Positions 1-64,000 of a stretch of 64,000 nucleotides of DNA are shown piece after piece. The stretch's first letter is position 1. The number at the start of each line of letters is the position of its first letter. The notes below the pieces were generated by a model. It was given only the letters and a program-made list of their open reading frames with translations, had not been told where the DNA came from and did not search any database. This DNA comes from Cyanobium sp. E1_MAG_00006 (lineage in GTDB: Bacteria; Cyanobacteriota; Cyanobacteriia; PCC-6307; Cyanobiaceae). Made by a program: the position numbers and the translations under genes. The stretch covers positions 12,455 through 76,454 of the forward strand of contig JAIYAQ010000021.1 in assembly GCA_027488975.1 (NCBI GenBank), given 5' to 3'.

Positions 1-71
1 GCTCCAGAGGTGGAGGCCGCCTGAAACAGGGCGGCACTGGTGGCAGGCCGTCCGTGTGGCGTCGCCTGCCT

Positions 72-272
72 TCAGATGCCCTCGATCAGGCTGCGGCTGC
101 GGCAATTCACTTCCTCAAGCACCACACCGTCCTGATCCACCAGGCGATAGCAGCGCCCTGTGAGCCGGGCCTTGGTCATCGCCGCGGTGTAGGCCTTGAA
201 GTGGGTGCGCCGCCAGACTTCGTTGCGCCAGTCAGGCTCGCCCAGGCCTCGGCTCTGGATCACGATCGGCAT
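72..272 (-). CDS. small hypothetical protein (picocyanobacterial type)
   Basis: ORF MPIVIQSRGLGEPDWRNEVWRRTHFKAYTAAMTKARLTGRCYRLVD..., ATG at 272, GC3-rich codons. Confidence 0.6.
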   Translation of the reverse strand: MPIVIQSRGLGEPDWRNEVWRRTHFKAYTAAMTKARLTGRCYRLVDQDGVVLEEVNCRSRSLIEGI

Positions 273-597
273 GGCGGCAAGCACTCGGTCCAGTGCCTCC
301 AGCCTCCACAGTGCGGACTGCTCCTGCCCGAAATCTGCCGGGCTTCTTCGGGATTGGTACGACGGCGGCGCTGTTGCGCTGCAGCCGCTGAATCGGCGGT
401 GCCTCGCGGCGAATTCTCACGCGGTACGTCACATGGGCCGGACCGAAGTGCTGGATCAGGGCTTCACGGGCCTCATGCTGCAGTTCCTCAAGGCTGGCGG
501 CCTCGATCGTGATCGGTAGCGGCCCGGCACTGGCGCGGAGCTGAGCCGCCGCACCCGGCGGTCCGCCTGGCTGCAAGCGGAACTCGATCTCACGCAT
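232..597 (-). CDS. HicB-like small protein, paralog of 27958-28164
   Basis: MREIEF...ITIEAASLEELQHEAREALIQHFG resembles the HicB-like pattern IxTEAxxLEELxxxxRDAVxxHF; near-identical core in the second copy; C-terminal extension doubtful. Confidence 0.55.
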   Translation of the reverse strand: MREIEFRLQPGGPPGAAAQLRASAGPLPITIEAASLEELQHEAREALIQHFGPAHVTYRVRIRREAPPIQRLQRNSAAVVPIPKKPGRFRAGAVRTVEAGGTGPSACRHADRDPEPRPGRA

Positions 598-687
598 GGC
601 GTATGGCCTCTCTCGCAATGCCATCCTGTGCGCCATCGCCATTCCTACGGCGTGCCGGCGAATACGGCTCCCCGCACCTGCCGGCAC

Positions 688-1047
688 TCAGCCCCCCGGC
701 CGCAGGGGCACAGCAATGCGGTTGCCATTGGCCGTGTTGGTGAACACGGCATTCCCCTGGCCGAGCACCTCGCGTCGCCAGATCCCGCCGAGCGAATCGC
801 GCAGGGTTGAGAAGGGAAAGCCCTCCTGGATGAGCCGGTAGGTCATCGTCTTGCCGTCCTTCCAGACGATCCGCACCGTGCCGTCGCTGCTGTGGCTGTC
901 GCGGCAGGGAATCGTGCGGTCGTTGAAGCTGCAGGGCTTCCAGGGTTCAGCCCCGGCCGCCATGGCCGGCAGGCTGACCATGGCCACAAGGGCGGCGGTG
1001 CACAGACTCAAGCGGCCGCGACCGTTGCGAACAGGGGCCCGATCCAT
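688..1047 (-). CDS. secreted hypothetical protein
   Basis: signal peptide (LVAMVSLPAMA-AG) followed by a small beta-rich domain with two Cys. Confidence 0.7.
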   Translation of the reverse strand: MDRAPVRNGRGRLSLCTAALVAMVSLPAMAAGAEPWKPCSFNDRTIPCRDSHSSDGTVRIVWKDGKTMTYRLIQEGFPFSTLRDSLGGIWRREVLGQGNAVFTNTANGNRIAVPLRPGG

Positions 1048-1106
1048 GGCGGCGATGGCACACACTCTGGCCGTAGTCTTCCGCCGATCGGAGGATTCGG
1101 CCGCGT

Positions 1107-1598
1107 TCAGCGGCCCTGGATCAGCGCAGGCTGCTCGGGATGGCGCCGGCCGAGCTGACGATCCTCGGCCGCACGGCGGCAGGTGAGCAGAAACAGCGAC
1201 ATCTCGATCCCGAAGGCCTGCTCAAACTGCCCCACCACATTGCGGCTGGCGCTGAGGCCACACGCCACAATCGCGCGGCGCAGACCCTGGCGAGGCTGCG
1301 CGCTGAGCGCTGCGAACAATCGGTTGAGGCGATGCTCGAACAGCGCCTCGGCGGGTGTCATGCCGCGGATCTGTTCAAAGCTGAAATCCAACCAATCCTT
1401 AGGAATCCCCAGGGATGGGACCATCTCACCCAGGGCGCCGGGCTCGGAAAAATGCTGCGCGAAATAGCGAAGCCCAACCGCCACAATCTGAATCGGAGTG
1501 CCGCAGCCCTCCCCCAGCCGACCGAACGGATCCACACCAGCAGAACGGTCATCGGCTGAGCCACGGGCAGCCGAGCGTGGAACGGCTGAGCGGGACAT
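1107..1598 (-). CDS. stand-alone, degenerate AraC-type HTH protein
   Basis: LRYFAQHFSEP...SFEQIRGMTPAEALFEHRLNRL...IVACGL...FEQAFGI follows the AraC HTH spacing (F..GMTP..y..RL...A..CG...F...FG); no sensor domain; start uncertain. Confidence 0.55.
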   Translation of the reverse strand: MSRSAVPRSAARGSADDRSAGVDPFGRLGEGCGTPIQIVAVGLRYFAQHFSEPGALGEMVPSLGIPKDWLDFSFEQIRGMTPAEALFEHRLNRLFAALSAQPRQGLRRAIVACGLSASRNVVGQFEQAFGIEMSLFLLTCRRAAEDRQLGRRHPEQPALIQGR

Positions 1599-1867
1599 GG
1601 CAGAGCCGGGAACAGCCCTGAAAGGCTCCGGCAGAAGACACAGCGCCACGGTGGAATCGTTTCACCTCCTTCTTCCTTCAGGCTGGGCGGGGCTGGGTGG
1701 CTTTGCAAGCAAGCCGGCGGAACTGGCACACAGCGCAAGACTTCAGCCCGCATGCGATGCCTGCAGGCCATGCAGGAGCGGCGGATTGATGAACAACGCA
1801 ACTCGCAGTTCAGCACTGGACGCTGCATCAACAAGCGTTATGGTGGCCGGAGATCACCATTTCATCC

Positions 1868-2230
1868 ATGCTCACCGGTTCCGATCTTCTCGCCAAAGTC
1901 AAGGATCTCGGCGATGCCTCCAAGTCCGATCTCGTGCGTGCCTGCGGCTACGTGAGCACCAAGAAGGACGGCAGCGAACGCCTGAACTTCACCGCTTTCT
2001 ACGAGGCTCTGCTGGAAGCCAAAGGCCTGAGCCTTGGCAGCGACGGAGCCGGCAAAGGTAAAGGCGGCCGCAAGCTCAGCTATGTGGCCACAGTGCAAGG
2101 CAACGGCAATCTGCTGGTGGGCAAGGCCTACACCGCCATGCTCGATCTCAAGCCGGGCGATGAGTTCGAGATCAAGATCGGTCGCAAGCAGATCAAGCTG
2201 ATCCCCGCCGGCGGCGCCGAAGAGGAGTGA
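1868..2230 (+). CDS. abrB: cyanobacterial AbrB-like transcriptional regulator (cyAbrB)
   Basis: MLTGSDLLAKVK...ACGY...FTAFYEALLEAKG...LSYVATVQGNGNLLVGKAYT...PGDEFEIK. Confidence 0.95.
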   Translation: MLTGSDLLAKVKDLGDASKSDLVRACGYVSTKKDGSERLNFTAFYEALLEAKGLSLGSDGAGKGKGGRKLSYVATVQGNGNLLVGKAYTAMLDLKPGDEFEIKIGRKQIKLIPAGGAEEE

Positions 2231-2267
2231 TCGTCCGCAACCCACTCAGTCCAGTTCTGTCGCTGCG

Positions 2268-2672
2268 ATGCTCCGCTTTCTGCTGAACCTGCTCTGGTTC
2301 GTGTTGGGCGGCGTTGTGATGGGCCTGGGCTGGTGGCTGGCCGGCATCATCTGTGCGATCACGATCGTGGGCCTGCCCTGGGCGCGGTCCTGTTTCGTGA
2401 TCGGCAATTTCTCCTTCTGGCCCTTCGGTCAGGAAGCCGTCAGCAGGCGCGAGCTCCATGGCCGTGGCGACCTCGGCACCGGCCCGCTCGGCCTGCTCGG
2501 CAATGTGTTGTGGTTTCTGGTGGCGGGCTGGTGGCTGGCGATCGGCCACCTCAGCTCAGCGCTGGCTTGTTTCATCACGATCGTCGGCATTCCCTTTGGG
2601 ATGCAGCACATCAAGCTGGCCCTGATCGCCCTGGCACCGGTGGGGATGCAGGTGGTGCCGCGGCGCAACTGA
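2268..2672 (+). CDS. yccF: YccF-domain inner membrane protein
   Basis: duplicated LGNxLWF...GWW/AIGH...ITIVGxP...PxG repeats. Confidence 0.9.
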   Translation: MLRFLLNLLWFVLGGVVMGLGWWLAGIICAITIVGLPWARSCFVIGNFSFWPFGQEAVSRRELHGRGDLGTGPLGLLGNVLWFLVAGWWLAIGHLSSALACFITIVGIPFGMQHIKLALIALAPVGMQVVPRRN

Positions 2673-2780
2673 GCCCAGGGCTGGCGCCGCACACTGCAGC
2701 ACTAATGTGTCAGATCCCCCCGCCGTGGTCCGCAGCAGCCGTTTGGAGCTAGCAGTAGGGGGTTGTGCCATAAGCCCGCC

Positions 2781-3545
2781 GTGATCCCGGAGACCGCAGC
2801 CAGCCCGCTCAGGATCTTGGTGGCCGACGATGAGGCCAGCATCCGCCGCATCCTGGAAACCCGTCTGCGCATGCAGGGGCACGAGGTGATGGCCGCCGAG
2901 AACGGTGAGCGTGCTCTGGAGCTGTTCCGTGGCTTCGCGCCGGATCTTGTGGTGCTCGACGTGATGATGCCCGAGCTGGACGGCTTCGCCGTGATCGAGC
3001 GGATCCGGGCTCAATCGGAGGTGCCGATTATCCTGCTCACCGCCCTCAGTGAGGTGTCGGACCGGATCACCGGCCTGCAGCTCGGTGCTGATGACTACAT
3101 GGTCAAACCCTTCAGCCCCAAGGAGCTGGAGGCCCGCATCCGTTGCATGATGCGCCGCACCCGCCTCGGCCAGGCGAGCGCGGCAGCGGGCGGCAGCCGC
3201 GGCGCCGCCCAGCTGGTGCTCGGTGATCTGCGCGTGGATGTGAACAAGCGCCAGGCTTACCGCAACGACGAGCGCATCCGGCTCACGGGGATGGAGTTCA
3301 ACCTGCTGGAGCTGCTGATCAGCCGTTCGGGAGAACCGATCAGCCGCCTCGACATCCTTGAGCACGTGTGGGGGTACAAGCCCGAGCGCTCCTCCGACAG
3401 CCGCGTGGTGGACGTGCACATCTCACGGCTGCGCGCCAAGCTCGAGCAGGACCCTGAACAACCCGAGCTGATCCTCACCGCCCGGGGCATGGGCTACATG
3501 TTCCAGCGGATTCCCCAAGCGGTGGCGGCGACTCCGTCGACCTGA
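2781..3545 (+). CDS. OmpR-family response regulator, RpaB/Ycf27-like paralog
   Basis: receiver DLVVLDVMMP (phospho-Asp intact), KPFSPKELEARI; wHTH LTGMEFNLLELL...VWGY.PER..DSRVVDVHISRLRAKLE.DP..PELILTARG.GY; GTG start assumed. Confidence 0.85.
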   Translation: MIPETAASPLRILVADDEASIRRILETRLRMQGHEVMAAENGERALELFRGFAPDLVVLDVMMPELDGFAVIERIRAQSEVPIILLTALSEVSDRITGLQLGADDYMVKPFSPKELEARIRCMMRRTRLGQASAAAGGSRGAAQLVLGDLRVDVNKRQAYRNDERIRLTGMEFNLLELLISRSGEPISRLDILEHVWGYKPERSSDSRVVDVHISRLRAKLEQDPEQPELILTARGMGYMFQRIPQAVAATPST

Positions 3546-3573
3546 GGGGTGATTCATCCCCATAGCAGAACTC

Positions 3574-4479
3574 TCACTCCTCGGGCCCGATGCCCTGCGC
3601 AGTCCGGTCGTGCTCCAGCAGCCGCTCCACCAGGAGCTTGAGCAGCAACGACACGATTGCCACGCCGCCCAGAACGGTGGCGGCACCGAAGGCCAGCTCG
3701 GTGTTGTACTGCTTGTAGGCGTCCTCCACAAACAGCGGCAGGGTCTGGGTTTCGCCGCGGATGTTGCCGCTCACCACCGACACAGCCCCGAATTCTCCGA
3801 GAGCCCTGGCGGCGGTGAGGATCAGGCCGTAGAGAGCCGCCCAGCGCACCGAGGGGAGGGTCACCTTCCAGAACACCTGCCAGTCATTGGCCCCGAGCGT
3901 CTTGGCGGCTTCCTCCTGGTCCCAGCCCTCCTCCTCGAGCAGCGGAATCACCTCCCTAGCCATGAACGGGAAGGTCACGATGATCGTGGCCAGCACGATG
4001 CCAGGGGTGGAGAAGATGATCTTCAGGCCGAGGGCGTTCAGCAGCCCGGCGAACAGCCCGTTGTTGGGGCTGTAGAGCAGCACCAGCATTAGACCCACCA
4101 CCACCGGCGAGATCGAGAACGGCAGGTCGATCACGCTGAGCAGCAGGGCCTTGCCGGGGAACTGGCGCCGGGCAATGGCAGTGGCCGCCGCGAGGCCGAA
4201 GATGCAGTTAGCTGGCACCACGATGGCCGCATCCAGCAGCGTGAGGCGCAGGGCCGACATCAGATCGGGCGACTGGAAGTTCTCCAGGAACGGGGCCAGG
4301 CCCTTGGCGAACGCCTGAACCACAACGGCAATGGCCGGCAGCAGGATGATCACGCCCACGTAGAGGCACGAGACCAGCACGATCAGGGCGGGGCCCAGGC
4401 TTTTCAGGCGTGCCCGGAAGGTGGGTTTGACCCAGGCGGGCGGCTGAACATCCTCGAGTGGCGGGGTGACGAAAGTCAT
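3574..4479 (-). CDS. cysW: sulfate ABC transporter permease CysW
   Basis: IDLPFSISPVVVGL, EEAAKTLGA (EAA loop), ARALGEFGAV, TQTLPLFVEDAYKQY. Confidence 0.95.
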   Translation of the reverse strand: MTFVTPPLEDVQPPAWVKPTFRARLKSLGPALIVLVSCLYVGVIILLPAIAVVVQAFAKGLAPFLENFQSPDLMSALRLTLLDAAIVVPANCIFGLAAATAIARRQFPGKALLLSVIDLPFSISPVVVGLMLVLLYSPNNGLFAGLLNALGLKIIFSTPGIVLATIIVTFPFMAREVIPLLEEEGWDQEEAAKTLGANDWQVFWKVTLPSVRWAALYGLILTAARALGEFGAVSVVSGNIRGETQTLPLFVEDAYKQYNTELAFGAATVLGGVAIVSLLLKLLVERLLEHDRTAQGIGPEE

Positions 4480-4522
4480 GGCAACACCGGCGGCAGAGAG
4501 CTGAGCGGGAGAGCGGAGCGCA

Positions 4523-5377
4523 TCAGGTGGCCTCGGCGCCCTGGTAGCGCTGACCCCAGACCTGCAGGAGGTTGATCACCAGCAGACTCACCAGTGCGAA
4601 CAGCAGCATCACGGTGCCGATCACCGTGGCGGCCGGCAGGTCGTATTCCTCCAGCTTCTGCACGATCAGCGTGGGCGTGATCAGATCGCGGAAGGGCACG
4701 TTGCTGGAGATCATGATCACGGATCCGTACTCCCCCACAGCGCGGCTGTAACCCTGGGCGACGCCCGAGAGAATCGCCGGCAGCAGTTGCGGCAGGACCA
4801 CTCGGAAGAAGGTCTGGCTCTGGCTCGCGCCGAGGCACCACGACGCCTCCTCCTGCTCCTTCTCGAGGGAACGGAGCACCGGCTCCACGGTGCGCACCAC
4901 GAAGGGAAGGGAGATGAACACCATCGCCACGGCAACCCCGAAGGAGGTGAAGGCCACCTTCACGCCGAACAACTGCAGGATCGGCCGGCCCAGCCAGCCC
5001 TCTTCGCTGTAAACGGCCGTGAGCGCCAGGCCCGCCACGGCGGTGGGGAGGGCAAAAGGCAGATCGATCAGCGAATCCAGCAGCCGCTGGCCAGGGAAGC
5101 GGCAACGGATGAGTGCCCAGGCAATCACCAGGCCAAACAGACCATTGATCAGGCTGGCGATCAGGGCCAGTCCGAAACTGATCTTGTAGGTGGCCACAGC
5201 CTCGGGGGATGTGGCGATCTCCCAGAAGTCCGCCGGCCCGACGTGGAAGGCCTTGAGCAACATGCCGCCGAGCGGCAGAAAGAGCATCAGGCTGAGATAC
5301 AACCAGGTGATGCGCCACGACCAGCTGGGCAGCTGGAGCCTGGGCAAGCGCCGCAGGCGGGAGAGAACAGCGGCCAT
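4523..5377 (-). CDS. cysT: sulfate ABC transporter permease CysT (CysU)
   Basis: DLPFALPTAVAGL, LPFVVRTVEPVL, EEASWCLGAS, GEYGSVIMIS; ATG at 5377 chosen, ORF extends to 5458. Confidence 0.95.
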   Translation of the reverse strand: MAAVLSRLRRLPRLQLPSWSWRITWLYLSLMLFLPLGGMLLKAFHVGPADFWEIATSPEAVATYKISFGLALIASLINGLFGLVIAWALIRCRFPGQRLLDSLIDLPFALPTAVAGLALTAVYSEEGWLGRPILQLFGVKVAFTSFGVAVAMVFISLPFVVRTVEPVLRSLEKEQEEASWCLGASQSQTFFRVVLPQLLPAILSGVAQGYSRAVGEYGSVIMISSNVPFRDLITPTLIVQKLEEYDLPAATVIGTVMLLFALVSLLVINLLQVWGQRYQGAEAT

Positions 5378-5569
5378 TGCGCTGGTCGTACCGGAGTAAC
5401 CCGAACGTACCACCAGATCAGAGTCAATACAACGGTAATCCACCGGGTTTATGGCCATAGCATGCCGCTAGCGCTTGCCGCCAACGGAGCAGACGGATCA
5501 GGGAGCTGGAGCAGCCCGAGCTGACCCCATCCCTACGTCTGGTCAAAATGGATCAAACGATCAGCCGCC

Positions 5570-6592
5570 ATGGGCATCCGGGTCGCCAACGTCAGTAAGC
5601 GCTTCGGTGACTTCCACGCCGTGGATGAAGTCAGCGTTGATGTGGAGAGCGGCTCCCTGGTGGCCCTGCTGGGCCCATCCGGTTCCGGCAAGAGCACCCT
5701 GCTGCGCCTGATCGCCGGCCTTGAGGAGATCGACAGCGGCCGCATCTGGATCACGGGTGAAGAAGCCACCGGCCGCACCGTTCAGGACCGCCAGGTGGGC
5801 TTCGTGTTCCAACACTTCGCCCTGTTCAAGCACCGCACGGTGCGCCAGAACGTGGCCTTCGGCCTGGAGCTGCGCCGCTGGAAACGGGAGGCGATCCGTC
5901 GCCGCGTCGACGAACTGCTGGACCTGGTGCAGCTGCAGGGCCTCGGCAACCGCTACCCCTCCCAGCTCTCCGGTGGCCAGCGGCAGCGGGTGGCCCTGGC
6001 CCGGGCGCTGGCGGTGCAACCGCGGGTGCTGCTGCTGGACGAACCCTTCAGCGCCCTCGACGCCAAGGTGCGCAAGGAACTGCGGGCCTGGCTGCGCCAG
6101 CTCCACGATGAGATGCACGTCACCACCGTGATCGTGACCCACGACCAGGAGGAGGCGATGGAGGTGGCCGACAAGATCGTGGTGATGAACCACGGCAGGG
6201 TGGAGCAGATCGGCACCCCGGCTGAGATCTATGACCACCCGGCCACCCCCTTCGTGATGGGCTTCATCGGGGCGGTCAACGTGTTGCCCCAGGGGGCGAT
6301 CCAGGTGGCCAGTGGCACCGGCGCCGGCACTCCGGCGGAAGCGCAGTTGTTCGTACGCCCCCACGATGTGGAGGTGTTCACCGAGCCCCAGGCCGGCACC
6401 GTTGCCGTGGAGCTGCGCCGCCTCAGCCACATGGGCCGCGATCTGCAGGCCGAGCTGGTGATGGCCGATGGCCAGGTGATCACAGCCCAGATCCCACGCG
6501 AGCAGATGGCGTTCGACAGCGTCAGCCCCGGCAGCCTCCTCCACGTGCGCAGCCGCGAGGCCCGCGCCTTCACGCCGGACTACAGCATCTGA
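5570..6592 (+). CDS. cysA: sulfate ABC transporter ATP-binding protein CysA
   Basis: Walker [44 protein letters not shown]-like C-terminus. Confidence 0.95.
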
Positions 6593-6668
6593 ACCGGCGC
6601 GCAAGCCCCAAGGGCACATCACCGATCGGGAATAGCCTTTATGTTGCCGCCAGTCCTCGGAGCGGCTG

Positions 6669-7058
6669 TTGTTCTCGGCCACCTTTCGCTATGCCCTGAT
6701 CAGCCTGCTGGAGATCGCCGGCTCGGAGGACGGTGTGAACACGGCCTTGATCGCCCAGCGCCACAACATTCCCGGCACGTATCTCGCCAATGTGCTGCGT
6801 GATCTGCGCCGGCTGGGAGTGATCGTGAGCCAGAAGGGGCGCCGCGGCGGCTACCTGCTGGCCAAACCTCCGGAGCAGATCGATCTGCTGGCCATGCACC
6901 GTGGACTGGCTGGATCCAACGATCCAGCGGGATCGAAGCTGCAGGCACCCAGCGGCGCTGAAGTGTGGCTCCAGGCGATCGAGAACCGCTGGCGCCAGGA
7001 GCTGGCGAACACCAGCCTGCTGGACGTGCAACAGTTCGTACAAAAAGGTACGGAATGA
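6669..7058 (+). CDS. Rrf2-family transcriptional regulator (Cys-free)
   Basis: RYAL..L..IA...IA.R.NIP..YL..VL..LRR.G.I.S.KG..GGY.LAKPPEQI; no cysteines. Confidence 0.85.
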   Translation: MFSATFRYALISLLEIAGSEDGVNTALIAQRHNIPGTYLANVLRDLRRLGVIVSQKGRRGGYLLAKPPEQIDLLAMHRGLAGSNDPAGSKLQAPSGAEVWLQAIENRWRQELANTSLLDVQQFVQKGTE

Positions 7059-7151
7059 CTCGTCAATCCGCAGGCATCACAAGCGATGCGGCGCCAATCG
7101 TGAGCAGTTTTCACTGAAGATCGCGGCCAGAGCTGGCATCAGGAGGCCAGC

Positions 7152-7181
7152 AAAAAGCCAGCCACTGGAGGGCGGCTGGCT
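7152..7181 (-). terminator. Rho-independent terminator for the cysR transcript
   Basis: 8-bp stem AGCCAGCC/GGCTGGCT with an A-run on the + strand side (U-tract on the minus strand). Confidence 0.6.
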
Positions 7182-7224
7182 GGAGGAAGATCCACGAAGG
7201 ATCGAATGGATGGGTCTCAGGTGG

Positions 7225-7305
7225 TCAGGCCTGCGTGGTCTCTGACTGCAACATTCTCGCCCTGTGGGTACAGGCGAGGATGGCGATGGCGATCCAGAGC
7301 AACAT
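7225..7305 (-). CDS. 26-aa hydrophobic micropeptide (not in ORF track)
   Basis: MLLWIAIAILACTHRARMLQSETTQA*; ATG 2 nt after the stop of the upstream 58-aa ORF, upstream of the terminator. Confidence 0.4.
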   Translation of the reverse strand: MLLWIAIAILACTHRARMLQSETTQA

Positions 7306-7307
7306 GA

Positions 7308-7484
7308 TCAGCCCCCACGCCCCTGAGGCTTGTGGGCAACAGTTGCTGAATCAACCTCCAGCCAGTAAGCAGCCAGGCGACCATCGCAGCGGAACTGAGC
7401 CAGGGTCAGGGGGCCCTGGTGATGCAGCAGCTGGCCGTTGCGAAACTGCAGCGTATAACGAGGTGCAGAAGATGAGTGGGTCAT
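7308..7484 (-). CDS. 58-aa microprotein ending in Gly-Gly, ThiS/MoaD-like N-terminus (not in ORF track)
   Basis: MTHSSSAPRYTLQFRNGQLLHHQGPLTLAQFRCDGRLAAYWLEVDSATVAHKPQGRGG*; RBS GGAGGAG-ACG-ATG directly after the cysR stop. Confidence 0.6.
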   Translation of the reverse strand: MTHSSSAPRYTLQFRNGQLLHHQGPLTLAQFRCDGRLAAYWLEVDSATVAHKPQGRGG

Positions 7485-7495
7485 CGTCTCCTCCC

Positions 7496-8074
7496 TCAGG
7501 CAAAAACGGCGGAGATCGCGGTGGAGGGGATAAACAGATCGTCCTTACTGATCTGTTGCAGCACACCCTCACCCTTGTAACGGTTGAGCATCTTGGTCAC
7601 CGTCACCCGTGTCAGGCCGCAGAGATCAGCCAGTGATTTGTGGGTGAGGTTCATGTCCTTGAGCGAGAGGCGATAGCCCCTGGAACTCACCTGGCCGAAA
7701 CGCCGGCCGATCCAGGCCAGCAGGGTCAGCAGTCGCTGGTCGGCCGAGCGGATGCGGTTGAGTTGAAGAATCTCCTCGAGGTTCTGGATCTGCTGGAGCA
7801 GCAGCCGCTCCACATCGGAAGCGGCCGGCTGGAACTGCTCCACGATCACGGTGGAGATGCACTGGATCTCCACGGGCTTGAGGGCGGAGTAGGCGGCGGT
7901 GACCCAGTCACCGGGCCCCCAGACCCCGAGAACGATGAACTCTCCATCCTCGTCCCATGTGGAGGTGCGGATGTAGCCGTCCTGAATCTTCCAGTTCAGG
8001 GTTTCCTGCAGCACGTCACCGGGCTGCAGGGTGAGGCGGAGCGGTTGCTGTGTGGCGGTGGTGGCGGCAGGCAT
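7496..8074 (-). CDS. cysR: Crp/Fnr-family regulator, CysR-like
   Basis: Crp fold (G.F..LG.WGPGD) and HTH LTHKSLADLCGLTRVTVTKML; location inside a sulfate ABC cluster as known for Synechococcus CysR. Confidence 0.75.
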   Translation of the reverse strand: MPAATTATQQPLRLTLQPGDVLQETLNWKIQDGYIRTSTWDEDGEFIVLGVWGPGDWVTAAYSALKPVEIQCISTVIVEQFQPAASDVERLLLQQIQNLEEILQLNRIRSADQRLLTLLAWIGRRFGQVSSRGYRLSLKDMNLTHKSLADLCGLTRVTVTKMLNRYKGEGVLQQISKDDLFIPSTAISAVFA

Positions 8075-8250
8075 GGCGTGTCTGGCAGATGGATGTCATG
8101 GCTTGAAGGAAGGCCAGCGAAGCGCTGGCCGTAAGCACTCGGCGACAACAGCTCGTACGAGAGCCCGCGAGATGGCCCAAACTATAGCACTTATGCCCAA
8201 CCGGGAAACCGGATTATGTCGGCAGACCCGGATCTCTCGCCTGCCTCCGC

Positions 8251-8682
8251 TCAGATGAAGTACATGGCCTGTGGTTGCCGCAGGGCATCACGCCGCTCGA
8301 TCAGCCGCTCCAGGCTGGTGCCCTCAAGGGCCTGCAGCCGGGCCCGATCCAGCTCGCCAGCAAAGGCGTGCAGCGCCTCGAACTCCGGCGTCTGTCGCCC
8401 AACGGCATCACGACTGGCGCCATCCCCTTCCAAGCAGCTCACAACCTCGGACACGAGGATCTCGCCAGGGGGTCGGGTGAGCTGATATCCACCCTTCGGA
8501 CCGCGGATACTGCGCAGAATCCCGCCGCGCCGAAGGCTGGTGAGCATCTGCTCCAGGTAGCGATCGGGAATGCCCTGGCGCGTGGCGATCTCGCCCACCT
8601 GCAGCACCCCGCCACTGCTGTAAAGGCCGGCCAGCTCGATCAGAGCCACCAGGCCGTATTTGGTCTTGGAGCTGAAGGCCAC
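8251..8682 (-). CDS. Rrf2-family regulator, CymR-like
   Basis: FSSKTKYGLVALIELA...EIATRQGIPDRYLEQML..LRRGG.LRSIRGPKGGY.L.RPP; no 3-Cys Fe-S motif; C-terminus ...QAMYFI; GTG start at 8682. Confidence 0.85.
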   Translation of the reverse strand: MAFSSKTKYGLVALIELAGLYSSGGVLQVGEIATRQGIPDRYLEQMLTSLRRGGILRSIRGPKGGYQLTRPPGEILVSEVVSCLEGDGASRDAVGRQTPEFEALHAFAGELDRARLQALEGTSLERLIERRDALRQPQAMYFI

Positions 8683-8831
8683 TGGCTTACCGGAGATTGA
8701 TCTCAGACCGGATTGTGACAGCGGGAGCAGGGCCCGAAGGAGGCACCCGACTTTTCCGATGATGTAAACGGGAATACGCTGCAAGGGCCCTTCAGATCCG
8801 TACCTTGCCCCGAGTATCCAATCGAATTTAC

Positions 8832-9878
8832 GTGGCATCCCTTTCCACCCTGTTGCCCCGCCGGCTCGGTGCGGGCCTGGCCCTCACCGCCCTGGCAGCG
8901 AGCAGCGGCTCGGTCCTGCTGGCCGCCCAGGCCCAGGCCCAGGCGAATAAGCAGCAGCAGATTCTGCTGGTGAGCTACGCCGTCACCAAGGCGGCCTACG
9001 ACAAGATCATTCCTCTCTTCCAGGCCGACTGGAAGAAGAAGACCGGTCAGACCGTGGTCATCAAGACCAGCTATGGCGGCTCCGGCTCCCAGACCCGCGC
9101 TGTGATCGATGGCCTTGAGGCCGATGTGGTCGGCCTGGCCATGGCCGCCGACGTCACCAAGATCGAGAAGGCCGGCCTGATCCAGCCCGGCTGGGCCGAA
9201 GAGCTGCCCAACGACTCGGTGGCGACCAACTCCACCGTGGCTTTCTTCGTGCGCCCGGGCAACCCCAAGAAGATCAACAGCTGGAAAGATCTCGACAACA
9301 AGGACGTTGACGTGGTCACCGCCAATCCCAAGACCTCCGGTGGCGCCCGCTGGAACTTCCTGGGCCTGTGGGGCTCAGTGACCGAGACCGGTGGTTCGGA
9401 AGCCGATGCCAGGAAGTACATCGCCTCGGTGCTGCGCAACGTGGATGTGCTGCCCAAGGACGCCCGCGAAGCCACCGACACCTTCGTGAAGCGGCGCAAG
9501 GGTGATGTGCTGCTGAACTGGGAGACCGAAGCGATCCTGGCCAAGAAGAACGGCGAGTGGACTGTTCCCTACAAGCTCCCCAGCCCCAACGTGCTGACAG
9601 AAATGCCGATCGCCGTGGTCGACAAGAACGTGGACAAGCGCGGCACCCGCAAGGTGAGCGAAGCGTTCGCCAGGTTCCTGTTCTCGCCTGCGGCCCAGAG
9701 GGCCTTCGTGGATAACGGCTTCCGCCCGGTGACACCGGAAGGCAAGAAGTATGCCGGCACCCGCTTCCAGCAGGTGAAGTTCTACCGGGTGGGCGATTTC
9801 GGTGGCTGGCCCGGGGTCGACCGGAAGTTCTTCGGCAAGGGCGGCGTCTGGGATCAGATCTTCTCCAAGAACCGCTGA
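8832..9878 (+). CDS. sbpA: sulfate-binding periplasmic protein (copy 1)
   Basis: LLVSYAVTKAAYD, SYGGSGSQTRAVIDGLEADVV, NPKTSGGARWNFL, NWETEA; AQA-type signal peptide; start uncertain. Confidence 0.92.
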   Translation: MASLSTLLPRRLGAGLALTALAASSGSVLLAAQAQAQANKQQQILLVSYAVTKAAYDKIIPLFQADWKKKTGQTVVIKTSYGGSGSQTRAVIDGLEADVVGLAMAADVTKIEKAGLIQPGWAEELPNDSVATNSTVAFFVRPGNPKKINSWKDLDNKDVDVVTANPKTSGGARWNFLGLWGSVTETGGSEADARKYIASVLRNVDVLPKDAREATDTFVKRRKGDVLLNWETEAILAKKNGEWTVPYKLPSPNVLTEMPIAVVDKNVDKRGTRKVSEAFARFLFSPAAQRAFVDNGFRPVTPEGKKYAGTRFQQVKFYRVGDFGGWPGVDRKFFGKGGVWDQIFSKNR

Positions 9879-9916
9879 TCCCCGACTCCGACGGAGGGAC
9901 ACCACACCAGAAGCCC

Positions 9917-9947
9917 AGGCCTCGGCGGTCTCCGCCGGGGCCTTTTT
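9917..9947 (+). terminator. Rho-independent terminator after sbpA
   Basis: 12-bp stem AGGCCTCGGCGG-TCT-CCGCCGGGGCCT (one G-U pair) followed by TTTT. Confidence 0.85.
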
Positions 9948-9972
9948 GCAGCAGAAGCTTTGCAGCAGAAGC
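9945..9972. repeat. 14-bp tandem duplication
   Basis: TTTGCAGCAGAAGC x2, exact. Confidence 0.85.
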
Positions 9973-10019
9973 ACCCGCCCGCCGCGGTAGGCTTATCTCT
10001 TGTTACACATCAGATTACC

Positions 10020-11093
10020 GTGGTATCCAGCCCCGCCGGTCGTGTCAGTCGGTTTGCATCAAGTGCTGTGCTGGCCTCCACCGCCTGCATCGCCCTTGCC
10101 GGCTTGACGGGCTGCGGCACGCCAAAGGCCACGACAGAAGCGGGGAATAGCAGCAGTTCCCCGCAGCAGCTCCTGCTGGTGAGCTACGCCGTCACCAAAG
10201 CGGCCTACGACCGCATCCTGCCCGCCTTCGAAGCGGACTGGAAGGCCAGAACGGGGCAGAGCGTGAGCGTGAAGACCAGTTACGGCGGCTCCGGCTCCCA
10301 GACCCGTGCCGTGATCGATGGACTGGAGGCCGATGTGGTGGGGCTTGCCCTGGGCGGCGATGTGCTGAAGCTCCAGAAGGCCGGCCTGATCGAGGCTGGC
10401 TGGGATAAAGAGCTGCCGCACGACTCCACCATCACCCACTCGGTGGTGGCCCTGATCACCCGCGAGGGCAATCCCAAGGGCATCCGAACCTGGAAGGATC
10501 TCGGCAAGGCAGGCGTTTCGGTGGTGACGGCCAACCCCAAGACCTCCGGTGGCGCCCGCTGGAATTTCCTGGCGCTGTGGGGATCAGCCAGCCGTGATGG
10601 CGGCAGTGAGGCTCAGGCCCGTGCCTTTGTGGGCCAGGTGTACGGCAATGTTGAGAGCCTGCCGCGGGATGCACGCGAGGCTTCGGATGTGTTCCTCAAG
10701 CGCGGCCAGGGGGATGTGCTGATGAACTACGAGAACGAGGCGATCCAGGCGCGCAAGAGCGGCGAGCTGACGCAATCCTTCCTGGTGCCGGAGCAGAACA
10801 TCCGCATCGATGCCCCGATCGCCGTGGTGGACAGGAATGTGGACAAGCACGGCACCCGCAAGGCCGCCGAAGCGCTGGCGACGTTCCTGCAGAGTGAGAA
10901 GGCTCAGACCATCTTCGCGGAGGAGGGATTCCGGCCGGTGAACGAGACCGTGTGGACCAAGGTCAAGGATCGTTTCGCTCCGGTGCCGCGGCTGTTCAGC
11001 GTGGCCGATTTCGGTGGCTGGGAGAAGGTCAACGCCACCTTCTTCGGCGACGGCGGCCTCTGGGATCAACTGTTCCGCCAGCGCCGGGGCTGA
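10020..11093 (+). CDS. sbp: sulfate/thiosulfate-binding lipoprotein (Sbp copy 2)
   Basis: same Sbp motifs as copy 1; lipobox LAGLTG-C; NYENEA; start uncertain. Confidence 0.9.
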   Translation: MVSSPAGRVSRFASSAVLASTACIALAGLTGCGTPKATTEAGNSSSSPQQLLLVSYAVTKAAYDRILPAFEADWKARTGQSVSVKTSYGGSGSQTRAVIDGLEADVVGLALGGDVLKLQKAGLIEAGWDKELPHDSTITHSVVALITREGNPKGIRTWKDLGKAGVSVVTANPKTSGGARWNFLALWGSASRDGGSEAQARAFVGQVYGNVESLPRDAREASDVFLKRGQGDVLMNYENEAIQARKSGELTQSFLVPEQNIRIDAPIAVVDRNVDKHGTRKAAEALATFLQSEKAQTIFAEEGFRPVNETVWTKVKDRFAPVPRLFSVADFGGWEKVNATFFGDGGLWDQLFRQRRG

Positions 11094-11899
11094 TGTGTGA
11101 ACTGCTGGCCCTCAGCGCCAATACCCCCACAGACATGCGCTTCTCCTTCCGCGGCCTGGCGCGGCGCGGCGGCGCGACGGGGGACCATGGCGACGGCTGG
11201 GGGCTGGCCAGCTTCGACCCCCAGGGGGGTGGGCTGAACATCTATCGCGAGCAGACACCCGCCGCCTTCTCACCGGTGGCGGCCCATCTCTCCGAACTGG
11301 ACCTGAAATCACTCGTGTCGCTGGCGCACATCCGCAAAGCCACCCAGGGCGTGGTGACCCTGGAGAACTGCCATCCCTTCCATCGCCAGTGGCTGGGTCA
11401 GGACTGGGTGTTCGCCCACAACGGCGACATCCGCACCGACATTCCCGGGGGCGATCACTACCGCCCGATCGGCGACACCGACAGCGAAGCCGCCTTCTGC
11501 TGGATGCTCAACCAGCTCAGCGAGCGATTCACTGCGCCGACAGCAGCTCCGCCCGATGGACATGCCCTGTTCCCGCTGCTGAACACCTACTCAGCGCACC
11601 TCGCCGGCCATGGCATCTTCAACTGCCTGATCAGCAACGGTGAGTGGCTCTACGCCTATTGCGGCACCAAGCTGCACACGATCACCCGCCGGGCGCCATT
11701 CACCTCGGCCACCCTGGCGGATGACGATGTGACGGTGGACTTCTCGACGCTGACCACCATTCGTGACGTGGTGACGATCGTGAGCACCGAGCCGCTCACC
11801 AGCAATGAAGCCTGGCGCCCGCTCGATGTGGGTGAGGCCCTGCTGCTGCAGCGCGGTGAGGTGGTGGAACGGCGTCTGGCCCCTCAGAGCGGGCTCTGA
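11093..11899 (+). CDS. class II glutamine amidotransferase (YafJ-like Ntn hydrolase)
   Basis: starts MCELL (Cys2 nucleophile), DHGDGWG, AHIRKATQG, NCHPF, FAHNG, GDTDSE; TGATG overlap with the sbp2 stop. Confidence 0.9.
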   Translation: MCELLALSANTPTDMRFSFRGLARRGGATGDHGDGWGLASFDPQGGGLNIYREQTPAAFSPVAAHLSELDLKSLVSLAHIRKATQGVVTLENCHPFHRQWLGQDWVFAHNGDIRTDIPGGDHYRPIGDTDSEAAFCWMLNQLSERFTAPTAAPPDGHALFPLLNTYSAHLAGHGIFNCLISNGEWLYAYCGTKLHTITRRAPFTSATLADDDVTVDFSTLTTIRDVVTIVSTEPLTSNEAWRPLDVGEALLLQRGEVVERRLAPQSGL

Positions 11900-11967
11900 C
11901 CCTGGAGACCGGCCAGACCACCCCGCAGGACGTACGCATCGCGATGGCCGAGCCTCAAAGCGAGAGC

Positions 11968-12144
11968 TCAGGGCTCAAGAGGTGGCGTCTGCTGACTGAT
12001 CATCCAGTTTGTGGCCGCCTGCTGGGTGTGCCAGGCCTGGAGCAACTGCTTGGCCAGGCTGCGCAGGGCATCGGCGTCGGCAGTGGCCTCGATGGCCCGG
12101 TTGAAGCGCTCGATTTCGAAGTGCTGGCTGAGGCTCAGTTCCAT
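11968..12144 (-). CDS. nblA: NblA-like phycobilisome degradation adaptor
   Basis: MELSLSQHFEIERF...LAKQLLQAW..QQAATNWMI aligns by eye with NblA LSLEQQF.I..F...L..L..Q....A....; 58 aa, two helices. Confidence 0.6.
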   Translation of the reverse strand: MELSLSQHFEIERFNRAIEATADADALRSLAKQLLQAWHTQQAATNWMISQQTPPLEP

Positions 12145-12180
12145 GTCCGCTTGCATCCGAATACTCCCTTGACTGGCGGG

Positions 12181-12221
12181 AATGTATCGGGATGGCACTT
12201 TGCTGGCGTAGCGATCAGCAC
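12181..12221 (-). promoter_or_regulatory. putative NtcA-activated (class II) promoter of the nblA-like gene
   Basis: minus strand reads GTG-N8-TAC (12221-12208), 21 nt, then TACATT (TAN3T, 12186-12181). Confidence 0.55.
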
Positions 12222-12313
12222 CAACCCACAGCCCTGTTCCTGTTTCGGGTTATGACAACGGCCACGCTCATCAGCGCTGCAAATCAGAATCATCAGCGAT
12301 CTGGAGTGGTTGC

Positions 12314-12478
12314 ATGCGCCTGAGCTGGCCCCAGCACCTGCTGACCGCCCGGACCCTCGAGCTGAGCGGCCCTGAGGAGCGCGGCATGGCCCTGGCCCTG
12401 ATGGGCATGGCGCTGCTGCTGCTCTCTCAGGACCTGCTCGACCTGGAAGCCGGTCATCCCAGCGCCGAGGAGCACTGA
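12314..12478 (+). CDS. 54-aa hypothetical protein (not in ORF track)
   Basis: MRLSWPQHLLTARTLELSGPEERGMALALMGMALLLLSQDLLDLEAGHPSAEEH*; GC3-rich; convergent with hsp20. Confidence 0.5.
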   Translation: MRLSWPQHLLTARTLELSGPEERGMALALMGMALLLLSQDLLDLEAGHPSAEEH

Positions 12479-12481
12479 GCC

Positions 12482-12919
12482 TCAGGCCTCCACCTGCACG
12501 CTTACCGTGGTGGCGGTGTTGGCTTTGGGAGCCGTCACCGTGAGCAGGCCATCGCGATAGCGGGCCTGCAGCTGATCACGATCAATCGGAGCCGGGAAGC
12601 GGAAGCTGCGGCTCCAGGTGCCGTAGCGGAACTCGCTCACCAAGGGGCGAGCCCCAACGTCGCTGGCGTCGGCCGCGGCCTCTTCAGGCTGGCTGCGCTG
12701 GTTGCGGCGCTCGGCGCTGATCACCAGGGTGCGGTCGGTGGCCTTGACATCGATGGCGCCCTTGTCGACGCCGGGGAGCTCCAGCACCACCGCGTAAGCC
12801 TCGGCAGTTTCATGCACTTCAGCGGCGGGCACCCGCTCGGCGGTCTGCAGCTGCTGGCTCAGTTGCTGCTCGATGCGATCGAACAGTTCAAACGGAGAGG
12901 AGGTGCGCAGGGTCAACAT
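12482..12919 (-). CDS. hspA: Hsp20/alpha-crystallin small heat-shock protein
   Basis: PAAEVHET..AY.V.LELPGV...IDV....L.ISAERR...SEFRYG.WSRSF.FP...D......YRDGLL.V..PK. Confidence 0.9.
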   Translation of the reverse strand: MLTLRTSSPFELFDRIEQQLSQQLQTAERVPAAEVHETAEAYAVVLELPGVDKGAIDVKATDRTLVISAERRNQRSQPEEAAADASDVGARPLVSEFRYGTWSRSFRFPAPIDRDQLQARYRDGLLTVTAPKANTATTVSVQVEA

Positions 12920-13156
12920 GGTTTGCATGGCGAAGGATGGATGTCGGGGTCGTCGTTCGCCCCCGCTGCAGCCATGCTCAGCCGGCTATCCCGGGGCGGG
13001 GATCGTGGCAGCCGTACCGATCGTTTCGGCCCTCACCACCGCGGTACGGCAGACCGATCCAAAGGGTGAGGGCAGCCGAATCAACCCAGTAGCCACACCG
13101 CTGAACCGTGGCCAGGGTGAGGGCCACCCCCACACCCGCCTCCGCGGCCACCGCCC

Positions 13157-14008
13157 GTGATTCCTCCCCAGAAGCAGATGACCGGCATGCTCGGGCACCC
13201 CGTGGCCGAGAACCCGATCGATCGCATGTTCGATTCGGTGTATGCCCACTACGGCCTCAACTGGCAGTTCTGGAAGAACGACATCGCCAACGAGGCCGAC
13301 CTGGCCAAGGCGGTGGCAGCCCTGATCCCGCTCGGTTACAGCGGCGCCTGCATCACCGTGCCCTACAAGGTGGCCGTGATCCCGCTGCTGGATGCCGTCG
13401 ACGACGACGTGCGCGCCATCGGTGCCGCCAACTACATGACGATCGAGAACGGTCGGCTGATTGGCCACAACAACGATGGCAAGGGTGTGGTGAAGGCGAT
13501 CGAGAAGCTGGTGCCCCTGAAAGGGCAGCACGTGGTGATGCTCGGCGCCGGCGGCGCCGGCCGGGCCATGGCCGTGGAGATCGCCTGGGCCGGTGCCGCC
13601 GCCATGACGCTGGTGACCCGCCGCGAAGCCCAGGGCCGCGAGGTGGCGGAGCTGGTGCAACGCGCCAGCGGCGTGCCCTGCCACTGGCAGGCGTGGGACG
13701 GCGAGGTGAGCGTGCCGGCCGGCACCACCCTGCTGATGAACGCCACCCACCTGGGCTGCGCGCCGGAGCTGGAGCCGGTGCCGATCCGCTGGGACACGGT
13801 GGATCCCGGCTGCACCGCCGTGGACGTGATCACCAACCCACGCCTCACACCCTTCCTGCTCACCGCCCGCGAGCGCGGCTGTGGCATCGTCAACGGCGTG
13901 GAGATGCTGGTGCAGCTGGCGATGCAGATCTTCCAGTGCTGGACAGGCATCGAGCCCGATGAGGCCGTGTTCCAGACGGCCGTGGCCAACGCGCTCGGGG
14001 AGGGCTGA
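13157..14008 (+). CDS. shikimate dehydrogenase-family protein (atypical AroE paralog)
   Basis: ITVPYK, IGAANY, HNNDG, LGAGGAGRA, NAT.LG, G.EMLV.A; N-terminal SxSP motif replaced by ENPIDRMFD. Confidence 0.85.
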   Translation: MIPPQKQMTGMLGHPVAENPIDRMFDSVYAHYGLNWQFWKNDIANEADLAKAVAALIPLGYSGACITVPYKVAVIPLLDAVDDDVRAIGAANYMTIENGRLIGHNNDGKGVVKAIEKLVPLKGQHVVMLGAGGAGRAMAVEIAWAGAAAMTLVTRREAQGREVAELVQRASGVPCHWQAWDGEVSVPAGTTLLMNATHLGCAPELEPVPIRWDTVDPGCTAVDVITNPRLTPFLLTARERGCGIVNGVEMLVQLAMQIFQCWTGIEPDEAVFQTAVANALGEG

Positions 14009-14190
14009 TGGTCGCCGGCCTCAGCGACGCCGACCTGGCCCATCTCGCCCGCTGCGCCTGGCAACGGCAGCAGGGTGCCCTCGATCGCGACCGCGCCCAG
14101 CGCGAATTCACCACCGTGGCGCTCTGGAACGCGGCTGGCTGCCGGCGCGCAAGCGGTAGTGGTCCGAGCCAAACCTGTGGCCTGGCGTGA
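14008..14190 (+). CDS. hypothetical protein
   Basis: 60-aa ORF, TGATG-coupled to the aroE-like gene. Confidence 0.4.
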   Translation: MVAGLSDADLAHLARCAWQRQQGALDRDRAQREFTTVALWNAAGCRRASGSGPSQTCGLA

Positions 14191-14222
14191 GAGCCGAAAC
14201 CGGAGCCCTCAGCTCTGAGCCC

Positions 14223-14432
14223 TCACTCCTCAGGCTTGAGGAAGCGGCCCGCCAGACGCACGGCCAGCACCACGGCCGCCACGCCGTAGGAGGCGAAGGT
14301 GATGGTCTGGCCGGCGGTGCCGCTGGCATAGGCGCCGCGCTCCAGCAGCACCGCATCGGCGATCGAGGCCGCCGTGCCCCAGAGCAGCACCCAGACGCTC
14401 ACGTAGGCGACACCCTTCAACGTGCGATCCAT
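14223..14432 (-). CDS. small two-TM membrane protein
   Basis: MDRTLKGVAYVSVWVLLWGTAAS...FASYGVAAVVLAVRL. Confidence 0.7.
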   Translation of the reverse strand: MDRTLKGVAYVSVWVLLWGTAASIADAVLLERGAYASGTAGQTITFASYGVAAVVLAVRLAGRFLKPEE

Positions 14433-14528
14433 GGGCGGGGGCTGAGGCGGCCGCAACCCTAAGCCGCGTCAGCCGCAAGGAGCGCCGCGCCAGACTCACG
14501 GCCCTGCAACGGCCTCTGCCATCCCCTG

Positions 14529-15194
14529 ATGACCCGCACCATCGCCATCAGCGGCGCCTCCGGCAAGACCGGCTACCGCATCGCCGAGGAGGTGCTGGCC
14601 GCCGGCGACCGGCCGCGGCTGCTGCTGCGGCCCAACTCCGTGGTGCCCGCCAGCCTGGCGGGCTGCGAGCAGCACCGCCTCGATCTGGCCGATGCCGCGG
14701 CCCTCGATGCCGCCCTGCAAGGCGCCGATGCCCTGGTGATCGCCACCGGCGCCCGCCCCTCGGTCGACCTCACCGGTCCGATGCGCGTCGATGCCTGGGG
14801 GGTGCAGCGCCAGGTGGCGAGCTGCCAGCGGCTGGGGCTGCGGCGCGTGCTGCTGGTGAGCTCCCTCTGCGCCGGCCGCTGGCAGCACCCGCTCAACCTG
14901 TTCGGCCTGATCCTGGTGTGGAAGCGCATCGGCGAACGGGCCCTGGAAACCAGCGGACTCGACTGGACCGTGATCCGCCCCGGCGGCCTCTCGGAACGGG
15001 AGCAGGGCCTGGAGCAGGAGGGCATCCGCTGGAGCGGCCCCGATAGCCAGGAGAGCGATTCGATCCCGCGCCGCCTGGTGGCCCGCTGCTGCCTCGAGGC
15101 CCTGAACACTCCCGCCGCGATCGGCCGGATCCTGGAGATCACCAGTGCGCCGAAGCTGCCGCTGGTGCGGCTGGAGGCGGTGCTGGCGGGCTGA
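14529..15194 (+). CDS. NAD(P)-binding atypical SDR (NmrA/Ycf39-like)
   Basis: GASGKTG, LVSSLCAG, LILVWK, GLDWTVIRPGGL, SIPR.LVA. Confidence 0.85.
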   Translation: MTRTIAISGASGKTGYRIAEEVLAAGDRPRLLLRPNSVVPASLAGCEQHRLDLADAAALDAALQGADALVIATGARPSVDLTGPMRVDAWGVQRQVASCQRLGLRRVLLVSSLCAGRWQHPLNLFGLILVWKRIGERALETSGLDWTVIRPGGLSEREQGLEQEGIRWSGPDSQESDSIPRRLVARCCLEALNTPAAIGRILEITSAPKLPLVRLEAVLAG

Positions 15195-15220
15195 CCTCGC
15201 CGCACCGGCCGGGCCCGCTT

Positions 15221-15859
15221 TCAGGGCAGCAGCGCAGCCATGAACGCATCCATGCGCTCCACAGCCAGCGCCCAGTTCTCGGCCTCGCTGCGGCCGGAGC
15301 TCACGGTGGGCTTGAAACTGTGGTCGCCGGCGTTGATCCACTCCAGCTGGATCGCCGTTGCGAGGGCATACGTCTCCACCTCGGTGCGCTTGCCGAAGCT
15401 GTCGCGCTCGCCCTGCAGGATCAGCGTGGGGGTGGCCAGGCCCGCCAGGTGCTCGGTGCGCAGCTGCTGCGGTTTGCCGGGGGGATGGAAGGGATAGCCG
15501 AGGCAGATGCAGCCGCGCACCCCCGCCGAGGCCGCCAGCTCATCCACCAGCAGGCTGGCGATGCGCCCACCCATCGACTTGCCACCGATCAGCAGCGGCG
15601 CGCCCGCTCCCGCCATCGCCAGCTGCTCGCGGAACGCCTCCTGCAGTTTCGGCAGCCGGTCGGGGGCACTGCCGCGGCCGCTGAGGCGCCGCTTGGCCAT
15701 GTAAGGGAACTCGAAGCGCAACACCTGCCAGCCGCGGGCCGCCAGCCCCGTGGCCATCGCCGCCATGAACGGGCTGTCCATCGGCGCGCCGGCGCCATGG
15801 GCCAGCAGCAGGCGCAGGGGCGCGTCAGCAGGGCCGTCGATCAGACCGGAGAACGCCAC
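15221..15859 (-). CDS. alpha/beta hydrolase (KANL3/Tex30-like)
   Basis: LAHGAGAPMDS, FEFPYM, GGKSMGGR nucleophile elbow, LGYPFHPPGK, QGERD.FG, GDHS. Confidence 0.85.
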   Translation of the reverse strand: MAFSGLIDGPADAPLRLLLAHGAGAPMDSPFMAAMATGLAARGWQVLRFEFPYMAKRRLSGRGSAPDRLPKLQEAFREQLAMAGAGAPLLIGGKSMGGRIASLLVDELAASAGVRGCICLGYPFHPPGKPQQLRTEHLAGLATPTLILQGERDSFGKRTEVETYALATAIQLEWINAGDHSFKPTVSSGRSEAENWALAVERMDAFMAALLP

Positions 15860-15897
15860 TGACCGTCAGTCCGTTGCCACGAACGAACGTAGTGCTG

Positions 15898-15966
15898 ATG
15901 CGCGCCGCCCTGAACACCAACCTGCTGGTGCACGCCGACCCGCTGCTGACACAGTTGCTGCACTGA
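15898..15966 (+). pseudogene. possible remnant of a PIN/VapC toxin N-terminus
   Basis: 22-codon ORF MRAALNTNLLVHADPLLTQLLH*, resembling the PIN start M.A.LDTN.LV.A. Confidence 0.3.
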
Positions 15967-16005
15967 CCTTCAAGCCGTCAGCTCCAGGTCGTCCGCCTCA
16001 GCCGC

Positions 16006-16875
16006 ATGGATGCCGCCAGCCCCATCCCCCTGAAGCTCTGGCCGCTGGAGCAGCTGCCGCCCCTGCCGCATCTGCGGCTGGCGGTGGTGGGGCACGTGGA
16101 GTGGGTGAGCCTGGTGGCGGTGCAGGACCTACCGCAGGCCGGCACCATTGCCCACGCCCGCGCCTTCCGCGAGGAGCCGGCCGGCGGTGGCGCCGTGGTG
16201 GCTGCCTGCCTGGCGCGACTGCTGGGGCAACCGGTGCCGTTCTTCACGGCCCTGGGGCGCGATGCCATCGGCGAGCAGGCGGTGGAACGGCTCAGCGCCC
16301 TGGGGCTGGAGCTTCACGTGGCCTGGCATGAGGGGCCCACCCGCCGCGGCGTGAGCCTGGTGGATCAGCACGGCGACCGCGCCATCACCGTGATCGGCGA
16401 ACGGCTCACCCCCATCGCTGCCGATCCACTGCCGTGGCCGAGCCTGGCCCACTGCGACGGCGTGTTCGTGACGGCGACGGACGCCGCCGGCCTGCAGGCC
16501 TGCCGCCGCGCGCGACTACTGGCCGCCACCCCGCGGGTGAGCCTCCCCGTGCTGCAGCAGGCGGGGGTGCTGCTCGATGCCCTGATCGGCAGCGGCCTGG
16601 ATCCGGGCGAGGCGGTGCCCGCTGGTGCGCTGACGCCGGCGCCGCGGCTGCGCATCGCCACCGAAGGTGCCGCCGGCGGCCTGGCCCTGCCCGGCGGTCG
16701 CTTCCAGGCCCCGCAGCTCCCCAGCGCCGCCATCGACTCCTACGGCTGCGGCGACAGCTTTGCCGCCGGCGTGACCGCCGGCCTGGCCGCGGGCTGGAGC
16801 CTGGAGCAGGCGATCAGCCTCGGCTGCCACTGCGGCGCCGCCTGCGCCACCCACCTGGGCCCGTATCCAAGCTGA
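16006..16875 (+). CDS. PfkB/ribokinase-family kinase
   Basis: GGGAVVA, FTALGRD..G, DSYGCGDSFAAG (PfkB signature 2). Confidence 0.9.
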   Translation: MDAASPIPLKLWPLEQLPPLPHLRLAVVGHVEWVSLVAVQDLPQAGTIAHARAFREEPAGGGAVVAACLARLLGQPVPFFTALGRDAIGEQAVERLSALGLELHVAWHEGPTRRGVSLVDQHGDRAITVIGERLTPIAADPLPWPSLAHCDGVFVTATDAAGLQACRRARLLAATPRVSLPVLQQAGVLLDALIGSGLDPGEAVPAGALTPAPRLRIATEGAAGGLALPGGRFQAPQLPSAAIDSYGCGDSFAAGVTAGLAAGWSLEQAISLGCHCGAACATHLGPYPS

Positions 16876-16894
16876 CGGGATCAGGGTGCGGCAA

Positions 16895-16910
16895 GGGGGG
16901 GGGGGTGGGG
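16895..16910. repeat. G11-T-G4 homopolymer tract
   Basis: GGGGGGGGGGGTGGGG in the gap between convergent genes. Confidence 0.85.
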
Positions 16911-16915
16911 CCGCG

Positions 16916-17131
16916 TCAGGCGGGGGGCTCGCCGGCGGGCTTCAGCGGCGAACCTGGGGCATTGCAACAGATCGCGGCGGCCTCACCGGTGGTGAGGTTG
17001 CGCAGATGGCTGAGTTCCATGCCCTGCTCAAGCGCCCACTGGCAGGCCTCATGAGATGCCCGAGTGAGATCAGCCTCCTGCAGCTGCATCAGCATTGTGC
17101 GGCCCTCAATACGGGCCTCGTAGGTGTGCAC
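16916..17131 (-). CDS. hypothetical protein (71 aa)
   Basis: GTG start: VHTYEARIEGRTMLMQLQEADLTRASHEACQWALEQGMELSHLRNLTTGEAA...; the SW-repeat upstream part of the track ORF is the microsatellite. Confidence 0.5.
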   Translation of the reverse strand: MHTYEARIEGRTMLMQLQEADLTRASHEACQWALEQGMELSHLRNLTTGEAAAICCNAPGSPLKPAGEPPA

Positions 17132-17192
17132 GGCCTGGTGAATCTTGGGACTGCTCCAGGCTGGACACGCCGGGCGAGATTGTCCATAACCG

Positions 17193-17264
17193 GACCATGA
17201 CCATGACCATGACCATGACCATGACCATGACCATGACCATGACCATGACCGCGACCGTGACCGG
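17193..17264. repeat. hexanucleotide microsatellite (GACCAT)9 plus 3 degenerate units
   Basis: nine exact GACCAT (17193-17246), then GACCGC GACCGT GACCGG. Confidence 0.95.
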
Positions 17265-17289
17265 TCGGCTGAAATCCTGAGCACCACCG

Positions 17290-17676
17290 ATGCGCCATCT
17301 GAGCTGGGCCGAGTTCGACCACGCCGTGGAGACCATCGCCGGCTCCTGCCGCGGCAGCGCCTTCAACGGAATCCATGGCATTCCCCGCGGCGGCCTGGTG
17401 CTGGCGGTGGCCCTCAGCCACCGTCTGGAGCTGCCGCTTCTGGAGACGCCGCAGCCGGGTTGCCTGGTGGTGGACGATGTCTACGAAACCGGCCAGACCC
17501 TGGCTCCCCATCGCAACCTGGCGGGATCCCGCGTGGTGGTGTGGGTGAGCAAGGCTGAACCGCAATGGTGGCAGGCGGTGGAGGTGACTCACTCCTCCGA
17601 ATGGATCGTCTTCCCCTGGGAACAGGCCGCCGCGGCCGCCCGCGATGAAGCGGACTACCACGCCTCGCGGCCATGA
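17290..17676 (+). CDS. type I phosphoribosyltransferase (purine PRT-like)
   Basis: GIPRGGLVLA, PRPP loop LVVDDVYETGQTL, WIVFPWE. Confidence 0.88.
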   Translation: MRHLSWAEFDHAVETIAGSCRGSAFNGIHGIPRGGLVLAVALSHRLELPLLETPQPGCLVVDDVYETGQTLAPHRNLAGSRVVVWVSKAEPQWWQAVEVTHSSEWIVFPWEQAAAAARDEADYHASRP

Positions 17677-18173
17677 GCGGCTCCGATCGGCACGCGGCGC
17701 GCCCACGCCTGTATCTGGCCTCGCCCTATGGCTTTTCGCCCCACTGGCGCCGGCGACTGCTGCCGGATTTCATCACGGCTCTCGAAGCGCTGGAGCTGGA
17801 GGTGTGGGAGCCATTCAGCCGCAACGGCCAGGTGGACATGGCCCGGCCCGGCTGGGCCTGGCAGGTGGCGCAGGCGGATCTGCAGGATGTGCGCGATGCC
17901 GACGCCATGCTCGCCATCGTGAATGGAACGCCTCCCGATGAGGGCGTGATGCTGGAACTGGGAGCCGCGATCGCCCTGGCCAAACCGGTGTTCCTCTACC
18001 GCGACGACTTTCGCCGCTGCAGCGACTCCGAGGACTACCCCCTCAATCTGATGGTGTTCAGCGGGTTGCCGCTGCACGGCTGGCAGGACTACCTCTACGG
18101 CGCGATCGAGGAGCTGGGCGATCCCGGCAAGGCTTTGCTGCGCTGGCGTCGAACCTGGTGCGAGGCCGGCTGA
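17673..18173 (+). CDS. nucleoside 2-deoxyribosyltransferase-family protein
   Basis: LYLASPYGFS, DL.DV..AD...A..NG.PPDEGV..ELG.A.AL.KP; ATGA overlap with the PRT gene. Confidence 0.88.
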   Translation: MSGSDRHAARPRLYLASPYGFSPHWRRRLLPDFITALEALELEVWEPFSRNGQVDMARPGWAWQVAQADLQDVRDADAMLAIVNGTPPDEGVMLELGAAIALAKPVFLYRDDFRRCSDSEDYPLNLMVFSGLPLHGWQDYLYGAIEELGDPGKALLRWRRTWCEAG

Positions 18174-18234
18174 AGCCAGGTCAGCCAGCGCGGCGTCACC
18201 TAGCTTCAGGGCGCCGTTGTCACACCGCTGGCCG

Positions 18235-18726
18235 ATGCTTCGTTCCGTTCTTCCGAGCCGCCAGGCGGCGGCTGCACTGGCGGCCGCGCTCACCGCAGGC
18301 CTCCTGGGCTCCGCCGGTGCAGCGCGGGCAGAGTCGTGCCAGTTCCTGCAACCGATCGGCGGCAATGGCGCAACCCCGATCGTGAGCAAGTCGGTGGGGC
18401 GGGGCAAGTTGATCGGCAAGACCAACTGGAACACCGATTTCATCGTTGACCAGCCCTACCGCAACTACAAGTTCTTCTTCACGGCCAACTCCTCCGATGC
18501 CAACGCCCAGTACCCGGTGCAGGGGTACATGAAGTTCAGCGATGGTTCCAACCTGGAGGTGATCAACACCCAGATGAACCCGCCGATCGGCACCGGCAAG
18601 ATGTTCGGGCCGTTTGCGGCCGTTCCCGGCAAGCAGGCCAGCCAGATGAACTTCAAAGTGGGGGCCAGCGACGACCCCAACGCCCTCGGCTTCAGCTACC
18701 GCATCTCGGTGCAGGGCTGCCGATGA
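18235..18726 (+). CDS. secreted hypothetical protein
   Basis: signal peptide ending AARA-ES; beta-rich mature domain flanked by two Cys. Confidence 0.75.
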   Translation: MLRSVLPSRQAAAALAAALTAGLLGSAGAARAESCQFLQPIGGNGATPIVSKSVGRGKLIGKTNWNTDFIVDQPYRNYKFFFTANSSDANAQYPVQGYMKFSDGSNLEVINTQMNPPIGTGKMFGPFAAVPGKQASQMNFKVGASDDPNALGFSYRISVQGCR

Positions 18727-20243
18727 GCCGCAAGCCGCTCTGGGCCGGGCCGCTGCTTGCCGGCCTGCTGGGCTCACCGCTGCTGCCACCGGCTCCGGCC
18801 GCGGCAGTCGAGGAGATTGTTGTCACCATCCCCCTGCTCGATGCCAGCTTGAAGCTGCGGGTGAGCGAGCTGCAGAGTGCGGAAGCCCTCCGGCGCGGCA
18901 GCAGCGATCTGGCGGAGCTCGATCGGGCCAGCAACGGTGCGGTGGGCCGTCAGCTGCTGGCGGTGCTGAACCAGCCGGTTCCGCTCAGCATCACCCAGGT
19001 GGCCGATGGCTCGGTGGGCTCGCCCCTGCTGGAGCAGGCCCTGCTCGTGCTGTCCTCCTTCGGCACGGTGGAGGGGCGCCCCGCCGATCTCTCAGGAGAA
19101 ACGCTGCGTCAGGCCCTGCGCAAGGCATCCAGCAACGGCCAGCCCACCCTGCTGAGCCTGATCCAGGCGATCCCGGGCGAGAGGGTCACCCTGGATCTGG
19201 GCAGGGCCCGCACCATCGCGCTGCGCATGGCGGCCCAGCGCCGGGAGGCAGAACGCCTGCTCACCACCCTGCCGCCGGCACCAGCGGCGCAACCCTCCGC
19301 GCTGTCTGGCGTCAGTCCCATCCCGAGCGTGCCCGCGAGAACGGTGCAGCTGGCGGTGGCGCATCGGCCGAAGCCCCTGGATCTGGTTGTGCTGGAACCA
19401 CGGTCCGGCGCCAATGGACGCCTGGTGCTGATCTCCCACGGCCTGTGGGACGGCCCCGACAGCTTCATCGGCTGGGGGCAGCTGCTGGCCAGCCGCGGCT
19501 ACACCGTGATCCTGCCTCGCCACCCCGGCAGCGATCAGAGCCAGCAGCAGGCGGTGCTCTCCGGAACAGCGCCGCCGCCGGATCCGAAGGAACTCGCGCT
19601 GCGCCCGAAGGATCTCGCCGCGGTGATCGATGGCAGCGGCCAGCTGGGCCTGGCACGGCCGGTGGACAGCCAGCGCGTGGTGGTGCTCGGCCACTCCTGG
19701 GGTGCCACCACCACCCTGCAGCTGGCGGGGGTCAGACCGAAGGGCAGCGAACTCAGAGAGCGCTGCGGCAACCTCGAGGATCCCGATCGCAACCTGAGCT
19801 GGACCCTGCAGTGCAGCTGGCTGAGCGGGGTCGATGAGGCCGCCATCCAGGACCGTCGGGTGATCGCCGTCGGTGCGGTGAGCCCGCCGATGTCGTTGCT
19901 GTTTCCGCGCGGCTCCGGCCTCGACCTCAGCGCCCGGGTGCTGCTGGTGAGCGGCAGCCGCGACTGGGTGGTGCCCCCTGATCCGGAGGCCGTCGATCCC
20001 ATGCGCAGGGGCAAGACCCAGGGCAACCAGCTGGTGCTGGTGCAGGGCGGCGACCACTTCAACCTGCGCCCTGGAACGCAGGCGGATGGTGGTGTGCTCG
20101 GCGCGCTGCTGCTGAGCTGGACGAACGCGGCCTTCGCCGCCGGCGATGCCGCCCGGCCGGGCCCGGGGGCGACACCCCTGCTCCGCCAGGGGCCATGGGG
20201 GAATGCACAGATGCCACTGGTGGATGCCACGCCGGGGCTCTGA
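18723..20243 (+). CDS. DUF1400-like alpha/beta hydrolase (predicted dienelactone hydrolase family)
   Basis: signal peptide, N-terminal helical domain, SHGL, HPGS, GHSWGA nucleophile, GDHF. Confidence 0.8.
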   Translation: MSRKPLWAGPLLAGLLGSPLLPPAPAAAVEEIVVTIPLLDASLKLRVSELQSAEALRRGSSDLAELDRASNGAVGRQLLAVLNQPVPLSITQVADGSVGSPLLEQALLVLSSFGTVEGRPADLSGETLRQALRKASSNGQPTLLSLIQAIPGERVTLDLGRARTIALRMAAQRREAERLLTTLPPAPAAQPSALSGVSPIPSVPARTVQLAVAHRPKPLDLVVLEPRSGANGRLVLISHGLWDGPDSFIGWGQLLASRGYTVILPRHPGSDQSQQQAVLSGTAPPPDPKELALRPKDLAAVIDGSGQLGLARPVDSQRVVVLGHSWGATTTLQLAGVRPKGSELRERCGNLEDPDRNLSWTLQCSWLSGVDEAAIQDRRVIAVGAVSPPMSLLFPRGSGLDLSARVLLVSGSRDWVVPPDPEAVDPMRRGKTQGNQLVLVQGGDHFNLRPGTQADGGVLGALLLSWTNAAFAAGDAARPGPGATPLLRQGPWGNAQMPLVDATPGL

Positions 20244-20285
20244 CCTCCGGGTCTCTGACCCCCGGGTCACTGACTCCTGGGGCCA
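20241..20285. repeat. three 15-bp imperfect tandem repeats upstream of sbcD
   Basis: TGACCTCCGGGTCTC / TGACCCCCGGGTCAC / TGACTCCTGGGGCCA. Confidence 0.75.
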
Positions 20286-20302
20286 TCCGCCAGGCTGAAC
20301 CG

Positions 20303-21472
20303 ATGCGCCTGCTGCACACCTCCGACTGGCACCTCGGCCGGCAGTTCCACGGGGCATCGCTGCTGCAGGAGCAGGCGGCGGCGATGGACCGGATCGTGGC
20401 GCTGGCGGCGGAGGCCGAGGTGGATGCGGTGTTGATCGCCGGCGACCTCTACGACCGCGCCATCCCACCAGCAGAGGCGGTGCAGCTGTTCAACGACACC
20501 CTGGCCCGCCTGAGCCGGGCCGGGGCGGCGGTGGTGGCGATCGCCGGCAACCACGATTCGCATGTGCGCGTGTCGATCTACGACCCGCTGCTCTCGGCCT
20601 TCGGGGTGACGATCCGCGGCGATGTGCGGCGGGCCGCCGAGCCGGTGCTGGTGACACCGCGGCGGGGTGGTGAGCCGGTGGCGATCTACCCGCTGCCCTA
20701 CCTAGAGCCGTCGGTGGATGGACCGCTCCTGGCGGAGGAGGGCAGCCCGGCGCGGCTCAGCCACCAGGAAGTGACGCGCCGGGCCCTGGCGCGGATCGGC
20801 CACGACCGAGCCAGCCGGCCGCAGCAGCGCTCCGTGCTGGTGGCCCACACCTTCGTGGCCGGCGGGGAGACGTCCGAATCGGAACGGGAGCTGACGGTCG
20901 GCAACGTCGACCGGGTGAGCGTCGACACGTTTGCCGGCTTCGACTACGTGGCGCTTGGGCATCTGCACGGCTCCCAGCAACTCGATGGCCCGCGGGTGGC
21001 CTACTCCGGCACACCGCTGCCCTACTCCTTCTCCGAGCAGCACCACAGCAAATCGGTGCGGATCATCGAGCTCGATGCCGGCGGGGCGGCAGCGGTGGAG
21101 ATCGTGCCCCTGGGGGTGGGCCGGCCGCTGCGCACCCTCGAGGGACCGATCGAGGCGCTCTGCAGTGATCCCTGCCACGACGACGCGCGCCACGCCTGGG
21201 TGCGGGTGATCCTCACGGACGACGACCTGCCACTGCAGGCCATGGCACGGCTGCGCCAGCGCTTCCCCCACGTGGCCGAACTGCGGCATCGGCCAGCGGA
21301 GCGGGTGCGGGCCACGCTCGGCGAGCGGCAAGAGCAGGTGCGCCAGGCCGGTTCACCGCTGGATCTGGCCCTGGCGTTCTTCAGTGATCAGCAGGGCCGA
21401 CGTGCTGAAGCGGCGGAAGCCGAGCTGCTGCGCCGCGCCATCGAGGCCGCCATCCGCGGAGGCGAGCGTTGA
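20303..21472 (+). CDS. sbcD: exonuclease SbcCD nuclease subunit
   Basis: LHTSDWHLG, IAGDLYD, IAGNHD, AHTFV, YVALGHLH, YSGTPL.YSFSE. Confidence 0.93.
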   Translation: MRLLHTSDWHLGRQFHGASLLQEQAAAMDRIVALAAEAEVDAVLIAGDLYDRAIPPAEAVQLFNDTLARLSRAGAAVVAIAGNHDSHVRVSIYDPLLSAFGVTIRGDVRRAAEPVLVTPRRGGEPVAIYPLPYLEPSVDGPLLAEEGSPARLSHQEVTRRALARIGHDRASRPQQRSVLVAHTFVAGGETSESERELTVGNVDRVSVDTFAGFDYVALGHLHGSQQLDGPRVAYSGTPLPYSFSEQHHSKSVRIIELDAGGAAAVEIVPLGVGRPLRTLEGPIEALCSDPCHDDARHAWVRVILTDDDLPLQAMARLRQRFPHVAELRHRPAERVRATLGERQEQVRQAGSPLDLALAFFSDQQGRRAEAAEAELLRRAIEAAIRGGER

Positions 21473-24400
21473 AACCCCATCGGCTGGAGCTGGAGGCGTT
21501 CGGGCCCTACGCCGAACCCACCGCGATCAACTTCGACACCCTCAGCGACGAAGGGCTGTTCCTGATCCACGGCAGCACCGGCGCCGGCAAGACCTTCCTG
21601 CTCGATGCCCTCAGCTTCGCGCTCTACGGCGAGGTGTCGGGCGATCGCAACGTGCGTTCGTTGAAGTCGGATCACGCCGCACCAGCAGCCGTGCCGCGGG
21701 TGCAGCTGGAGTTCTCCTGCGGCGGCGCCCGCTACCGGGTGGAGCGCTGCCCCGCCTACACCGCCCCCAAGGCCCGCGGCCAGGGCTTCACCGACAAGGC
21801 TGCCCAGGCGGTGCTGTGGCGGCTGAACGGCTCGGAGGCGGAGCCGATCGCCAGCCGCACCACGGAGGTGAGCCGCGAGGTGGAACAGCTGGTGGGCCTC
21901 AACGGCTCCCAGTTCCGCCAGGTGATCCTGCTGCCCCAGGGCCGCTTTGCCGAGGTGCTGCGCGCCCGGGCGGAAGACCGCGAGGCCCTGCTCAAGACCC
22001 TGTTCGACAGCGTGCGCTTCGAGCAGGCGAGCTTCTGGCTCGACGAGCGGGCCAAGGCGGCACGCCTGGAGCTGACCGAACAGAACCGCAACCTCGAGCA
22101 GCTGCAGCGCCAGGCCGCGCAGACCTGGAGTCCGTACGCGCCGGCGGCCGATGCCACGGCAACAACGGAACCAACCGAAGCCGCCGTACCCGAGCCGCCG
22201 CAGCCCCTGAGCCTGCCGGAGCTGCAGGCACGGATCGCCGCGGTGGTGGCAGCCGCGGCCAAGCGGCTCGACCAGAGCAGCACCGCCCTGGAGGCGGCCC
22301 AGCAGGCGAAGGCGGCGGTGGACCGCCAGGCGGAGCGCTGGGATCGGCGCGCCAATGCGGCAGCCACGCTCGCCGATCTGGAGGCCAAGCAGCCGCTGGT
22401 GGACGAGTACCGCCAGCGCCTGCAACGGGCCCAGCAGGCGGAAACCCTGCGGGCCAGCCTCGAGGCCGAGGATGCCGCCCGGCAGGAGCTGCAGCGGAGG
22501 CAGGAGCAGCTCGGCAGCCAGCTGCGCCGCACGATCCGGGCCAGGGACGCCGCCCAGGCCCTGCCGCAGGAGCTGGTGCTGCTCGATCTGCTCACGCCGC
22601 CGGGCCTGGAAGCCCTGGGCAATGCCCGCAGCGCCCTGGCAGCCCGGCGGGCGGAGGTGACGGCCTTGAGCAACAAGGCCCAGGAGGCCGCCCAGGCCGA
22701 GAACGCCGCGCAGCAGGCTGCGCGCCTGGCGGCCGACGCCACCGCCAAGCTGAACCGCGATCGCGCCGCCCTCGAGGCCAGGCAGAAGCAGCTGCAGGCC
22801 GCAACGGAGACCTGGCGCCAGGCCTGCTCCGCCGGCGACCAGCTCGATGGCCTGCAGCGGGCGGCCCAGGCAGCGGCGGATCGAGCTGCTGCCAGTGAGG
22901 CACTGCTGGCCGCCCAGACGCGGCAGCGCGAGGCGATCACCGCCCAGAACAGTGCCGATGCCCAGCTCAATGCGGCCCAGGCGGCACTGCTGGAGCTGCG
23001 CCAGCGCCAGATCGCCGGCATGGCCGCACGGCTGGCCGGCGATCTGGACGACGGCGCCCCCTGCCCGGTGTGCGGCTCAGCGCACCATCCGGCACCGGCG
23101 CTGCCGTCGAACGACGCCGTGGCCGACGCGACACTGACGGCCGCCGAACAGCAGCTGAGCACCGCCGGCGCGGCAGCCCGCCGGGCAGCCTCAGCGCTCG
23201 CCACCGTGGCGAGCGAGCTGAAGGCGCTGGCCGAGAAGGCGGGAACGGCGGTCGACGACCCGGCCGCCGCCCGCCTGGCCGCCCACCAGGCCCGCGACAG
23301 CCTGCAGAACGCCAGCGGGCTGGCCGCCGAGGTGGAGCGTCTGCAGCGGGCCATCCAGGGCCATGAACGCGAGCTGCAGGCCCTGCAGAGCAACCTGCAG
23401 GCCGCCGCCACGGAACAGGCGGTGCACAGCAGCGCCGCCGCCGCTGACCTTGGCCGGGCGAAGGCGCTGCGGGCCGAGATCGCCCTGGAGCTGGGGGAGG
23501 CTGTGGATCCCCGAGCGGTGCTCGAAGGCTTCACAACCCTCGAGGCGGCCCTGAAGGAACTGGCCCAGGGCGCCGAGGCCAGCGCCAGTGCCGGCACCCG
23601 ACTGGAGCAGGCCAGCGCGCGTCTGGAGCGGGAGCTGAGCGGAACGGAGTTCGCCGATGCGCTGGCGGTGCGGGCGGCCCTGAAGGAGGAGCGGTGGCGG
23701 CTGGAGCTGGCGGAGCGGATCGCCAAGGTTGAACGGCAACTGATCGAGGCGCGGGCGGTGCTGGGCGCCGCCGATCTGGCCGACCTGCCGCCAGAGCGGC
23801 CCGATACCGCCGCCGCCGAGGCGGCGTTGACCGCCACCGATGCCGAGCGCACCGCAGCGGTGGAGCGCCACAGCGAAGCCCGCACGGCCCGCAACGCGAT
23901 CGACCAGCTGGCAGCGGAGCATCGGCAGGTGGAGGCCGCTGTGCAGACGGCGCAGCAGCGGGCCAGCCTGCTGAGCGCCGTGGCCGATCGCTGCCTGGGG
24001 CGAACGGCCCCCTACATCTCCCTGCAGCGCTGGGTGCTCTCCACCTACCTGGCGGAGATCTGCCGCTATGCCAACCAACGGCTGGAGCTGATGACCTCCG
24101 GCCGCTACCAGCTGCGCCTCAGCGATGAGGGCGGTCGCGGCGGCCGCAATGCCGGCCTCGGCCTGCGGGTGCTGGATGCCTACACCGGCGAAGAGCGCGA
24201 GGTGAGCAGCCTCTCGGGCGGCGAGACGTTTCAGGCCTCCCTAGCCCTGGCCCTCGGCGTGGCCGACACGGTGCAGGCCCACTCCGGTGGCGTGCATCTC
24301 GATGCCCTGTTCATCGACGAGGGCTTCGGCAGCCTCGATCCCGACAGCCTGCAACTGGCCATGGATGAACTCGACCGCCTGCGCGACGGCGGGCGCATGA

Positions 24401-24513
24401 TCGGCGTGATCAGCCATGTTGGCGCGCTGAAGGAGCGAATCCGGGCCGGTATCGCCATCAGCACCGGCGAGCGGGGCTCCGTGGCCAGGCTGTGCCGCAC
24501 CGGCCCGGACTGA
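21469..24513 (+). CDS. sbcC: SbcC SMC-family ATPase
   Basis: Walker A GSTGAGKT, LPQGRF, long coiled coil with zinc hook CPVCGS, LSGGETF, LFIDEGFGSLD, ISHV; TTG start overlapping sbcD. Confidence 0.93.
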   Translation: MKPHRLELEAFGPYAEPTAINFDTLSDEGLFLIHGSTGAGKTFLLDALSFALYGEVSGDRNVRSLKSDHAAPAAVPRVQLEFSCGGARYRVERCPAYTAPKARGQGFTDKAAQAVLWRLNGSEAEPIASRTTEVSREVEQLVGLNGSQFRQVILLPQGRFAEVLRARAEDREALLKTLFDSVRFEQASFWLDERAKAARLELTEQNRNLEQLQRQAAQTWSPYAPAADATATTEPTEAAVPEPPQPLSLPELQARIAAVVAAAAKRLDQSSTALEAAQQAKAAVDRQAERWDRRANAAATLADLEAKQPLVDEYRQRLQRAQQAETLRASLEAEDAARQELQRRQEQLGSQLRRTIRARDAAQALPQELVLLDLLTPPGLEALGNARSALAARRAEVTALSNKAQEAAQAENAAQQAARLAADATAKLNRDRAALEARQKQLQAATETWRQACSAGDQLDGLQRAAQAAADRAAASEALLAAQTRQREAITAQNSADAQLNAAQAALLELRQRQIAGMAARLAGDLDDGAPCPVCGSAHHPAPALPSNDAVADATLTAAEQQLSTAGAAARRAASALATVASELKALAEKAGTAVDDPAAARLAAHQARDSLQNASGLAAEVERLQRAIQGHERELQALQSNLQAAATEQAVHSSAAAADLGRAKALRAEIALELGEAVDPRAVLEGFTTLEAALKELAQGAEASASAGTRLEQASARLERELSGTEFADALAVRAALKEERWRLELAERIAKVERQLIEARAVLGAADLADLPPERPDTAAAEAALTATDAERTAAVERHSEARTARNAIDQLAAEHRQVEAAVQTAQQRASLLSAVADRCLGRTAPYISLQRWVLSTYLAEICRYANQRLELMTSGRYQLRLSDEGGRGGRNAGLGLRVLDAYTGEEREVSSLSGGETFQASLALALGVADTVQAHSGGVHLDALFIDEGFGSLDPDSLQLAMDELDRLRDGGRMIGVISHVGALKERIRAGIAISTGERGSVARLCRTGPD

Positions 24514-24615
24514 TCCGGGACTCTGCCGTTCCAGTGCCTTGCTGCCGCGACAGCCGGTTGGCAGCCAAGGAAGCCCTGGCTTGACTGATGGGATCGCCGC
24601 TTTGGTCCACGCGCC

Positions 24616-24996
24616 ATGTCCAGGTCCCGCTCCTCGTTCCTTTCCGATTTCAAGGCGTTCATCAACCAGGGCAACGTCGTCGAACTCGCCGTCGCCGTGG
24701 TGATCGGTGCGGCCTTCGGCAAGGTGGTGGATGCGGTGGTGAGCCTGGTGATGGGCTCGCTGCTGCAGCCGGCCCTCAAGGCCGCCAACGTGGACGACAT
24801 CGCCCGCTGGCCCGCCGGAGCGGTGCTGGTGGCCCTGATCAATTTCGTTCTGATCGCCTTCGTGGTGTTCCTGATCGTGCGGGCGATCGAGGGCATGCGC
24901 CGCCGCGAGAACGCCGAGGCAGGGCCCGATCCGCAGGCCCAGCTGGCCGCCGCCGCCACCCGCCTGACCGACGCACTCGACCGGCGCCAGCTCTGA
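24616..24996 (+). CDS. mscL: large-conductance mechanosensitive channel
   Basis: FKAFINQGNVVELAVAVVIGAAFGKVV, INFVLIAFVVF. Confidence 0.93.
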   Translation: MSRSRSSFLSDFKAFINQGNVVELAVAVVIGAAFGKVVDAVVSLVMGSLLQPALKAANVDDIARWPAGAVLVALINFVLIAFVVFLIVRAIEGMRRRENAEAGPDPQAQLAAAATRLTDALDRRQL

Positions 24997-25078
24997 ATCA
25001 CGAACGTCCGCCAGCCCCCTTGAAGCCGCCGCGCTTCCGGTGCCATAAACAAATGGAAGAAAGCCGGAAGCCCGCTTC

Positions 25079-25261
25079 ATGTCCGATTCACGCCTGGTCG
25101 CCGCCACGCCGAGAGGCTCAACCATCGAGGCGGTGGGCCCAGGCACCTATCGGGTCTGCGACATCAGCCGGCACTGCCGCGAGGTGAACGGCCTCTGGCA
25201 GGCCCAGGAACTGCTGCAGCAGGCCGAACAACTGCACCGGCATCCGGACGACCTGCCCTGA
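25079..25261 (+). CDS. small hypothetical protein
   Basis: 60 aa, RVCD...C.EV.GLW.A; TGATG-coupled to the GNAT gene. Confidence 0.6.
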   Translation: MSDSRLVAATPRGSTIEAVGPGTYRVCDISRHCREVNGLWQAQELLQQAEQLHRHPDDLP

Positions 25262-26139
25262 TGCCCTCCTTTCTCCGAATCCTGCCGCTGGAGACGGACG
25301 ACATCCCGGCGGTGACCGCCTGGGCACGGCAGGAGGGCTTCGCGCCCGGGCTCGGGGATGTGGCGATCTACCGCCACACCGATCGCCAGGGCATCTGGGT
25401 GGGCTGGCTGGGCAATGAGCGGATCGGCTGCATCACCGGCGTGCGCTACAACGCCGCCTACGGCTTCATCGGGCTCTACCTGGTGCGTCCGCCCTGGCGG
25501 GGCCGGGGCTATGGCCTGCAGCTCTGGCGCCACGCCCTTGAGCACCTGCAGGATCTCGCCTGCATCGGCGTGGAAGCGGCGCCGGATCGAGCGGACGACT
25601 ACGCCAGCTGGGGCTTCCGACCGGCCTCGGCCACGGTGCGCTGGCAGGCGATCAGCGACGGTGAACCAGCCGCCAGTCCGGAACCCGGCGGCCCCTGGCA
25701 GCTGCTGGCAGGAGACGCCATCCCACCGCAAGCGGTGCAGTGGTTTGATGCCCAGCGCGAGCCGAGCCCGCGGCCCCACTTCCTGGCCCAGTGGCTGAAC
25801 CATCGCGCTGGCACGGTGCTGGCCCTGGTGGACGAGCAGGGCAGCTGCCATGGCTTCGGGCGGATCCGCCCCTGCCTGCTGCATCGCGGTGAGGGCTGGC
25901 GGATCGGTCCGCTGATGGCCGAAACACCCGAGGCCGCCGCCCGATTGCTGCGGGGATTGCTGCTTCGGCACGCCGGCGTGGTGCTGATCGATGCCCCGGC
26001 CGCCAATACCCAGGCCGCCGCCGTGCTGGAGCAGCAGGGCTTCAGCCCCATCTCCCAAACGTTGCGCATGTACCGCGGGTCGGCGCCAGCCGTGTCGCTC
26101 CAGGACGTCTACGGCCTGGCCTGCCTGGAGCTGGGCTGA
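25261..26139 (+). CDS. GNAT N-acetyltransferase (YitH-like)
   Basis: FIGLYLVRPPWRGRGYG, Y..WGF, WRIGPL.A, C-terminal MYRG. Confidence 0.85.
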   Translation: MPSFLRILPLETDDIPAVTAWARQEGFAPGLGDVAIYRHTDRQGIWVGWLGNERIGCITGVRYNAAYGFIGLYLVRPPWRGRGYGLQLWRHALEHLQDLACIGVEAAPDRADDYASWGFRPASATVRWQAISDGEPAASPEPGGPWQLLAGDAIPPQAVQWFDAQREPSPRPHFLAQWLNHRAGTVLALVDEQGSCHGFGRIRPCLLHRGEGWRIGPLMAETPEAAARLLRGLLLRHAGVVLIDAPAANTQAAAVLEQQGFSPISQTLRMYRGSAPAVSLQDVYGLACLELG

Positions 26140-26172
26140 GCGCGCCCGCCAGGGTGGGCGGCCTGTTGGTGA

Positions 26173-26607
26173 TCAGGCCACGAAGCGCTTGTAGAGCCAG
26201 CGCACGAAGCCACCCACCACCGGCACCGGCTCGAAGGTCGGGCCGACGAAGTCGAAATAGTCGCGGTGATCGCAGATCAGGCCCTCGCTGTTGAACAGCA
26301 GCCGGCTGGTGCCGGGGTAGATGAACTCGATCCCCTTGATCTTCAGCCCCATCTCCCACTCCACGAAGGCCGCATCGTCAGCGATGGCGATGGCGCCGGT
26401 GGTCAGATACACGTCGTCGCAGCGGCGCAGCAACCCCTCCTGGGCCGCGATGTAGGCGGCGATGCCGCGCTTCTCCTGGGTGGGGTCCTGGAAGTGAACG
26501 TCGTCGGCATAGAGCTCGCGCCACTGCTCCTCGCTCGGGGCGGGGGCGCCGTAGGGCTTGGTGAACAGGGCCCGCAGGCTGGCGACATCCACGACGACGA
26601 CTGGCAT
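26173..26607 (-). CDS. NTF2/SnoaL-like protein
   Basis: LYADDVHFQDP, F.EW.M, G.S.L.F...G.I..HRDYFD. Confidence 0.85.
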   Translation of the reverse strand: MPVVVVDVASLRALFTKPYGAPAPSEEQWRELYADDVHFQDPTQEKRGIAAYIAAQEGLLRRCDDVYLTTGAIAIADDAAFVEWEMGLKIKGIEFIYPGTSRLLFNSEGLICDHRDYFDFVGPTFEPVPVVGGFVRWLYKRFVA

Positions 26608-26640
26608 CAATGGGCGCCAAGCTAGTGGCCCCGCCCAAGC

Positions 26641-27867
26641 TCAGGCCAGCGGCCGGCCCTTCCAGGTCCAGCCTCGGCCGCTGAGGGTGCGCCACACCGA
26701 GGTGGGGCCGATCGCCGCCACCACCAGGCCGCCGGCCCCCATCAGCCACCACAGGGTGAGCGGCAGCTGGAACTGGCGGCGGGTCCACAGCCGCAGGGCC
26801 AGTTGCAGGCCGATGCCCGCCAGGGCGAGGGCCAGGGCCGCCAGCAGCAGCGGGCGCTGGGCGGGCAGCAGCGTCGTCGCGATCGCCGCCGCCGGCGTGA
26901 GCAGCCAGGGGCCGCTGAACATCAGCAGCACCACCCCGGCCGCCAGCAACGCCCGGGCCACGCTGCCCTCCAGACCCAGCAGCCAGTTCTTGGTCCAGCC
27001 CTCCCAGAGCGAGGCGAAGTCTGCGTACATGCGCAGGTCGAGCGCATCGAGCGCCAGCATGTAGCGCAGGCGATGGCCGCCGGCCTTGATCCGCCGCGCC
27101 AGGGCCAGATCTTCCACCACCTCCGCCGCCAGGACGCGATGGCCGCCGATCGCCTCATAGGCGCTGCGGCGAAACAACATGAACGGCCCGGCGGCGAAGG
27201 CCACCGGACTGGCGGGATCATTGGCGGCCTCGATCGGGAAGCCCAGCCCCAGCAGGCTGGCCATGATCGGCTGCACCAGCCACTCCGCCAGGCAGCCGCA
27301 ACTCAGCCGCGGCGCCAGGCTGAGCAGATCCGCCCCATCGGCCGTGGCCTGAGCCAGGGCACGCCGCAGCGTGGCGGGCTGCAGGCGCACATCGGCATCG
27401 ATGAACAGCACCCAATCGCTGTCCACCTGCTCCATGGCACGGCTGCAGGCCCAGTTCTTGCCCACCCAGCGCTCGCCCGCCGGCCGCGGCCCGGCATCGA
27501 GCAGCGCAAAGCGGGCGTCCGCCGCACCCCACTCTTGCTCCAACTCCTGCTCCAGCTCACGCACCGCCTCGTGGGCGATCGCCACAGTGGCATCGCTGGA
27601 TCGGTCATCGACCAGCAGCACCCGCCAGGCGCCGCAGGGCGACTGGCTGCGCAGCACGCTGCCGAGGCAGGCGGCGATGTTGGCGGCCTCGTTGTAGGCG
27701 GGCACCACCACCGTGAGGGAGCCATCAACGGGGAGCTCCGGCGCCTGGGCCAACCGCGGCGCCCGCGCAAACACGCGCGCCAGGCCGGCGAGCAGGATCA
27801 CCAACCCCAGCGCAGCGGAGCCGGTCAGCAGCAGCAGAACCCAGGCGAGGAGCTCGGCCGGATTCAT
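26641..27867 (-). CDS. membrane GT2 glycosyltransferase (carotenoid glycosyltransferase CruG/CruC-like)
   Basis: VVVPAYNEA, VDDRSSD, W.GK.WAC, LFIDAD, GPFMLF, VVEDL.LA, W.GW.KN. Confidence 0.8.
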   Translation of the reverse strand: MNPAELLAWVLLLLTGSAALGLVILLAGLARVFARAPRLAQAPELPVDGSLTVVVPAYNEAANIAACLGSVLRSQSPCGAWRVLLVDDRSSDATVAIAHEAVRELEQELEQEWGAADARFALLDAGPRPAGERWVGKNWACSRAMEQVDSDWVLFIDADVRLQPATLRRALAQATADGADLLSLAPRLSCGCLAEWLVQPIMASLLGLGFPIEAANDPASPVAFAAGPFMLFRRSAYEAIGGHRVLAAEVVEDLALARRIKAGGHRLRYMLALDALDLRMYADFASLWEGWTKNWLLGLEGSVARALLAAGVVLLMFSGPWLLTPAAAIATTLLPAQRPLLLAALALALAGIGLQLALRLWTRRQFQLPLTLWWLMGAGGLVVAAIGPTSVWRTLSGRGWTWKGRPLA

Positions 27868-27957
27868 GCCGAAACCATCCGCTGCATCATTCAGGGCCAC
27901 CAGGCTGATCAGCCGGCCATGCTGACCGGCCACGGTTCTTGCGGTTCAGCCAGGCCT

Positions 27958-28164
27958 TCACGCCGCAACGGCACGCCGCAGCCGCACGCGGTAGGTGGCG
28001 TGGCTCGCGCCGAAGTGCGCCATCACCGCATCGCGGGCCTCGTGCTGCAGCTCCTCAAGGCTCGCCGCACTGATGCGCAGCGGATAGCCGGCGGCCTGGG
28101 CGATGAGTGGACCGCTGGCCCCACAGCACAGCTGCTGGCGCAGATGGAACACGATTTCGCGCAT
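27958..28164 (-). CDS. HicB-like small protein, paralog of 232-597
   Basis: MREIVF...LRISAASLEELQHEARDAVMAHFGASHATYRVRL. Confidence 0.6.
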   Translation of the reverse strand: MREIVFHLRQQLCCGASGPLIAQAAGYPLRISAASLEELQHEARDAVMAHFGASHATYRVRLRRAVAA

Positions 28165-28248
28165 GTCTCCTCAGCGTCTCTCCGCTGTCCATGCTGGAGC
28201 GGCTGCCCGGCTCTGGGCGGGCTGCCGCAGATCCGCGGCACCGTTTGC

Positions 28249-31200
28249 TCAGGCGCCAGGGCGCTGCAGACGCACCAGAACGCCACACGCCGGCCGCTCC
28301 TGGCCAAGCGGCAGCAGATCAAGCCGGTAGGGGCCCAGCCGTTGCCCATCGAGGGGCAACCAGGCCGTCAGCCCGAGGAGAGCTTCTCCAGACTGCAGCA
28401 CCTGCCCGGCCTGCTGACGCAGGGAGAGCGGCTGCTGGAGTGACGCGACGCCAGCGGCTGCCGGTGCAACCTCCAGCGCCAGCTGATCCAACAGCGGCTG
28501 CAACGCAGCACCGGCCCCCACCCCCAGGGCTTCGGCGAAGCCGGCATTGCTGTGGGCCAACCGCAGCGCCCCATCAAGCAGTGCCAGCGGGGAGGCCTCC
28601 CCAGCCGCCAGGGTCTTGAAGCCGGCGGCCAGCAGCTCGGTGGTCCGGGAAAGCTGGGTCTGGCGGGTCACATCGGCGAGGGTGCCGACCACGCCGTGAT
28701 CGTTGCTGTCCTCCAGCACCGTGGCCATCTCCTGCAGGGTTCGCTCCTGCCCGTCGCGCCGGATCAGGCGATAGGTCACGCTCCAGCCCACCTGTTGCAT
28801 GCCGCGCGCCGCGGCCACCGCAAGGCGGTCGTCCGGGTGAATGGCGTCGTCCAGCAGCGCTGAATTGCGGCAGAGCTCCTCAGCACTCCAGCCCGTGAGG
28901 CCCTCGATGCGTCGGCTGAGATACAGGATGCGCCGCATCGTGTGATCCCGCTTCCAGACCACCTGATCGAGGGCATCAGCCAGGCTCGCGAACTCGCGCA
29001 GGGAGGCTTCCGCCACCCGCCGCAGAGCCACCAGCTCGGAGACATCCGTGAGGGTGAGGATGGCGCCGAGTCGGCCGCCGTGGCGGTCGCGGTAGGGCAT
29101 GATCTGCGCCAGGTAGGCCACCTCCTCGCTGGCGGCTTCGATGCTGCGCCGCTCGTCGCCGTTCACCACCGCCAGCAGGGCATCGCGCAGCCCCGGCAGC
29201 GGCACGGTGGTGGGCACGCCGATCAGCGGCTGACCCACATCGCTGTCCACCAGTCCGAACACCCGCACCGCCAGCGGTGAGAAGCGGCTGATGCGCAGCT
29301 CGCGATCCACGATCACCATCCCTTGGCTCAGGGAGCTCTGGATGTTCTCGAGATCGTTGTTGAGGTGCTCGAGCTGATCGCTGCGGGTGCGCAGCTGCTG
29401 ATTCACCCCCCCCAGCTCCTCATTGGTGGCCTGCAACTCCTCATTCGAGGCCTCCAGCTCCTCATTCGAGGACTGCAACTCCTCCGACGACGCCTGCAGC
29501 TCCTCCGAGGAGGCTTCCAGTTCCTCATTGGCCTGCTCCAGATCCGCCATGGAGCGCCGCAGCGAATCCTGGCTGGCGAGCAGTTCGCGTTCGAGCCGTT
29601 CAATCTCACGGGCGAAGGCGGCATCCCGCTCGGTGATGCCCAGGCCGGCCAGGGGCGACACCGTGTCGCGTTCCTGCCGCACAAAGGAGAGCACCGTGAG
29701 CGCCCGTTCGCCCACCTGCAGTGGTGCCGCCTCCAGGCGGATCGGGCCGGCCAGGCCCGCGAACTGCAGACTGCCGCTGCTGGCGGCGGCGCGATCGGCC
29801 CGCACCAGCAGCAACAGGGCCCGCGCCTCCGACTGCAGCTCATCGCGCAGAAAGGCCCCGGCGGCGGCGGTCATCCGTCCTTCCGGCAGCTTGCAGTACG
29901 GGGAGACATCACCGACCACCTCCACCAGATCGTGGTTTTCATCCACCACGAGGCAGGGATGGGCAAGGGTGCGGATCAGAGCCTCCAGCAAGTGGATGTG
30001 CTGTTCCGGCACCGTTTCGCGCGCGGCGGCCAGGGCATGGACAGGCCGTGGCGGCAGCGCTGCGGCCTGCATCGGCTTGGCCAGGGTGAGCCGGGCGCGG
30101 GCACGCCCCTGGCGGCTGCGCGCGTAGATGCGATGCAGCGGGTTGACCACCGAGAACCCCGAGGTGCGTCCAAGTGATTCGGAGCTGCCCAGGAACAGCA
30201 GTCCACCGTTGTGCAGGGAGAAGCCGAACAGATCGATCACCCGCTCCTGCAGGGGCGCCGTGAAATAGATCAGCGCATTGCGGCAGGAGATCAGGTCGAT
30301 GTTGGGGAAGGGCGGATCCTCGCTGACGTTGTGGCGCGCGAACACGATGCAGCTGCGCAGCTCCTTGCCGATCTCGAAGTTGTTCTCGTGGCGCACGGCG
30401 AAGCGCTCGAACAACGCCTCCGGGATCGCCTTGGCCGCAGAGATCGGGTAGAGCCCCCGGCGACCGATCGCCAGGCTCTGCTCATCAAGATCGGTGGCGA
30501 AGATCTTGAGCTGCTGGCTGAGGTCGGCTGGATGCCCCAGCACCTCGCTCACGAGCATGCCGATGGAGTAGGCCTCCTCGCCGGTGGCACAGGCCGGCAC
30601 CCACACCCGCAGACAATCGCCGGGATCACGGCGAGCGAGCAGCGGCTCCAGCTGGCGGCCGAGGGCGGCGAAGGCATCCGGATTGCGGAAGAAGGAGGTC
30701 ACCGTAACCAGCAGGTTCTGCAGCAGGGCCTGCCCCTCGCTGGGATCCGTGGACAGCAACGGCAGGTAGTCCTCAAGGTTGTGCACGCCGCGGATCGCCA
30801 TGCGCCGCTGCACCTGGCGCCGCAGCGTCGATTCCTTGTACTGGGAGAAATCCACGCCGGTGCACTGCTTCAGCTGTGCGGCGGCGCTGGTGAGCAGCAG
30901 CGGCGCCGTGTCGTCCTCCAGGCGGCTGGTCCAGTCGCGGCCACTACTGAACCAGGCGCAGAGCTGGGCGCCGAGGGCGGCCGGATCAGCCACCAGATCC
31001 ACACGGCCCAGGGCGATCGCCGCCCGCGGCATGCCATCGAAGCGAGCGCTTTCGGGTGCCTGCACCAGCGTGAGTCCGCCGGCACCGCCCACCGCCCGCA
31101 GCCCACAGGCCCCATCCGAGCCGGTGCCGGAGAGCACCACGGCCACCCCCCGCTCGCCCCAGCTGGCCGCCAGCGATTCGAACAGGGCATCAATGGAAGG

Positions 31201-31521
31201 GCTCGGCCCGAACCGCGGCTCAGGCGGCACCAGGCGCAGGCTGCCGTCGTCGAAGCTGGCATCGCAGTTCGGCGGCAGCACAACGATCTGCCCAGGCTGC
31301 AGCGGGGTCAGGTCTGTGGCGGCGACCACCGGCAACCGCGTGCAGCGCCTGAGCAGCTCTACCAGCTGGCTGGGATGCTCAGGCGCGAGATGCTGAGCCA
31401 CCACGTAAGTGGCAGTGCCACCCGGCGGCAGCGGGCCCAGCAACTCCTGAATCGCCTCCAGCCCACCCGCCGACGCTCCGATGACGACCACACGGTCGAG
31501 GCCTGCTGCACTGGAATCCAT
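28249..31521 (-). CDS. CheB methylesterase-CheR methyltransferase-coiled coil-PAS fusion
   Basis: CheB GASAGG, QHL, LSGTGSDG; CheR VTSFFRN, WVPACATGEEAYS, IFATD, DLISCRN; EELQSSNEEL heptads; PAS IHPDD; no kinase domain. Confidence 0.9.
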   Translation of the reverse strand: MDSSAAGLDRVVVIGASAGGLEAIQELLGPLPPGGTATYVVAQHLAPEHPSQLVELLRRCTRLPVVAATDLTPLQPGQIVVLPPNCDASFDDGSLRLVPPEPRFGPSPSIDALFESLAASWGERGVAVVLSGTGSDGACGLRAVGGAGGLTLVQAPESARFDGMPRAAIALGRVDLVADPAALGAQLCAWFSSGRDWTSRLEDDTAPLLLTSAAAQLKQCTGVDFSQYKESTLRRQVQRRMAIRGVHNLEDYLPLLSTDPSEGQALLQNLLVTVTSFFRNPDAFAALGRQLEPLLARRDPGDCLRVWVPACATGEEAYSIGMLVSEVLGHPADLSQQLKIFATDLDEQSLAIGRRGLYPISAAKAIPEALFERFAVRHENNFEIGKELRSCIVFARHNVSEDPPFPNIDLISCRNALIYFTAPLQERVIDLFGFSLHNGGLLFLGSSESLGRTSGFSVVNPLHRIYARSRQGRARARLTLAKPMQAAALPPRPVHALAAARETVPEQHIHLLEALIRTLAHPCLVVDENHDLVEVVGDVSPYCKLPEGRMTAAAGAFLRDELQSEARALLLLVRADRAAASSGSLQFAGLAGPIRLEAAPLQVGERALTVLSFVRQERDTVSPLAGLGITERDAAFAREIERLERELLASQDSLRRSMADLEQANEELEASSEELQASSEELQSSNEELEASNEELQATNEELGGVNQQLRTRSDQLEHLNNDLENIQSSLSQGMVIVDRELRISRFSPLAVRVFGLVDSDVGQPLIGVPTTVPLPGLRDALLAVVNGDERRSIEAASEEVAYLAQIMPYRDRHGGRLGAILTLTDVSELVALRRVAEASLREFASLADALDQVVWKRDHTMRRILYLSRRIEGLTGWSAEELCRNSALLDDAIHPDDRLAVAAARGMQQVGWSVTYRLIRRDGQERTLQEMATVLEDSNDHGVVGTLADVTRQTQLSRTTELLAAGFKTLAAGEASPLALLDGALRLAHSNAGFAEALGVGAGAALQPLLDQLALEVAPAAAGVASLQQPLSLRQQAGQVLQSGEALLGLTAWLPLDGQRLGPYRLDLLPLGQERPACGVLVRLQRPGA

Positions 31522-31593
31522 GGAAACCTCAGCGGATGGGCAGGCGCCAGCCGAACCTAGCCAGGACGCAAAGGCCGCGAATTATCAGAGGAG

Positions 31594-31633
31594 TGCACGC
31601 CTGTAAGACAGGTGCAAGCTCAAGGAATTGAGC
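31594..31633. promoter_or_regulatory. two adjacent hairpins in a lower-GC divergent intergenic region
   Basis: TGCACGCCTGT-AAG-ACAGGTGCA and GCTCAA-GGAA-TTGAGC. Confidence 0.4.
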
Positions 31634-31908
31634 ACCGCAGATTGCTAGCGTATTCGCAGCAGGGGAGATTCAGAATCATTCCGCGGGGACAGGCGACTTC
31701 CCGCAGAAAACAACCGGCACGACAGTATTCCCATTCTATTGCCAGTCTGATCGCAGGAGCTATCACTCACTCGATCACACAACCAACAACCGCACCCGGC
31801 AAGTCGATCTGACACGACCACCAGACACGGGCTTCAGATACGCAGGCCCATCCAGCCAGTGCGGCCTTTCCACAGCACAGCTCTCACAACGCCTTATCGG
31901 GTCACACC

Positions 31909-32085
31909 ATGAACAACGCTACGACTGAACGCCACACGATGTTTCGCAAGCCCGTTCGCATCTCGATCACGCTGGCCCATTCCATCTACTTGGAACTGGA
32001 ACGCAAAAGTGATGAGCAGGGCCGCTCCCTCTCCAACCTGGCGGCCTATCTGATTGAGGGATCACTTCGTCAGAACAACTCTTAG
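31909..32085 (+). CDS. ribbon-helix-helix (CopG/Arc-like) regulator, 58 aa (not in ORF track)
   Basis: MNNATTERHTMFRKPVRISITLAHSIYLELERKSDEQGRSLSNLAAYLIEGSL: beta strand RISITL plus GRSLSNLAAYL helix; alternative ATG at 31939. Confidence 0.8.
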   Translation: MNNATTERHTMFRKPVRISITLAHSIYLELERKSDEQGRSLSNLAAYLIEGSLRQNNS

Positions 32086-32090
32086 CCGCG

Positions 32091-33242
32091 ATGTCCGCCG
32101 GCGAGGATGCGATCCGCAATTCCGCCACATCGCCCGGTTCCACGCGTCCGTTCGTTCAGCTCCTGCGCCCACTGAGTGAGGAGCCGCTGCCCGCCATCGT
32201 TGAGGAGGCGCCGCTGCCTCGGCCAGGCCACCAAACGAGCCGAGACGCATCAACCGACGCGGACTCAGCGGCATGGTGGGGCTTTCACCAGCCCTGCCGC
32301 CATGCCCAGGTGATCGCCCTGAGCGGCCCAGCGATCACAACGCAGCTGGCAGCGCGCCCCTGGATCGGGCTGATCCAGGTGAAGGCGGGCGCAATCTGCC
32401 TGCAGCTGGACAACCACCGCTATCCCTGTGCAGCAGGGGGCTGTCTGCTGGTGCCTGAACGGACCATCCACTGGCAGAGCACAGCCTTCAGCGTGGTCTG
32501 TGTGATGGCTGCGGCCCCCTATCTGGCAGATCTGCTCCGGCCGATGCTGCAGCGTTCGAGCGGGCAGGGCAACCAGCCATGGCCGCCGCAGGTGCCAACG
32601 TTGCTGCATCCCCAGCCAGGCAGCGACGAGGCCGCCTTGATCGCTGCGCTGGAGCGCAATCTGCAGACAATGGCGGAGCTGGCAGATGGTCGATCGGCCT
32701 TGATCGAAACGCTGGGCCTTGATGAGCAGCTCTGCCGGATCCTGACCTTGCTGGCCGTTCCAGCCGCCCGACGTGTGCCGATGGAGCAGCGGCGCATGGC
32801 GAACGGGTCAGATGACACCGCAACCGAGATGGAAGCGGAACAACTGTTCGACCGGGATGCCTTCGAAGCGCTGATCGCTTACATCAACGCCAACCTCGAT
32901 CAGCCCCTCAACCTGACACTGCTGCAGAACCACATCCATTACTCCAGGCGGGCGCTGCAATATGCCTTCCGCCAGCGACTGGGTTGCACCGCCACCCAGT
33001 GGATTCGCGGCCAGCGGCTGGACAAGGCCCACAGACTGCTGGGCCATGCAGCGCCCGGCGAAAGCGTGGCCAGCATCGCCCAGGCCTGCGGCTATCGCTC
33101 CATGAGCCTGTTCAGCATCGAGTTCCAGCAACGCTTTCACATCAAGCCGTCGGTGCTGCTGCGCGAAGCCCGCTCCAGCAGCGGCCACGCAAACCTGGAA
33201 CGAACGGAGCCAAGCCAGGAGGATCAGGTCTCCGGTCTGTAG
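32091..33242 (+). CDS. AraC-family transcriptional regulator
   Basis: YINANLDQPL.L..L.....YSRRALQYAF....G.T..QWIR..RL..A...L...SVA.IA..CGY.S.S.F...F..RF...PS. Confidence 0.9.
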   Translation: MSAGEDAIRNSATSPGSTRPFVQLLRPLSEEPLPAIVEEAPLPRPGHQTSRDASTDADSAAWWGFHQPCRHAQVIALSGPAITTQLAARPWIGLIQVKAGAICLQLDNHRYPCAAGGCLLVPERTIHWQSTAFSVVCVMAAAPYLADLLRPMLQRSSGQGNQPWPPQVPTLLHPQPGSDEAALIAALERNLQTMAELADGRSALIETLGLDEQLCRILTLLAVPAARRVPMEQRRMANGSDDTATEMEAEQLFDRDAFEALIAYINANLDQPLNLTLLQNHIHYSRRALQYAFRQRLGCTATQWIRGQRLDKAHRLLGHAAPGESVASIAQACGYRSMSLFSIEFQQRFHIKPSVLLREARSSSGHANLERTEPSQEDQVSGL

Positions 33243-33418
33243 TCGTATTCGGGTGGGACCACCGGAGCAGGCCGGCTGCGCAGTTCCCAGAGGCTGCAAC
33301 GGTGGATCGAGGCCTCCGCCGATGAGAAGGTGCGCTGCCAGATCCGGCAGGCTCCCTGCGGGCCAAGCGGACTGGTGAAATGCCTGCAGCTGAGACAGAA
33401 GCTCAAGCCAGCACCCAT
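33224..33418 (-). CDS. small Cys-rich protein
   Basis: FCLSCRHF...GACRIW...HRCSLW (CxxCxxF..C..C); better GC3 than the competing frame. Confidence 0.45.
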   Translation of the reverse strand: MGAGLSFCLSCRHFTSPLGPQGACRIWQRTFSSAEASIHRCSLWELRSRPAPVVPPEYDYRPET

Positions 33419-33555
33419 AGCATGGGATTGCACTCACGCTAGTCATGGCCGACCACACCTGGAGGTGAGGGTCCAAGGCCGCCATGACGGCGAGCGCCCC
33501 CGGCAGCGCCAGCGGCACTGAAGCTGGCTACAACAGGGATATCTGCCTTCCTCTG

Positions 33556-33915
33556 ATGCTCCGCAAACGTCTGGCAACAGCCACAGCAGTTGCCGCACTG
33601 GCTTCCGGACTGGTGGCGATGCCCGCCCGGGCCGAGATGCCTGTCAGTCAGATCCGTGCCGCCAACCTGGCGCGCATGGAAGCTGAGCGGATCAACGGTG
33701 GCCTCAGCCGCTACTTCACCGCCAACTGCATGCACCAGCGCGGTGGCGGCAGCTGCATGGTGAACGCGGGCCCCAATGGCTACCTGTTCAACTTCCTCGG
33801 CGGCGCGCCTGGCTGGGAGGTGAACAAGCAGGCCGCCAGCGTGGAAACCCGCATCCTGATCTCGCCCGATGGCAGCAGCGTCGTGAACGTTGAGTACAAC
33901 GGCACACCGCGCTGA
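33556..33915 (+). CDS. secreted hypothetical protein
   Basis: signal peptide MLRKRLATA...PARA; RAANLARM.AE..NGGL..Y. Confidence 0.75.
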   Translation: MLRKRLATATAVAALASGLVAMPARAEMPVSQIRAANLARMEAERINGGLSRYFTANCMHQRGGGSCMVNAGPNGYLFNFLGGAPGWEVNKQAASVETRILISPDGSSVVNVEYNGTPR

Positions 33916-33924
33916 GGTAGGCGA

Positions 33925-34848
33925 TCAGTGGGCGGCCTCAATCGGCCGCGCGCTGAACAGGCTTGCCACCCCCTTGAGCGCGATCTGCTGCGCAGGGCCG
34001 ATCCGCAGACCGCTGTCATCGCTGAGCTGGTCCACCAGTGCCTGCGATGCCAGCAGGGGTTTCTGCAGCACCTTGGTCTGCCCCTCAAGCCGGCTGGCGA
34101 TGTTCACCGTGTCGCCCACGAGCCCGAAGCGCAGGTCATCACTGGGGCCCACCTTGCCCACGATCACCGGGCCGAAATGAATGCCCACACCGATGGCCAG
34201 TTTCACATCGAAATCACGCTCAATCACCCGGGAGAGCGTCTGGATCCGCTCCAGCATTTCCAGGCCGGCATCCACCGCCTGGCGGCAACCGATGCGCGGG
34301 TCGGTCTCCAGACCAAAGACGGCACTGATCTCATCACCGACGTAGAGATTCACCAGACCGCCATGCTTGACGATCACCTGCTTGAGGGCAGAGAAGTAGC
34401 GGTTGAGGATATAGATCACATCGAAGGCTGGGCAGGATTCGGTGATCGGCGTGAAGTTGCGCATATCCGCAAACAACACCGATACCGATAGCGAGCGGAT
34501 CTGACCGAGCCCCTCCTGCTTCTCCAGCCATCGCTGACGCTTCTTTTCCTCCGGCGGCGTGATCAGCCGCTTCACGGTCACGCGCCCTGGGCCTGTGATG
34601 CGCGTGGTACAGGCCAGGCGGATGTTATCCGGCCAGCGGCGACGCTCGGCCAGCAGCATTTCCGCATCACTGCGCGGTGCCAGCTGATCCAGGCCCTCAA
34701 TCACCTCCACCCGGCAGGTGGAGCAGATGCCGTTGCCGCCGCAGGCCGCCACGGTTGGGATCTCAGACGCAACGGCGATATCGAGCTGGCTGGAATCCGG
34801 TGGAAACCAAGGACACGACAGGGCCGCGCAGTCGAATGTGATCGCCAT
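33925..34848 (-). CDS. class III nucleotidyl cyclase with N-terminal 2Fe-2S ferredoxin domain
   Basis: CGGNGICSTCRV...RLAC; LFADMRNFT, YVGDE, GIHFG, GDTVNIASRLE. Confidence 0.9.
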   Translation of the reverse strand: MAITFDCAALSCPWFPPDSSQLDIAVASEIPTVAACGGNGICSTCRVEVIEGLDQLAPRSDAEMLLAERRRWPDNIRLACTTRITGPGRVTVKRLITPPEEKKRQRWLEKQEGLGQIRSLSVSVLFADMRNFTPITESCPAFDVIYILNRYFSALKQVIVKHGGLVNLYVGDEISAVFGLETDPRIGCRQAVDAGLEMLERIQTLSRVIERDFDVKLAIGVGIHFGPVIVGKVGPSDDLRFGLVGDTVNIASRLEGQTKVLQKPLLASQALVDQLSDDSGLRIGPAQQIALKGVASLFSARPIEAAH

Positions 34849-34957
34849 TGGACCAACCTCAAAGGACCCACCCGAGTCGGTGAGTTGCAACAGGTACCGC
34901 AACAATCCCCCAGCCCCTTAAGGTTTACTTTAGAAAGCGGGCACTCGGAGGCTGCCG

Positions 34958-35038
34958 ATGGCCGCAACCCTCTCCCTGCTCAGCGGTTTCTGCCTGCTGG
35001 GCCTGGTGCTGATCCAGCTGCTGTTCACCATTCTCTGA
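34958..35038 (+). CDS. 26-aa single-TM micropeptide (not in ORF track)
   Basis: MAATLSLLSGFCLLGLVLIQLLFTIL*; GGAGG 6 nt upstream; AT-rich promoter-like stretch at 34918-34936. Confidence 0.55.
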   Translation: MAATLSLLSGFCLLGLVLIQLLFTIL

Positions 35039-35045
35039 ACCGCCG

Positions 35046-36812
35046 TCAGGCCCCATCGAAACGGCCGCCAGCGCCACTGCTGGCCAGTGCCACGCCCTCC
35101 TCCTGCATCGCCACCAAGATCCGCCGCAGCAGCTCCCGCTGGGCGGCCCATTGCCCGCCGGCCTTGGTGGTGAGCACGATGCTGAGGTCGATGGCCGTCG
35201 GCGTGACCTGTTTCACTCCGCGCAACCAGGGCGGAGCGAGCAGCTGATCGCTCCAGTGCGGATCGGCGGCAAACACCTCGCATTCACGGGCCAGCAGGGC
35301 CAGGGCCCGCTCAATCTGGGCATGCTGCGGCTCCAGGGGGATCAGCACCTCAATGCCGGAGCGAAGCTTGGTGTGGTTGATCAGCTGCTGCGGCGCGCTG
35401 TTGGCGAACTGCACCGCGCGCTGATCACTGGTGCGCAGCTCCGTCATCAGGATGCCGACATCCACCACCTCGCCAGTCACGCCGTTCACCTCCACCACGT
35501 CGCCAACGGCGTAGTGATCATCAAGCAGCGCAACCAGGCCGGCCACCCCATCACGCAGCAGCCCCTGGAAAGCGATCGCCAGACCACCCAGCAGGGCGCC
35601 TCCAGCCAGCCAGGCGCCGACGGTGAGTTGACGGATCCCCGGAACATCGGCCAACACAAGCACCACCAGCGCCCCGATGCATCCCAGATCGATCAGGCGA
35701 TGGCTGACCTGGCTGAGGTTGAGGTAGCGCTGCTTCCGGCGCGCCCGCTCCGCCAGAGGCACCGCCAGGCTGCTGACCCACTGGCGCAGCACGAACCGCG
35801 CCAGCCAGCGCAGGGCGGCGGCGCACAAGCCGAGCAGAGCGATCTTGAACAGGATCGACAGGGGCTGCATCAGCACCGCAATCGCCACCGGGATCCGGCC
35901 CGGGATGGCGCTGACCAACAGGCCCGCCAGCATCACCAGCTGCGCAAGAACCGCCACAAACAACAGGCGCAGCAGCCACTGAATCCGCCACGGGCGGCTG
36001 AACACCGCTGATCCATCGGGTGCAACCTGATCGCTCTGGCGCTGCAGCTGCCGTCGCAGCCTCGCCCAAAAAGCGACGGTGATGGCGCAGGTGCCCGCCA
36101 GCAGCAGGGCCGAGATCAGCACGATCTTCAGCCGCAGGGCGAGCTGGCTCTCCTGCATGGTGAAGCGGGCATGGCGCAGACGCCGCTGCAGCACCTGCTG
36201 CCAGCGTCGGGCGAGCTGGTCGCGGCTCAGGCCGTGCAATTGCGCATCGGCCTCCGTCACCGTGAGCAGCGGCAGGGGGGCGGAGCGTCCCTTGATCCGG
36301 GCCTGCAGCTGCAGCTGGCCATCGGCTCCGCTGCTCACGGCGACGGCCAGATCCTGGGGTGGGCCGAGGACCGACCAGGGATCACCGCTGCAGAGGCGCT
36401 GGGTGGACGGACCACCCAGAACAAGGCCCTCCAGGATGGCCTCGGCGATCCCCTCACCACCGCTGCAGAGGGTATGGGGCTCGTAGAGCAGGCTGAGATT
36501 GCCTTCAATCACCGCGGCGCGCTGACGCGCATCCGGCGCATCCTCTCCGCGGCTCACCACCGGCGCCGCCACGCTGATGGCCGGAATGCCAAGGATGCGA
36601 ACCGGCGCCACGTCGTAACTCCCAACCGCCTCGATCGGCTCCGCCACGGGGCTGCTGGGTTCAGCTGCGAGCCCTGCGGCGCTCAACAGGGTCAGGCTCA
36701 GCACCAGGAGCCCGAGGCTCCGCTTCAGCCAGCGCAGGAGCCCTGAGCGCGTGCGCCCAGAGTGGTGAGCGGTCCGCCAAGTCACAACGTCTGCAGCGGG
36801 AAACATCCGCAT
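35046..36812 (-). CDS. MscS-family mechanosensitive channel with large periplasmic N-domain
   Basis: GLAIAFQGLLRDGVAG..L....YAVGD.V.....G.V........ELR; start uncertain. Confidence 0.85.
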   Translation of the reverse strand: MRMFPAADVVTWRTAHHSGRTRSGLLRWLKRSLGLLVLSLTLLSAAGLAAEPSSPVAEPIEAVGSYDVAPVRILGIPAISVAAPVVSRGEDAPDARQRAAVIEGNLSLLYEPHTLCSGGEGIAEAILEGLVLGGPSTQRLCSGDPWSVLGPPQDLAVAVSSGADGQLQLQARIKGRSAPLPLLTVTEADAQLHGLSRDQLARRWQQVLQRRLRHARFTMQESQLALRLKIVLISALLLAGTCAITVAFWARLRRQLQRQSDQVAPDGSAVFSRPWRIQWLLRLLFVAVLAQLVMLAGLLVSAIPGRIPVAIAVLMQPLSILFKIALLGLCAAALRWLARFVLRQWVSSLAVPLAERARRKQRYLNLSQVSHRLIDLGCIGALVVLVLADVPGIRQLTVGAWLAGGALLGGLAIAFQGLLRDGVAGLVALLDDHYAVGDVVEVNGVTGEVVDVGILMTELRTSDQRAVQFANSAPQQLINHTKLRSGIEVLIPLEPQHAQIERALALLARECEVFAADPHWSDQLLAPPWLRGVKQVTPTAIDLSIVLTTKAGGQWAAQRELLRRILVAMQEEGVALASSGAGGRFDGA

Positions 36813-36840
36813 GCTGGCGGCAGCTTCAGCGGCAGGCAGC

Positions 36841-36867
36841 AAAAACCCCCGGGGAGAGCCCGAGGGT
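36841..36867 (-). terminator. intrinsic terminator on the minus strand, just upstream of mscS
   Basis: 9-bp stem whose only mismatch becomes a G-U pair on the minus strand, 5-nt loop, then a U-run. Confidence 0.7.
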
Positions 36868-36880
36868 CATGCTGTTTCAA

Positions 36881-36990
36881 CTGAGCGTGAAGCCTGAAGC
36901 TGGTCTTTGAAGCGTGAAGCTTGAAGCTGGACTGTGAAGCTGAACGTTGAACCTTGATTCTGTGGATTGCGTGGTTTGTTGATCGTTGTT
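36881..36990 (-). ncRNA. candidate repeat-rich sRNA or attenuator leader
   Basis: six NTGAAGC heptamers plus degenerate copies (36887-36960), A/C-rich 5' part, no in-frame ATG, ends at a terminator. Confidence 0.4.
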
Positions 36991-37408
36991 ATGAACGTTG
37001 CCCGTTGGTCGGGCGTGTCGACCGGGGCGAAGCGGCTGGCGGTGGCGCCTGGGGCCAAGCGATCCTGGGGGCGGGCGGGGTCAGCTCCGGGGCGCCTCAG
37101 GCGGTGCGGATGGAGCCTCGACAGTTCAGACGTCCCAACACAGTGTCCGAACCGACGAGCCGCCCATGGTTGGGTGAAGACTGTTGGAGCAGGGCCCTTG
37201 AGTCAGCGTGCTTCTGGCCGGTGGCGGGGTGGCGTGTCGTCCATCGGGGACGCCTCCGTGTTCGTTGCACTCACCATCGCTCCGCGAGCGCACGCGCACA
37301 ATCGGCCATTACACGCATTGCAGCGCCGCGCCAGCGGCATGAGGATGGACTGTCTGGGCGCTCTTCACCCCGTTTCCAATAGGCTCAGGCCCGCAGCGCT
37401 TCGCTCCC

Positions 37409-37624
37409 TTGCCCCAGCCCGCGTTCCAGTACGAGCCGCTTGAGAAGTTCGGCGAAGGGCTCACCACGCGCCGCCCCTGGAACACGGAAGCCCTGGCAGG
37501 GGTGGAGCGCCTCAATGGCCGCGTGGCGATGCTCGGCTTCGCCGCAGCCCTGATCGGCGAATGGCTCACCGGCCATGGCCCTGCGGGCCAGCTGCTGGCG
37601 GTGCTGCGCTGGTATCTGAGCTGA
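37409..37624 (+). CDS. hli: high-light-inducible protein (HLIP)
   Basis: ERLNGRVAMLGF chlorophyll-binding motif. Confidence 0.9.
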   Translation: MPQPAFQYEPLEKFGEGLTTRRPWNTEALAGVERLNGRVAMLGFAAALIGEWLTGHGPAGQLLAVLRWYLS

Positions 37625-37678
37625 GGCCAAAGGCGGCGCCGCTGTGCACAATCCGGGCAGAGCGTCATCGATCGCCCC

Positions 37679-38226
37679 ATGTCCCTGCGCAACCGCCTGA
37701 CGGCCGCTGCCGCCCTCACCGCCCTTGGGCTCACGGCCGCCAGTACCAGGTGATGACCAACAGCCCTGTGTACAGCGAGCAGCTCAAGCTCAACGCCTTC
37801 TGGAGCACCAAGGACCGCACCCATGAACTGCCAGGGTCGATCCAGTCGCCGGATCGCTTCGTGCGCGGCTCCTTATACCTGGAGCAGCTCCCCCCCACCA
37901 GCGATCCCCGCCAGGCCCTGGCCGGGGTGATGAGCGTGATGCGCAACATCTCGGTGCCCTGGGGCACGCCGGATCCTGAGCATCCGAACATCTCGCCCAC
38001 CTGGTGGCGCATCCTGATCGATCAGAAAAAACGGGTGTATTACTTCGATTCAGCCCTCTCCCCGCAGATGGTCTGGCTGAACCTCAACCAGATCGATCTG
38101 GGCCCCGGCAGCGGCGTGCGTGCCATCAAGATCGAGGGCAACGACACGCTCCAGGGCAACGTGACCCGCCAGTTGCAACCGGCGCCGGCCATCCGCTTCC
38201 TGGCACCGAAGGGAGCGCCGGGCTGA
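37679..38226 (+). pseudogene. choloylglycine hydrolase/penicillin V acylase (Ntn) pseudogene with internal deletion
   Basis: signal peptide MSLRNRLTAAAALTALGLTAA ends at a stop (37751-37753); the other frame gives HGRQYQVMTNSP...LPG...DRF.R...NISVPWG...NISPT.W (C-terminal half only, no catalytic Cys1). Confidence 0.8.
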
Positions 38227-38334
38227 TCACCAGCGCAGCATCCGGATCCAGAACCACCAGAGGAGCGCCACCGGCAACATCGCCAACAGCAGCACTTCCA
38301 GGCTCTGGATCTGCTCAGAGGTCAACACAATCAC
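38227..38334 (-). CDS. 32-35-aa single-TM micropeptide (not in ORF track)
   Basis: (VIV)LTSEQIQSLEVLLLAMLPVALLWWFWIRMLRW*; GTG/TTG starts. Confidence 0.5.
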   Translation of the reverse strand: MIVLTSEQIQSLEVLLLAMLPVALLWWFWIRMLRW

Positions 38335-38411
38335 ACAGGTCCGTAGCGATCCGCACATCCTCGCCTAGGCACTGATCACCAGGCTTCGAAGAGATTCAAC
38401 ACCTGGATCCC

Positions 38412-38696
38412 ATGGCCAACTACACCATCCAGATCGAAGCGGGCAGCAGCTTCACCTGCAGCGAAGACACCTACATCCTCGATGCGGCCGAGGATCAGGG
38501 TATCGACCTGCCCTATTCCTGCCGGGCCGGCGCCTGCAGCACCTGTGCGGCACAACTGGTGAGCGGCAATGTGGATCAGGCTGATCAATCCTTCCTTGAC
38601 GACGACCAGATGAGCCAGGGCTACGCCCTGCTCTGCGTGAGCTATCCCCAGTCGGACTGCACCATTCGGACCGGGGTGGAAGAGGAGCTTCTCTGA
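38412..38696 (+). CDS. petF: plant-type 2Fe-2S ferredoxin (PetF paralog)
   Basis: [23 protein letters not shown]...DQSFLDDDQ...LLCV.YP.SD. Confidence 0.93.
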
Positions 38697-38706
38697 GCCC
38701 CCCTCA

Positions 38707-39129
38707 TCAGCGGCTGATGTCGGCGTGCAGCAGGTTCATCACGCTGAGGATCTGGTCAGCCAGTGCAGCATCCAGCTCAAGCACCGTTGCCAGGTTGTCG
38801 AGGATGTTCCGCTCGTCAGCCTGGAGGTGGCCATCGGATCGCATGATTTCCGCCGCCACGGCATAAGCGGTGCTGCGCTGTTCCGGGCTGAGCACGGCAG
38901 CCGCTTCCACCATCAAGTGCTGGGCCCCGATCTTCTGCAGGCGGCTCAGCAGCTGGTCCATCAGCTTCACCATGCGCTCACTGCCGTACTCGGCAAACGG
39001 CTGGCGGTAGTCGAGGGAATGGCGCAGCGCCCGCGAACCGGCCGGAGTGAGCACCCCATCCCAGGAGACGGCAGCGAGGGCGATGGCCGCGAACGCGGAT
39101 GGCGCATCGAGATCAGTGGCGATGGTCAT
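38707..39129 (-). CDS. TerB-family protein
   Basis: A.S.DG, AYAVAAEIMRSDG.L...E..IL..LA..L. Confidence 0.75.
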   Translation of the reverse strand: MTIATDLDAPSAFAAIALAAVSWDGVLTPAGSRALRHSLDYRQPFAEYGSERMVKLMDQLLSRLQKIGAQHLMVEAAAVLSPEQRSTAYAVAAEIMRSDGHLQADERNILDNLATVLELDAALADQILSVMNLLHADISR

Positions 39130-39406
39130 GACCAGCCTCGGCAGACATCAACAGGGCTTCGCCAGCCTCATGCAGCTGCTGCACGGCCCAGCCATGGTTG
39201 AGCAGATGCCGCGCGAACAGGGTGGCCTGGCTGCGCCCAGGGAACTGCATGCGCTCAATCACACAGTCCGGCAGCCGATCGGGATGATCGGTGGTGTGAA
39301 TGGCTTCCAGACCGTCGGCACTTCTGCGCTCGAAGTGCCAGTGGCCGCGATAGGGAGCTTTTTCGTTCTGAAGCGTGAGCAAAGACAAGGGAAGCGAACA
39401 GGCCAT
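39113..39406 (-). CDS. hypothetical protein
   Basis: ORF overlapping the terB start, plausible composition; start uncertain. Confidence 0.45.
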   Translation of the reverse strand: MACSLPLSLLTLQNEKAPYRGHWHFERRSADGLEAIHTTDHPDRLPDCVIERMQFPGRSQATLFARHLLNHGWAVQQLHEAGEALLMSAEAGHDHRH

Positions 39407-39594
39407 GGCCACCCGTTTACAGCGAACGGTGTTGCGTCAGGAATCAGTCGACAACCGCGGCAGACCCTGATCTGCCGCCAATGCGACAGGACGGGTAAAA
39501 CTTATTGCGCTTGCGCCGTGATCCGCTGAGAATCAGCACATGCGCCCCAGTGCCGGCAGGCGCCACCCGTCGTCACCCCTGCATGCCCAATTCG

Positions 39595-39608
39595 GTAGCC
39601 ATGCTGAC
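39595..39608 (+). promoter_or_regulatory. imperfect NtcA-like site upstream of glnN
   Basis: GTA-GCCATGCT-GAC; no canonical TAN3T 21-23 nt downstream. Confidence 0.3.
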
Positions 39609-39660
39609 AACGCAAGGGGGTGGCCGGCGAGTTGGGTGACCCTAACCAGACCCTTTCAGC

Positions 39661-41829
39661 ATGCCCTCTCCCGCACGCCTCCAGGCCATCAGCACGATCC
39701 TGCAGCGCCAGGCGGTCAGCGTTGAACCCACAGCGCCACTGAGCGAGCTGTGGGGCTGCAATGTCTTCAGCCTCGACACGATGAAATCGGCTCTGCCCAA
39801 GGCCGTGTTCAAGTCGATCGAGCGTTCGATCCGTGAAGGCAGCAAGCTCGAGAGCTCGGTGGCCGATGTGGTGGCTCAGGCGATGAAGGACTGGGCCACC
39901 AGCCGCGGCGCCTTGTATTACGCCCACGTTTTCTATCCGCTCACCAACCTCACCGCCGAGAAGCACGACGGCTTCATCTCACCCCAGAGAGATGGCAAGG
40001 CGATCACCGAGTTCACCGGCAAGCTGCTGGTGCAGGGTGAGCCGGATGGCTCCTCCTTCCCCAACGGCGGCCTGCGCACCACCTTCGAGGCCCGCGGCTA
40101 CACCGCCTGGGATGTCACCAGCCCGGCCTGGCTGATGGAGACGCCCAACGGCGTCACCCTCTGCATCCCCACCGTGTTCGTGAGCTGGACCGGAGAGGCG
40201 CTCGACAAGAAGACACCCCTGCTGCGCTCCAACTCGGCCATGAACGCCCAGGCGCAGCGGCTGCTGCGCCTGCTCGGCGAAACCAAGATCGCTCCGGTGA
40301 ATTCCAGCTGCGGTGCCGAGCAGGAGTATTTCCTGGTGGATGCGGCGTTCACGGCACTGCGCAGTGATCTGCAGCTCTCCGGCCGCACCCTGTTCGGTGC
40401 GGCTCCGGCCAAGGGGCAGCAGTTCGACGACCACTACTTCGGCGCCATCCCCGAGCGGGTGCAGGTGTTCATGCAGGACGTGGAAACCCAGCTCTACAAG
40501 CTGGGCGTCCCCGCCAAGACCCGCCACAACGAAGTGGCGCCCGGTCAGTTCGAGATCGCCCCCTACTTCGAGGCTGCCAACGTCGCCACCGACCACCAGC
40601 AGCTGACGATGACCGTGCTCAAGACCACGGCCAAGAAGCACGGCTTCACCTGCCTGCTGCACGAGAAGCCGTTCGCCGGCGTCAACGGCAGCGGCAAGCA
40701 CGTGAACTGGTCGATCGGCAACAGCACCCAGGGCAACCTGCTGGATCCGGGCAACACACCCCACGCCAACCTGCAGTTCCTGCTGTTCTGTGGCGCGATC
40801 ATCCGCGGCGTGCACCGCTTCGGACCGCTGATGCGGGCCGCCATCGCCACCGCCAGCAACGACCACCGGCTCGGCGCCAATGAAGCGCCGCCGGCGATCA
40901 TCTCGGTGTACCTCGGCAGTCAGCTGGAGGATGTGTTCAACCAGATTCGCAGCGGCCGGCTGGAGGGTTCCGCCCAGGCGGCACTGATGTCGCTCGGCGT
41001 CGACACGCTGCCGGATCTCAACAAGGATCCCGGCGACCGCAACCGCACCTCCCCCTTCGCCTTCACCGGCAACCGCTTCGAGTTCCGCGCTGTCGGCTCG
41101 GGCCAGTCGGTGGCCGGCCCCCTGGTGGTGCTGAACACGATCCTGGCCGATTCGCTGCAGTGGATCAGCGATCAGCTGGAGCCGATGCTCGCCGGCGGCC
41201 AGCCGCTGGAGGAGGCCGCCTTCGCGGTGCTGCGGCAGACCATGGAGAACCACGGCGCCGTGGTGTTCGGCGGCGACGGCTACTCCAGCGAATGGCATCG
41301 CATCGCCGTGGAGGAGCGGGGCCTGGAAAACCTGCGCACCAGCGCCGATGCCCTGCCGGTGCTCGAGCGGCAGGAGATCCGCGATCTGTTCCAGCGCCAG
41401 GGGGTGCTCAGCGCGGTGGAACTGCAGAGCCGCTACGAGGTGTACACCGAGCAGTACGTCCAGGCGATCGAGGTGGAGGCCCGTCTGGTGCTGCGAATCG
41501 CCCGCACCCAGATCTATCCGGTGGTGATGGATGTGCTCGAGCGCCTCAGCCGCTCCCTGAAGGATCAGGAACTGCTTGGGCTCTCGCCGGATCGCTCCCT
41601 GGCCAGCAGCGTGGCCAACCTCAACCAGGCGCTGATCAGCCAGTGCGGCGCCCTCGAGGCGGCGATCAACAACCCTCCCCACGACAGCCAGGGCCACCTG
41701 CGCCACTGCGCCGATGTGCTGCTGCCCCTGATGGGCGATGTGCGAGCCGCCGTCGATGGCCTGGAAACCCTGGTCGACGAGGCCTCCTGGCCGCTGCCCA
41801 CCTACCAGGAGCTGCTGTTCGTGCGCTGA
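39661..41829 (+). CDS. glnN: glutamine synthetase type III
   Basis: [81 protein letters not shown]. Confidence 0.96.
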
Positions 41830-41836
41830 AGCCGCT

Positions 41837-41861
41837 CCCCCGGCGCCAACCGCGCCGGGGG
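41837..41861 (+). terminator. GC-rich hairpin after glnN
   Basis: perfect 10-bp stem CCCCCGGCGC-CAACC-GCGCCGGGGG; weak U-tract. Confidence 0.5.
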
Positions 41862-41910
41862 GCCCATTTGTGGCTAGGCAGGGAACTCAGCTCCGCCTGG
41901 AGGGTGCCGT

Positions 41911-42591
41911 GTGGCCGTTGGCTTCTGCCTCAATGCATCGTCGTTGACCTGCCAGGTGGCGATCAGCGCAGGGGTGCTGAGCGGCACGGTTCTGCTCCAG
42001 CCAGCGGCGTGCCTGGCCGCCGCCCCTGCCGATGGAACGCAGACCTGGCCGATGGGCCGTGGCATGCACGGCATGGCCCCCGCCGATCAGCGCTTCATCG
42101 TGATGATGCTTCCCCATCACGATGGCGCCATCGCGATGGCGGAACTGGCCCGCACCAGGGCCAGGCGTGCCGAGATCAAGGCGCTGGCCCAACAGATCGA
42201 AACCAGTCAGCGCGCGGAGAATGCCCAGATGCGCCGCTGGTGGCAGCAGTGGTATGGCGGTGAGGTGCCCATCCCCGCCGGAGCGACACAGGCCGCCATG
42301 CCGGGAATGGGGAGGGTGGCAGGGTCCCGCTCAGGCATGGCCTCCAGCCTGGAGGAGCTGAAGCGGGCCAGCGATTTCGATCGCGCCTTCATCGAGCAGA
42401 TGATTCCGCATCACCGCATGGGCGTGATGATGGCCTCCCATGCGCAATGGAACACCCGGCATGCCGAGCTGCGCGCGCTGCAGGCCGCCATGGTGAGCGC
42501 CCAGAGCCGGGAGATCCGGCAGATGGAGCAGTGGTATCTGCAGTGGTACGGCGCCTCAGCGCCCGGAACCGCTCAGCCGCTGCCGCAGTGA
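41911..42591 (+). CDS. DUF305 (CopM-like) Met/His-rich exported protein
   Basis: two repeats F...M..HH..A/G..MA...Q..E...M..W. Confidence 0.88.
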   Translation: MAVGFCLNASSLTCQVAISAGVLSGTVLLQPAACLAAAPADGTQTWPMGRGMHGMAPADQRFIVMMLPHHDGAIAMAELARTRARRAEIKALAQQIETSQRAENAQMRRWWQQWYGGEVPIPAGATQAAMPGMGRVAGSRSGMASSLEELKRASDFDRAFIEQMIPHHRMGVMMASHAQWNTRHAELRALQAAMVSAQSREIRQMEQWYLQWYGASAPGTAQPLPQ

Positions 42592-42753
42592 GGCCAGCAG
42601 GCGCTGCAGGGGATGGAGCCGACTGCGGGCCTCGCTCTCGCGACGGGCATCGGCACAGGTGGAGCAGAGCACCTGGCCGCTCATCCGGCGGTAGTGCTGA
42701 GCCGATCGCTCGATGAAGGTGCCGCAGCCCTTGCAGGGAAAGATCGGACTCAT
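42556..42753 (-). CDS. small CxxC...CxxC zinc-ribbon-like protein
   Basis: MSPIFPCKGCGTFIE...VLCSTC. Confidence 0.6.
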   Translation of the reverse strand: MSPIFPCKGCGTFIERSAQHYRRMSGQVLCSTCADARRESEARSRLHPLQRLLASLRQRLSGSGR

Positions 42754-42853
42754 CGACAATGTAAAAACATTGGCATAGTCCAGGCGACTCCCACCGGACT
42801 GCCGCCATTGGCACCGCAATTGGCACCGTCCTCGGCACAGCGGCGGGCTCTGT

Positions 42854-43057
42854 TCAGGAGTTCGGCTGCACGGCCAGCCGATCGGCCAGGGCCAGGCACT
42901 GATCCATCTCCTGCCAGAGCAGATCCCGACGTTCCGGCGTGACGGCGAAGGAGCGGTGATGCAGGTCCCGGCCGAGGTAGCGCAGGGCATCGCAGATCCG
43001 ACGACGGTCGTCGGCGCTGAGCTCAGCGGCAGATTCCACAGCGGGGTCGGCACTCAT
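42854..43057 (-). CDS. small helical hypothetical protein
   Basis: MSADPA...RRRICDALRYLGRDLHHRSF..., GC3-rich. Confidence 0.65.
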   Translation of the reverse strand: MSADPAVESAAELSADDRRRICDALRYLGRDLHHRSFAVTPERRDLLWQEMDQCLALADRLAVQPNS

Positions 43058-43175
43058 GAACAGATCCTGTCGCAGCGGGGTTGTGCTGAGGCTTGCGGCG
43101 GTGCGGAGGTGGCGCTGCGCAGAGGAAAGCCTGATGCTGATGGCATTGGTGAGCGCCAAGCAACACTGCCGTTCA

Positions 43176-44027
43176 ATGGCCCAGCAGAACCACGAATCCA
43201 GCGCCGGTTACGGCACCCTGCTCGCCCTGCTGGCCCTGGGCTTTGTGCTGGCCTATTGGAAGCTGTTCCTGGCCGTGGGGCTCGTGGGGCTGTGCATCAT
43301 CGGCCTGGCCTACGCGGTTCTGCGGCAGAACCAGCAGCAGCTCAGGGCCTTGGTGAGCACGGCGGAGCGGCGTGTCCGCAACGACCCCTGCCAGGTGCGG
43401 GGACAGTTCGGCGTGATCCAGTCGCTCACCCTGGCGGGCGACCTGCAGTATCCCCGGATCGATGTGCGGTGCCAGACGATCGGCTCCCGGCACGACCGTC
43501 TCGTGACCGACGCGATACGCATCAGCCTCAGCCCGCCGGCGGAGCGCTTGCAACTGCGTTCAACCGGCGGAGCGGCCAGCTGGCTGCGGGCCGGTGGCAT
43601 CACCCGGCTGGAGGATCTCTCCGTGGAGGCCAGGGCCGTCAGGGCCGCCATGGACTGTCTGCGGGAGCGGGAGTGGACCGGCGGAGCGCTGGCCCAGCTG
43701 GATGAACTACGCGGCTCAGTGATCGACACCCTGGCCAAAGCCGAGGGCAACGAGCTGCTGCAAGCGGCCATCCCGCAGCTGCAGCAAGCCCTGGTCGCCT
43801 TCAACACGGAGCGGGACAAGCTGCAGGAGGCCAACCACAGCGCCGGCGAGATGCTGCGCAAGCTGCACGACTTTCTCAGCGTCCCCGATGGCATCCGGCC
43901 GATCCTGAACTTTGATCTCGATCAGGTCTTTGATCCCCAGCGCCTCACCGCACTGGAACAGTCGTTCGCCGAGGTGGTGCTGCTGAACGACACCTTCCGT
44001 GAACTCTCCAGGGACGCGCTGGGCTGA
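43176..44027 (+). CDS. membrane-anchored hypothetical protein
   Basis: N-terminal TM hairpin, C-terminal coiled/helical region. Confidence 0.7.
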   Translation: MAQQNHESSAGYGTLLALLALGFVLAYWKLFLAVGLVGLCIIGLAYAVLRQNQQQLRALVSTAERRVRNDPCQVRGQFGVIQSLTLAGDLQYPRIDVRCQTIGSRHDRLVTDAIRISLSPPAERLQLRSTGGAASWLRAGGITRLEDLSVEARAVRAAMDCLREREWTGGALAQLDELRGSVIDTLAKAEGNELLQAAIPQLQQALVAFNTERDKLQEANHSAGEMLRKLHDFLSVPDGIRPILNFDLDQVFDPQRLTALEQSFAEVVLLNDTFRELSRDALG

Positions 44028-44030
44028 GGG

Positions 44031-44294
44031 TCAGGCCGCCTGGTGTCGATCACTCACCAGAGCACCGGTGCAGGCCACGGGCAACAGGCTGGAGCGGCCA
44101 GCGCAATACCAGGCTTCAACCAGTGCCTTGCTGGAGCGGGGCATCAGCTCTCCGGCCAGGATCCAGAGCTCGTCATGGAGCACCTGGGTCTGATCCGGCA
44201 TTCCCACATACCAGGGGGTCTGCAGATCCACTGACAACTCCTCATGGAGGAGCAGCAATCCCTCGAGAACGCAGGAGGCGAGATCGGGTGTCAT
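44031..44294 (-). CDS. hypothetical protein
   Basis: MTPDLASCVLEGLLLLHEELSVDLQTPWYVGM... Confidence 0.5.
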   Translation of the reverse strand: MTPDLASCVLEGLLLLHEELSVDLQTPWYVGMPDQTQVLHDELWILAGELMPRSSKALVEAWYCAGRSSLLPVACTGALVSDRHQAA

Positions 44295-44360
44295 CGCAAC
44301 GGAAGAATCACCATCCACGCACACCACGGGGACCGGCAGCAAGGGCGCGATCTCAAAAAA

Positions 44361-44432
44361 TGGGTCGTCTGAGATTCGAACTCAGGACCAATCGGTTAAA
44401 AGCCGAGTGCTCTACCGCTGAGCTAACGACCC
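44361..44432 (-). tRNA. trnK: tRNA-Lys (anticodon UUU)
   Basis: GGGTCGTTAGCTCAGCGGTAGAGCACTCGGC-TTT-TAACCGATTGGTCCTGAGTTCGAATCTCAGACGACCCA: cloverleaf, T-loop TTCGAAT, no encoded CCA. Confidence 0.97.
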
Positions 44433-44520
44433 GCCCGGCCCAAGCAGGGCACGGCGGTGGCCCTTGCGGGCACCACGTGAACGTATCACCCGGGAGGGTC
44501 GTGCACCAACCAGGCCGAGG

Positions 44521-45087
44521 ATGGCCGGCAACCGCCGCCGCGGCCCCTCAGCCGCCCCTGTGATGACCACCCGCCCCTGGCCCGAACCCACCGTGCACCC
44601 GCAGGCCTGGGTGGCCGACTCAGCTGTGCTGATCGGTGATGTGCGCCTGGCGGCCGGCGCCAGCCTCTGGCCCACGGCCGTGGCCCGCGGCGATGTCTGC
44701 CCGATCGTGATCGGCGAGGGCAGCAACGTGCAGGACGGAGCGGTGCTGCACGGCGATCCCGGCCAGCCGGTGACGATCGGCGCCGATGTGACCATCGGCC
44801 ATCGGGCCGTGGTGCATGGCGCCACCCTGGAGGATGGCTGCCTGATCGGCATCGGCGCGATCGTGCTGAACGGCGTCACCGTGGGGGCCGGCGCCCTGGT
44901 GGCGGCAGGCTCGGTGGTGACCCGCGATGTGCCGCCCCGGGCCCTGGTGATGGGTGCCCCGGCCCAGCAGAAACGTGAGCTGAGCGAGGAGGCCGCCGCC
45001 GAGCAGCGCCAGCACGCCCGCCGCTACCGCCAACTCGCCATGGCCCATGCCGGCCGCTCCAGCGACCCCGGCTTCCAGCCAGCTTGA
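44521..45087 (+). CDS. gamma carbonic anhydrase-family protein
   Basis: hexapeptide repeats, [23 protein letters not shown] (Zn His); start 44521 or 44563. Confidence 0.9.
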
Positions 45088-45187
45088 GCGCAGCATTTGC
45101 TGCGAAATCGATCAACCGCTTACAGCGCCTTCCGCTCCACGGTCTGCTTCCGTAGGATCCAGCAACGCCTTTTCTCTGATTCCAGCC

Positions 45188-45310
45188 ATGGACGCACGGC
45201 TCCTGCTTGTTGTGACCCCGATCCTGCTGGCCGCCGGCTGGGCCGGGTTCAACATCGGCCGCGCTGCCGTGGGCCAGCTGCAGCTGCTGATCAAGCGCGC
45301 CAACGGCTGA
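45188..45310 (+). CDS. psbY: photosystem II protein Y
   Basis: [32 protein letters not shown]. Confidence 0.9.
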
Positions 45311-45387
45311 GCAGCGCCCAGGCGTCGCTCCGCAACCCCTGCGCCACCGGCTCCTAGCCTGATCCCTTCAGGCAGAGACGGTTTCGC

Positions 45388-46857
45388 GTGTCAGAGCCCT
45401 TCCAGGCGAGCAGCTCAGCCCCGATCCTGGTGATCGGCGCCGGCCTGGCAGGCACCGAGGCGGCCTGGCAGATCGCCAGGGCCGGCCTGCCGGTGCGGCT
45501 GGTGGAAATGCGGCCGGTGCGCCGCTCCCCCGCCCACCACAGCAGCGAATTCGCCGAGCTGGTGTGCAGCAACAGCTTCGGGGCCCTCAGCAGCGACAGG
45601 GCCGCAGGCCTGCTGCAGGAGGAACTGCGCCGCCTCGGTTCGCTGGTGATCGGCACCGCCGATCAGCACGCCGTTCCGGCCGGCGGTGCCCTGGCGGTCG
45701 ACCGCGGCCGCTACAGCGCCGCTCTCACCGCCGCCCTCGAGCAGCACCCACTGGTGACGGTGGAGCGCCGCGAACACACAGACCTGCCCGGCCCCGGCGA
45801 GATCGCCGTGCTGGCCACCGGCCCGCTCACCAGCGAACCCCTGGCCGAAGCGCTGCGCGCCTTCACCGGCCGGGCCGACTGCCACTTCTTTGATGCCGCC
45901 AGCCCGATCGTGGAGGGCGAGAGCATTGACCTCTCGGTGGCGTTCCGCGCCTCTCGCTACGACAAGGGCGACGCCGACTACATCAACTGCCCGATGAGCA
46001 AGGAGCAGTTCCTCGCCTTCCGCGAGGCGCTGCTGAGCGCCGAGCAGGCCGAACTCAAGGATTTCGAAAAGGAGAACGCCACCTTCTTCGAGGGCTGCCT
46101 GCCGATCGAGGAGCTGGCCCGCCGCGGCGAAGACACCATGCGCTACGGCCCGCTCAAGCCGATCGGCCTCTGGGATCCCCGCTGGGGCGATGTGAACGAC
46201 CGCGATGTGCGCCGCGCCAACCGCGCCTACGCCGTGGTGCAGCTGCGCCAGGAAGACAAGGACGGCCGCCTCTGGAACCTGGTGGGCTTTCAGACCAACC
46301 TCAAATGGGGCGAGCAGAAGCGGGTGCTGCGCCTGATCCCTGGCCTGGAGAACGCCGAGTTCGTGCGCTTCGGGGTGATGCACCGCAACACCTTTCTCGA
46401 GGCACCCCAGCTGCTGGATCCCAGCCTGCAGTTCCGCCAGCGCCCCACGCTGCTGGCGGCGGGTCAGATCACCGGCACCGAGGGCTACGCGGCGGCGGTG
46501 GCCGGTGGCTGGCTGGCTGGCACCAACGCCGCTCGACTGGCCCGGGGACTGGAACCGATCAGCCTGCCGCCCACCACGATGATCGGCGCCCTCACCCACT
46601 TCATCGCCACCGCTCCCTCCGGCAGGTTCCAGCCGATGCCCCCCAACTTCGGCCTGCTGCCGGAGCTGGCGGAGCGGATCAAGGCCAAACGCGAGCGCTA
46701 CGGCGCCTATCGCGATCGGGCCCTGGCGGATCTGGAGCCCTTCACCGGCGCGGCTGAGCAGGCCGGGTTAGTACAGGGGGGGAATGGCATGGTGCCAACG
46801 CGATGCAGCTCTCCGGCCGTGACGCCAGCGGCGCACCTGCAGCCCACAACGCCCTGA
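45388..46857 (+). CDS. trmFO: methylenetetrahydrofolate-tRNA-(uracil-5)-methyltransferase
   Basis: [65 protein letters not shown]. Confidence 0.95.
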
Positions 46858-47780
46858 GCGAACAGCACAGCCTGGCGCTCGGGCTGTGGGTGAGCCTGGC
46901 CATCGCCGTGCTCGGCCTGGTGTCGTACGTGCTCTCCGGCTCGGAAGCGGTGCTGCTGGATGGGCTCTACGCCGGCGTGATGGCCGTCACCAGCCTGGTG
47001 GCAGCGCGGGTGGGCGCGAATGTGGTGCGGCCGCCGGATCGCGGCTGGCCGTTCGGCTACGAGGGGCAGGAGGCGGTGTACGTGCTGCTGCGCTCGTTGC
47101 TGCTGCTCGGCATCCTCAGCTTCGCCGGCCTGAACGCCGCGCGCGACCTGCTGGCCTGGTGGCAGGGCGACAGCCCGGAAGCCATTGCCACTGGCCCGGT
47201 GGGCTGGTACGGCCTGCTGGGCGGCCTGAGCTGCGGGGCACTGGCCTGGGCACAGCACCGCAGCTGGGTGTCCGGCGGCCGCTGCAGTGAACTGCTGCGC
47301 ACCGAATCGCGCGCAGCCCTGCTCGACACCGCCATCACCGGCGGGACCGGCGCGGTGCTGGTGGCGGCGCCGCTGCTGAACAGCACCGCTCTGGCACCCC
47401 TGGTGCCGGTGGCCGATGCGTTGCTGGTTCTCGTTCTCTCGCTGGTGGTGGCCGGCGAACCGCTGCACCGTTTCCGCCTGGCCCTGCGCGAAACCGCCGG
47501 CGCCGCCTGCGAGCCGGAGCTGATCCAGCGCACGCGCTGCGGCGTCCAGACCCTCGTGGAGGCCGCCGCCGCCCAGCTGCTCGACCTCTCGGTGGTGAAG
47601 CTGGGCCGGATCAGCTATGTGGTGGCCTACGTGAACCCCGCCCGAGCGGTGGAGGCCAGCTGGCTCGACAACCTGCGCACCCAGCTCGAAGCCAGCTGTA
47701 CCAGCCTGTTGGGTCCCGTGCGGGCCGAGGTGGTGCTCACCGGCCGGCCGCCGTTCCGTGAGGCCGTGGCCGCGGACTGA
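46803..47780 (+). CDS. cation diffusion facilitator-family transporter (divergent)
   Basis: 6 [16 protein letters not shown]...E, C-terminal domain; overlaps the trmFO 3' end. Confidence 0.7.
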
Positions 47781-47837
47781 ATGGTTCCAGGCGCCACCGC
47801 CGGCTTCTAGGGTCGCCCCAGATCGCACAGCCCGCCG

Positions 47838-49409
47838 GTGACCGCCAGCCCTGCCTCCGACTGGGACGTGATCGTGATCGGCAGCGGCATCGGCGGGCTG
47901 GTGACCGCCTCGCAGCTGGCGGCCAAAGGGGCACGCACGCTGGTTCTGGAGCGCTACCTGATCCCGGGCGGCTCGGGCGGCAGCTTCCGGCGCGAGGGCT
48001 ACACCTTCGATGTGGGCGCCTCGATGATCTTCGGCTTCGGCGAGAAGGGGCACACCAACCTGCTCACCCGCGCCCTGGCTGATGTGGGCCAGCACTGCGA
48101 CACGATCCCCGATCCGGCCCAGCTCGAATACCACCTTCCCGGCGGCCTCAATGTGGCGGTCGACCGGGACTATGACCACTTCATCAGCGAACTCACCGCC
48201 CGCTTCCCCCACGAGGCCCAAGGCATCCGCAGCTTCTACGACACCTGCTGGCAGGTGTTCCGCTGTCTGGATGCGATGCCGTTGCTCTCGCTCGAGGATC
48301 CGGCCTACCTGGCCAAGGTGTTCTTCCGGGCACCGCTGGCCTGCCTGGGCCTGGCCCGCTGGCTGCCCTTCAATGTGGGTGATGTGGCCCGCGCCCACAT
48401 CAAGGATGAACAACTGCTGAAGTTCATCGACATGGAGTGCTTCTGCTGGAGCGTGATGCCGGCCGATCGCACGCCGATGATCAACGCCGGCATGGTGTTC
48501 TCCGATCGCCATGCCGGCGGCATCAACTACCCCAGGGGTGGCGTCGGTGTGATCGCCGAGAAACTGGTGGCGGGGCTGGAGGCCCATGGCGGCGCCATTC
48601 GCTACAAGGCCCGCGTCACCGATGTGCTGATCGAGGGCGATGGTGCTGCCGGCCAGGCCGTGGGCGTGAAGCTCGCCAACGGCGAAACGATCCGCGCCCG
48701 CCGCGTGGTGAGCAACGCCACCCGCTGGGACACATTCGCTGGCGAGGGCAGCGAAGGCGCGGTGAACCATCCGCTGGTGGATGCCGCCCACACGCCACAG
48801 GCCGAAGCCACCTGGCGGCGGCGCTACCGCCCGTCCGCTTCGTTCCTCTCCCTGCACCTGGGCATCGACGCCGCTGTGGTGCCGGAGGGCTTCCACTGCC
48901 ATCACCTGCTGCTGGAGGAGTGGGCCGCCATGGAGGCCGAACAGGGGGTGGTGTTCCTGTCGATGCCGACGCTGCTGGATCCCTGTCTGGCCCCGGCAGG
49001 CCGCCACATCCTGCACACCTTCACCCCCAGCTCGATCGAGGAGTGGAAGCACCTCTCACCCGCCGACTACCGCGCCAAGAAGGAGGCCGACGCCAACCGC
49101 CTGATTGCCCGCCTCGAGGCGATCCTGCCTGGCCTGGCCGGCGCCGTGCGCCACCGCGAGGTGGGCACCCCCCGCAGCCACCGCCGCTTCCTCGGCCGCA
49201 TGGGCGGCAGCTACGGCCCGATCCCGGCCCTACGCCTACCCGGCCTGCTGCCGATGCCGTTCAACCGCACGGGCGTGAGCGGCCTCTACTGCGTGGGTGA
49301 TTCCTGCTTCCCTGGCCAGGGCCTGAACGCCGTGGCCTTCAGCGGCTTCGCCTGCGCCCACCGCATCGGCGCCGATCTGGGCCTCAACCCCTGGGCGCTG
49401 CCGGCCTGA
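47838..49409 (+). CDS. crtH: carotenoid isomerase CrtH
   Basis: IGSGIGGL, GYTFDVGASMIFGFG, IDMECFCWS, DRH.GGINYP.GG, CVGDSCFPGQGLNAVAFSG. Confidence 0.92.
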   Translation: MTASPASDWDVIVIGSGIGGLVTASQLAAKGARTLVLERYLIPGGSGGSFRREGYTFDVGASMIFGFGEKGHTNLLTRALADVGQHCDTIPDPAQLEYHLPGGLNVAVDRDYDHFISELTARFPHEAQGIRSFYDTCWQVFRCLDAMPLLSLEDPAYLAKVFFRAPLACLGLARWLPFNVGDVARAHIKDEQLLKFIDMECFCWSVMPADRTPMINAGMVFSDRHAGGINYPRGGVGVIAEKLVAGLEAHGGAIRYKARVTDVLIEGDGAAGQAVGVKLANGETIRARRVVSNATRWDTFAGEGSEGAVNHPLVDAAHTPQAEATWRRRYRPSASFLSLHLGIDAAVVPEGFHCHHLLLEEWAAMEAEQGVVFLSMPTLLDPCLAPAGRHILHTFTPSSIEEWKHLSPADYRAKKEADANRLIARLEAILPGLAGAVRHREVGTPRSHRRFLGRMGGSYGPIPALRLPGLLPMPFNRTGVSGLYCVGDSCFPGQGLNAVAFSGFACAHRIGADLGLNPWALPA

Positions 49410-49476
49410 ACCAACGGCCGCAGTCGGCTGCCGATGCAGAACTGCACCACTAGGCTTCAGAGAGCGTCGGCATCCT

Positions 49477-51900
49477 GTGAAGCTCCTGCGCTCCTGGCTC
49501 AAACAGGAACGTGTGGCATCCCGCAACAGCAGCTGGGGCGCCACCCTTCGCATCTCCCTCCTGCTGCTGCTGGCCAGCCTGAGCCTTGAAGGTCTGCGCC
49601 GCATCAGCAACAGCACGGCGCAGCAGCTTCAGCGCCAGAACGAGCAGCTGGAGCTGCTCAACTGGATCGCCAGGAACACCAACCGCCCCCTGCAGGACTG
49701 GGCCAACTGGGACGACAGCTACAACTACGTCACAGGCAAAGATCCCGATTTCGTCAACCGCTACATGGAGACAACGGGCCTGCTCGATGGCGGCGCCGTA
49801 CTCGCCATCGTGGATGGCCGTGATCAGCTGACGGCCCTCACCGGGGCCGACAGCCGTGATAAGACCCCCAAAAGTCCACTCCTGCACTGCCTGCGCGGTG
49901 TGGCTGCCATGCAGCAACGCAGCGGTGAGTATTCCCTGCCGGTGATCTGCCCCAGCAGCCGCGGCCCGCTGGTGGGCGGCGTCGCCACCATCACCGACAA
50001 CCTGATCCGCCGGACCACGACGTCCCGCCTCTTCTACCTCGTACCCCTGCTGCAGAGTGGCACCGCATCCTCATTGCAGGAGGGGATGAGCACGCTTGGT
50101 AAGCAGCTGGTGCTGAGCGGAACAGCCCCGGGACAGGCCGGCCTTTCACAGCGCGCGGTGATTCCAACCCTGTGGACCGGCGACGGGCAGAAGCTGGCCG
50201 TGCGAGCCCCCGACAGCAGCACCACACTCACCCGTGAGCTGCTGGCCCTGGCCGTTCTGGCGCTCGGCGCTGTGCTGACCATCCTCACCCTGCGCGCCCA
50301 GTGGATGCTGGCCCAGCGGCGCCTGCAGCTGGAGCGGCTGCGCCGCGAACGGTTGAGCAGCCAGCGGATCCGCCGCACCGAGCGCGAGCTGACCCAGCTG
50401 CTTGATCAGGTGCAGTTCGGCAACGACGCCAACGAATCAAAGGCCTTCGCCCGCATGCTGAAGCGGCGTGTGAGCGATCCCGGTATCAAGGGCAGCCGCT
50501 CCCAGCAGGTGGAGCAGCTGGCAGAGCGCTTTGAGGGAGTGCTGCAGACCGCCCGTTCACTGGCCCTGCTTGATGCCACCACCGGCCTGCCCAATCGCAG
50601 CTACTTTCTCGAGCGCCTCAACTGGGAAAGCGAACGCAGCCGCAACAGGGGCGTTTCCCTGGCACTGCTGTTCATCAACATCGACAAGTTCAAGCAGATC
50701 AACGAAACCTATGGCCACAGCACCGGTGATGGCGTGCTGCAGCGTGTGGCCAGCGGGCTGGAGCAACTGATTGAAAGCAACGACTTCCTGGCACGCTTCG
50801 GCGGCGATGAGTTCAGCCTGATTCTCAACACCGAAAACCTCCCCGATCCAAGCGAAGAAACACTGCGTGAGTACTCTAACCAGCGAGCGCTTGATCTGCT
50901 CGAGCGCTTCCAGAGCAACGCCCGCCTGCATCCTGATCAGCTCAAGATCAGCCTCAGCATCGGTATCGCCATCAGCGATGCAACAGGTACCTCACCGGAG
51001 GAACTGATCCGTCGCTCCGACATGGCGATGGTGCTGGCCAAGACGCGGCGTCAGCAGAGGGTCTCGGTGTTCAACATCGATAGCGACTGGGACGAGCTGA
51101 ACAATTACAGGCTGTTCAACGCGCTGCAAAACGACATCAGCCACGCCCCTGAGCGGTTCTCGATCGTGTTCCAGTCGATCGTGGATGCCAGCGAACAGAT
51201 GTGCAAGGTTGAGGCCCTCAGCCGCTGGGCGAATCCTGATTTCCCCGATGTTCCAGCGGATCTGATCTTCGCCCTGGCGGAGCGCTATCGACTCGTACCG
51301 GAACTCGGTCGGGTGATCCTCGAACACACCTTGCAGGAACTCGTGAAGTTGCGCCAGGAGCTGGAGCGTCCCGATCTCAACGTAGCGATCAACATCAGTC
51401 CGAGTCAGCTCAGCCAGCAGGACTTCGGTACCTGGCTTCTGGCCCAGCTCAGCCTGCAGCGCATCAGGCCTGAGACCGTGACAGTCGAGATCACGGAATC
51501 GGCCGTGGTGGAAACCAGCCCGGAGCTCACCGACAACCTCGAGGCCCTGCGCCGGGCAGGGGTGAAGCTCGCCCTCGACGACTTCGGCACCGGCTTCTCC
51601 TCGCTGCTTCTGCTGATGTGGCTCAAGCCCGATGAGCTCAAGATCGACAAGAGCTTCGTGCTGGCCGCCTCCCGCGACCCGGTGGCCCTGAAGATCGTGC
51701 AACTGCTGCAGGCCCTCACGGCCCAGATGCAGTTGCTGCTCGTGGCCGAGGGCGTGGAAGATGAGGCCTTGCTGCTGCTGCTGCGCCAGGCAGGCGTCCA
51801 GCGCTTCCAGGGTTACCTGTTCGCCCGCCCCCTGAGCCGCCCCGCGCTCGTGGCCCAGTACAAGGCCCACGCCCCACACTCCAGCGGGGTACCTGCATAG
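49477..51900 (+). CDS. CHASE4-GGDEF-EAL c-di-GMP enzyme
   Basis: DWANWDDSY (CHASE4-like), RFGGDEF, EALSRW, EITES, DDFGTGFSS, KIDKSF, AEGVE, QGYLF. Confidence 0.9.
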   Translation: MKLLRSWLKQERVASRNSSWGATLRISLLLLLASLSLEGLRRISNSTAQQLQRQNEQLELLNWIARNTNRPLQDWANWDDSYNYVTGKDPDFVNRYMETTGLLDGGAVLAIVDGRDQLTALTGADSRDKTPKSPLLHCLRGVAAMQQRSGEYSLPVICPSSRGPLVGGVATITDNLIRRTTTSRLFYLVPLLQSGTASSLQEGMSTLGKQLVLSGTAPGQAGLSQRAVIPTLWTGDGQKLAVRAPDSSTTLTRELLALAVLALGAVLTILTLRAQWMLAQRRLQLERLRRERLSSQRIRRTERELTQLLDQVQFGNDANESKAFARMLKRRVSDPGIKGSRSQQVEQLAERFEGVLQTARSLALLDATTGLPNRSYFLERLNWESERSRNRGVSLALLFINIDKFKQINETYGHSTGDGVLQRVASGLEQLIESNDFLARFGGDEFSLILNTENLPDPSEETLREYSNQRALDLLERFQSNARLHPDQLKISLSIGIAISDATGTSPEELIRRSDMAMVLAKTRRQQRVSVFNIDSDWDELNNYRLFNALQNDISHAPERFSIVFQSIVDASEQMCKVEALSRWANPDFPDVPADLIFALAERYRLVPELGRVILEHTLQELVKLRQELERPDLNVAINISPSQLSQQDFGTWLLAQLSLQRIRPETVTVEITESAVVETSPELTDNLEALRRAGVKLALDDFGTGFSSLLLLMWLKPDELKIDKSFVLAASRDPVALKIVQLLQALTAQMQLLLVAEGVEDEALLLLLRQAGVQRFQGYLFARPLSRPALVAQYKAHAPHSSGVPA

Positions 51901-51928
51901 CCTTAACACCAATCCATGGCAGGCGCCG

Positions 51929-52219
51929 ATGGCAGGCTCAGGCTCGCCAACCCCCAGCTCCCAGGAACTGGCCCGCTACCTCGAGCAACGTGGCGAGCTC
52001 AGTAAACCCTGGATGCTGCAACTGCTGCGCCTCACCAAGCTGAAGGAGGCGAAGGACACGATGGAGCCGCAGGAGTTCCTCGACCGCCTGCAGGAGGCCC
52101 ACGCCGATCTGATGCGCCTCGGCGAGTTCTGGAAAGGACGCGAACAGGAAGTGTTCGGCGGCCGTTACCAACCCTCCAGCCTGATCGAACCCCTGCCCGG
52201 CTCCCCCGAGGATCGATGA
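51929..52219 (+). CDS. conserved-type hypothetical protein
   Basis: ELARYLE.RGELSKPW.LQ.LRL.KLKE...GEFWKG.E.EVF. Confidence 0.75.
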   Translation: MAGSGSPTPSSQELARYLEQRGELSKPWMLQLLRLTKLKEAKDTMEPQEFLDRLQEAHADLMRLGEFWKGREQEVFGGRYQPSSLIEPLPGSPEDR

Positions 52220-52776
52220 GCCGCGCCTACGGCATGGCCCTGCCGATCCGGGGCACGCTGGTTCTGCTTTATCTGGCACTGGTGCTGCCCCTGCCCGCAC
52301 TGGCGCCGGCGCCGCTGCAACCCTGGCTGCTGGCGGCACTGCCGCTGGGGCTTCTGCTGGTGCTGGCCATCTCCAGCGAGCGGGTGGAGCTGGACGATAC
52401 CGGCCTGCGCCTGAGCCACCCTGCCTGGTGTCGCTGGCTGCTGCGCCACGGCTGGCAGCTGAGCTGGGAGCAGATCACCGGCATCACGCCGGTGGCCACC
52501 AGCCAGGGCGGTCGGGTGTTCTACTTACGCACCAGCGCAGCCAACGGGGCGGGCACCAGTGTGCTGCTGCCCCAGCGGCTGGAGCAGTTCGACGACTTTC
52601 TGGCCCGCTTCGGCCGGCACACGGGGCTGGCCACCGGCTCCATCGGCCGGATCAGCCCGGCCTGGACCTACCAGCTGCTGGCAGCGCTCAGCGCCCTGAT
52701 GGTGGTGGCGGAACTGGGGGCCGGCTGGGCCCTGGCTACGGGGCGATGGGCGTTCCCACCAGGCTCTGGGTTGTAG
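52216..52776 (+). CDS. membrane protein with PH-like domain
   Basis: two N-terminal TMs, W..I..I, C-terminal TM; ATGA overlap. Confidence 0.7.
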   Translation: MSRAYGMALPIRGTLVLLYLALVLPLPALAPAPLQPWLLAALPLGLLLVLAISSERVELDDTGLRLSHPAWCRWLLRHGWQLSWEQITGITPVATSQGGRVFYLRTSAANGAGTSVLLPQRLEQFDDFLARFGRHTGLATGSIGRISPAWTYQLLAALSALMVVAELGAGWALATGRWAFPPGSGL

Positions 52777-53488
52777 AGCCCGCCTCAGGGATCGTATCGA
52801 GGCTGAAGCGGTAACCCTGTTGGCGGACCGTTTCGATGCCGCCGCCTTCGCCCAGGCCGGCCTGCTCCAGCTTGCGGCGCAGGGTGAGCACCTGGGTATC
52901 CACAGAACGAGGGCCACCGCTGAACGCTGGCCAAGCCATGCGCAGCAGCTCGCTGCGGCTGCGCACCATGCCCGGCGGCATCAGCAGGGCACAGAGCAGG
53001 GCAAACTCGCGAGGGCTGAGCTCCACCGGCTGGTCGCGCAGTGTCACCTGGCGCAGCAGCAGATGCACCTCCAGCGGCCCCACACACACCCGCTCCTGCA
53101 GGCCACTGCCACTGCGGCGCAGCAGAGAGCGGCAGCGGGCCGCCAGTTCCTCCAGGCCGAAGGGCTTGCGCAACACATCATCGGCGCCGGCATCCAGCAA
53201 CGACACCACCGGTTCAGCACCGGAGCGGGCCGTGAGCACCATCACCGGGCAACGCAGCTGTGCCGCAAGGCGCAGGGCCGAGGTTTCCTCCAGCAGCTCA
53301 GCGGCCACCAGCAGATCGGGGGTGAGGTCGTCGCAGAGGGCCACTGCCTCGGCAGCCGAGGCAACCGCCGCCGCCAGGTGACCGTCCTGACGCAGCCGCT
53401 GGGCCAGAACGGTGCGCAGGGTTGGGTGGGGATCCACCACCAGAACCCTTTTCAGGCCAGATTCAGCGCCAACCGGGGAGGGTTCCAC
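52736..53488 (-). CDS. OmpR-family response regulator with pseudo-receiver (NblR-like context)
   Basis: GADD.L.KPF.LEEL.AR, wHTH LSPREF.LL, RSVDTQV..LRRKL, VRQQGY; DLLVAAE lacks the phospho-Asp. Confidence 0.8.
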   Translation of the reverse strand: MEPSPVGAESGLKRVLVVDPHPTLRTVLAQRLRQDGHLAAAVASAAEAVALCDDLTPDLLVAAELLEETSALRLAAQLRCPVMVLTARSGAEPVVSLLDAGADDVLRKPFGLEELAARCRSLLRRSGSGLQERVCVGPLEVHLLLRQVTLRDQPVELSPREFALLCALLMPPGMVRSRSELLRMAWPAFSGGPRSVDTQVLTLRRKLEQAGLGEGGGIETVRQQGYRFSLDTIPEAGSTTQSLVGTPIAP

Positions 53489-53581
53489 CCGCTTCTCCTT
53501 GCCTCTGCTTACGCTATCGGGAATTCCCTGGGCACAGCGGTATCAGGCGATGCCTTGCAAGCTGTCCCCCCCCGTGCAGCC

Positions 53582-53848
53582 ATGACGGCCCTGCAGAACC
53601 CCGAAGCCATCCGCCACTTCCAGTCGCTCTGCGATGCCTGTCAGGGGCTGGCGAGTCGCTACCACGGACCCTCGGAACTGCGCCTCTACGCCGACGGCTA
53701 TCTGCATGCCCTGCGCCGTACAGCCGTGCTGGATCCGATCAGCCAGCGGCGCCTTGAGGAGCTGGTGGATCGCTGGATCCTCGATCCATCCAGCTTCATC
53801 GGCCCCGGCGGCGACATGAGCACCCTCTACGAATCGGGACGGAACTGA
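53582..53848 (+). CDS. small conserved cyanobacterial protein (DUF6761-like)
   Basis: MTALQNPEAIRHFQSLCDA...LRLYADGYLHALRR...W..DPS.F. Confidence 0.75.
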   Translation: MTALQNPEAIRHFQSLCDACQGLASRYHGPSELRLYADGYLHALRRTAVLDPISQRRLEELVDRWILDPSSFIGPGGDMSTLYESGRN

Positions 53849-53911
53849 CAGCCCGTCCCCGGTCGCTCAAGCCAGTTCAGCTGAGACCAGCTCAGCCAAG
53901 ACCAGCTCGGT

Positions 53912-54232
53912 TCAGGCCAACTCGACGGCCAGCTTCTCGCGCAGCTCACCTGAGTTATACATCTCGATCAGGATGTCGGATCCGCCGATGAACTCACCGT
54001 TCACGTACACCTGCGGGATGGTGGGCCACTCGGAGAATTCCTTGATGCCCTGGCGGATCTCCATGTCGGAGAGCACGTCGAAGGTTTCAAACGGCACCGC
54101 CAGGGCGTTGAGGATCTGAACAACGTTGTTGCTGAAGCCGCACTGGGGCATCAGCTTGTTGCCCTTCATGAACACAACGATCGGGCTGCTGGCCAACAGG
54201 GCCTCGATGCGGGCTTGAACGGCGGTATCCAT
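53912..54232 (-). CDS. grxD: monothiol glutaredoxin Grx4
   Basis: FMKG...PQCGFS, WPTIPQVY..GEFIGGSD. Confidence 0.95.
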   Translation of the reverse strand: MDTAVQARIEALLASSPIVVFMKGNKLMPQCGFSNNVVQILNALAVPFETFDVLSDMEIRQGIKEFSEWPTIPQVYVNGEFIGGSDILIEMYNSGELREKLAVELA

Positions 54233-54235
54233 GGG

Positions 54236-54472
54236 TCAGGCGTTGGGGGTGGAGGTCTGCAGGGCAAGGGCGTGGATAGCCTCGCTGGCCAGTTCGCTGC
54301 GCAGGGCGCCGTACACCAGCTGGTGCTGCTTCACCCGGCTCAGGCCGGCGAATGCGCTGGACACCACGGTCACCTGCAGGTGATCACCGCCGCCGGTGAG
54401 GTCCTCCACCTCGACACGGGCATCGGGCAGGGCCTGACTGATGGCAGACCTCACCTGATCAGGGTGAACCAT
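54236..54472 (-). CDS. bolA: BolA-family protein
   Basis: [24 protein letters not shown]...IHALAL.T. Confidence 0.93.
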
Positions 54473-54529
54473 GAGCAACGATCCGGTGGCTGGGCGGGAA
54501 TCTAAGCAGCGGCAGAGCGGGGTTGGCGC

Positions 54530-55063
54530 TCAGCTGCCAGGGGCCGCCACGCCGCCGGCGTAGGGCGTGCTCACAAAACCGATCTCCAGCAGGTTCTGGT
54601 AGGCCTTCTGGCCCTGCGGACTGGAGGGCGACATCAGCTGGACCACTTCCACCAGCAGGGGCACCGCCACCTCCGGCTGGTTCATGCGACGCAGCACAGC
54701 AGCCAGCCGGAGGTTGATGGCGGCCTGCAGTTCAACGGCGCGGCGGCCCTTGTCATCCATCTCGCGGGGGATGCGGGCATCGAGGCCGCGGAAGGCACCG
54801 CTGAGGTTGCGGTAGAAGCGCGCCAGGTTCTGGGCACCGAGCCGGGCCTGGTCGTAATCGGCCTTGGCCTGGGCAAGCTTGCCCGCGCCGGCTGCCGCAT
54901 CACCCTGAGCCACCTTGGCGCTGATCGCCTCGAGATTGAAACCTGTGCTGCTCGACTCGAGCACCTTCTTGGGCTCCTCGAGGGCGTGGACCGCCACAGG
55001 CAGAACGGTGGGGGCCAGCAGCGCCAGGGCGGCGAGGCTGAGGGCAGCGAAGGGCCGGCGCAC
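54530..55063 (-). CDS. exported helical hypothetical protein
   Basis: signal peptide, TPR-like helices, F.GLD.RIP.EM. Confidence 0.7.
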   Translation of the reverse strand: MRRPFAALSLAALALLAPTVLPVAVHALEEPKKVLESSSTGFNLEAISAKVAQGDAAAGAGKLAQAKADYDQARLGAQNLARFYRNLSGAFRGLDARIPREMDDKGRRAVELQAAINLRLAAVLRRMNQPEVAVPLLVEVVQLMSPSSPQGQKAYQNLLEIGFVSTPYAGGVAAPGS

Positions 55064-55089
55064 GGAACGGGCTCGGAGATCGGCAGACT

Positions 55090-55875
55090 CTACGGGCGCT
55101 GCAGCGGCCGGCCCACAGCCGCGCGGGCCAGCCGTTCCACCGCCTGCAGGCCGGCAGCCAGTTCGCTGTTGAGAGCCGCGGCAGCGGCACGGCCAGGCCC
55201 CTGCAGGCGCAGGGGTTCACCGAAACAGAGGGCCGCGCGGTCGCCGAAGCGTGGTCTGGCATGGCTGTAGGCAATGCCCACGGGCAGCACCGGCACCGCA
55301 ACCCCCTGGCCCTCGGCCAGAGCCGCCAGCCTGGCCAGTCCTGGCATCAGCCGCAGCTGGGCGTCGTCCTGATAGATGCGCCCCTCCGGGAACACCACCA
55401 GCTGCTGTCCCGCCTGCAGCAGCTCCACCGCAAAGCGCAGCGACGCTGCCGCCGGCTTGCGCGGGTTCACCGGAAAGCAGCCGAGCCGATGCAGAAACCA
55501 GCCCTGCAAGCCCACCATCTCGTCGCTGCTCACCATGAAGCGGCAGTCGCGGCCGGTCACACGGCGGCCTGCGGACCGAGGCAGCATCAGAGCATCCCAG
55601 CGGGAGCGGTGGGTGGGGGCCAGCAGCAGCGGCCCGGCCATCGGTAGATGCTCGGCTCCGAGCACACGCACTCCGCGGCGGAAGAAGCCGCTCAGAGCCA
55701 CGTCCTGCGTGAGCACCATCGCCAGCGGTGCCAGCCACGGATTGATGCCATTGCAGAGGCTGCGCTCCCGCGCGGAGATCACAGCCGGGCGCTGCCGAGA
55801 GCTCTCCAGCGCGGTGTCCGGAGAGCTTTCCGCCGCCTGCTGCACCGGTTCGTGCATGGTCGTGGGAGCGTTCAC
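55090..55875 (-). CDS. plsC: 1-acyl-sn-glycerol-3-phosphate acyltransferase
   Basis: PTHRSRWD (HxxxxD), VVFPEG, PV.I.Y. Confidence 0.85.
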   Translation of the reverse strand: MNAPTTMHEPVQQAAESSPDTALESSRQRPAVISARERSLCNGINPWLAPLAMVLTQDVALSGFFRRGVRVLGAEHLPMAGPLLLAPTHRSRWDALMLPRSAGRRVTGRDCRFMVSSDEMVGLQGWFLHRLGCFPVNPRKPAAASLRFAVELLQAGQQLVVFPEGRIYQDDAQLRLMPGLARLAALAEGQGVAVPVLPVGIAYSHARPRFGDRAALCFGEPLRLQGPGRAAAAALNSELAAGLQAVERLARAAVGRPLQRP

Positions 55876-56014
55876 CCGCGGGGCCTGGTCCTCAAAATCA
55901 AGCTAGAGCTGCCAATCCCCCCCAACAGCAGCGGGCGGGCAGTTGCGGGAGCGGGCCTCGGCCGCGGCAGTGGCGGTGCTCCATAGGATCCAGCCAGCAG
56001 CCCATCGCGATGCC

Positions 56015-56764
56015 ATGGCCAGCCTCGGCGTGAACATCGATCACATCGCCAACGTGCGCCAGGCCCGCCGCACCGTGGAACCCGATCCCGTCAGTTACGC
56101 CCTGCTGGCCGAACTGGGCGGTGCCGACGGCATCACCGTGCACCTGCGCGAAGACCGTCGCCACATCCAGGACCGCGATGTGGAACTGCTGCGCCAGACC
56201 GTGCGCAGCCGCCTCAACCTGGAGATGGCCGCAACGCCGGAGATGGAGGCGATCGCCCTGCGCCTCCGGCCCGACATGGTGACCCTGGTGCCGGAGAAGC
56301 GGCAGGAGGTGACCACCGAAGGCGGCTTGGACGTGGCCGGTCAGCTGAGCGGTCTCACCGGGCTGGTGGGCCGTCTGCAGGAGGCCGGCATCGGCGTCAG
56401 CCTGTTCGTGGACGCCGAGCGCAACCAGTTGGAGGCCTGCCGGGCGAGCGGCGCCCGCTGGGTGGAGCTGCACACCGGCACCTATGCCGAGGCCAGCTGG
56501 GTCGAGCAGCCGCTGGAGCTGGCGCGGCTCACCGAGGGCAGCTTCATCGCCCGCAGCCTCGGACTTCGCGTCAACGCCGGCCACGGCCTGACGTATCAGA
56601 ACGTGGAGCCGGTGGCGGCGATCGAGGGGATGGAGGAGCTGAACATCGGCCACACGATCGTGGCCCGCGCCCTGGCCGTGGGGCTGGAGGAAGCGGTGCG
56701 CCAGATGAAGGCGCTGGTTCAGAATCCCCGCCGGGACCCCCTGTTCGGCAGCACCAGTTCATGA
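56015..56764 (+). CDS. pdxJ: pyridoxine 5'-phosphate synthase
   Basis: [60 protein letters not shown]. Confidence 0.96.
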
Positions 56765-57081
56765 CCCAGTACCACTTCGTGGCCGCCAGTGAGGCCTTCC
56801 TCACCGTGGAGGAGCCCCTCGATGAGGTGCTGCGCGAGCGGGTGCGCAACTACGCCGAACAGGGCAAGGCGATCGATTTCTGGCTGGTGAAGCGTCCGGC
56901 CTTCCTTGAGGCGCCCGAGCTGGCCACCGTGGCCGCCACCGTGCCGCGGCCAGCTGCCGCTGTGGTCTCCACCGACGCCAAATTCATCGAATTCATGAAG
57001 CTGCGGCTGGAATTCGTTGCCAAGGGCAGCTTCGAAGCCCCCACCGCCACCATCCCTGACCCCCTGGCCGGCGCCGCCTGA
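56761..57081 (+). CDS. ycf54: Ycf54, MgPME cyclase accessory protein
   Basis: [21 protein letters not shown]......DFWLV..PAFL, VVSTD..FI.F.KLRL. Confidence 0.92.
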
Positions 57082-57093
57082 GGCGGGCCCAGC

Positions 57094-57453
57094 TCAGAAC
57101 AGCCCGAGGAACTTGCGGCGGGGTGCGGCTTCACCTTCGGCGGTCGGAGCCTGTGGCCTGCCCTGGTCACCGTCCTGCTGGTAACGCGGCTTGGCGTCAC
57201 CAATGGTCAACACCGCTTCCTTGTTCTTCCACCACAGCCAGTCGCGGATCGGCGGAGTGCGGGTGAGCTCAGCGCGGGTGAGACCCAACCCCAACTTGGC
57301 GGAGGCACCGAGCAGCACCTCCACCATCTGATCGCCGTTCACACACTTGGCCAGGGCCTCGTTGGTGCGCTTGGCCCCATCAAGGGCCTTCACCAGAATC
57401 GCCACCCGCTGGCTCACCGAAAGCATGCGGGGATCCGTGGGCTGAGGGTCCAT
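57094..57453 (-). CDS. hypothetical protein
   Basis: MDPQPTD...LVKALDGA..TN.AL..C...P.RDW.WWK. Confidence 0.7.
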   Translation of the reverse strand: MDPQPTDPRMLSVSQRVAILVKALDGAKRTNEALAKCVNGDQMVEVLLGASAKLGLGLTRAELTRTPPIRDWLWWKNKEAVLTIGDAKPRYQQDGDQGRPQAPTAEGEAAPRRKFLGLF

Positions 57454-57585
57454 CGCCGCGCTGTTGGTTAGGGGCAAGTTATCAGCGTTAACCCTTGCCC
57501 CAGCGGCGCTCTGCCGCAGCGTTGTCGCGTCGGGGCTGACAGATCGGCGGCAGGCGGGCCAGACTGACTGCACTGAGACGTCCGC

Positions 57586-58284
57586 ATGACGCCCGTCAGC
57601 CGCCGACTGCACCACTGGGTGATCGGCGACGTTCATGGTTGCGCTGACTCCCTTGAGCAGTTGCTGGAGCGGCTCCCCGCCGGAGACCGACTGATCTTCT
57701 GCGGCGATGTGATCAACCGTGGTCCGGCCATCGCCTCAACGATGGAGCGCATCTGGGGGCTGGTGGAGCAGGGCAGGGCCGTCTGGCTACGGGGCAACCA
57801 CGAGCAGGACCTGATCACCGCCCTGCGGAGAGGGCACTGGCAGAACGAGCGCCAACTGGCGGGCTGCGACACCTTCCGCCATCTGGGTGAGCGGGCCTGT
57901 CGCCGCTGGCTCAGTCGTCTGGAGAGCCTGCCGCTGGCCTACTGGGGTGATGGCTGGGTGGCCACCCATGCCGGCTTCGATCCCGAAACCTGGCGGCCGG
58001 ACCTGCGGGTGCGGATGGCCTTCTGGCAGCACTACGACGGCCGCTTCGGTGAGGTGGTGATCGGCCACACCCCCGGCCCGCATATCCGCCACCTCCCTCA
58101 CATCGTGATGGTGGATACGGGCGCCTGCTACGGGGGGGATCTGAGTGCTTACTGCCCGGAAACGCGCGCCGTGATCGCCGTGCCCGGCCTGCGCGGCAGC
58201 GCCGCCACCCTCAGCCTCGCCCCCACAATCCCGGCAACGGTCCCTGTCACCGTCGAGGCCGCCGCCAGCCTGAGCCGCTGCTGA
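57586..58284 (+). CDS. metallophosphoesterase (ApaH/Ser-Thr phosphatase-like)
   Basis: GDVHG, GDVINRG, GNHE, HAG, GHTP, DTG. Confidence 0.9.
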   Translation: MTPVSRRLHHWVIGDVHGCADSLEQLLERLPAGDRLIFCGDVINRGPAIASTMERIWGLVEQGRAVWLRGNHEQDLITALRRGHWQNERQLAGCDTFRHLGERACRRWLSRLESLPLAYWGDGWVATHAGFDPETWRPDLRVRMAFWQHYDGRFGEVVIGHTPGPHIRHLPHIVMVDTGACYGGDLSAYCPETRAVIAVPGLRGSAATLSLAPTIPATVPVTVEAAASLSRC

Positions 58285-58287
58285 GCC

Positions 58288-61200
58288 TTGCTCACCCTCT
58301 ACCGCAGCAACCGCGCTGAGCTGCTGGCCCAGGTGCTGGCCACCCGGCTGCAGCTGGAGCCTCCAGGCCCCCTCGCCCAGATCCAGGTGGTGGTGAACAC
58401 CTGGCCCACCAGCCGCTGGCTGGGGGAGCAGATCGCCCTGGCCGGCAGCCGCCCCGACGATCCGCCCGGAAGCGGCATCGCCGCCAACCTGCGCTTTCCG
58501 TTCCCCGCCAGCCGGCTGCGGCAGCTGGTGGATGCCGTGCTCGCACAGCCGGAGGACAGCCCCGGCAGCGGCGATGACCCCTGGCGCGCCCAGAACCTGG
58601 TGTGGCCGGTGCTGGAGCTGCTGCCTGCCCTGCTGAGCGACCCCAGCGCCGCACCGCTGCAGCACTGGCTCGAGCGCCGTGCCCCTGGCCGCGATCGCCT
58701 GGATGCCCCGCTCTGGCAGCTGGGCCGTGCCATCGCCGACGCCCTCGACGACTACGGCCTCTATCGCCCCGCGATGCTCGAGGCCTGGCTGGACGGCCGG
58801 GATCTCGATGGAGGCGGTCGTCCCCTGGCCGAAGCCCTGCGCTGGCAGCCACTGCTGCTGCGCCAGCTGGCGGAGCGGCTCGATCGCCAGCCCTTCGGCC
58901 TGCGGGCCCGCCGCGCCATCGCGCTGCTGCAACAGCTTCAACCGGACCAAGCGCCGATGGCCATCAGCGACGGCCAACCCCTGCGGCTGTTTGGCCTCAG
59001 CAGCCTGGCGCCGGTGCAGGTGGAGCTGCTGCAGGCGCTCTCGGCCCACCTGCCGGTGGAGCTCTACCTGCTCACCCCCTGCCGCGACCTCTGGCAACGC
59101 CACGACGCCGGCTCCGGCGAACCCCTCGGCAGCGACTGGCTGCTGGAGGTGCCCGGTCTGGAGGCCCGCTTCGGGCGACTGGGGGCCGAGTTCCAGCAGC
59201 TGCTCGAGGGCAGCGGCGACACCCAGCCCGGCAACTGGCAGGACTGGGATGCCTTCTTTCTGCCCGCCAGCGCCGCAACGGCGGGTGGCGGCGCCATGGG
59301 AACCACCAGCCGGCCAGCCACCCTGCTGGAGCAACTGCAGGAGCGTCTGGCCGCCGGCACCGTCGAGGCCGGTGCCACAGAAGCCGACAGCGCGCTGCAA
59401 CGGGCGCCGGACGACGCCTCCCTGGAGTTCCACGCCTGCCCCGGCCGGCTGCGCCAGCTGCAGATCGTGCGCGATCGGCTGCTGCAGCTCCTGGCCGCGG
59501 ACGAGAGCCTTGAGCCTCGCGACATCCTGGTGATGACGCCGCAGGTGGAGGCCTTCGCCCCACTGGTGGGAGCCGTGTTCGGTGACAGCGAAGCCACCGG
59601 GGTGAGCCTGCCCTGGCGTCTTACCGACCGCAGCCAGCAGAGCGAGGCGGGCCTCGGCCAGGGGCTGCTGGGCCTGCTGCAGCTCGGCGGCGAACGCCTC
59701 ACAGCCACCGCCCTGGAGACGCTGCTCGGCTGCGGCCCGCTGCTGCGCCATCAGGGCATCGATCCCGCTGAGGCTGGGGCGCTGACGGCCCTGCTGCAGC
59801 GCGCCGGCTTCCGCTGGGGCCTCGACGGGCGCGACCGCGGAGGCGACTCCAGCCACAGCCTCGGCTGGGCCATCGATCGGCTCGTTCTCGGGCTGGTGCT
59901 GCCCCAGGAGCCGGGGCTGGCACCGGGTGAAACCGCACCGCTGGCGATGAGCGGCAGCCTCGAGCAGCAGGGGCGCTGGCTGGGCCTGCTGCGGCAGCTG
60001 CAACGCAGCCTGCACTGGCTGGGTGAGGCCCGCAGCGTGGCCGACTGGGTGACGGGCCTGCGTCAGCAGCTGCTGGAGTTGTTCGGTGATGGTGGCGAGC
60101 TGGCCTGGGAGCTGCAGGCCATCCAGGCGGTGCTGGCCGACTGGAATGCCGTGGCCGGCGCCAGCCCGCTGCTGCTTGAGGCGCCGGTGGTGGCGGAGGT
60201 GCTGGGCGAGCGGCTGAGCGAGGGCAGCGGCCGCTTCGGCCACCGCTCTGGAGCTCTCACGATCAGCGCCCTCGAACCGATGCGGGCCATCCCCCACAGG
60301 GTGGTGGTGCTGATGGGGCTCGATGCCGGCGCCTTCCCCCGCCAGCGCCAGCGCCCCGGCTTCCACCTGCTCGAGCAGCAGCGCCGCCTCGGGGATCCCA
60401 GCAGCGGCGACCAGGACCGTTACGTGCTGCTGGAAAGCCTGCTCTCGGCTCGTCAACACCTGCTGATCAGCTGGAGCAATCGGGATGAACGCAACGGCGA
60501 TCGCCTCGAGGCCTCCACACCGGTGCGCCAGTGGCTGGACCTGTTGACACAGCAGCTCCGGGGCGAGCTGCCGCTGCGGGAGCACGCCGCCAGCCCGCTG
60601 GAGCGGCGCAACTTCCTGCCGCAGCCGCCCTGGCCGCCCGCCAGCTGCGACCGCCGGCTGCTCACGGCCCGCCGCCAGCTGGAGCGCAACCCCGAGGCGG
60701 CCGTACAGGGCCTGGCCTGGCGCGAACCCGCCAGCCCGGGGGACAGCCCCGTTCCCCTCCCACCCGAGGAGGCCTGGACGGATCTGCTGGCCTGGATCGA
60801 AGCCCCCCAGGCCAGCTGGCTGGAGGCCCTGGGGCTGCGGCCCCGGGAGTGGGACACACCAGTGCGCGACCTGGAGGATCTGCGCCTCGATGAGCGCCAG
60901 CGTTCCGCCCTGCTGCGCAGCCAGCTCGATGGCGACGGGCTCCCTGCCCCAGACGCCCTCCAGGACGCTCCGCCCGACTGGAGCCTGATCGAGCGGGGGC
61001 GCGGCAGTCTGCCGCCGCTGGCAGCCGGGCAACTGGAAGTCCGGCAGCTGGAACAGCGCTGGACCTCGCTGCAGCAGTGCCTGGACCTGCTGGGACCGCC
61101 ACAGCGCCGCACCAGCAGCTGGCAGGGGCTGGAGGCCACGCTGAGCTGGCGGGGCAACCAGCTGGTGCTCAGCCAAACCAGCCGGCCGCGCAGCCGCCAG

Positions 61201-61647
61201 CGGCTGCGGCTCTGGCTGGAGCTGCTGCTGGCCGCCGCCAGCGGCCAGAGCCCCGGTGGCGCCGCCCTGGTGGGCCGGGACGACGACACCCTGCGTGTGC
61301 TCGAGCGGTTCGATCCCCCCGCAGCCAACCAGGCCGCCGAGCTGCTTGCCCAGCTGCGCGGGTGGCGCGAGCAGCACCGCAGCACCTGCTGGCCCCTGCC
61401 GCCTGGAACCGGCTGGGCCTTCGCCGCCTTCGAGCAGTCCGGGCCAGGCCAAGGGAGTGGCTGGCGCAAGGCCCGCGACGCCTGGGAAGGGGGCTTCAAC
61501 GGCGGCGGCGAGCGGCGCGAGGCGGTGCAGGCCCTCTGCTTCGGATCGGATCTGCCCCTGGCGGAGCTGCTGACGCCGCAGTCCCAGCAGCTGGCCCTGG
61601 CGCTGCATACCCCGCTGCTGGAGCGGCGACAGGAGGTGAAGCGATGA
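58288..61647 (+). CDS. recC: exodeoxyribonuclease V gamma subunit
   Basis: LTLYRSNRAE.L, SRWL...IA, Y..YRP, LEFHAC, RDILVM.P, LEPMRAIPH, DRY.LLE.LLSAR. Confidence 0.93.
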   Translation: MLTLYRSNRAELLAQVLATRLQLEPPGPLAQIQVVVNTWPTSRWLGEQIALAGSRPDDPPGSGIAANLRFPFPASRLRQLVDAVLAQPEDSPGSGDDPWRAQNLVWPVLELLPALLSDPSAAPLQHWLERRAPGRDRLDAPLWQLGRAIADALDDYGLYRPAMLEAWLDGRDLDGGGRPLAEALRWQPLLLRQLAERLDRQPFGLRARRAIALLQQLQPDQAPMAISDGQPLRLFGLSSLAPVQVELLQALSAHLPVELYLLTPCRDLWQRHDAGSGEPLGSDWLLEVPGLEARFGRLGAEFQQLLEGSGDTQPGNWQDWDAFFLPASAATAGGGAMGTTSRPATLLEQLQERLAAGTVEAGATEADSALQRAPDDASLEFHACPGRLRQLQIVRDRLLQLLAADESLEPRDILVMTPQVEAFAPLVGAVFGDSEATGVSLPWRLTDRSQQSEAGLGQGLLGLLQLGGERLTATALETLLGCGPLLRHQGIDPAEAGALTALLQRAGFRWGLDGRDRGGDSSHSLGWAIDRLVLGLVLPQEPGLAPGETAPLAMSGSLEQQGRWLGLLRQLQRSLHWLGEARSVADWVTGLRQQLLELFGDGGELAWELQAIQAVLADWNAVAGASPLLLEAPVVAEVLGERLSEGSGRFGHRSGALTISALEPMRAIPHRVVVLMGLDAGAFPRQRQRPGFHLLEQQRRLGDPSSGDQDRYVLLESLLSARQHLLISWSNRDERNGDRLEASTPVRQWLDLLTQQLRGELPLREHAASPLERRNFLPQPPWPPASCDRRLLTARRQLERNPEAAVQGLAWREPASPGDSPVPLPPEEAWTDLLAWIEAPQASWLEALGLRPREWDTPVRDLEDLRLDERQRSALLRSQLDGDGLPAPDALQDAPPDWSLIERGRGSLPPLAAGQLEVRQLEQRWTSLQQCLDLLGPPQRRTSSWQGLEATLSWRGNQLVLSQTSRPRSRQRLRLWLELLLAAASGQSPGGAALVGRDDDTLRVLERFDPPAANQAAELLAQLRGWREQHRSTCWPLPPGTGWAFAAFEQSGPGQGSGWRKARDAWEGGFNGGGERREAVQALCFGSDLPLAELLTPQSQQLALALHTPLLERRQEVKR

Positions 61648-64000
61648 CCCTGCCACGCTTCGACGCCAACGCCCTTCCCCTCAGCCCGGGCATCCGCCTG
61701 CTGGAGGCCAGCGCCGGAACGGGCAAGACCTTCGCCCTGGCCCATCTCGTGCTGCGGCTGCTGAGCGAAGGGCCGCGGCCCCTGGCGATCGAGCAGCTGC
61801 TGGTGGTGACCTTCACCGATGCCGCCGCCGCCGAGCTGCGGGACCGGATCGCACGCCGCCTCCAGGAGGCCCTCAACCTGCTGGAGTGTGCCGCCGCCGC
61901 CGCCACGGAACCGACCCGGCAGCCGGACCAGCCTCTGGCGGACTGGTTGACGGCCCAGGGCACCGTCCCGTCCGCGACCCTGCGCGGGCGACTGCTCCTG
62001 GCCCTCGAGCAACTGGAGCGGGCCGACATCACCACCATCCACGGCTTCTGCCGCCGCACCCTGCAGCGCCAGGCCCTCGAGGCCGGGCTGGGCCCCGCCG
62101 TGGGGCTGGAGAACAGGGCAGCCGAACGGCGCGAGCAGATCGTGCAGGACTACTGGCAACAGCAGGTGCTGCCGCTGCCCCTCGGCCAGCTGGCGGGCCT
62201 GCTCAAGCGGCAGATCGACCAGGAACGGCTGGCCCGGCTGCTGCGGGATCTGGACGGCGACCCCGCCCTGGAGCTCGACCCCCTGCCGCCAGGCATCAGG
62301 GCCGAGCACGCGCTGGCCCCCCAGCTGCAGGAGCTCTGGCAGGCGAACTGGCAGCGCTTCACGCAGCTCTGGGCGGCCGACAGCGCGGCTCTGGAGGAGA
62401 GCTTCGCTGCCCTGGCCCGCAGCGCCAAGGCGGATGGGCTCGACTACAAGCCCTACCGGCTCAAGGCCAAAGCCGACAAGCTCGAACGGGTTCAGGCCTG
62501 GCTCGACGGTCTCGACGGAACGCCCAGCTACGAGGCGCTGCTGACCCTGCCGGAGCTGCGCACCTACTTCCATCCGGGTCCCGCCGCAAAGGTCGTGGCG
62601 ACGCTTGACGGCGAAGGCCACCGGCTGCCGCAGGCCGCCCTGCTTGAAGCGGTGGCGGCCCTGGTGGATGGAACCGCCGAGCTGGTGCTGCTGCACTTCG
62701 GCCACTGGGGCCGGGCCGAGCTGGCCCGCCGGCGCGAGCGCAGCGGCGAGATGAGCTACGGCCAGCTGCTGGAGCAGCTGGACCCCGGCGAGAGCGGCGG
62801 CGCTCCGCCACGTCCCACTCCGCTGCTGGCGGCGGTGGCGTGCCGCTATCGGGCCGCCCTGATCGATGAATTCCAGGACACCGATCCGATCCAGTGGCGC
62901 ATCCTGCAGACCGCCTTCACCGGCGAGCCGGCGCGCCACCTGCTGGTGATGGTGGGCGATCCCAAGCAGGCGATCTATCGCTTCCGCGGTGGTGAGCTGG
63001 CCACCTACCGGCTGGCGGCGGATCAGGCGGATCAGCGCGAGGGCCTGATGGAGAACCGCCGCTCCAGCGAGGGGCTGATCGCCGGCCTCAACGCCCTGAT
63101 GGAGCCGGGTCTGGTGCGCTCGCAGCTGGAGGTGCCGCCCGTGCTCTGCCGGGCCCGCGGCGAACGGCTGCTGTTGCAGGAGGGGGAACAGCCGTTGCAG
63201 CTGCTGCCGATCGAGCCCGATCAGCTGGAGGCCCAGGTGGCCGCCCTCTGCCAGGGGCTGCTGGAGCGCGATCTGGAACTGGAGCAGGGCAAAGGCACGG
63301 CACAGCGCCGCCGGCTGACGCCCGGCGACATCTGCCTGCTGGTGAGCCGCCACAATCAGGCCGAGGCGGTGCGGGTGGCGCTGGAGCGGCGCGGCCTGCC
63401 CAGCCGGCTGGTGAGCAACGCCGACGTGTTTGCCAGCGAGGGAGCCCTGGCCCTGCAGCGGTTGCTCGATGCCCTGGCCGCTCCCGGTGATCCGGGCCGA
63501 CTGCGACTTCTGGCGGCGTCCAGCCTGCTGGGCTGGACGGCCTCCCAGCTCGCCGCCACCGAGCCACAGGACTGGGATGCGCTGGCGGACACCCTCAGCC
63601 GCCTGGCGGAGCTGCTGCCACGCCAGGGGATCACGGCCGTGCTGGGGCAGCTGCTCGGCGGCGGCTGCCTGGCCCGTCTGGCCCTGCGCGGCAGAGCCCT
63701 GGGGGATCTGCAGCAGGCGGCCGAGCTGGTGCAGGAGCAGATGCACCGCCAGGGGCTGCAGGCGGCGGCCGCGGCCGACTGGCTGCGCAACCTGCGCTTG
63801 CAGGAGGAGCGGCAGATCCCCGAGGAACACCTCTGCCGCAGTGATGCCGCCGAATCGGCGATCGCGGTGGTGACGGTGCACCGCAGCAAGGGCCTGGAAT
63901 TTCCCGTGGTGATCTGCCCCTACCTCTGGAAAGGACCGCCGGCACCGCGGGCCGGCAGCAAGGCAGCGGGCCGGCGCTGGCGGCCGCCGGGCAGCGACCG
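61644..64000 (+). CDS. recB: exodeoxyribonuclease V beta subunit (partial, runs off window)
   Basis: ATGA overlap with recC, AGGAGG RBS; LEASAGTGKT, VVTFT.AAA.EL, TIHGFC, LIDEFQDTD, VGDPKQAIY.FRG, VTVHRSKGLEF in frame at the window end. Confidence 0.93.
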   Translation, partial: MTLPRFDANALPLSPGIRLLEASAGTGKTFALAHLVLRLLSEGPRPLAIEQLLVVTFTDAAAAELRDRIARRLQEALNLLECAAAAATEPTRQPDQPLADWLTAQGTVPSATLRGRLLLALEQLERADITTIHGFCRRTLQRQALEAGLGPAVGLENRAAERREQIVQDYWQQQVLPLPLGQLAGLLKRQIDQERLARLLRDLDGDPALELDPLPPGIRAEHALAPQLQELWQANWQRFTQLWAADSAALEESFAALARSAKADGLDYKPYRLKAKADKLERVQAWLDGLDGTPSYEALLTLPELRTYFHPGPAAKVVATLDGEGHRLPQAALLEAVAALVDGTAELVLLHFGHWGRAELARRRERSGEMSYGQLLEQLDPGESGGAPPRPTPLLAAVACRYRAALIDEFQDTDPIQWRILQTAFTGEPARHLLVMVGDPKQAIYRFRGGELATYRLAADQADQREGLMENRRSSEGLIAGLNALMEPGLVRSQLEVPPVLCRARGERLLLQEGEQPLQLLPIEPDQLEAQVAALCQGLLERDLELEQGKGTAQRRRLTPGDICLLVSRHNQAEAVRVALERRGLPSRLVSNADVFASEGALALQRLLDALAAPGDPGRLRLLAASSLLGWTASQLAATEPQDWDALADTLSRLAELLPRQGITAVLGQLLGGGCLARLALRGRALGDLQQAAELVQEQMHRQGLQAAAAADWLRNLRLQEERQIPEEHLCRSDAAESAIAVVTVHRSKGLEFPVVICPYLWKGPPAPRAGSKAAGRRWRPPGSD

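Follow-up and report, generated by a model that had tools for sequence, protein, structure and literature searches.

Does the sulfate ABC transporter locus of Cyanobium sp. E1_MAG_00006 belong to a single sulfur-starvation regulon, and where does that locus end? The original prediction took the whole 8.6 kb, an NblA-like gene included, for one regulon in which the uptake of sulfate, the sensing of cysteine, the scavenging of organic sulfur and the breakdown of phycobilisomes are joined. We analysed a 64,000-nucleotide stretch (the window, whose coordinates are used throughout; G000 is the genome carrying it, and contigs C9 and C22 belong to G000) together with 80 cysT loci drawn from species of freshwater picocyanobacteria, 51 of them with enough flank. 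The island spans 3574–11899 and is an accessory island for sulfate acquisition, of the standard form in freshwater picocyanobacteria of the Cyanobium type. The explanation we favour, with moderate confidence, is a sulfate island under a CysR activator and a CymR-type repressor (Rrf2B), lying beside an unrelated NblA-like gene; its regulatory part is read from sequence.

Pfam and NCBIfam searches recovered the sulfate ABC genes, two sbp genes, CysR, two Rrf2 regulators and a YafJ-type amidohydrolase (GATase_4), all as claimed beforehand. They are organized into four units: cysT–cysW; cysA–Rrf2A, divergent from it; Rrf2B–cysR–microprotein, ending in a hairpin terminator (7156–7181, − strand; 10-pair stem with 7 GC pairs, followed by TTTTT); and sbp1/sbp2–GATase_4, divergent from Rrf2B. 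The permease genes cysW (3574–4479, − strand; TIGR02140 CysW equivalog, 343.1 bits against a cut-off of 329.1) and cysT (4523–5458, − strand; TIGR02139 CysT equivalog, 366.8 bits against 246.1) are adjacent in 78 of the 80 related loci. An ORF at 4476–5318 was rejected as a spurious frame, the real gene there being cysT. The ATPase gene cysA (5570–6592, + strand; TIGR00968, 420 bits against 342.75), with ABC_tran and TOBE_3 domains and a TOBE-like C-terminus, is present in 73/80 loci. Within the 111-bp divergent cysT/cysA promoter region (5459–5569), relatives share ACCGT-N22-ACGGT, degenerate in the window copy, and Cyanobium sp. CACIAM 14 shares a conserved block immediately 5' of the cysA ATG. 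The periplasmic sulfate-binding protein is encoded by sbp1 (8805–9878, + strand; TIGR00971, 291 bits against 155.5) and its tandem paralogue sbp2 (9960–11093, + strand; TIGR00971, 280 bits); these duplicates share 70–84% nucleotide identity, with a terminator-like hairpin 3' of sbp1 (9927–9942). The island's cysTW, sbp and cysR are the only ones in G000, cysT 4523–5458 included, and no SulP was found in this genome, leaving CysTWA and two Sbp as its sole recognisable sulfate uptake system.

The same mirror-image architecture recurs among the 51 loci with enough flank: Rrf2B in 46, cysR in 46, sbp in 48 and GATase_4 in 45, so that about 90% keep these genes beside cysTWA, with the microprotein in about half (24) and Rrf2A in about a third (18). 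It was also seen in G010, G016, G011, G012, CACIAM 14 and Morenito 9A2. Because this order recurs in dozens of species, the arrangement is far beyond chance, the NblA-like gene excepted. Distribution is patchy: cysT was found in 8 of 25 sampled genomes of the genus, and the closest relative, G005, carries a clean 7.2-kb deletion matching window 3611–10806, with TCG(A)TGC microhomology, running from cysW through most of sbp2 and leaving its last ~95 codons as a scar, which shows that the island can disappear in one piece. Roughly 10% of islands (G001, G009, G013, G014 and G020) are missing Rrf2B and apparently work with CysR alone. As far as the sulfur sections of Cabello-Yeves et al. 2022 (PMC9361551) go, the same transporter, with the same patchy, freshwater-only distribution, is the accessory CysWT/CysPA system of 38/67 freshwater and 0 marine picocyanobacterial strains; those sections list transporters and rhodaneses, and Rrf2 regulators, microprotein, amidohydrolase and operator are absent from them. 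Accounts of the transporter, of CysR and of their accessory status in freshwater strains are already in print (PMC9361551, PMC11420160).

The NblA-like gene (ORF 11968–12198, − strand; probable start 12156) lies outside the island, 68 bp from GATase_4. Its family is confined to the genus, with 1–5 copies in every genome. Several features are shared with the divergent picocyanobacterial NblA of PMC12695635: a length of ~60 aa, a helix–loop–helix fold (seen here in an AF2 model), presence of several copies in a genome, a motif resembling IELSLxQxF at the N-terminus and escape from the general NblA profile. Membership in that family is a candidate assignment, as a Pfam search of the protein gave no NblA match and the family profile matched NblA 1OJH marginally (E = 0.059). 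What departs from this comparison is linkage, for the gene is unlinked to cys genes in every relative: it stands beside them at 0/80 cysT loci, the copies in G010, G016 and G013 occupy other contigs and other contexts, and G005 retains the gene despite its cys-gene deletion. Since the NblA-like gene is not syntenic with cys genes, the island does not include antenna recycling, and the gene is a chance, unrelated neighbour; the original prediction loses this component. A single regulon across the whole 8.6 kb is, by our estimate, highly improbable. It could appeal to the 68-bp spacing, to CGGGAAT...CGGGAT upstream of the NblA-like gene, which resembles one arm of the Rrf2B/sbp palindrome described below, and to the lower nblA transcription of an S. 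elongatus cysR deletion under sulfate limitation (PMC12016511). Against it, beyond the synteny, the NblA-like and island promoters share no motif beyond this half-site resemblance, the window as a whole has no excess of CGGGAAT (9 versus 5.8 expected), and the full palindrome and the conserved box A each occur once.

The nearest studied counterpart of the island itself is the cys cluster of Synechococcus elongatus PCC 7942 (Laudenbach & Grossman 1991; PMC11420160; PMC12016511), in which CysT, CysW, CysA and Sbp likewise accompany an embedded Crp-type CysR, whose role has been studied there, and which shares with the island the role of high-affinity sulfate uptake. Rhodanese and ChrA/SrpC-type genes lie close to the island in relatives of the window, again as in PCC 7942. 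The window cysR (7496–8074, − strand; HTH_Crp_2 and Crp) has orthologues, 84–86% identical and placed alike, in both G010 and G016, and its product would act, as in S. elongatus, as a sulfur-limitation activator. In the S. elongatus-like G028, by contrast, the order is cysT–ORF81(NIL-like)–cysR–cysW, the cluster has no Rrf2 gene, and the CysR there shares only 37% identity with the window protein. Beyond the S. elongatus cluster, the window has two Rrf2 genes, a small protein of another kind and a YafJ-type amidohydrolase sharing an operon with sbp2.

Two microproteins had been proposed; one is real, encoded directly downstream of cysR (58 aa; 7308–7484, − strand), and a second was not identified. 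Position and sequence are conserved in at least 40 species, with homologues following cysR in G010, G016 and 40/80 loci and a core motif YTLxFxNGxLLRHQDxLxxAQFRSDxRLA; conservation does not extend to the Gly-Gly end. Codon positions 1/2/3 have entropies of 0.58/0.50/1.19, and because the median dN/dS is ~0.19, the microprotein is under purifying selection. Its AF2 model is β-β-α-β, with 33 residues at pLDDT ≥90, and searches of Pfam and of PDB folds gave no match.

We then asked how far the two Rrf2 proteins resemble CymR, as had been claimed. Rrf2A, downstream of cysA (6669–7058, + strand; PF02082, 76.9 bits), has zero cysteines and no C-terminal Ile tail; its best PDB match is B. subtilis CymR 2Y75 (E = 7.7e-9), and it occurs at the same position in CACIAM 14 and in 16–18 related loci. 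Rrf2B (8251–8682, − strand; PF02082, 94 bits) ends in MYFI, has a single, conserved Cys and lacks the Fe-S cysteine triad. Its C-terminal M[YF][YF]I is kept in 119/120 homologues and in 60 of the 61 island copies with a readable end. Residues 1–143 align to positions 1–139/139 of the NF047409 CymR model at 85.3 bits; with the tail removed, the alignment ends at position 129 (79.8 bits). The score of 85 bits lies far under the NCBI CymR cut-off of 195, and Rrf2B is therefore not a member of the curated CymR family. What stands of the claim is the likeness to the CymR–CysK sensor of Bacillus subtilis and Staphylococcus aureus (Tanous et al. 2008; PDB 2Y75, 3T8R): an Rrf2 fold without an Fe-S cluster, an aromatic-aromatic-Ile tail matched to the model end, association with cysteine/sulfur genes and a palindromic operator, a candidate in the case of Rrf2B. 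A C-terminal Ile is carried by CysK partners, CymR included (PMC12895370, PMC4961446). Rrf2B differs from CymR in phylum and in acting alongside a Crp-type CysR, and its CysK binding is predicted by analogy, unlike that of CymR. G000 encodes CysK at C22:167577–168509. The tail also appears in other cyanobacterial families (G027, G034), again within sulfate-ABC clusters, in one of which a CysK-type gene adjoins the tailed Rrf2.

The candidate operator is a conserved palindrome in the Rrf2B/sbp intergenic region, TTCCCGAT-N7-ATCGGGAA. It is perfect in G016, carries one mismatch in G010 and is present in CACIAM 14; the window copy, TTTCCGAT-N6-ACGGGAA (8753–8774), has N6 spacing and two mismatches. 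At ≤2 mismatches it is the only site in the whole G000 genome. Nearby, box A (GATTGTGACAGC; 8711–8722) is conserved in G000, G010, G016 and CACIAM 14, with no repeats above chance elsewhere in the window. The B. subtilis CymR box reportedly contains ATMGGAATT, resembling ATCGGGAAT of the window.

The MYFI-tailed Rrf2 could instead be a global regulator of cysteine metabolism in picocyanobacteria, normally single copy, that resides in the island without specifically controlling it. We consider this possible though doubtful. A homologue exists in all but one genome of the genus and in all 16 other cyanobacterial families sampled; G010, G012 and G016 have no MYFI-type Rrf2 other than the island copy; in genomes without cysTW the gene sits elsewhere, sometimes with a SulP gene ~5 kb away (G023, G024); and a tree does not separate island from other copies. 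However, the genome's only good palindrome falls in the divergent promoter that Rrf2B shares with sbp, as is usual for a regulator acting locally or on its own gene, the Rrf2B–cysR–sbp adjacency is kept in 46/51 loci, and a second MYFI Rrf2 in G000, on contig C9 in a context without sulfur genes, would allow the two copies to divide the work.

The last gene, GATase_4 (11093–11899, + strand; PF13230, 302 bits), encodes a YafJ-type class II (Ntn) amidohydrolase and is downstream of sbp in 45/51 loci. Its ATG overlaps the sbp2 stop (cTGATG), indicating probable translational coupling. The protein begins Met-Cys and, like YafJ/PA1307 (PDB 1TE5, the nearest relative with a solved structure, a protein of unknown function; E = 6e-70), is a whole-length GATase_4 domain with an N-terminal Cys nucleophile. 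EgtC was ruled out as its identity, since the EgtC model, with a cut-off of 219 bits, scored it at 36. The YafJ/PA1307 family has no known function, EgtC and yeast Dug3 being its proposed analogues, and no functional study of YafJ was found in the literature. Dug3 cleaves the γ-glutamyl bond of glutathione and is induced by sulfur limitation. Co-translated with sbp2, the window enzyme would most likely cleave a γ-glutamyl or amide bond in a sulfur metabolite; glutathione, with recovery of cysteine, is our guess at the substrate. Detoxification is another conceivable role, should the Rrf2 proteins answer to a non-sulfur signal such as oxidative or thiol stress, chromate or other toxic oxyanions entering through the sulfate system. 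Genes for the chromate transporter ChrA lie next to GATase_4 in G011, G014 and Morenito 9A2, neighbours include peroxiredoxin (G011) and MsrB (G034), S. aureus CymR is redox-sensitive too (PDB 3T8T is titled 'oxidized form'), and Rrf2B keeps one conserved Cys. But the Rrf2B tail is of the CysK-docking type, Rrf2A has no Cys at all, and uptake genes are associated in nearly all loci, whereas ChrA, peroxiredoxin and MsrB occur in some; we regard this reading as improbable.

Under the favoured combination of CysR activation and CymR-type repression, the C-terminal ...MYFI of Rrf2B would dock into O-acetylserine sulfhydrylase (CysK). In sulfur-replete cells, the Rrf2B–CysK complex would occupy the Rrf2B/sbp palindrome and repress both the sbp–amidohydrolase and Rrf2B–cysR–microprotein operons. 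During sulfur starvation, accumulating O-acetylserine would release CysK and de-repress both, with tail-less Rrf2A and the 58-aa protein as possible accessory modulators. Nothing on the Rrf2 layer, microprotein or amidohydrolase link of this island turned up in a literature search. These three elements appear to be what is new here, set upon a known transporter/CysR island.

The sulfate island lies in a genome of 2.7 Mb and 65% GC, of the Cyanobium type, in which the window occupies C17:12455–76454; it has its closest named homologues in Cyanobium sp. CACIAM 14, Synechococcaceae WB8 and Cyanobium sp. Morenito 9A2. The gene content given in the original prediction was largely borne out, its genes being confirmed by Pfam and NCBIfam. 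On the minus strand lie cysW (3574–4479; CysW 343.1 bits against an NCBIfam cut-off of 329.1) and cysT (4523–5458; CysT 366.8 against 246.1), and on the plus strand cysA (5570–6592; CysA subfamily 420 against 342.75) and the regulator gene Rrf2A (6669–7058; Pfam/NCBIfam); a frame overlapping cysT (4476–5318) had no Pfam or NCBIfam match. A microprotein ORF (7308–7484) starts 11 bp 3′ of Crp-type cysR (7496–8074, minus strand; Pfam HTH_Crp_2 37 bits, Crp 26.5 bits), beside which sits a second regulator gene, Rrf2B (8251–8682, minus strand; Pfam/NCBIfam). The plus strand then carries the tandem duplicates sbp1 (8805–9878; Sbp 291 bits) and sbp2 (9960–11093; 280 bits), both against an NCBIfam cut-off of 155.5, and GATase_4, encoding a YafJ-type amidohydrolase (11093–11899; PF13230, 302 bits against 23). 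Curated NCBIfam cut-offs were reached by every CysTWA–Sbp subunit. A strong hairpin terminator (7156–7181) ends the Rrf2B–cysR–microprotein unit, and a weaker terminator-like hairpin (9927–9942) separates sbp1 from sbp2, a possible sign that sbp2–GATase_4 is expressed apart from sbp1 or that attenuation acts on sbp1. Neither further copies of cysTW, sbp and cysR nor a SulP-family transporter were found in the genome; sulfate uptake relies on the ABC system alone, and the island is the only recognisable uptake system. The composition profile gave no sign of recent foreign origin across the region (GC 0.60–0.68).

Conservation was first assessed against 24 further genomes from the genus, together with 16 from other cyanobacterial families. 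cysT is accessory, being present in 8 of 25 genus genomes with the window's own counted; that CysWT/CysPA is distributed patchily among picocyanobacteria, and only among freshwater ones, is already described (PMC9361551). Two relatives (G010 and G016) share the set cysW-cysT, Rrf2A, cysR-Rrf2B and sbp-GATase_4, and a third (G012) retains a decayed remnant. With double slashes between units, the order in G011 is ChrA, GATase_4, sbp, sbp // Rrf2B, cysR, CysK-like; CACIAM 14 is an exact mirror of the window (sbp // Rrf2B cysR; Rrf2A cysA // cysT cysW), and Morenito 9A2 reads GATase_4 sbp sbp // Rrf2B cysR 67-aa-ORF rhodanese ... cysA // cysT cysW. We then surveyed 80 cysT loci from 80 species-level genomes with the island proteins, counting neighbours at those 51 that had 8 kb or more of sequence on the relevant side. 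The consensus was GATase_4 sbp [sbp] // Rrf2B cysR microprotein [rhodanese/cysK] [Rrf2A] cysA // cysT cysW, with cysA and sbp at 48/51 loci each, cysR at 46/51, rhodanese at 8/51, cysK at 3/51 and a response regulator at 1/51. This recurrent order indicates that the island is real and standard for the freshwater picocyanobacterial group. The predicted synteny of the other genes with cys genes held for Rrf2B (46/51), the microprotein (24/51) and Rrf2A (18/51), and failed for the NblA-like gene (0/51; 0/80 overall). Cultured strains, namely Cyanobium gracile UHCC 0139 and 0281, Vulcanococcus limneticus LL, Synechococcus sp. BO 8801 and Cyanobium sp. Morenito 9A2, have the same architecture, which opens the model to bench testing. 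Several public MAG records (L035, L040, L046, L054, L066, L089, L098 and others) carry picocyanobacterial cys islands with cysT 74–84% identical under unrelated names such as Chitinophaga pinensis, Bordetella parapertussis and Pimelobacter simplex; these mismatches look like deposition labelling errors.

The closest relative, G005, whose GATase_4 is 95% identical to that of the window, has a clean 7.2-kb deletion corresponding to window 3611–10806 (L027, contig C254, about 6417), removing cysW through most of sbp2. The response-regulator gene left of the island there joins the last ~95 codons of sbp2 at a TCG(A)TGC microhomology; GATase_4 comes next, then the NblA-like gene. The deletion amounts to a naturally occurring knockout of all the uptake and regulator genes together. 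In three genomes of the genus, G005, G012 and G006 (92–99% complete), cysT and SulP-family transporters were both missing.

The NblA-like gene (11968–12198, minus strand) next to GATase_4 had been predicted to belong to the same sulfur-starvation module. Its absence from all 80 surveyed loci, its location on other contigs in G010, G016 and G013, and its retention in G005 after loss of the cys genes led us to reject membership; the gene is a bystander. In G013, the orthologue adjoins genes for an apparent CO2-hydration protein and a fasciclin-domain protein (by eye, from translations). The family has one to five copies in every genome of the genus and was not found in the 16 other cyanobacterial families. 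Pfam NblA (PF04485) did not match the gene even at E up to 1; the match of a profile from eight family members to NblA 1OJH (E = 0.059) was confined to the first 24 residues. The AlphaFold2 (AF2) model is a helix-loop-helix (helices 9–24 and 28–56, pLDDT 83), with which Foldseek returned no match. In picocyanobacteria, nblA is present as several genes so divergent that general profiles miss them (PMC12695635); the results here fit such genes, and the neighbour is a candidate NblA. A CysR–nblA link in trans has been described (PMC12016511). An Hsp20 gene follows at 12482–12928; it accompanies the island at 1 of the 80 loci (1/51 in the restricted set) and is thus unlinked in relatives.

Rrf2B has one cysteine and Rrf2A none; therefore neither can hold the Fe–S cluster of IscR, NsrR or RirA, whose three cluster-ligating cysteines are absent, and scores stayed far under the cut-offs of these models (IscR 68 bits against 208). 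Rrf2B ends in MYFI, and an M[YF][YF]I end was found in 119 of 120 database homologues and in 60 of 61 island copies with a readable end; Rrf2A is without the C-terminal Ile tail. The CymR model NF047409 aligned with Rrf2B from first to last position (139/139, 85.3 bits). When the four-residue tail was cut or replaced, the alignment ended ten model positions early and lost 5.5 bits, so the curated CymR family ends in a similar motif. As 85.3 bits is far under the 195-bit cut-off, Rrf2B is not filed as a member of curated CymR; a PDB search with its C-terminal 42 residues gave no match. CysK partners, including CymR, insert a C-terminal Ile into the CysK active site (PMC12895370, PMC4961446), and a CysK gene is present in the window's genome. 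Tailed Rrf2 genes were also found in two other cyanobacterial families, both inside sulfate-ABC clusters: G027 has cysR // Rrf2 .. cysT cysW, and G034 (L031, contig C56, 4280–12317) has MsrB // tailed Rrf2-NIL-CysK-like-cysW-cysT-sbp-tail-less Rrf2 // cysA. The latter, from a distant family, thus carries the same tailed/tail-less pair as the window in a sulfate operon with a CysK-type enzyme. Two ABC-less genomes have an MYFI-tailed Rrf2 about 5 kb from a SulP gene (G023, C1 342293–348978; G024, C2 331669–338338).

The window's genome has a second MYFI Rrf2, 60% identical to Rrf2B (contig C9, 35314–35823; L016, 8312–8752), with genes for an amino-acid permease and a CNNM/CBS protein on either side; its context includes an ammonium transporter and TrkH, and no sulfur genes were found there. 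The island copy is the sole MYFI-type Rrf2 in G010, G012 and G016. Examined for a separate clade of island paralogues beside a core copy, the Rrf2 tree did not set island copies apart from the others, and the C9 copy sat on a long branch. Public annotation of Rrf2B homologues is just "Rrf2 family transcriptional regulator", and no paper on Rrf2 or CymR in cyanobacterial sulfur control was found in the literature searched.

CysR from the window shares 37% identity with the CysR that lies inside the cluster of the S. elongatus-like genome G028, and 43% with a further Crp-like gene of that genome; its best NCBIfam match was PtrA (59 bits against a cut-off of 300). In G028, cysR lies between cysT and cysW; the window gene, too, sits within its cluster. 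The CysTWA–Sbp system with CysR is already described for S. elongatus (PMC11420160, citing Laudenbach & Grossman 1991). Although CysR has been known since 1991, neither its input signal nor cyanobacterial sulfur-status sensing is described in the literature searched.

Homologues of the microprotein occur 3′ of cysR at 40/80 loci, with variable ends around the core YTLxFxNGxLLRHQDxLxxAQFRSDxRLA. Codon-position entropy is highest at the third position (1.19, against 0.58 at the first and 0.50 at the second), and the median dN/dS of 0.19 denotes purifying selection; the microprotein is a real protein. Its AF2 model, compared with the beta-grasp fold of such sulfur carriers as ThiS, comprises only beta-beta-alpha-beta with a confident core, and a PDB fold search with this model gave no match at E ≤ 0.001. 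A Gly-Gly end occurs only in the window copy, homologues ending in VYG, SSL, QIE, FQD and others; with this end not conserved and no fold match, a ThiS/MoaD/CysO-type sulfur carrier was rejected. Equally rejected was homology to S. elongatus ORF81, since ORF81 of G028 (NIL-like by eye only) differs in sequence and lies upstream of cysR; a microprotein search of G028 gave no match.

Comparison of the region between Rrf2B and sbp in the window's genome, G010, G016 and CACIAM 14 disclosed three conserved blocks: GATTGTGACAGC; a palindrome, TTCCCGAT-N7-ATCGGGAA, perfect in G016 and present in the window at 8753–8774 as TTTCCGAT-N6-ACGGGAA; and a block at the sbp start. A genome-wide palindrome scan showed no enrichment (19 sites at up to three mismatches, where a reversed-sequence control gave 22), and the island palindrome was the single best site genome-wide. 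The full palindrome and box A are each single-copy. Judged by sequence conservation, the palindrome is a dedicated candidate operator at the Rrf2B/sbp promoter. CGGGAAT was not supported as a regulon-wide motif: the window has 9 sites where 5.8 would be expected, and three of six clustered copies are in coding DNA, two of these being homologous Rrf2 helix codons. No motif common to all island units or the NblA-like gene was found that would tie them into one regulon. The region between cysT and cysA has different conserved blocks. An inverted repeat there, GACCGT-N22-ACGGT, is present in G014, CACIAM 14 and Morenito 9A2 (L029, L032, L033) and degenerate in the window; it is possibly a second operator, for CysR or Rrf2A.

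The amidohydrolase gene starts at an ATG that overlaps the stop codon of sbp2, and the GATase_4 domain match spans the full length of the protein, which begins MCELL, the Met-Cys expected of an Ntn hydrolase with a Cys nucleophile. It matched 1TE5, a protein of unknown function, at 6e-70; identity as EgtC (TIGR03442) was rejected at 36 bits against a cut-off of 218.65. The gene lies directly 3′ of sbp at 45/51 loci (~90%), a position that speaks for a function connected with sulfate limitation. On the analogy of Dug3 and EgtC, the enzyme may recover cysteine from glutathione-like compounds. No study of YafJ function was found in the literature searched. In G011 (L028, 5227–6591) and G014 (L029, 11389–12723), the immediate neighbour of GATase_4 is a gene of the chromate-transporter family, ChrA; in Morenito 9A2 (L033, 2974–4317) the two genes are about 2.5 kb apart. 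This proximity is reminiscent of srpC, which is sulfur-regulated in S. elongatus; no ChrA gene was found in the window.

The prediction was right on a conserved sulfate island that is rich in regulators, one of them CymR-like, and wrong on the NblA-like gene. Like all our statements on the island's regulation and enzymology, what follows is inferred, and we hold it tentatively, with less than even confidence: the M[YF][YF]I Rrf2 would be the cyanobacterial counterpart of Firmicute CymR, docking into CysK and thereby reading the status of O-acetylserine and cysteine. With CysR and the conserved ~60-aa beta-beta-alpha-beta protein as partners, it would constitute the cyanobacterial sulfur-status sensor, and the YafJ-type enzyme of the same operon as sbp would act in sulfur starvation as an amidohydrolase for glutathione or gamma-glutamyl thiols. 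If true, this would be the first function for the YafJ-type family. In its CymR-like Rrf2, whose tail of the CysK-docking type is conserved across cyanobacteria, the island provides a specific candidate for the sensor, as well as a defined candidate operator and two unstudied parts, the microprotein and the amidohydrolase. It also bears on freshwater adaptation, as the only recognisable sulfate uptake system of its host, yet one deleted as a block in close relatives.

What the first reader, a model, noticed from the sequence alone, without database searches (positions are those of the whole stretch)
8251..8682. Cyanobacterial CymR-like repressor with a CysK-docking MYFI tail
Seen: an Rrf2 without the Fe-S Cys triad, ending ...QPQAMYFI. 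Known: Bacillus CymR ends in MFYI, and CysK-binding partners (CysE, CymR) insert a C-terminal Ile into the O-acetylserine sulfhydrylase active site, so O-acetylserine dissociates the complex. Inference: this cyanobacterium senses cysteine status through a CymR-CysK complex, divergently controlling sbpA and possibly cysR.
Basis: partly seen in the sequence, partly recalled or inferred. Interest (0 to 1): 0.75.

Follow-up and report, generated by a model that had tools for sequence, protein, structure and literature searches.

The report
Cyanobacterial CymR-like regulator with CysK tail
A small DNA-binding regulator beside the sulfate-uptake genes of a freshwater picocyanobacterium ends in the same short tail that Bacillus and Staphylococcus CymR insert into the enzyme CysK, and comparison across cyanobacteria suggests the phylum may sense sulfur status in this way, which has not been described for it.

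Summary
Window 8251-8682(-) encodes a 143-aa Rrf2 regulator with one Cys and no Fe-S ligand triad, ending QPQAMYFI.

The cited precedent holds. Named CymR proteins of Staphylococcus and Bacillus end YMFYI in 91 of 100 cases, and that pentapeptide binds S. aureus CysK at about 30 nM.

- 119 of 120 close homologs end M-[YF]-[YF]-I.
- 20 of 20 orthologs from other cyanobacterial families end MYYI.

New evidence:
- In 16 of those 20 genomes the gene lies directly upstream of cysK on the same strand.
- In 76 of 80 Cyanobium-group loci it is divergent from a sulfate-binding-protein gene.
- The genome's CysK is about 70% identical to E. coli CysK and keeps the pocket motifs.
- Its CysE has lost the C-terminal Ile that other cyanobacterial CysE keep.
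- A second MYFI paralog lies elsewhere in the genome.
- A conserved operator-like motif precedes rrf2-cysK operons across the phylum and recurs at the 5' ends of sbpA, sbp2 and cysT here.
- A separate GTA-N8-TAC site tracks with cysR.

Binding to CysK and release by O-acetylserine remain inference. I file it as a new member of the CymR-CysK kind in a new phylum. It scores below the curated CymR cut-off.

The parts
8251..8682 (-). Rrf2A: 143-aa Rrf2-family regulator without an Fe-S cluster site, CymR-like (stop codon 8251-8253, GTG start 8680-8682)
   Evidence: Translation. Pfam and NCBIfam. AF2 model pLDDT 89.8. Foldseek best rmsd to B. subtilis and S. aureus CymR. 31% identity end to end to Bacillus CymR.
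8254..8265 (-). Codons for the C-terminal tail M140-Y141-F142-I143, the proposed CysK-docking peptide
   Evidence: M140 and I143 are invariant and 141/142 aromatic in an 87-sequence alignment down to 33% identity. 119 of 120 close homologs and 20 of 20 distant cyanobacterial orthologs keep the tail. In the model the tail is coil after the last helix, with low pLDDT. In S. aureus, M7, the aromatic at 8, Y9 and I10 of YMFYI are each needed for tight CysK binding.
8683..8831 (.). Divergent control region between Rrf2A and sbpA
   Evidence: About 120 nt in most of 74 related loci. Three conserved blocks in a 79-sequence alignment.
8710..8721 (-). CTGTCACAATCC, a likely extended -10 element of the Rrf2A promoter
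   Evidence: CTGyCACAATCC is conserved in nearly all 79 loci, about 35-45 nt upstream of the start codon. Its role as a promoter element is inferred.
8764..8777 (+). GTAAACGGGAATAC, a GTA-N8-TAC site of NtcA/CRP type. It lies 23 nt upstream of TACCTT (8801-8806), a class II activator layout for sbpA. It is probably the CysR site, not the Rrf2 site.
   Evidence: GTA and TAC are conserved while the N8 varies. The exact motif is in 40 of 66 loci with cysR, 0 of 11 without, and 2% of shuffles.
8811..8839 (+). CGAGTATCCAATCGAATTTACGTGGCATC, the candidate Rrf2 operator at the sbpA 5' end, just downstream of the putative -10
   Evidence: Conserved block CCAATCGGATTACCGTGGT in 68 of 79 loci with no 3-nt periodicity. 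It resembles the phylum-wide CCCCAGT-GGAGA-ACCGGGG-TAT element upstream of rrf2(-cysK) and the element upstream of B-type genes.
8805..9878 (+). sbpA, sulfate ABC transporter substrate-binding protein (the true start may be GTG 8832 or TTG 8853)
   Evidence: TIGR00971 at 291 bits. Divergent from Rrf2A in 76 of 80 loci.
9999..10027 (+). Second copy of the candidate operator, at the sbp2 5' end
   Evidence: Top genome-wide hit (27.3 bits) of the PWM built from orthologous sbpA sites. The next hit outside the locus scores 17.4.
5427..5447 (-). Partial third copy (CCCGGTGGATTACCGTTGTAT) upstream of cysT
   Evidence: Sequence shown and pattern scan. It is below the PWM threshold, so this is weaker evidence.
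7496..8074 (-). cysR-like CRP/FNR-family regulator, downstream of Rrf2A on the same strand with no terminator-like site between them
   Evidence: Pfam HTH_Crp_2 and Crp. Follows Rrf2A in most loci. No terminator-like site in 8075-8250.
9960..11093 (+). sbp2, a second sulfate-binding protein paralog
   Evidence: TIGR00971 at 280 bits. Synteny.

Best explanation
Rrf2A is a CymR-type repressor of the Rrf2 family that carries no Fe-S cluster.

Proposed mechanism:
1. The flexible C-terminal tail ...M-Y-F-I inserts into the active site of CysK (O-acetylserine sulfhydrylase A). The Ile carboxylate sits where the substrate carboxylate binds.
2. The Rrf2A-CysK complex is the form that binds DNA well. 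It sits on an operator of the type CCAATCGGATTACCGTGG at the 5' ends of sbpA, sbp2 and probably cysT.
3. When sulfide is short, O-acetylserine accumulates and competes the tail out of CysK. The complex falls apart and the sulfate-uptake genes are derepressed.
4. The CRP-type CysR activates sbpA from a GTA-N8-TAC site at about -41.5.

Shown here: the anatomy, tail conservation, presence of a fitting CysK, gene linkage and conserved DNA motifs.

Inferred: CysK binding, sensitivity to O-acetylserine, repressor polarity, and which protein binds which motif.
For: - Tail identity. S. aureus CymR ends YMFYI. Its pentapeptide binds SaCysK at 34 nM, and Ala at M7, F8, Y9 or I10 cuts or abolishes binding. 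Named Bacillus and Staphylococcus CymR end YMFYI in 91 of 100 cases. Rrf2A aligns end to end with Bacillus CymR at 31% identity, with MYFI over MFYI. It also aligns to the last position of the NCBIfam CymR model.
- Tail conservation. 119 of 120 close homologs keep it. All 15 family members examined keep an M-Ar-Ar/H-I tail. 20 of 20 orthologs from other families end MYYI, as do a further 120 of 120. M and I are invariant in 87 sequences down to 33% identity.
- Gene linkage to cysK. In 16 of 20 genomes from other cyanobacterial families the gene sits 50-70 nt upstream of cysK on the same strand. Locus L131 reads rrf2-cysR-cysK inside the sulfate cluster. Locus L136 reads cysK-rrf2 divergent from cysE and a crp-like gene.
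- Linkage to sulfate uptake. 76 of 80 related loci have sbp divergent from the gene, followed by cysR, cysA and cysTW.
- A fitting partner. The genome's CysK scores 440 bits on TIGR01139 and is about 70% identical to E. coli CysK. It keeps TSGNTG, QQF, MPETMS, GTGGT and QGIGAGF. These are the segments that hold the Ile carboxylate, the aromatic channel and the Met pocket in SaCysK.
- No competing tail. CysE of this genome and of six relatives in the family lacks the C-terminal Ile, whereas other cyanobacterial CysE end FLDGAGI. Only the two Rrf2 paralogs end Ar-Ar-I in the genome.
- Structure. The model has high confidence. The tail 136-143 is unstructured after the last helix. CymR structures are the closest by rmsd.
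- Cis elements.
Against: - No binding or expression data exist.
- The score on the curated CymR model is 85 bits against a cut-off of 195.
- Tyr at position -5, worth about 160-fold in affinity in S. aureus, is Ala, Val, Ser or Thr here and Ile or Leu in other cyanobacteria.
- In this genome cysK is not next to either tailed Rrf2 gene, and no operator-like motif was seen upstream of cysK or cysE.
- The left half of the candidate operator at sbpA is a poor palindrome. Genome-wide scans in this 67% GC genome are noisy.
- The assignment of motifs to Rrf2A or CysR rests on position and co-occurrence only.
- A second OASS-like protein (contig C8) and a second tailed paralog (contig C9) leave the exact pairing open.
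Confidence: 0.6

Rival explanations
1. The tail docks into CysK, but the main output is enzymatic rather than transcriptional. The Rrf2 proteins would act as inhibitors or buffers of CysK, replacing the lost CysE tail. DNA binding by Rrf2A would be independent of CysK and would respond to another signal, for example the redox state of the conserved Cys83.
For: CymR and CysE peptides inhibit CysK activity. CysE of this family has lost its Ile tail, so some other partner might take over control of CysK. C83 is at least 90% conserved among close homologs. S. aureus CymR was also solved in an oxidized form (PDB 3t8t).
Against: A transcription factor is normally far less abundant than CysK, so stoichiometric inhibition is unlikely (general knowledge). 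In B. subtilis the complex is what controls DNA binding (Tanous 2008, cited). C83 is not conserved across the wider tailed family.
Confidence: 0.15
2. Rrf2A is an ordinary Rrf2 repressor of the sulfate locus that senses something other than CysK and O-acetylserine. The M-Ar-Ar-I tail would serve another purpose, such as packing in the dimer, a protease or degradation tag, or binding another protein.
For: No direct evidence exists for CysK binding. The -5 Tyr is missing. In the own genome cysK is unlinked. The only studied cyanobacterial member, Slr0846, was reported in connection with psaAB expression, not sulfur (title cited; paper not held).
Against: This would not explain the repeated rrf2-cysK gene pair in 16 of 20 families. 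It would not explain why the tail matches the four residues that the SaCysK structure uses, nor the aromatic at -2 plus terminal Ile in 94 of 128 representative homologs. In the model the tail does not pack against the fold.
Confidence: 0.15
3. Rrf2A acts mainly on its own promoter and cysR, as an autoregulated rrf2A-cysR operon. The motif at the 5' ends of sbpA, sbp2 and cysT belongs to another factor, either the tail-less Rrf2C or CysR.
For: No terminator-like site lies between Rrf2A and cysR. CTGyCACAATCC at the Rrf2A promoter is the most conserved block. Three regulators are encoded in the locus.
Against: Most loci lack Rrf2C and some lack cysR, yet they keep the sbp 5' motif. That motif resembles the element upstream of tailed rrf2 genes throughout the phylum.
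Confidence: 0.1

Closest known systems
CymR-CysK regulatory complex of Bacillus subtilis and Staphylococcus aureus
   Same: An Rrf2 fold without Fe-S ligands. The length is about 140 aa. The flexible C-terminal tail has Met, two aromatics and a terminal Ile (MYFI against MFYI). The gene is linked to sulfur and cysteine genes, and a CysK with a conserved pocket is present. Identity to Bacillus CymR is 31% over the full length, and CymR structures are the closest by rmsd.
   Different: The phylum is Cyanobacteriota rather than Bacillota. The score is below the curated CymR cut-off (85 against 195 bits). Tyr at -5 is absent. The likely targets are sulfate ABC-transporter genes. The protein is paired with a CRP-type CysR activator. 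This genome has two tailed paralogs, and CysE here has no competing Ile tail, whereas S. aureus CysE has one.
Cysteine synthase complex (CysE C-terminal ...GDGI/...DYII inserted into CysK)
   Same: The docking principle is the same. A C-terminal Ile carboxylate sits in the CysK active site and O-acetylserine dissociates it.
   Different: The partner is a transcription factor rather than serine acetyltransferase. In this lineage the CysE tail has degenerated to ...FLGDGSEEGS.
IscR/NsrR/RsrR (Fe-S cluster Rrf2 sensors)
   Same: The same winged helix-turn-helix and dimerisation fold. Foldseek and phmmer hits are of similar strength.
   Different: There is no Cys triad and no cluster ligands. IscR-type models align only to about residue 130 and do not cover the tail.
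Slr0846 of Synechocystis sp. PCC 6803 (Rrf2-type regulator required for psaAB expression, Midorikawa et al. 2009) and cyanobacterial Rrf2 SSN cluster 20
   Same: Both are cyanobacterial Rrf2 proteins without conserved Cys or His. The SSN cluster is described as uncharacterised (PMC9218516).
   Different: I could not read the Slr0846 paper or sequence. Whether Slr0846 carries the MYYI tail is therefore not verified. No link to CysK or sulfur was found in the literature searched.
CdiA-CT(EC536)-CysK toxin activation
   Same: Another protein that mimics the CysE tail to bind CysK. The genome's CysK is about 70% identical to the E. coli CysK of that complex (PDB 5j43).
   Different: That case is toxin activation, not gene regulation, and the protein is unrelated.

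Membership tests
Rrf2 family (PF02082 / TIGR00738) | Winged helix-turn-helix plus a long dimerisation helix, with a score above the curated cut-off | tested here: met
   PF02082 at 95.4 bits (cut-off 30). TIGR00738 at 101 bits (cut-off 73.3). The AF2 model has H5-18, H29-36, H40-52, a beta-wing at 56-68 and H99-120. Foldseek probability is 1.0 to Rrf2 structures.
CymR (NCBIfam NF047409 equivalog) | Score at or above the curated equivalog cut-off | tested here: not met
   85.3 bits against a cut-off of 195. Other tailed homologs from outside Bacillales also fall below it, at 100-148 bits.
CymR (functional class: CysK-dependent Rrf2 repressor) | No Fe-S cluster ligands (no Cys triad) | tested here: met
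   There is one Cys (C83) and none in the 86-110 region. The alignment to IscR shows the ligand positions are unoccupied.
CymR (functional class: CysK-dependent Rrf2 repressor) | C-terminal CysK-docking peptide: terminal Ile, aromatic at -2, bulky aromatic at -1, Met at -3, Tyr at -4 (S. aureus Y6-M7-F8-Y9-I10) | tested here: met
   A-M-Y-F-I matches four of the five positions. The Tyr at position 6 is replaced by Ala. The tail is conserved in orthologs.
CymR (functional class: CysK-dependent Rrf2 repressor) | A CysK with an intact partner-peptide pocket in the same genome | tested here: met
   C22:167568-168545 scores 440 bits on TIGR01139 (cut-off 351). It is about 70% identical to E. coli CysK and keeps the TSGNTG, QQF, MPETMS, GTGGT and QGIGAGF segments.
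CymR (functional class: CysK-dependent Rrf2 repressor) | Physical complex with CysK that O-acetylserine dissociates | not testable with these tools
   This needs pull-down, SPR or ITC. Complex prediction with the tools at hand is limited to single unmodified chains.
CymR (functional class: CysK-dependent Rrf2 repressor) | Controls sulfur and cysteine genes through a defined operator | tested here: inconclusive
   Synteny with sbpA, cysR and cysATW in 76 of 80 loci, and with cysK in 16 of 20 distant genomes. Candidate operators are conserved. No binding or expression data exist, and genome-wide motif scans were noisy.
IscR (TIGR02010) | Three Cys plus His ligands for a [2Fe-2S] cluster, with a score above cut-off | tested here: not met
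   68 bits against a cut-off of 207.6. The ligands are absent.

The most novel reading that the evidence does not exclude
CysK-docking Rrf2 regulators may be an ancient and widespread class rather than a peculiarity of Bacillales. Nearly all oxygenic cyanobacteria carry one, usually as an rrf2-cysK operon behind a conserved CCCCAGT-N5-ACCGGGG operator. Many other uncharacterised Rrf2 proteins end in aromatic-x-Ile. In cyanobacteria this pair would be the missing sensor of sulfur status, acting through O-acetylserine. In the picocyanobacterial family CysE has lost its tail. CysK there would be a dedicated co-regulator of two paralogous repressors, one of which was recruited to the sulfate-uptake locus next to CysR. 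If Slr0846 is the Synechocystis member, the same sensor would couple sulfur status to photosystem I gene expression.
Probability: 0.35. Interest if true: 0.8.

Novelty: new member of a known kind. Interest (0 to 1): 0.65.

Why it matters
How cyanobacteria perceive sulfur status is poorly understood. CysR has been known for decades without a known signal. The cyanobacterial Rrf2 cluster is listed as uncharacterised in the one family-wide survey I found (PMC9218516).

A CymR-like protein docking into CysK would give a concrete and easily tested sensing mechanism, with O-acetylserine competing with a four-residue tail. The mechanism would apply to a globally important group of primary producers.

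It would also extend the moonlighting role of CysK as a co-regulator from Bacillota to a second phylum. The loss of the CysE tail in picocyanobacteria suggests that the partners of CysK have been reshuffled during evolution.

Tried and rejected
1. I first read the conserved block in the intergenic region as a TCCCGA-N9-TCGGGA palindrome, a possible Rrf2 operator. A genome scan gave more than 100 chance-level hits and missed the window's own site. Re-reading the alignment showed the conserved letters are GTA-N8-TAC, which is a CRP/NtcA-type site.
2. A PWM of the phylum-wide rrf2 motif, scanned over the 67% GC genome, returned mostly coding-region hits. The 10-mer ACCGKKGTAT occurs at chance frequency, 9 observed against 12.7 expected. 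I claim no regulon beyond the local sites.
3. No Rfam family was found in 4000-12500, so an RNA element at the sbp 5' ends is not supported.
4. No operator-like motif was seen upstream of the genome's cysK or cysE.
5. The search for related loci with the diverse alignment A1 failed because no stretch was conserved enough. A closer alignment worked but returned only Cyanobium-group loci.
6. The Slr0846 paper (PMC2754614) is not held.
7. One literature query was badly posed and uninformative.
9. The other PWM hits, on C31, C1 and C16, lie in coding or low-GC island sequence and were set aside as chance.

Full report
**The object**

Window 8251-8682 on the minus strand encodes a 143-aa protein with a GTG start. 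It begins (M)AFSSKTKYGLVALIELAG and ends RQPQAMYFI. A longer 195-aa reading from ATG 8838 exists. Nearly all homologs are 143 aa and align from residue 1, and the sequence upstream of 8682 behaves as a conserved non-coding control region.

The protein is an Rrf2-family regulator: PF02082 at 95 bits and TIGR00738 at 101 bits. The most specific NCBIfam model it hits is CymR (NF047409). The score is 85 bits, well under the cut-off of 195, but the alignment runs 1-143 onto 1-139/139, which reaches the last model position. The IscR, NsrR and RirA models stop near residue 130.

There is one cysteine (C83) and no Cys or His cluster where IscR and NsrR carry their ligands.

**Organism and genome**

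The window is C17:12455-76454 of a 2.70-Mb assembly with 66.9% G+C. Its closest named relatives are Cyanobium sp. CACIAM 14 and Vulcanococcus limneticus.

**Is the precedent real?**

- The S. aureus CymR decapeptide EDLDGYMFYI binds SaCysK with a Kd of 25 nM.
- The pentapeptide YMFYI is the minimal tight binder.
- I10 and the aromatic at position 8 are indispensable. M7 and Y9 form a hydrophobic plug. Y6 adds two hydrogen bonds (bioRxiv 10.1101/2024.09.19.614015).
- I took the part of S. aureus CymR printed by the PDB search and used it as a query. It retrieved named CymR proteins of Staphylococcus, Mammaliicoccus, Macrococcus, Bacillus and Oceanobacillus. Of 100 full-length sequences, 91 end YMFYI.
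- Rrf2A aligns end to end with Bacillus CymR at 31% identity, with QAMYFI over AYMFYI.

The tail shares Met at -3, aromatics at -2 and -1, and the terminal Ile. It lacks the Tyr at -4 from the Ile, which is position 6 of the decapeptide.

**Is the tail conserved?**

- Of the 120 best homologs (63-99% identity), 119 end M-[YF]-[YF]-I, mostly MYFI.
- In the search of 50%-identity cluster representatives, 61 of 128 near-full-length hits end M-Ar-Ar/H-I. Another 33 end in Ile, nearly always with F, Y or W at -2.
- In an 87-sequence alignment reaching down to 33% identity, the invariant columns are three glycines of the wing, M140 and I143.
- A sample of 150 genomes of the phylum showed that nearly all oxygenic cyanobacteria have one or two hits aligned through residue 143. 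The non-photosynthetic classes mostly do not.
- I fetched 20 such genes from 20 genomes of different families, and all end MYYI. A further 120 of 120 relatives of one of them end MYYI, and all are annotated only as 'Rrf2 family'.
- Within the genome, only two of 24,730 ORFs end [FYWM][FYW][FYW]I, namely this protein and a paralog.

**Gene context**

In 76 of 80 related loci from Cyanobium, Vulcanococcus and freshwater Synechococcus genomes, the gene is divergent from a sulfate-binding-protein gene. It is usually followed on its own strand by the CRP-family cysR, then cysA and cysT/cysW. A class II glutamine amidotransferase often lies beyond the sbp genes.

The decisive new observation comes from the distant orthologs. 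In 16 of 20 genomes of other cyanobacterial families, the MYYI-tailed gene sits 50-70 nt upstream of a cysK gene on the same strand.

Further variants point the same way:
- One family member has sbp2-sbpA divergent from rrf2-cysR-cysK (L131).
- A distant genome has cysK-rrf2 divergent from cysE and a crp-like gene (L136).

A tree places the picocyanobacterial proteins in one clade with three branches:
- an MFYI/MFFI/MYHI group, with some members in sulfate clusters;
- the 'A' type of this window, in sulfate loci;
- a 'B' type.

The cysK-linked MYYI proteins of other cyanobacteria form the sister group.

**The rest of the pathway in this genome**

There are four Rrf2 genes:
- Rrf2A, the gene under study.
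- Rrf2C (window 6669-7058), a tail-less Rrf2.
- A tail-less one on contig C11.
- Rrf2B (C9:35314-35748, minus strand). It is 60% identical to Rrf2A and ends QAQAMYFI. Its neighbours are not sulfur genes: an APC permease, DUF2062, a CBS-domain protein and trkHA.

Same-genus genomes have only the B type, in that same context. Only 3 of 121 family genomes carry two tailed copies, and the small Prochlorococcus-sized genomes carry none.

CysK (C22:167568-168545) scores 440 bits on TIGR01139 and is about 70% identical to E. coli CysK (PDB 8zyc, 5j43). It keeps TSGNTG, QQF, MPETMS, GTGGT and QGIGAGF. These are the segments that bind the Ile carboxylate and line the aromatic channel and Met pocket in SaCysK. 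I matched them by motif, not by a residue-by-residue alignment to SaCysK.

CysE (contig C20) ends ...FLGDGSEEGS, with no terminal Ile. Six other family members also lack it. Most CysE of other cyanobacteria end ...FLDGAGI. In this lineage the canonical CysK-docking tail of CysE is gone, while the Rrf2 tails are kept.

**Structure**

An AlphaFold2 model built with the 87-sequence alignment has mean pLDDT 89.8. The last helix is 124-135, and residues 136-143 are coil with pLDDT about 56. That fits a free docking peptide.

In Foldseek, B. subtilis CymR (2y75, rmsd 2.3-2.5 Å) and S. aureus CymR (3t8r, 2.4 Å) are among the top hits, along with T. potens and E. coli IscR.

**Cis elements**

Aligning the region upstream of the gene from 79 loci gives three conserved blocks.

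1. GTA-N8-TAC (window 8764-8777).
- It lies 23 nt upstream of TACCTT (8801-8806), which is the classical class II layout of NtcA/CRP-type activators, oriented toward sbpA.
- The exact motif is present in 40 of 66 loci that have cysR and in 0 of 11 that lack it. In shuffled sequences it appears 2% of the time.
- The loci are not phylogenetically independent. I assign this site to CysR, or possibly NtcA, rather than to the Rrf2.

2. CTGyCACAATCC (8710-8721, minus strand). This is probably the extended -10 element of the Rrf2A promoter.

3. CCAATCGGATTACCGTGGT at the sbpA 5' end (8811-8839).
- A PWM built from the orthologous sites finds the sbp2 5' end (9999-10027) as the best hit in the whole genome, at 27.3 bits. 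The next hit outside the locus scores 17.4.
- A partial copy lies upstream of cysT (5427-5447).
- A weaker copy (16.3 bits) lies 27 nt upstream of Rrf2B.

Independently, the promoters of the rrf2(-cysK) genes of distant cyanobacteria share a strikingly conserved CCCCAGT-GGAGA-ACCGGGG inverted repeat abutting a TATACT or TATAAT -10 box. It is present in at least 14 of 20 loci. That position is typical of an autorepressor. The elements upstream of B-type genes and at sbpA, sbp2 and cysT resemble its centre and right half, rGAnwACCGkGGTAT.

I take this as the candidate operator of the tailed Rrf2 proteins. The evidence is position and co-occurrence only, and genome-wide scans in this GC-rich genome were too noisy to define a regulon. 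Rfam finds nothing there. No terminator-like site separates Rrf2A from cysR, whereas one follows sbpA at 9927-9942.

**Mechanism**

The best-supported reading is the CymR model transplanted to cyanobacteria.

1. The free tail docks into CysK.
2. The complex occupies operators at the sulfate-uptake genes when sulfur is sufficient.
3. When sulfide is limiting, O-acetylserine accumulates, displaces the tail and relieves repression.
4. CysR supplies activation.

What is shown: the anatomy, the conservation, the presence of the partner and the gene linkage.

What is inferred: binding, the O-acetylserine response, the polarity of regulation and the motif assignments.

I put this at about 0.6. The narrower claim that the tail binds CysK I put at about 0.75. 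The rivals are an enzymatic role for the complex, a tail with another function, and Rrf2A acting mainly on its own operon with cysR.

**Comparison with what is known, and novelty**

The protein works like CymR and shares its defining anatomy, but it fails the curated equivalog score. I therefore file it as CymR-like and not as CymR.

In the literature I could search, I found no paper linking a cyanobacterial Rrf2 protein to CysK or to sulfur sensing. One family-wide survey lists the cyanobacterial Rrf2 cluster as lacking Cys and His and as uncharacterised (PMC9218516). The only studied member I know of is Slr0846, linked to psaAB expression. I could not read that paper, so I do not know whether Slr0846 carries the tail.

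Database names for the cyanobacterial proteins are just 'Rrf2 family transcriptional regulator'.

The finding is a new member of a known kind in a new phylum. It has local particulars: pairing with CysR, two paralogs, and loss of the CysE tail.

Noticed in passing
window 6669-7058 (+): A third Rrf2 gene (Rrf2C, 129 aa, no Cys, ends ...QKGTE with no docking tail) lies between cysA and cysR. A homolog is present at that place in roughly a quarter of the 80 related loci. Its role is unknown.
   Followed up: partly
G000 C9:35314-35748 (-) = L014 8312-8746: A second MYFI-tailed paralog (Rrf2B) is 60% identical to Rrf2A. It sits in a non-sulfur context (APC permease, DUF2062, CBS-domain protein, trkH/trkA). 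It is the only copy in same-genus genomes. An ACCGGGGTAT-containing motif lies 27 nt upstream of its start.
   Followed up: partly
G000 C20:9896-10651 (+) and L146-L151: CysE of this genome and of six other family members has lost the C-terminal Ile (tails ...FLGDGSEEGS, ...FLGDNPGTTS and similar). Most CysE of other cyanobacteria end ...FLDGAGI. A canonical cysteine synthase complex is therefore unlikely in this lineage.
   Followed up: partly
L136 (G098:C1, about 5067600-5071100): A distant cyanobacterium has a second tailed Rrf2 paralog (MYYI) in a compact cluster. cysK and rrf2 are on one strand, divergent from cysE and a CRP-family gene that is 37% identical to the window's cysR. The same Rrf2 plus CRP pairing is thus found around cysteine-synthesis genes.
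   Followed up: no
window 8764-8806 (+): GTAAACGGGAATAC-N23-TACCTT has a class II NtcA/CRP-type promoter layout in front of sbpA. The exact GTA-N8-TAC is found only in related loci that also carry cysR (40 of 66 against 0 of 11).
   Followed up: partly
window 10952/11097-11899 (+): A class II glutamine amidotransferase (PF13230, 302 bits, weak EgtC similarity) follows sbp2. It is conserved next to the sbp genes in most related loci, which suggests a sulfur-related role.
   Followed up: no
P0122-P0271 (representative homologs): Many uncharacterised Rrf2 proteins of unknown origin end in aromatic-x-Ile (for example ...DYVI...NFEI...SYQI). This is the pattern of CysE-type CysK-binding tails. CysK-docking Rrf2 regulators may be much more widespread than CymR.
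   Followed up: no
G000 C8:18700-19725 (+): A second OASS-like protein (NF007989 at 523 bits) has TAGNTG and QF but lacks the QGIGAGF loop. Whether it could also take the Rrf2 tails is open.
   Followed up: no

What the first reader, a model, noticed from the sequence alone, without database searches (positions are those of the whole stretch)
11968..12221. Divergent NblA-like gene with an NtcA-type promoter at the edge of the sulfur island
The 58-aa protein matches the NblA pattern (LSLxQxFxIxxF, second helix LxxQLLQAWxxQQAA). Upstream on its own strand is GTG-N8-TAC-N21-TACATT, a class II NtcA promoter layout, overlapped by two CGGGA(A)T copies 11 bp apart that also occur before sulfur genes. 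This suggests dual N/S input to phycobilisome degradation in a lineage where NblA is divergent and easily missed.
Basis: partly seen in the sequence, partly recalled or inferred. Interest (0 to 1): 0.75.

Follow-up and report, generated by a model that had tools for sequence, protein, structure and literature searches.

The report
Divergent NblA gene with NtcA promoter
This is a small gene of the divergent NblA family that picocyanobacteria are already known to carry (the adaptor that marks the light-harvesting antenna for breakdown when nutrients run out), and it sits behind a well-conserved nitrogen-regulator (NtcA) promoter; the proposed sulfur-control link did not hold up.

Summary
The best start is ATG 12156, which gives 62 aa rather than 58.

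**NblA identity.** Pfam NblA (PF04485) does not hit the protein, and the genome has no canonical nblA. Three other results point to NblA:
- A profile of 95 diverse family members aligns full-length to a profile of 46 diverse canonical NblAs (hhalign 94%, P=1.4e-7; shuffled controls P≥0.33).
- The predicted two-helix hairpin matches a canonical NblA model to within one residue.
- The protein is 42% identical (E=8e-14) to the marine Synechococcus gene published as host nblA2.

Divergent picocyanobacterial NblAs are already described (Nadel 2019; Nature 2025), so this is a new member of a known kind.

**Promoter.**
- All 29 related loci examined carry a GTA-N8-TAC-type box (at most one mismatch) with TAN3T 21–22 nt downstream.
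- The invariant alignment columns are essentially the GT/AC of the box and the TA/T of the −10.
- This genome's own ntcA gene uses the same GTG variant.
- I found no paper reporting this for picocyanobacterial nblA.

**Sulfur link.**
- CGGGA(A)T is not enriched and is not conserved in orthologs.
- Adjacency to the sulfur island is specific to this strain.
- The island's CRP-type regulator is absent from many genomes that keep the box.

The parts
11968..12156 (-). nblA-like gene, 62 aa plus stop (type-1 picocyanobacterial NblA: MQADMELSLSQHFEIERFNRAIEATADADALRSLAKQLLQAWHTQQAATNWMISQQTPPLEP)
   Evidence: ORF list. 173 homologs. 330 representatives at 50% identity. hhalign against canonical NblA gives 94%, P=1.4e-7. 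AF2 predicts helices 9-24 and 28-56. 42% identical to WH8109-type nblA2.
12164..12168 (-). Shine-Dalgarno GGGAG, 7 nt before ATG 12156
   Evidence: Read from the sequence.
12181..12186 (-). -10 box TACATT (TAN3T type). Predicted TSS about 12173-12175.
   Evidence: Sequence. The TA and final T are invariant in 17 aligned orthologous promoters. Spacing of 21 nt from the box in 27 of 29 related loci and 22 nt in two. The TSS is inferred, not measured.
12208..12221 (-). NtcA-type box GTGCTGATCGCTAC (GTG-N8-TAC). Its centre is about 41 nt upstream of the predicted TSS.
   Evidence: Sequence. GT and AC are invariant across orthologs, and 12 of 18 type-1 loci have canonical GTA-N8-TAC. The same GTG-N8-TAC-N22-TAGGGT lies upstream of ntcA in this genome, and GTAACGCCTGTTAC lies upstream of amt1. 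An ntcA gene is present.
12235..12256 (-). Degenerate copy of a conserved upstream element (consensus TTACAACnTGAAACACTGACA). Function unknown.
   Evidence: Conserved block in alignment A5, about 14 nt upstream of the box. No clear genome-wide pattern.
12177..12193 (+). CGGGAAT and CGGGAT copies overlapping the -10 region. Judged to be chance.
   Evidence: 12 copies in the window against 11.6 expected. Not conserved in orthologs.
12314..12478 (+). Divergently transcribed 54-aa conserved hypothetical gene ('small54'), a syntenic partner of type-1 nblA-like genes
   Evidence: Found next to the nblA-like gene in 14 of the 17 other type-1 loci. 72 homologs, all unnamed, no Pfam match.

Best explanation
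The 62-aa protein belongs to the divergent NblA family of picocyanobacteria. It is a roughly 60-residue helix-loop-helix protein. By analogy with characterised NblAs, it would dimerise and act as an adaptor that bridges phycobiliproteins to the ClpC-ClpP protease, so that the phycobilisome is dismantled during nutrient starvation.

Its transcription is most likely activated by NtcA, the 2-oxoglutarate-responsive nitrogen regulator. The promoter is class II: a GTG-N8-TAC box, 21 nt of spacer, a TACATT -10 box, no -35 box, and a leader of about 18 nt with a GGGAG ribosome-binding site.

Shown here: homology to NblA, the fold class, conservation of box and -10, and the presence of ntcA and of phycobiliprotein genes. 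Inferred: dimerisation, ClpC and phycobiliprotein binding, bleaching function, TSS position, and induction under nitrogen starvation.
For: Homology:
- The family profile (95 representatives) against 46 diverse canonical NblAs gives hhalign Prob 94%, P=1.4e-7 over 60 columns covering both helices. Reversed and 30 column-shuffled controls give P>=0.33.
- NblA 1OJH is the top PDB sequence hit of the family profile, though weak at E=0.095.
- 6 of 95 family members touch PF04485 at E<=1, best 0.002.
- With a canonical-NblA HMM, this ORF ranks first among all ORFs of the genome, though not significantly (E=3).

Fold:
- AF2 (pLDDT 81) predicts helices 9-24 and 28-56. These are domain positions 4-19 and 23-51, against 4-18 and 22-49 in a canonical NblA model.

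Link to the literature:
- The published qPCR primer for host nblA2 (PMC12695635) hits ORF L090:1465-1623 exactly. That ORF is 42% identical to this protein, E=8e-14.
- The family's distribution matches that paper: multi-copy in one genus, including copies interrupted by stop codons; a single weak copy in 1.3-1.9-Mb genomes; absent from many other small genomes.

Promoter:
- All 18 type-1 and 11 type-2 loci carry a box with at most one mismatch, with TAN3T 21-22 nt downstream, 64-77 nt before the start codon.
- Of the nine invariant columns in the alignment, seven are the GT and AC of the box and the TA and T of the -10; one lies inside the box spacer and one in the upstream element.
- The composite pattern occurs only 11 times in the genome. 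The hits include ntcA itself and both nblA-like paralogs, each with 23-24 nt between -10 and start codon.
- No sigma-70 -35/-10 promoter is detected.

Other:
- ntcA is present.
- Phycobiliprotein genes are present, 11 matches.
- The mechanism of characterised NblA comes from the review PMC7966870.
Against: - There is no direct Pfam PF04485 or NCBIfam match.
- hhalign against a narrow canonical alignment gave only 26-31%, restricted to helix 1. The 94% result depends on a diverse template.
- Helix 2, which binds phycobiliprotein in characterised NblAs, shares little sequence with canonical NblA. The basic residue that aligns with Anabaena K53 is Ser in this protein (my residue count on the alignment; the role of K53 is recalled from memory).
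- The Foldseek PDB search found nothing, but a canonical NblA control also found nothing, so this is uninformative.
- Relatives occur in Prochlorococcus lineages without phycobilisomes (PMC12695635), so the targets need not be phycobiliproteins.
- The box is GTG, not GTA.
- There is no TSS, expression or binding data.
Confidence: 0.72

Rival explanations
1. It is an NblA-fold small protein under nitrogen control, but its target is not the phycobilisome. It might act as a Clp adaptor for other proteins, or as a partner in heterodimers with the other paralogs, so that alone it would not cause bleaching.
For: - Helix 2 diverges from canonical NblA.
- The genome holds three paralogs, and up to seven occur in related genomes.
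- Relatives exist in phycobilisome-less Prochlorococcus, and viral NblA directs cleavage of many non-antenna proteins (PMC12695635).
- Synechocystis needs an NblA1/NblA2 heterodimer (reference cited in PMC7966870).
Against: - This genome has a full set of phycobiliprotein genes.
- The nitrogen-regulated promoter fits the classical role.
- The helix-1 motif is retained.
Confidence: 0.18
2. The palindromic box is bound, also or instead, by the CRP-family (CysR-like) regulator encoded in the neighbouring sulfur island. This would give sulfur-starvation input, as in the reader's dual N/S idea.
For: - A CRP-family regulator is encoded at 7496-8074(-).
- The sulfate-binding-protein gene has a similar GTAAACGGGAATAC-N23-TACCTT layout.
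- nblA of S. elongatus responds to both N and S starvation (established knowledge).
Against: - Real orthologs of the regulator (at least 36% identity) are found in only about 7 of 19 genomes, whereas the box is conserved in all of them, including six same-genus genomes that lack it.
- Adjacency to the sulfur genes is unique to this strain.
- CGGGA(A)T is at chance level and not conserved.
- In the sbpA promoter CGGGAAT lies inside the box. Here it overlaps the -10, so the two are not the same element.
Confidence: 0.07
3. It is a chance ORF in GC-rich DNA, and the promoter-like pattern is coincidental.
For: High-GC DNA (66.9%) yields many spurious ORFs, and several overlap this locus.
Against: - There are hundreds of conserved homologs with 23 invariant residues among 32 sequences.
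- The start position, Shine-Dalgarno and promoter are conserved.
Confidence: 0.01

Closest known systems
Divergent NblA proteins of marine picocyanobacteria (for example Synechococcus sp. WH8109 NblA2, Syncc8109_1607; Nadel et al. 2019; PMC12695635, Nature 2025)
   Same: - Same sequence family: 42% identity, E=8e-14, to the primer-defined nblA2 ORF.
- Same size and two-helix prediction.
- Same failure to match Pfam PF04485.
- Same lineage distribution and multi-copy habit.
- A canonical GTA-N8-TAC-N21-TATTTT promoter also precedes the tandem nblA-like pair in that genome.
   Different: - This copy comes from a high-GC Cyanobium-type genome, not subcluster 5.1.
- It belongs to a subtype (FEIERF..RAID..AKQLLQAWHTQ) paired with a conserved divergent 54-aa gene.
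- I did not find the NtcA promoter or this pairing mentioned in the papers I could search.
Canonical NblA (Pfam PF04485; Anabaena PCC 7120 1OJH, S. elongatus PCC 7942, Synechocystis NblA1/2)
   Same: - About 60 aa, helix-loop-helix.
- N-terminal LSLxQxF motif.
- Full-length profile-profile alignment.
- Nitrogen-regulated expression through NtcA is established for the model-organism genes.
   Different: - No direct HMM match.
- Helix 2 (LAKQLLQAWHTQKAATNW) differs from canonical (FLVKLYEQMVVRE..LLKHQW).
- Function has not been tested.
NtcA-activated class II promoters of cyanobacteria (GTA-N8-TAC about 22 nt upstream of TAN3T; for example glnA, ntcA, amt1)
   Same: - Box, spacing and -10 type match, and there is no -35.
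- This genome's ntcA and amt1 carry matching boxes.
   Different: - GTG replaces GTA in this strain, whereas most orthologs have GTA.
- TSS and binding have not been measured.

Membership tests
NblA (PF04485 / phycobilisome proteolysis adaptor) | Significant match to the curated Pfam or NCBIfam model | tested here: not met
   No PF04485 hit at E<=1 and none in NCBIfam. The whole-genome scan with PF04485 finds only a 12.6-bit hit to the C26 paralog. The published WH8109-type NblA2 also fails.
NblA (PF04485 / phycobilisome proteolysis adaptor) | Remote homology to canonical NblA over both helices | tested here: met
   hhalign 94%, P=1.4e-7, 60 columns. Shuffled and reversed controls give P>=0.33. 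With a narrow template only 26-31%, helix 1 only.
NblA (PF04485 / phycobilisome proteolysis adaptor) | About 60-aa helix-loop-helix monomer | tested here: met
   AF2 pLDDT 81, helices 9-24 and 28-56. The boundaries match a canonical NblA model within one residue. Foldseek against PDB is uninformative because the control also found nothing.
NblA (PF04485 / phycobilisome proteolysis adaptor) | Dimeric four-helix bundle | not testable with these tools
   Only monomer prediction is available. Dimer models of picocyanobacterial NblAs are reported in PMC12695635.
NblA (PF04485 / phycobilisome proteolysis adaptor) | Binds ClpC and phycobiliproteins; required for bleaching | not testable with these tools
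   Needs a pull-down and a mutant. The substrates exist: 11 phycobiliprotein matches in the genome.
Divergent picocyanobacterial NblA family (PMC12695635) | Sequence homology to a published member (WH8109 nblA2) | tested here: met
   Exact primer match at G348:C1:1201319 within ORF L090:1465-1623. BLASTP 42% identity, E=8e-14.
Divergent picocyanobacterial NblA family (PMC12695635) | Lineage distribution: several copies in Synechococcus-type genomes, a single copy in some small Prochlorococcus-type genomes, none in others | tested here: met
   141 of 201 same-family genomes match. Up to 7 copies in genus g84. Single weak hits in 1.3-1.9-Mb genomes and none in many others.
NtcA-activated class II promoter | GTA-N8-TAC box with a TAN3T -10 box 20-23 nt downstream and no -35 | tested here: met
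   GTG-N8-TAC-N21-TACATT. All 29 related loci carry the same layout with at most one mismatch. Invariant columns include GT/AC and TA/T. No sigma-70 promoter is found.
NtcA-activated class II promoter | NtcA encoded in the genome and using such boxes | tested here: met
   NtcA_cyano at 374.7 bits. ntcA upstream: GTGTCAACCGTTAC-N22-TAGGGT. amt1 upstream: GTAACGCCTGTTAC.
NtcA-activated class II promoter | Box centred near -41.5 of a mapped TSS; NtcA binding; induction when nitrogen is withdrawn | not testable with these tools
No TSS or expression data.
   12 copies against 11.6 expected in the window. Absent from orthologous promoters. The sulfur genes are not syntenic with the gene elsewhere.

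The most novel reading that the evidence does not exclude
Type-1 picocyanobacterial nblA-like genes may form a conserved, undescribed module. The module would comprise the NtcA-driven nblA, a divergently transcribed 54-aa hydrophobic microprotein (small54), and a shared 21-nt element (TTACAACnTGAAACACTGACA) bound by a second regulator. In that case antenna degradation in this lineage would integrate a second signal (light, redox or sulfur) and would use an accessory small protein, as NblD does in Synechocystis.
Probability: 0.15. Interest if true: 0.55.

Novelty: new member of a known kind. Interest (0 to 1): 0.3.

Why it matters
Picocyanobacteria were long said to lack nblA. It is now published that they carry divergent copies, and this gene is one more of them in a Cyanobium-type genome, so the identification itself is not new.

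What this analysis adds is regulatory. An NtcA-type promoter is conserved across both main subtypes of the family, in many genera, and in a marine Synechococcus. This supports the idea that these divergent proteins are part of the nitrogen-starvation response, and it gives a simple handle (promoter fusions, EMSA) for testing their role. It also warns that Pfam-based annotation will keep missing them.

Tried and rejected
Searches that found nothing or were uninformative:
- Direct Pfam and NCBIfam scans found no NblA.
- phmmer against PDB gave only chance hits.
- hhalign with a narrow canonical alignment gave weak, helix-1-only matches. A diverse template was needed.
- Foldseek against PDB found nothing, and the canonical NblA control also found nothing, so the library or tool is blind to this fold.
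- Foldseek against BFVD found only an uncharacterised phage homolog (57% identity) and C7F495, which I could not name.
- tblastn against GenBank phages gave no match.
- The supplementary NblA sequences of the Nature paper are not held.
- An exact primer search in genome contigs gave no hit. The genome search solved this.
- Rfam gave only sub-threshold chance hits.
- No intrinsic terminator or sigma-70 promoter was found.

Ideas tested and rejected:
- CGGGA(A)T as a sulfur element is rejected.
- The CysR-like regulator as the cognate factor is rejected as the general explanation.
- The HLR1/RpaB-box reading of the upstream conserved element was tried. There is no strict HLR1 site in the genome, and the loose matches were uninformative. 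The element remains unexplained.
- A strict GTAN8TAC genome scan did not recover a broad NtcA regulon. There are only 52 sites, and glnA has no match to the relaxed box pattern GT[AG]N8[TC]AC. The motif in this organism is therefore more degenerate than the textbook consensus.

Full report
**What is in the sequence**

On the minus strand an ORF ends at TGA 11970-11968. It has in-frame starts at 12198 (GTG), 12156 (ATG) and 12144 (ATG).
- ATG 12156 gives 62 aa and is the likely start. GGGAG lies 7 nt upstream (12168-12164), and homologs begin four residues before the conserved 'ELS'.
- The motifs LSLSQHFEIERF and LAKQLLQAWHTQQAA are present.
- Upstream I read GTG(12221-12219)-N8-TAC(12210-12208)-N21-TACATT(12186-12181), as reported.
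- On the plus strand, CGGGAAT (12177) and CGGGAT (12188) lie 11 bp apart.

**Context**
- cysW and cysT-like permeases at 3574-5458(-), and cysA at 5570-6592.
- Two Rrf2 regulators at 6669-7058(+) and 8251-8838(-).
- A CRP-family regulator at 7496-8074(-).
- Two sulfate-binding proteins at 8805-11093.
- A class-II glutamine amidotransferase ending at 11899.
- Then the small gene (-), a divergent 54-aa ORF (12314-12478, +) and an hsp20 gene (12482-12928, -).

The 'sulfur island' is therefore real. The genome is 2.70 Mb with 66.9% GC. Named homologs come from Cyanobium, Vulcanococcus and Synechococcus.

**Is it NblA?**

PF04485 and NCBIfam give no hit at E<=1. A six-frame scan of the whole genome with PF04485 finds no canonical nblA, only a 12.6-bit hit to a paralog on contig 26. 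By contrast, 50 of 151 cyanobacterial genomes sampled across the phylum have a clear PF04485 gene, and none of the same-family genomes sampled do.

The protein nevertheless belongs to a large, tightly conserved family:
- 173 clusters at 90% identity, all 'hypothetical'.
- 330 representatives at 50% identity.
- 23 invariant residues among 32 sequences.
- Three paralogs in this genome.
- Matches in 141 of 201 genomes of the same GTDB family. One genus has up to seven copies, including some interrupted by stop codons. Genomes of 1.3-1.9 Mb have single weak matches, and many other small genomes have none.

Comparison with canonical NblA depended on how diverse the template was.
- Against 27 near-identical canonical NblAs, hhalign gave only 26-31% probability, confined to helix 1.
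- I then collected 46 diverse canonical NblAs from the PF04485 hits.
- The 95-member family profile aligned to that set over 60 columns, covering both helices, with probability 94% and P=1.4e-7.
- The reversed profile and 30 column-shuffled profiles gave P>=0.33.

Weaker results point the same way:
- NblA 1OJH is the best PDB sequence hit of the family profile, at E=0.095.
- Six of 95 members touch PF04485 at E<=1, best 0.002.
- With an HMM of canonical NblAs, this ORF is the top-ranked ORF in the genome, though not significantly.

AlphaFold2 (pLDDT 81) predicts two helices, residues 9-24 and 28-56. Counted from the ELS motif, these are positions 4-19 and 23-51. A canonical NblA model has helices at 4-18 and 22-49.

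Foldseek against PDB returned nothing. A canonical NblA model with pLDDT 95 also returned nothing, so that negative result carries no weight.

**Link to the literature**

PMC12695635 (Nature 2025) reports that marine Synechococcus carry several highly divergent nblA genes. WH8109 has five plus a pseudogene, and low-light Prochlorococcus have one. Many were detectable only with a dedicated profile, and their predicted structures keep the NblA dimer architecture. PMC7439483 cites Nadel et al. 2019 for a divergent nblA-like gene in WH8102.

I tied this gene to that work through the published qPCR primer for host nblA2.
- The primer matches one related genome exactly.
- It lies inside a 52-aa ORF, MNMSLPQQFEAEAIKRSINDTDDLDQLKALARELADLYVRQRAATAWVIAEK.
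- That ORF is 42% identical to the window's protein, E=8e-14.
- It also lacks any Pfam hit.

The gene is therefore a member of an already described divergent NblA family. The copy-number pattern matches the published one.

**Promoter**

I extracted the upstream regions of 29 related loci.
- Every one of the 18 type-1 loci (FEIERF subtype, like this gene) and the 11 type-2 loci (FELERM subtype, like the contig-26 paralog) carries a box with at most one mismatch to GTA-N8-TAC.
- In each, TAN3T follows 21 or 22 nt downstream, and the box lies 64-77 nt before the start codon.
- Twelve of the 18 type-1 boxes are canonical GTA-N8-TAC.
- In the alignment of 17 type-1 promoters, seven of the nine invariant columns are the GT and AC of the box and the TA and final T of the -10. 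The other two are one G inside the box and one base in an upstream element.

Within this genome:
- The composite GT[AG]N8TAC-N20-23-TAN3T occurs only 11 times.
- The hits include ntcA itself (GTGTCAACCGTTAC-N22-TAGGGT, the same GTG variant), both nblA-like paralogs, and sbpA.
- In the ntcA and nblA-like hits, 23-24 nt separate the -10 from the start codon.
- amt1 has GTAACGCCTGTTAC upstream.
- An NtcA_cyano gene is present at 374.7 bits.
- No sigma-70 -35/-10 pair is detectable, as expected for an activator-dependent promoter.
- The WH8109-type tandem nblA pair also has GTACTAGTTGTTAC-N21-TATTTT.

This is strong comparative evidence for NtcA control. NtcA control of nblA is established in freshwater model strains. 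I found no paper in the searchable library that reports it for the picocyanobacterial genes. That is a statement about the library, not proof of novelty.

**Sulfur link**
- CGGGAWT occurs 12 times in the window against 11.6 expected.
- The two copies at the promoter overlap the -10 region and are not conserved in any ortholog.
- At sbpA, CGGGAAT lies inside a GTA-N8-TAC box, which is a different context.
- The amidotransferase and sulfate genes are adjacent to the nblA-like gene only in this genome.
- The island's CRP-type regulator could in principle recognise such palindromes. However, real orthologs (at least 36% identity) exist in only about 7 of 19 genomes checked, while the box is conserved in all of them, including six same-genus genomes that lack the regulator.

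NtcA, which is present in this genome and is generally held to be universal in cyanobacteria, is therefore the parsimonious factor. A strain-specific sulfur input cannot be excluded, but nothing here supports it.

**Mechanism proposed**

Under nitrogen limitation, 2-oxoglutarate-bound NtcA binds the box centred about 41 nt upstream of a TSS near 12174. It recruits RNA polymerase to the TACATT -10, and a short-leader mRNA is translated into the 62-aa protein. By analogy with characterised NblAs (review PMC7966870), the protein dimerises, possibly with a paralog, and bridges phycobiliproteins to ClpC-ClpP3/R.

Shown here: homology, fold class, promoter conservation, and the presence of ntcA and 11 phycobiliprotein matches. 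Inferred: everything biochemical.

Two caveats apply. Helix 2 is very different from canonical NblA. Relatives occur in organisms without phycobilisomes (PMC12695635), so the target range may differ.

**Limits**

No multimer modelling and no PDB coordinates for superposition were available.

**Verdict**

The conserved NtcA promoter and the conserved divergent microprotein partner are modest additions.

Noticed in passing
window 12314-12478 (+): A 54-aa ORF (MRLSWPQHLLTARTLE...GMALALMGMALLLLSQDL...) is divergently paired with the type-1 nblA-like gene in 14 of the 17 other type-1 loci. It has 72 homologs, all 'hypothetical' and about 54 aa, with no Pfam or NCBIfam match. It may be an accessory microprotein of the same response.
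   Followed up: partly
window 12235-12256 (- strand); alignment A5 columns about 26-47: A conserved element of about 21 nt, TTACAACnTGAAACACTGACA, lies about 14 nt upstream of the NtcA box in type-1 promoters and is degenerate in this strain. TGAAACAC also sits between the box and the -10 in type-2 promoters. It does not fit a sigma-70 promoter for the divergent gene, and it is only a poor HLR1/RpaB match.
   Followed up: partly
window 8764-8777 and 7038-7051: These are the only two canonical GTA-N8-TAC palindromes in the window (0.3 expected). The first, GTAAACGGGAATAC-N23-TACCTT, lies 25 nt before the first sulfate-binding-protein gene. This is a class II CRP/NtcA-family layout that could belong to the CRP-like regulator at 7496-8074(-), or could indicate NtcA input to sulfate uptake.
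   Followed up: partly
genome contig C26:9311-9547 (-) and C2:178710-179285 (+); locus L001: There are two further paralogs of the family in the same genome. The C26 copy (type 2, FELERMNRAID...WVMRQQ) has its own GTGCCTTCCAATAC-N21-TAGCTT promoter. It is preceded by an 80-aa ORF with a C-x3-C-x7-C-x3-C motif, whose coding sequence (ECVTRCVEEL) is conserved upstream of other type-2 loci. The C2 copy is more divergent and has no obvious box.
   Followed up: partly
genome contig C22:124798 (-): GTAACGGCTGTTAC-N23-TAGGCT lies 26 nt before a 57-aa ORF (MQTKLQAQRADGAWDQLKTYPNPLL...). This is another short gene with a canonical NtcA-type promoter. It is not identified.
   Followed up: no
BFVD hits to the model: An uncultured Caudovirales protein (A0A6J5MWP6, 197 aa) carries a segment 57% identical to this protein. 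Some phages may therefore encode the picocyanobacterial type of NblA, not only the canonical-like type. GenBank phages gave no tblastn hit.
   Followed up: partly
tool behaviour: A Foldseek search of the PDB library returns no hit even for a high-confidence canonical NblA model. Negative PDB fold searches for short two-helix proteins should not be read as evidence in this setup.
   Followed up: yes
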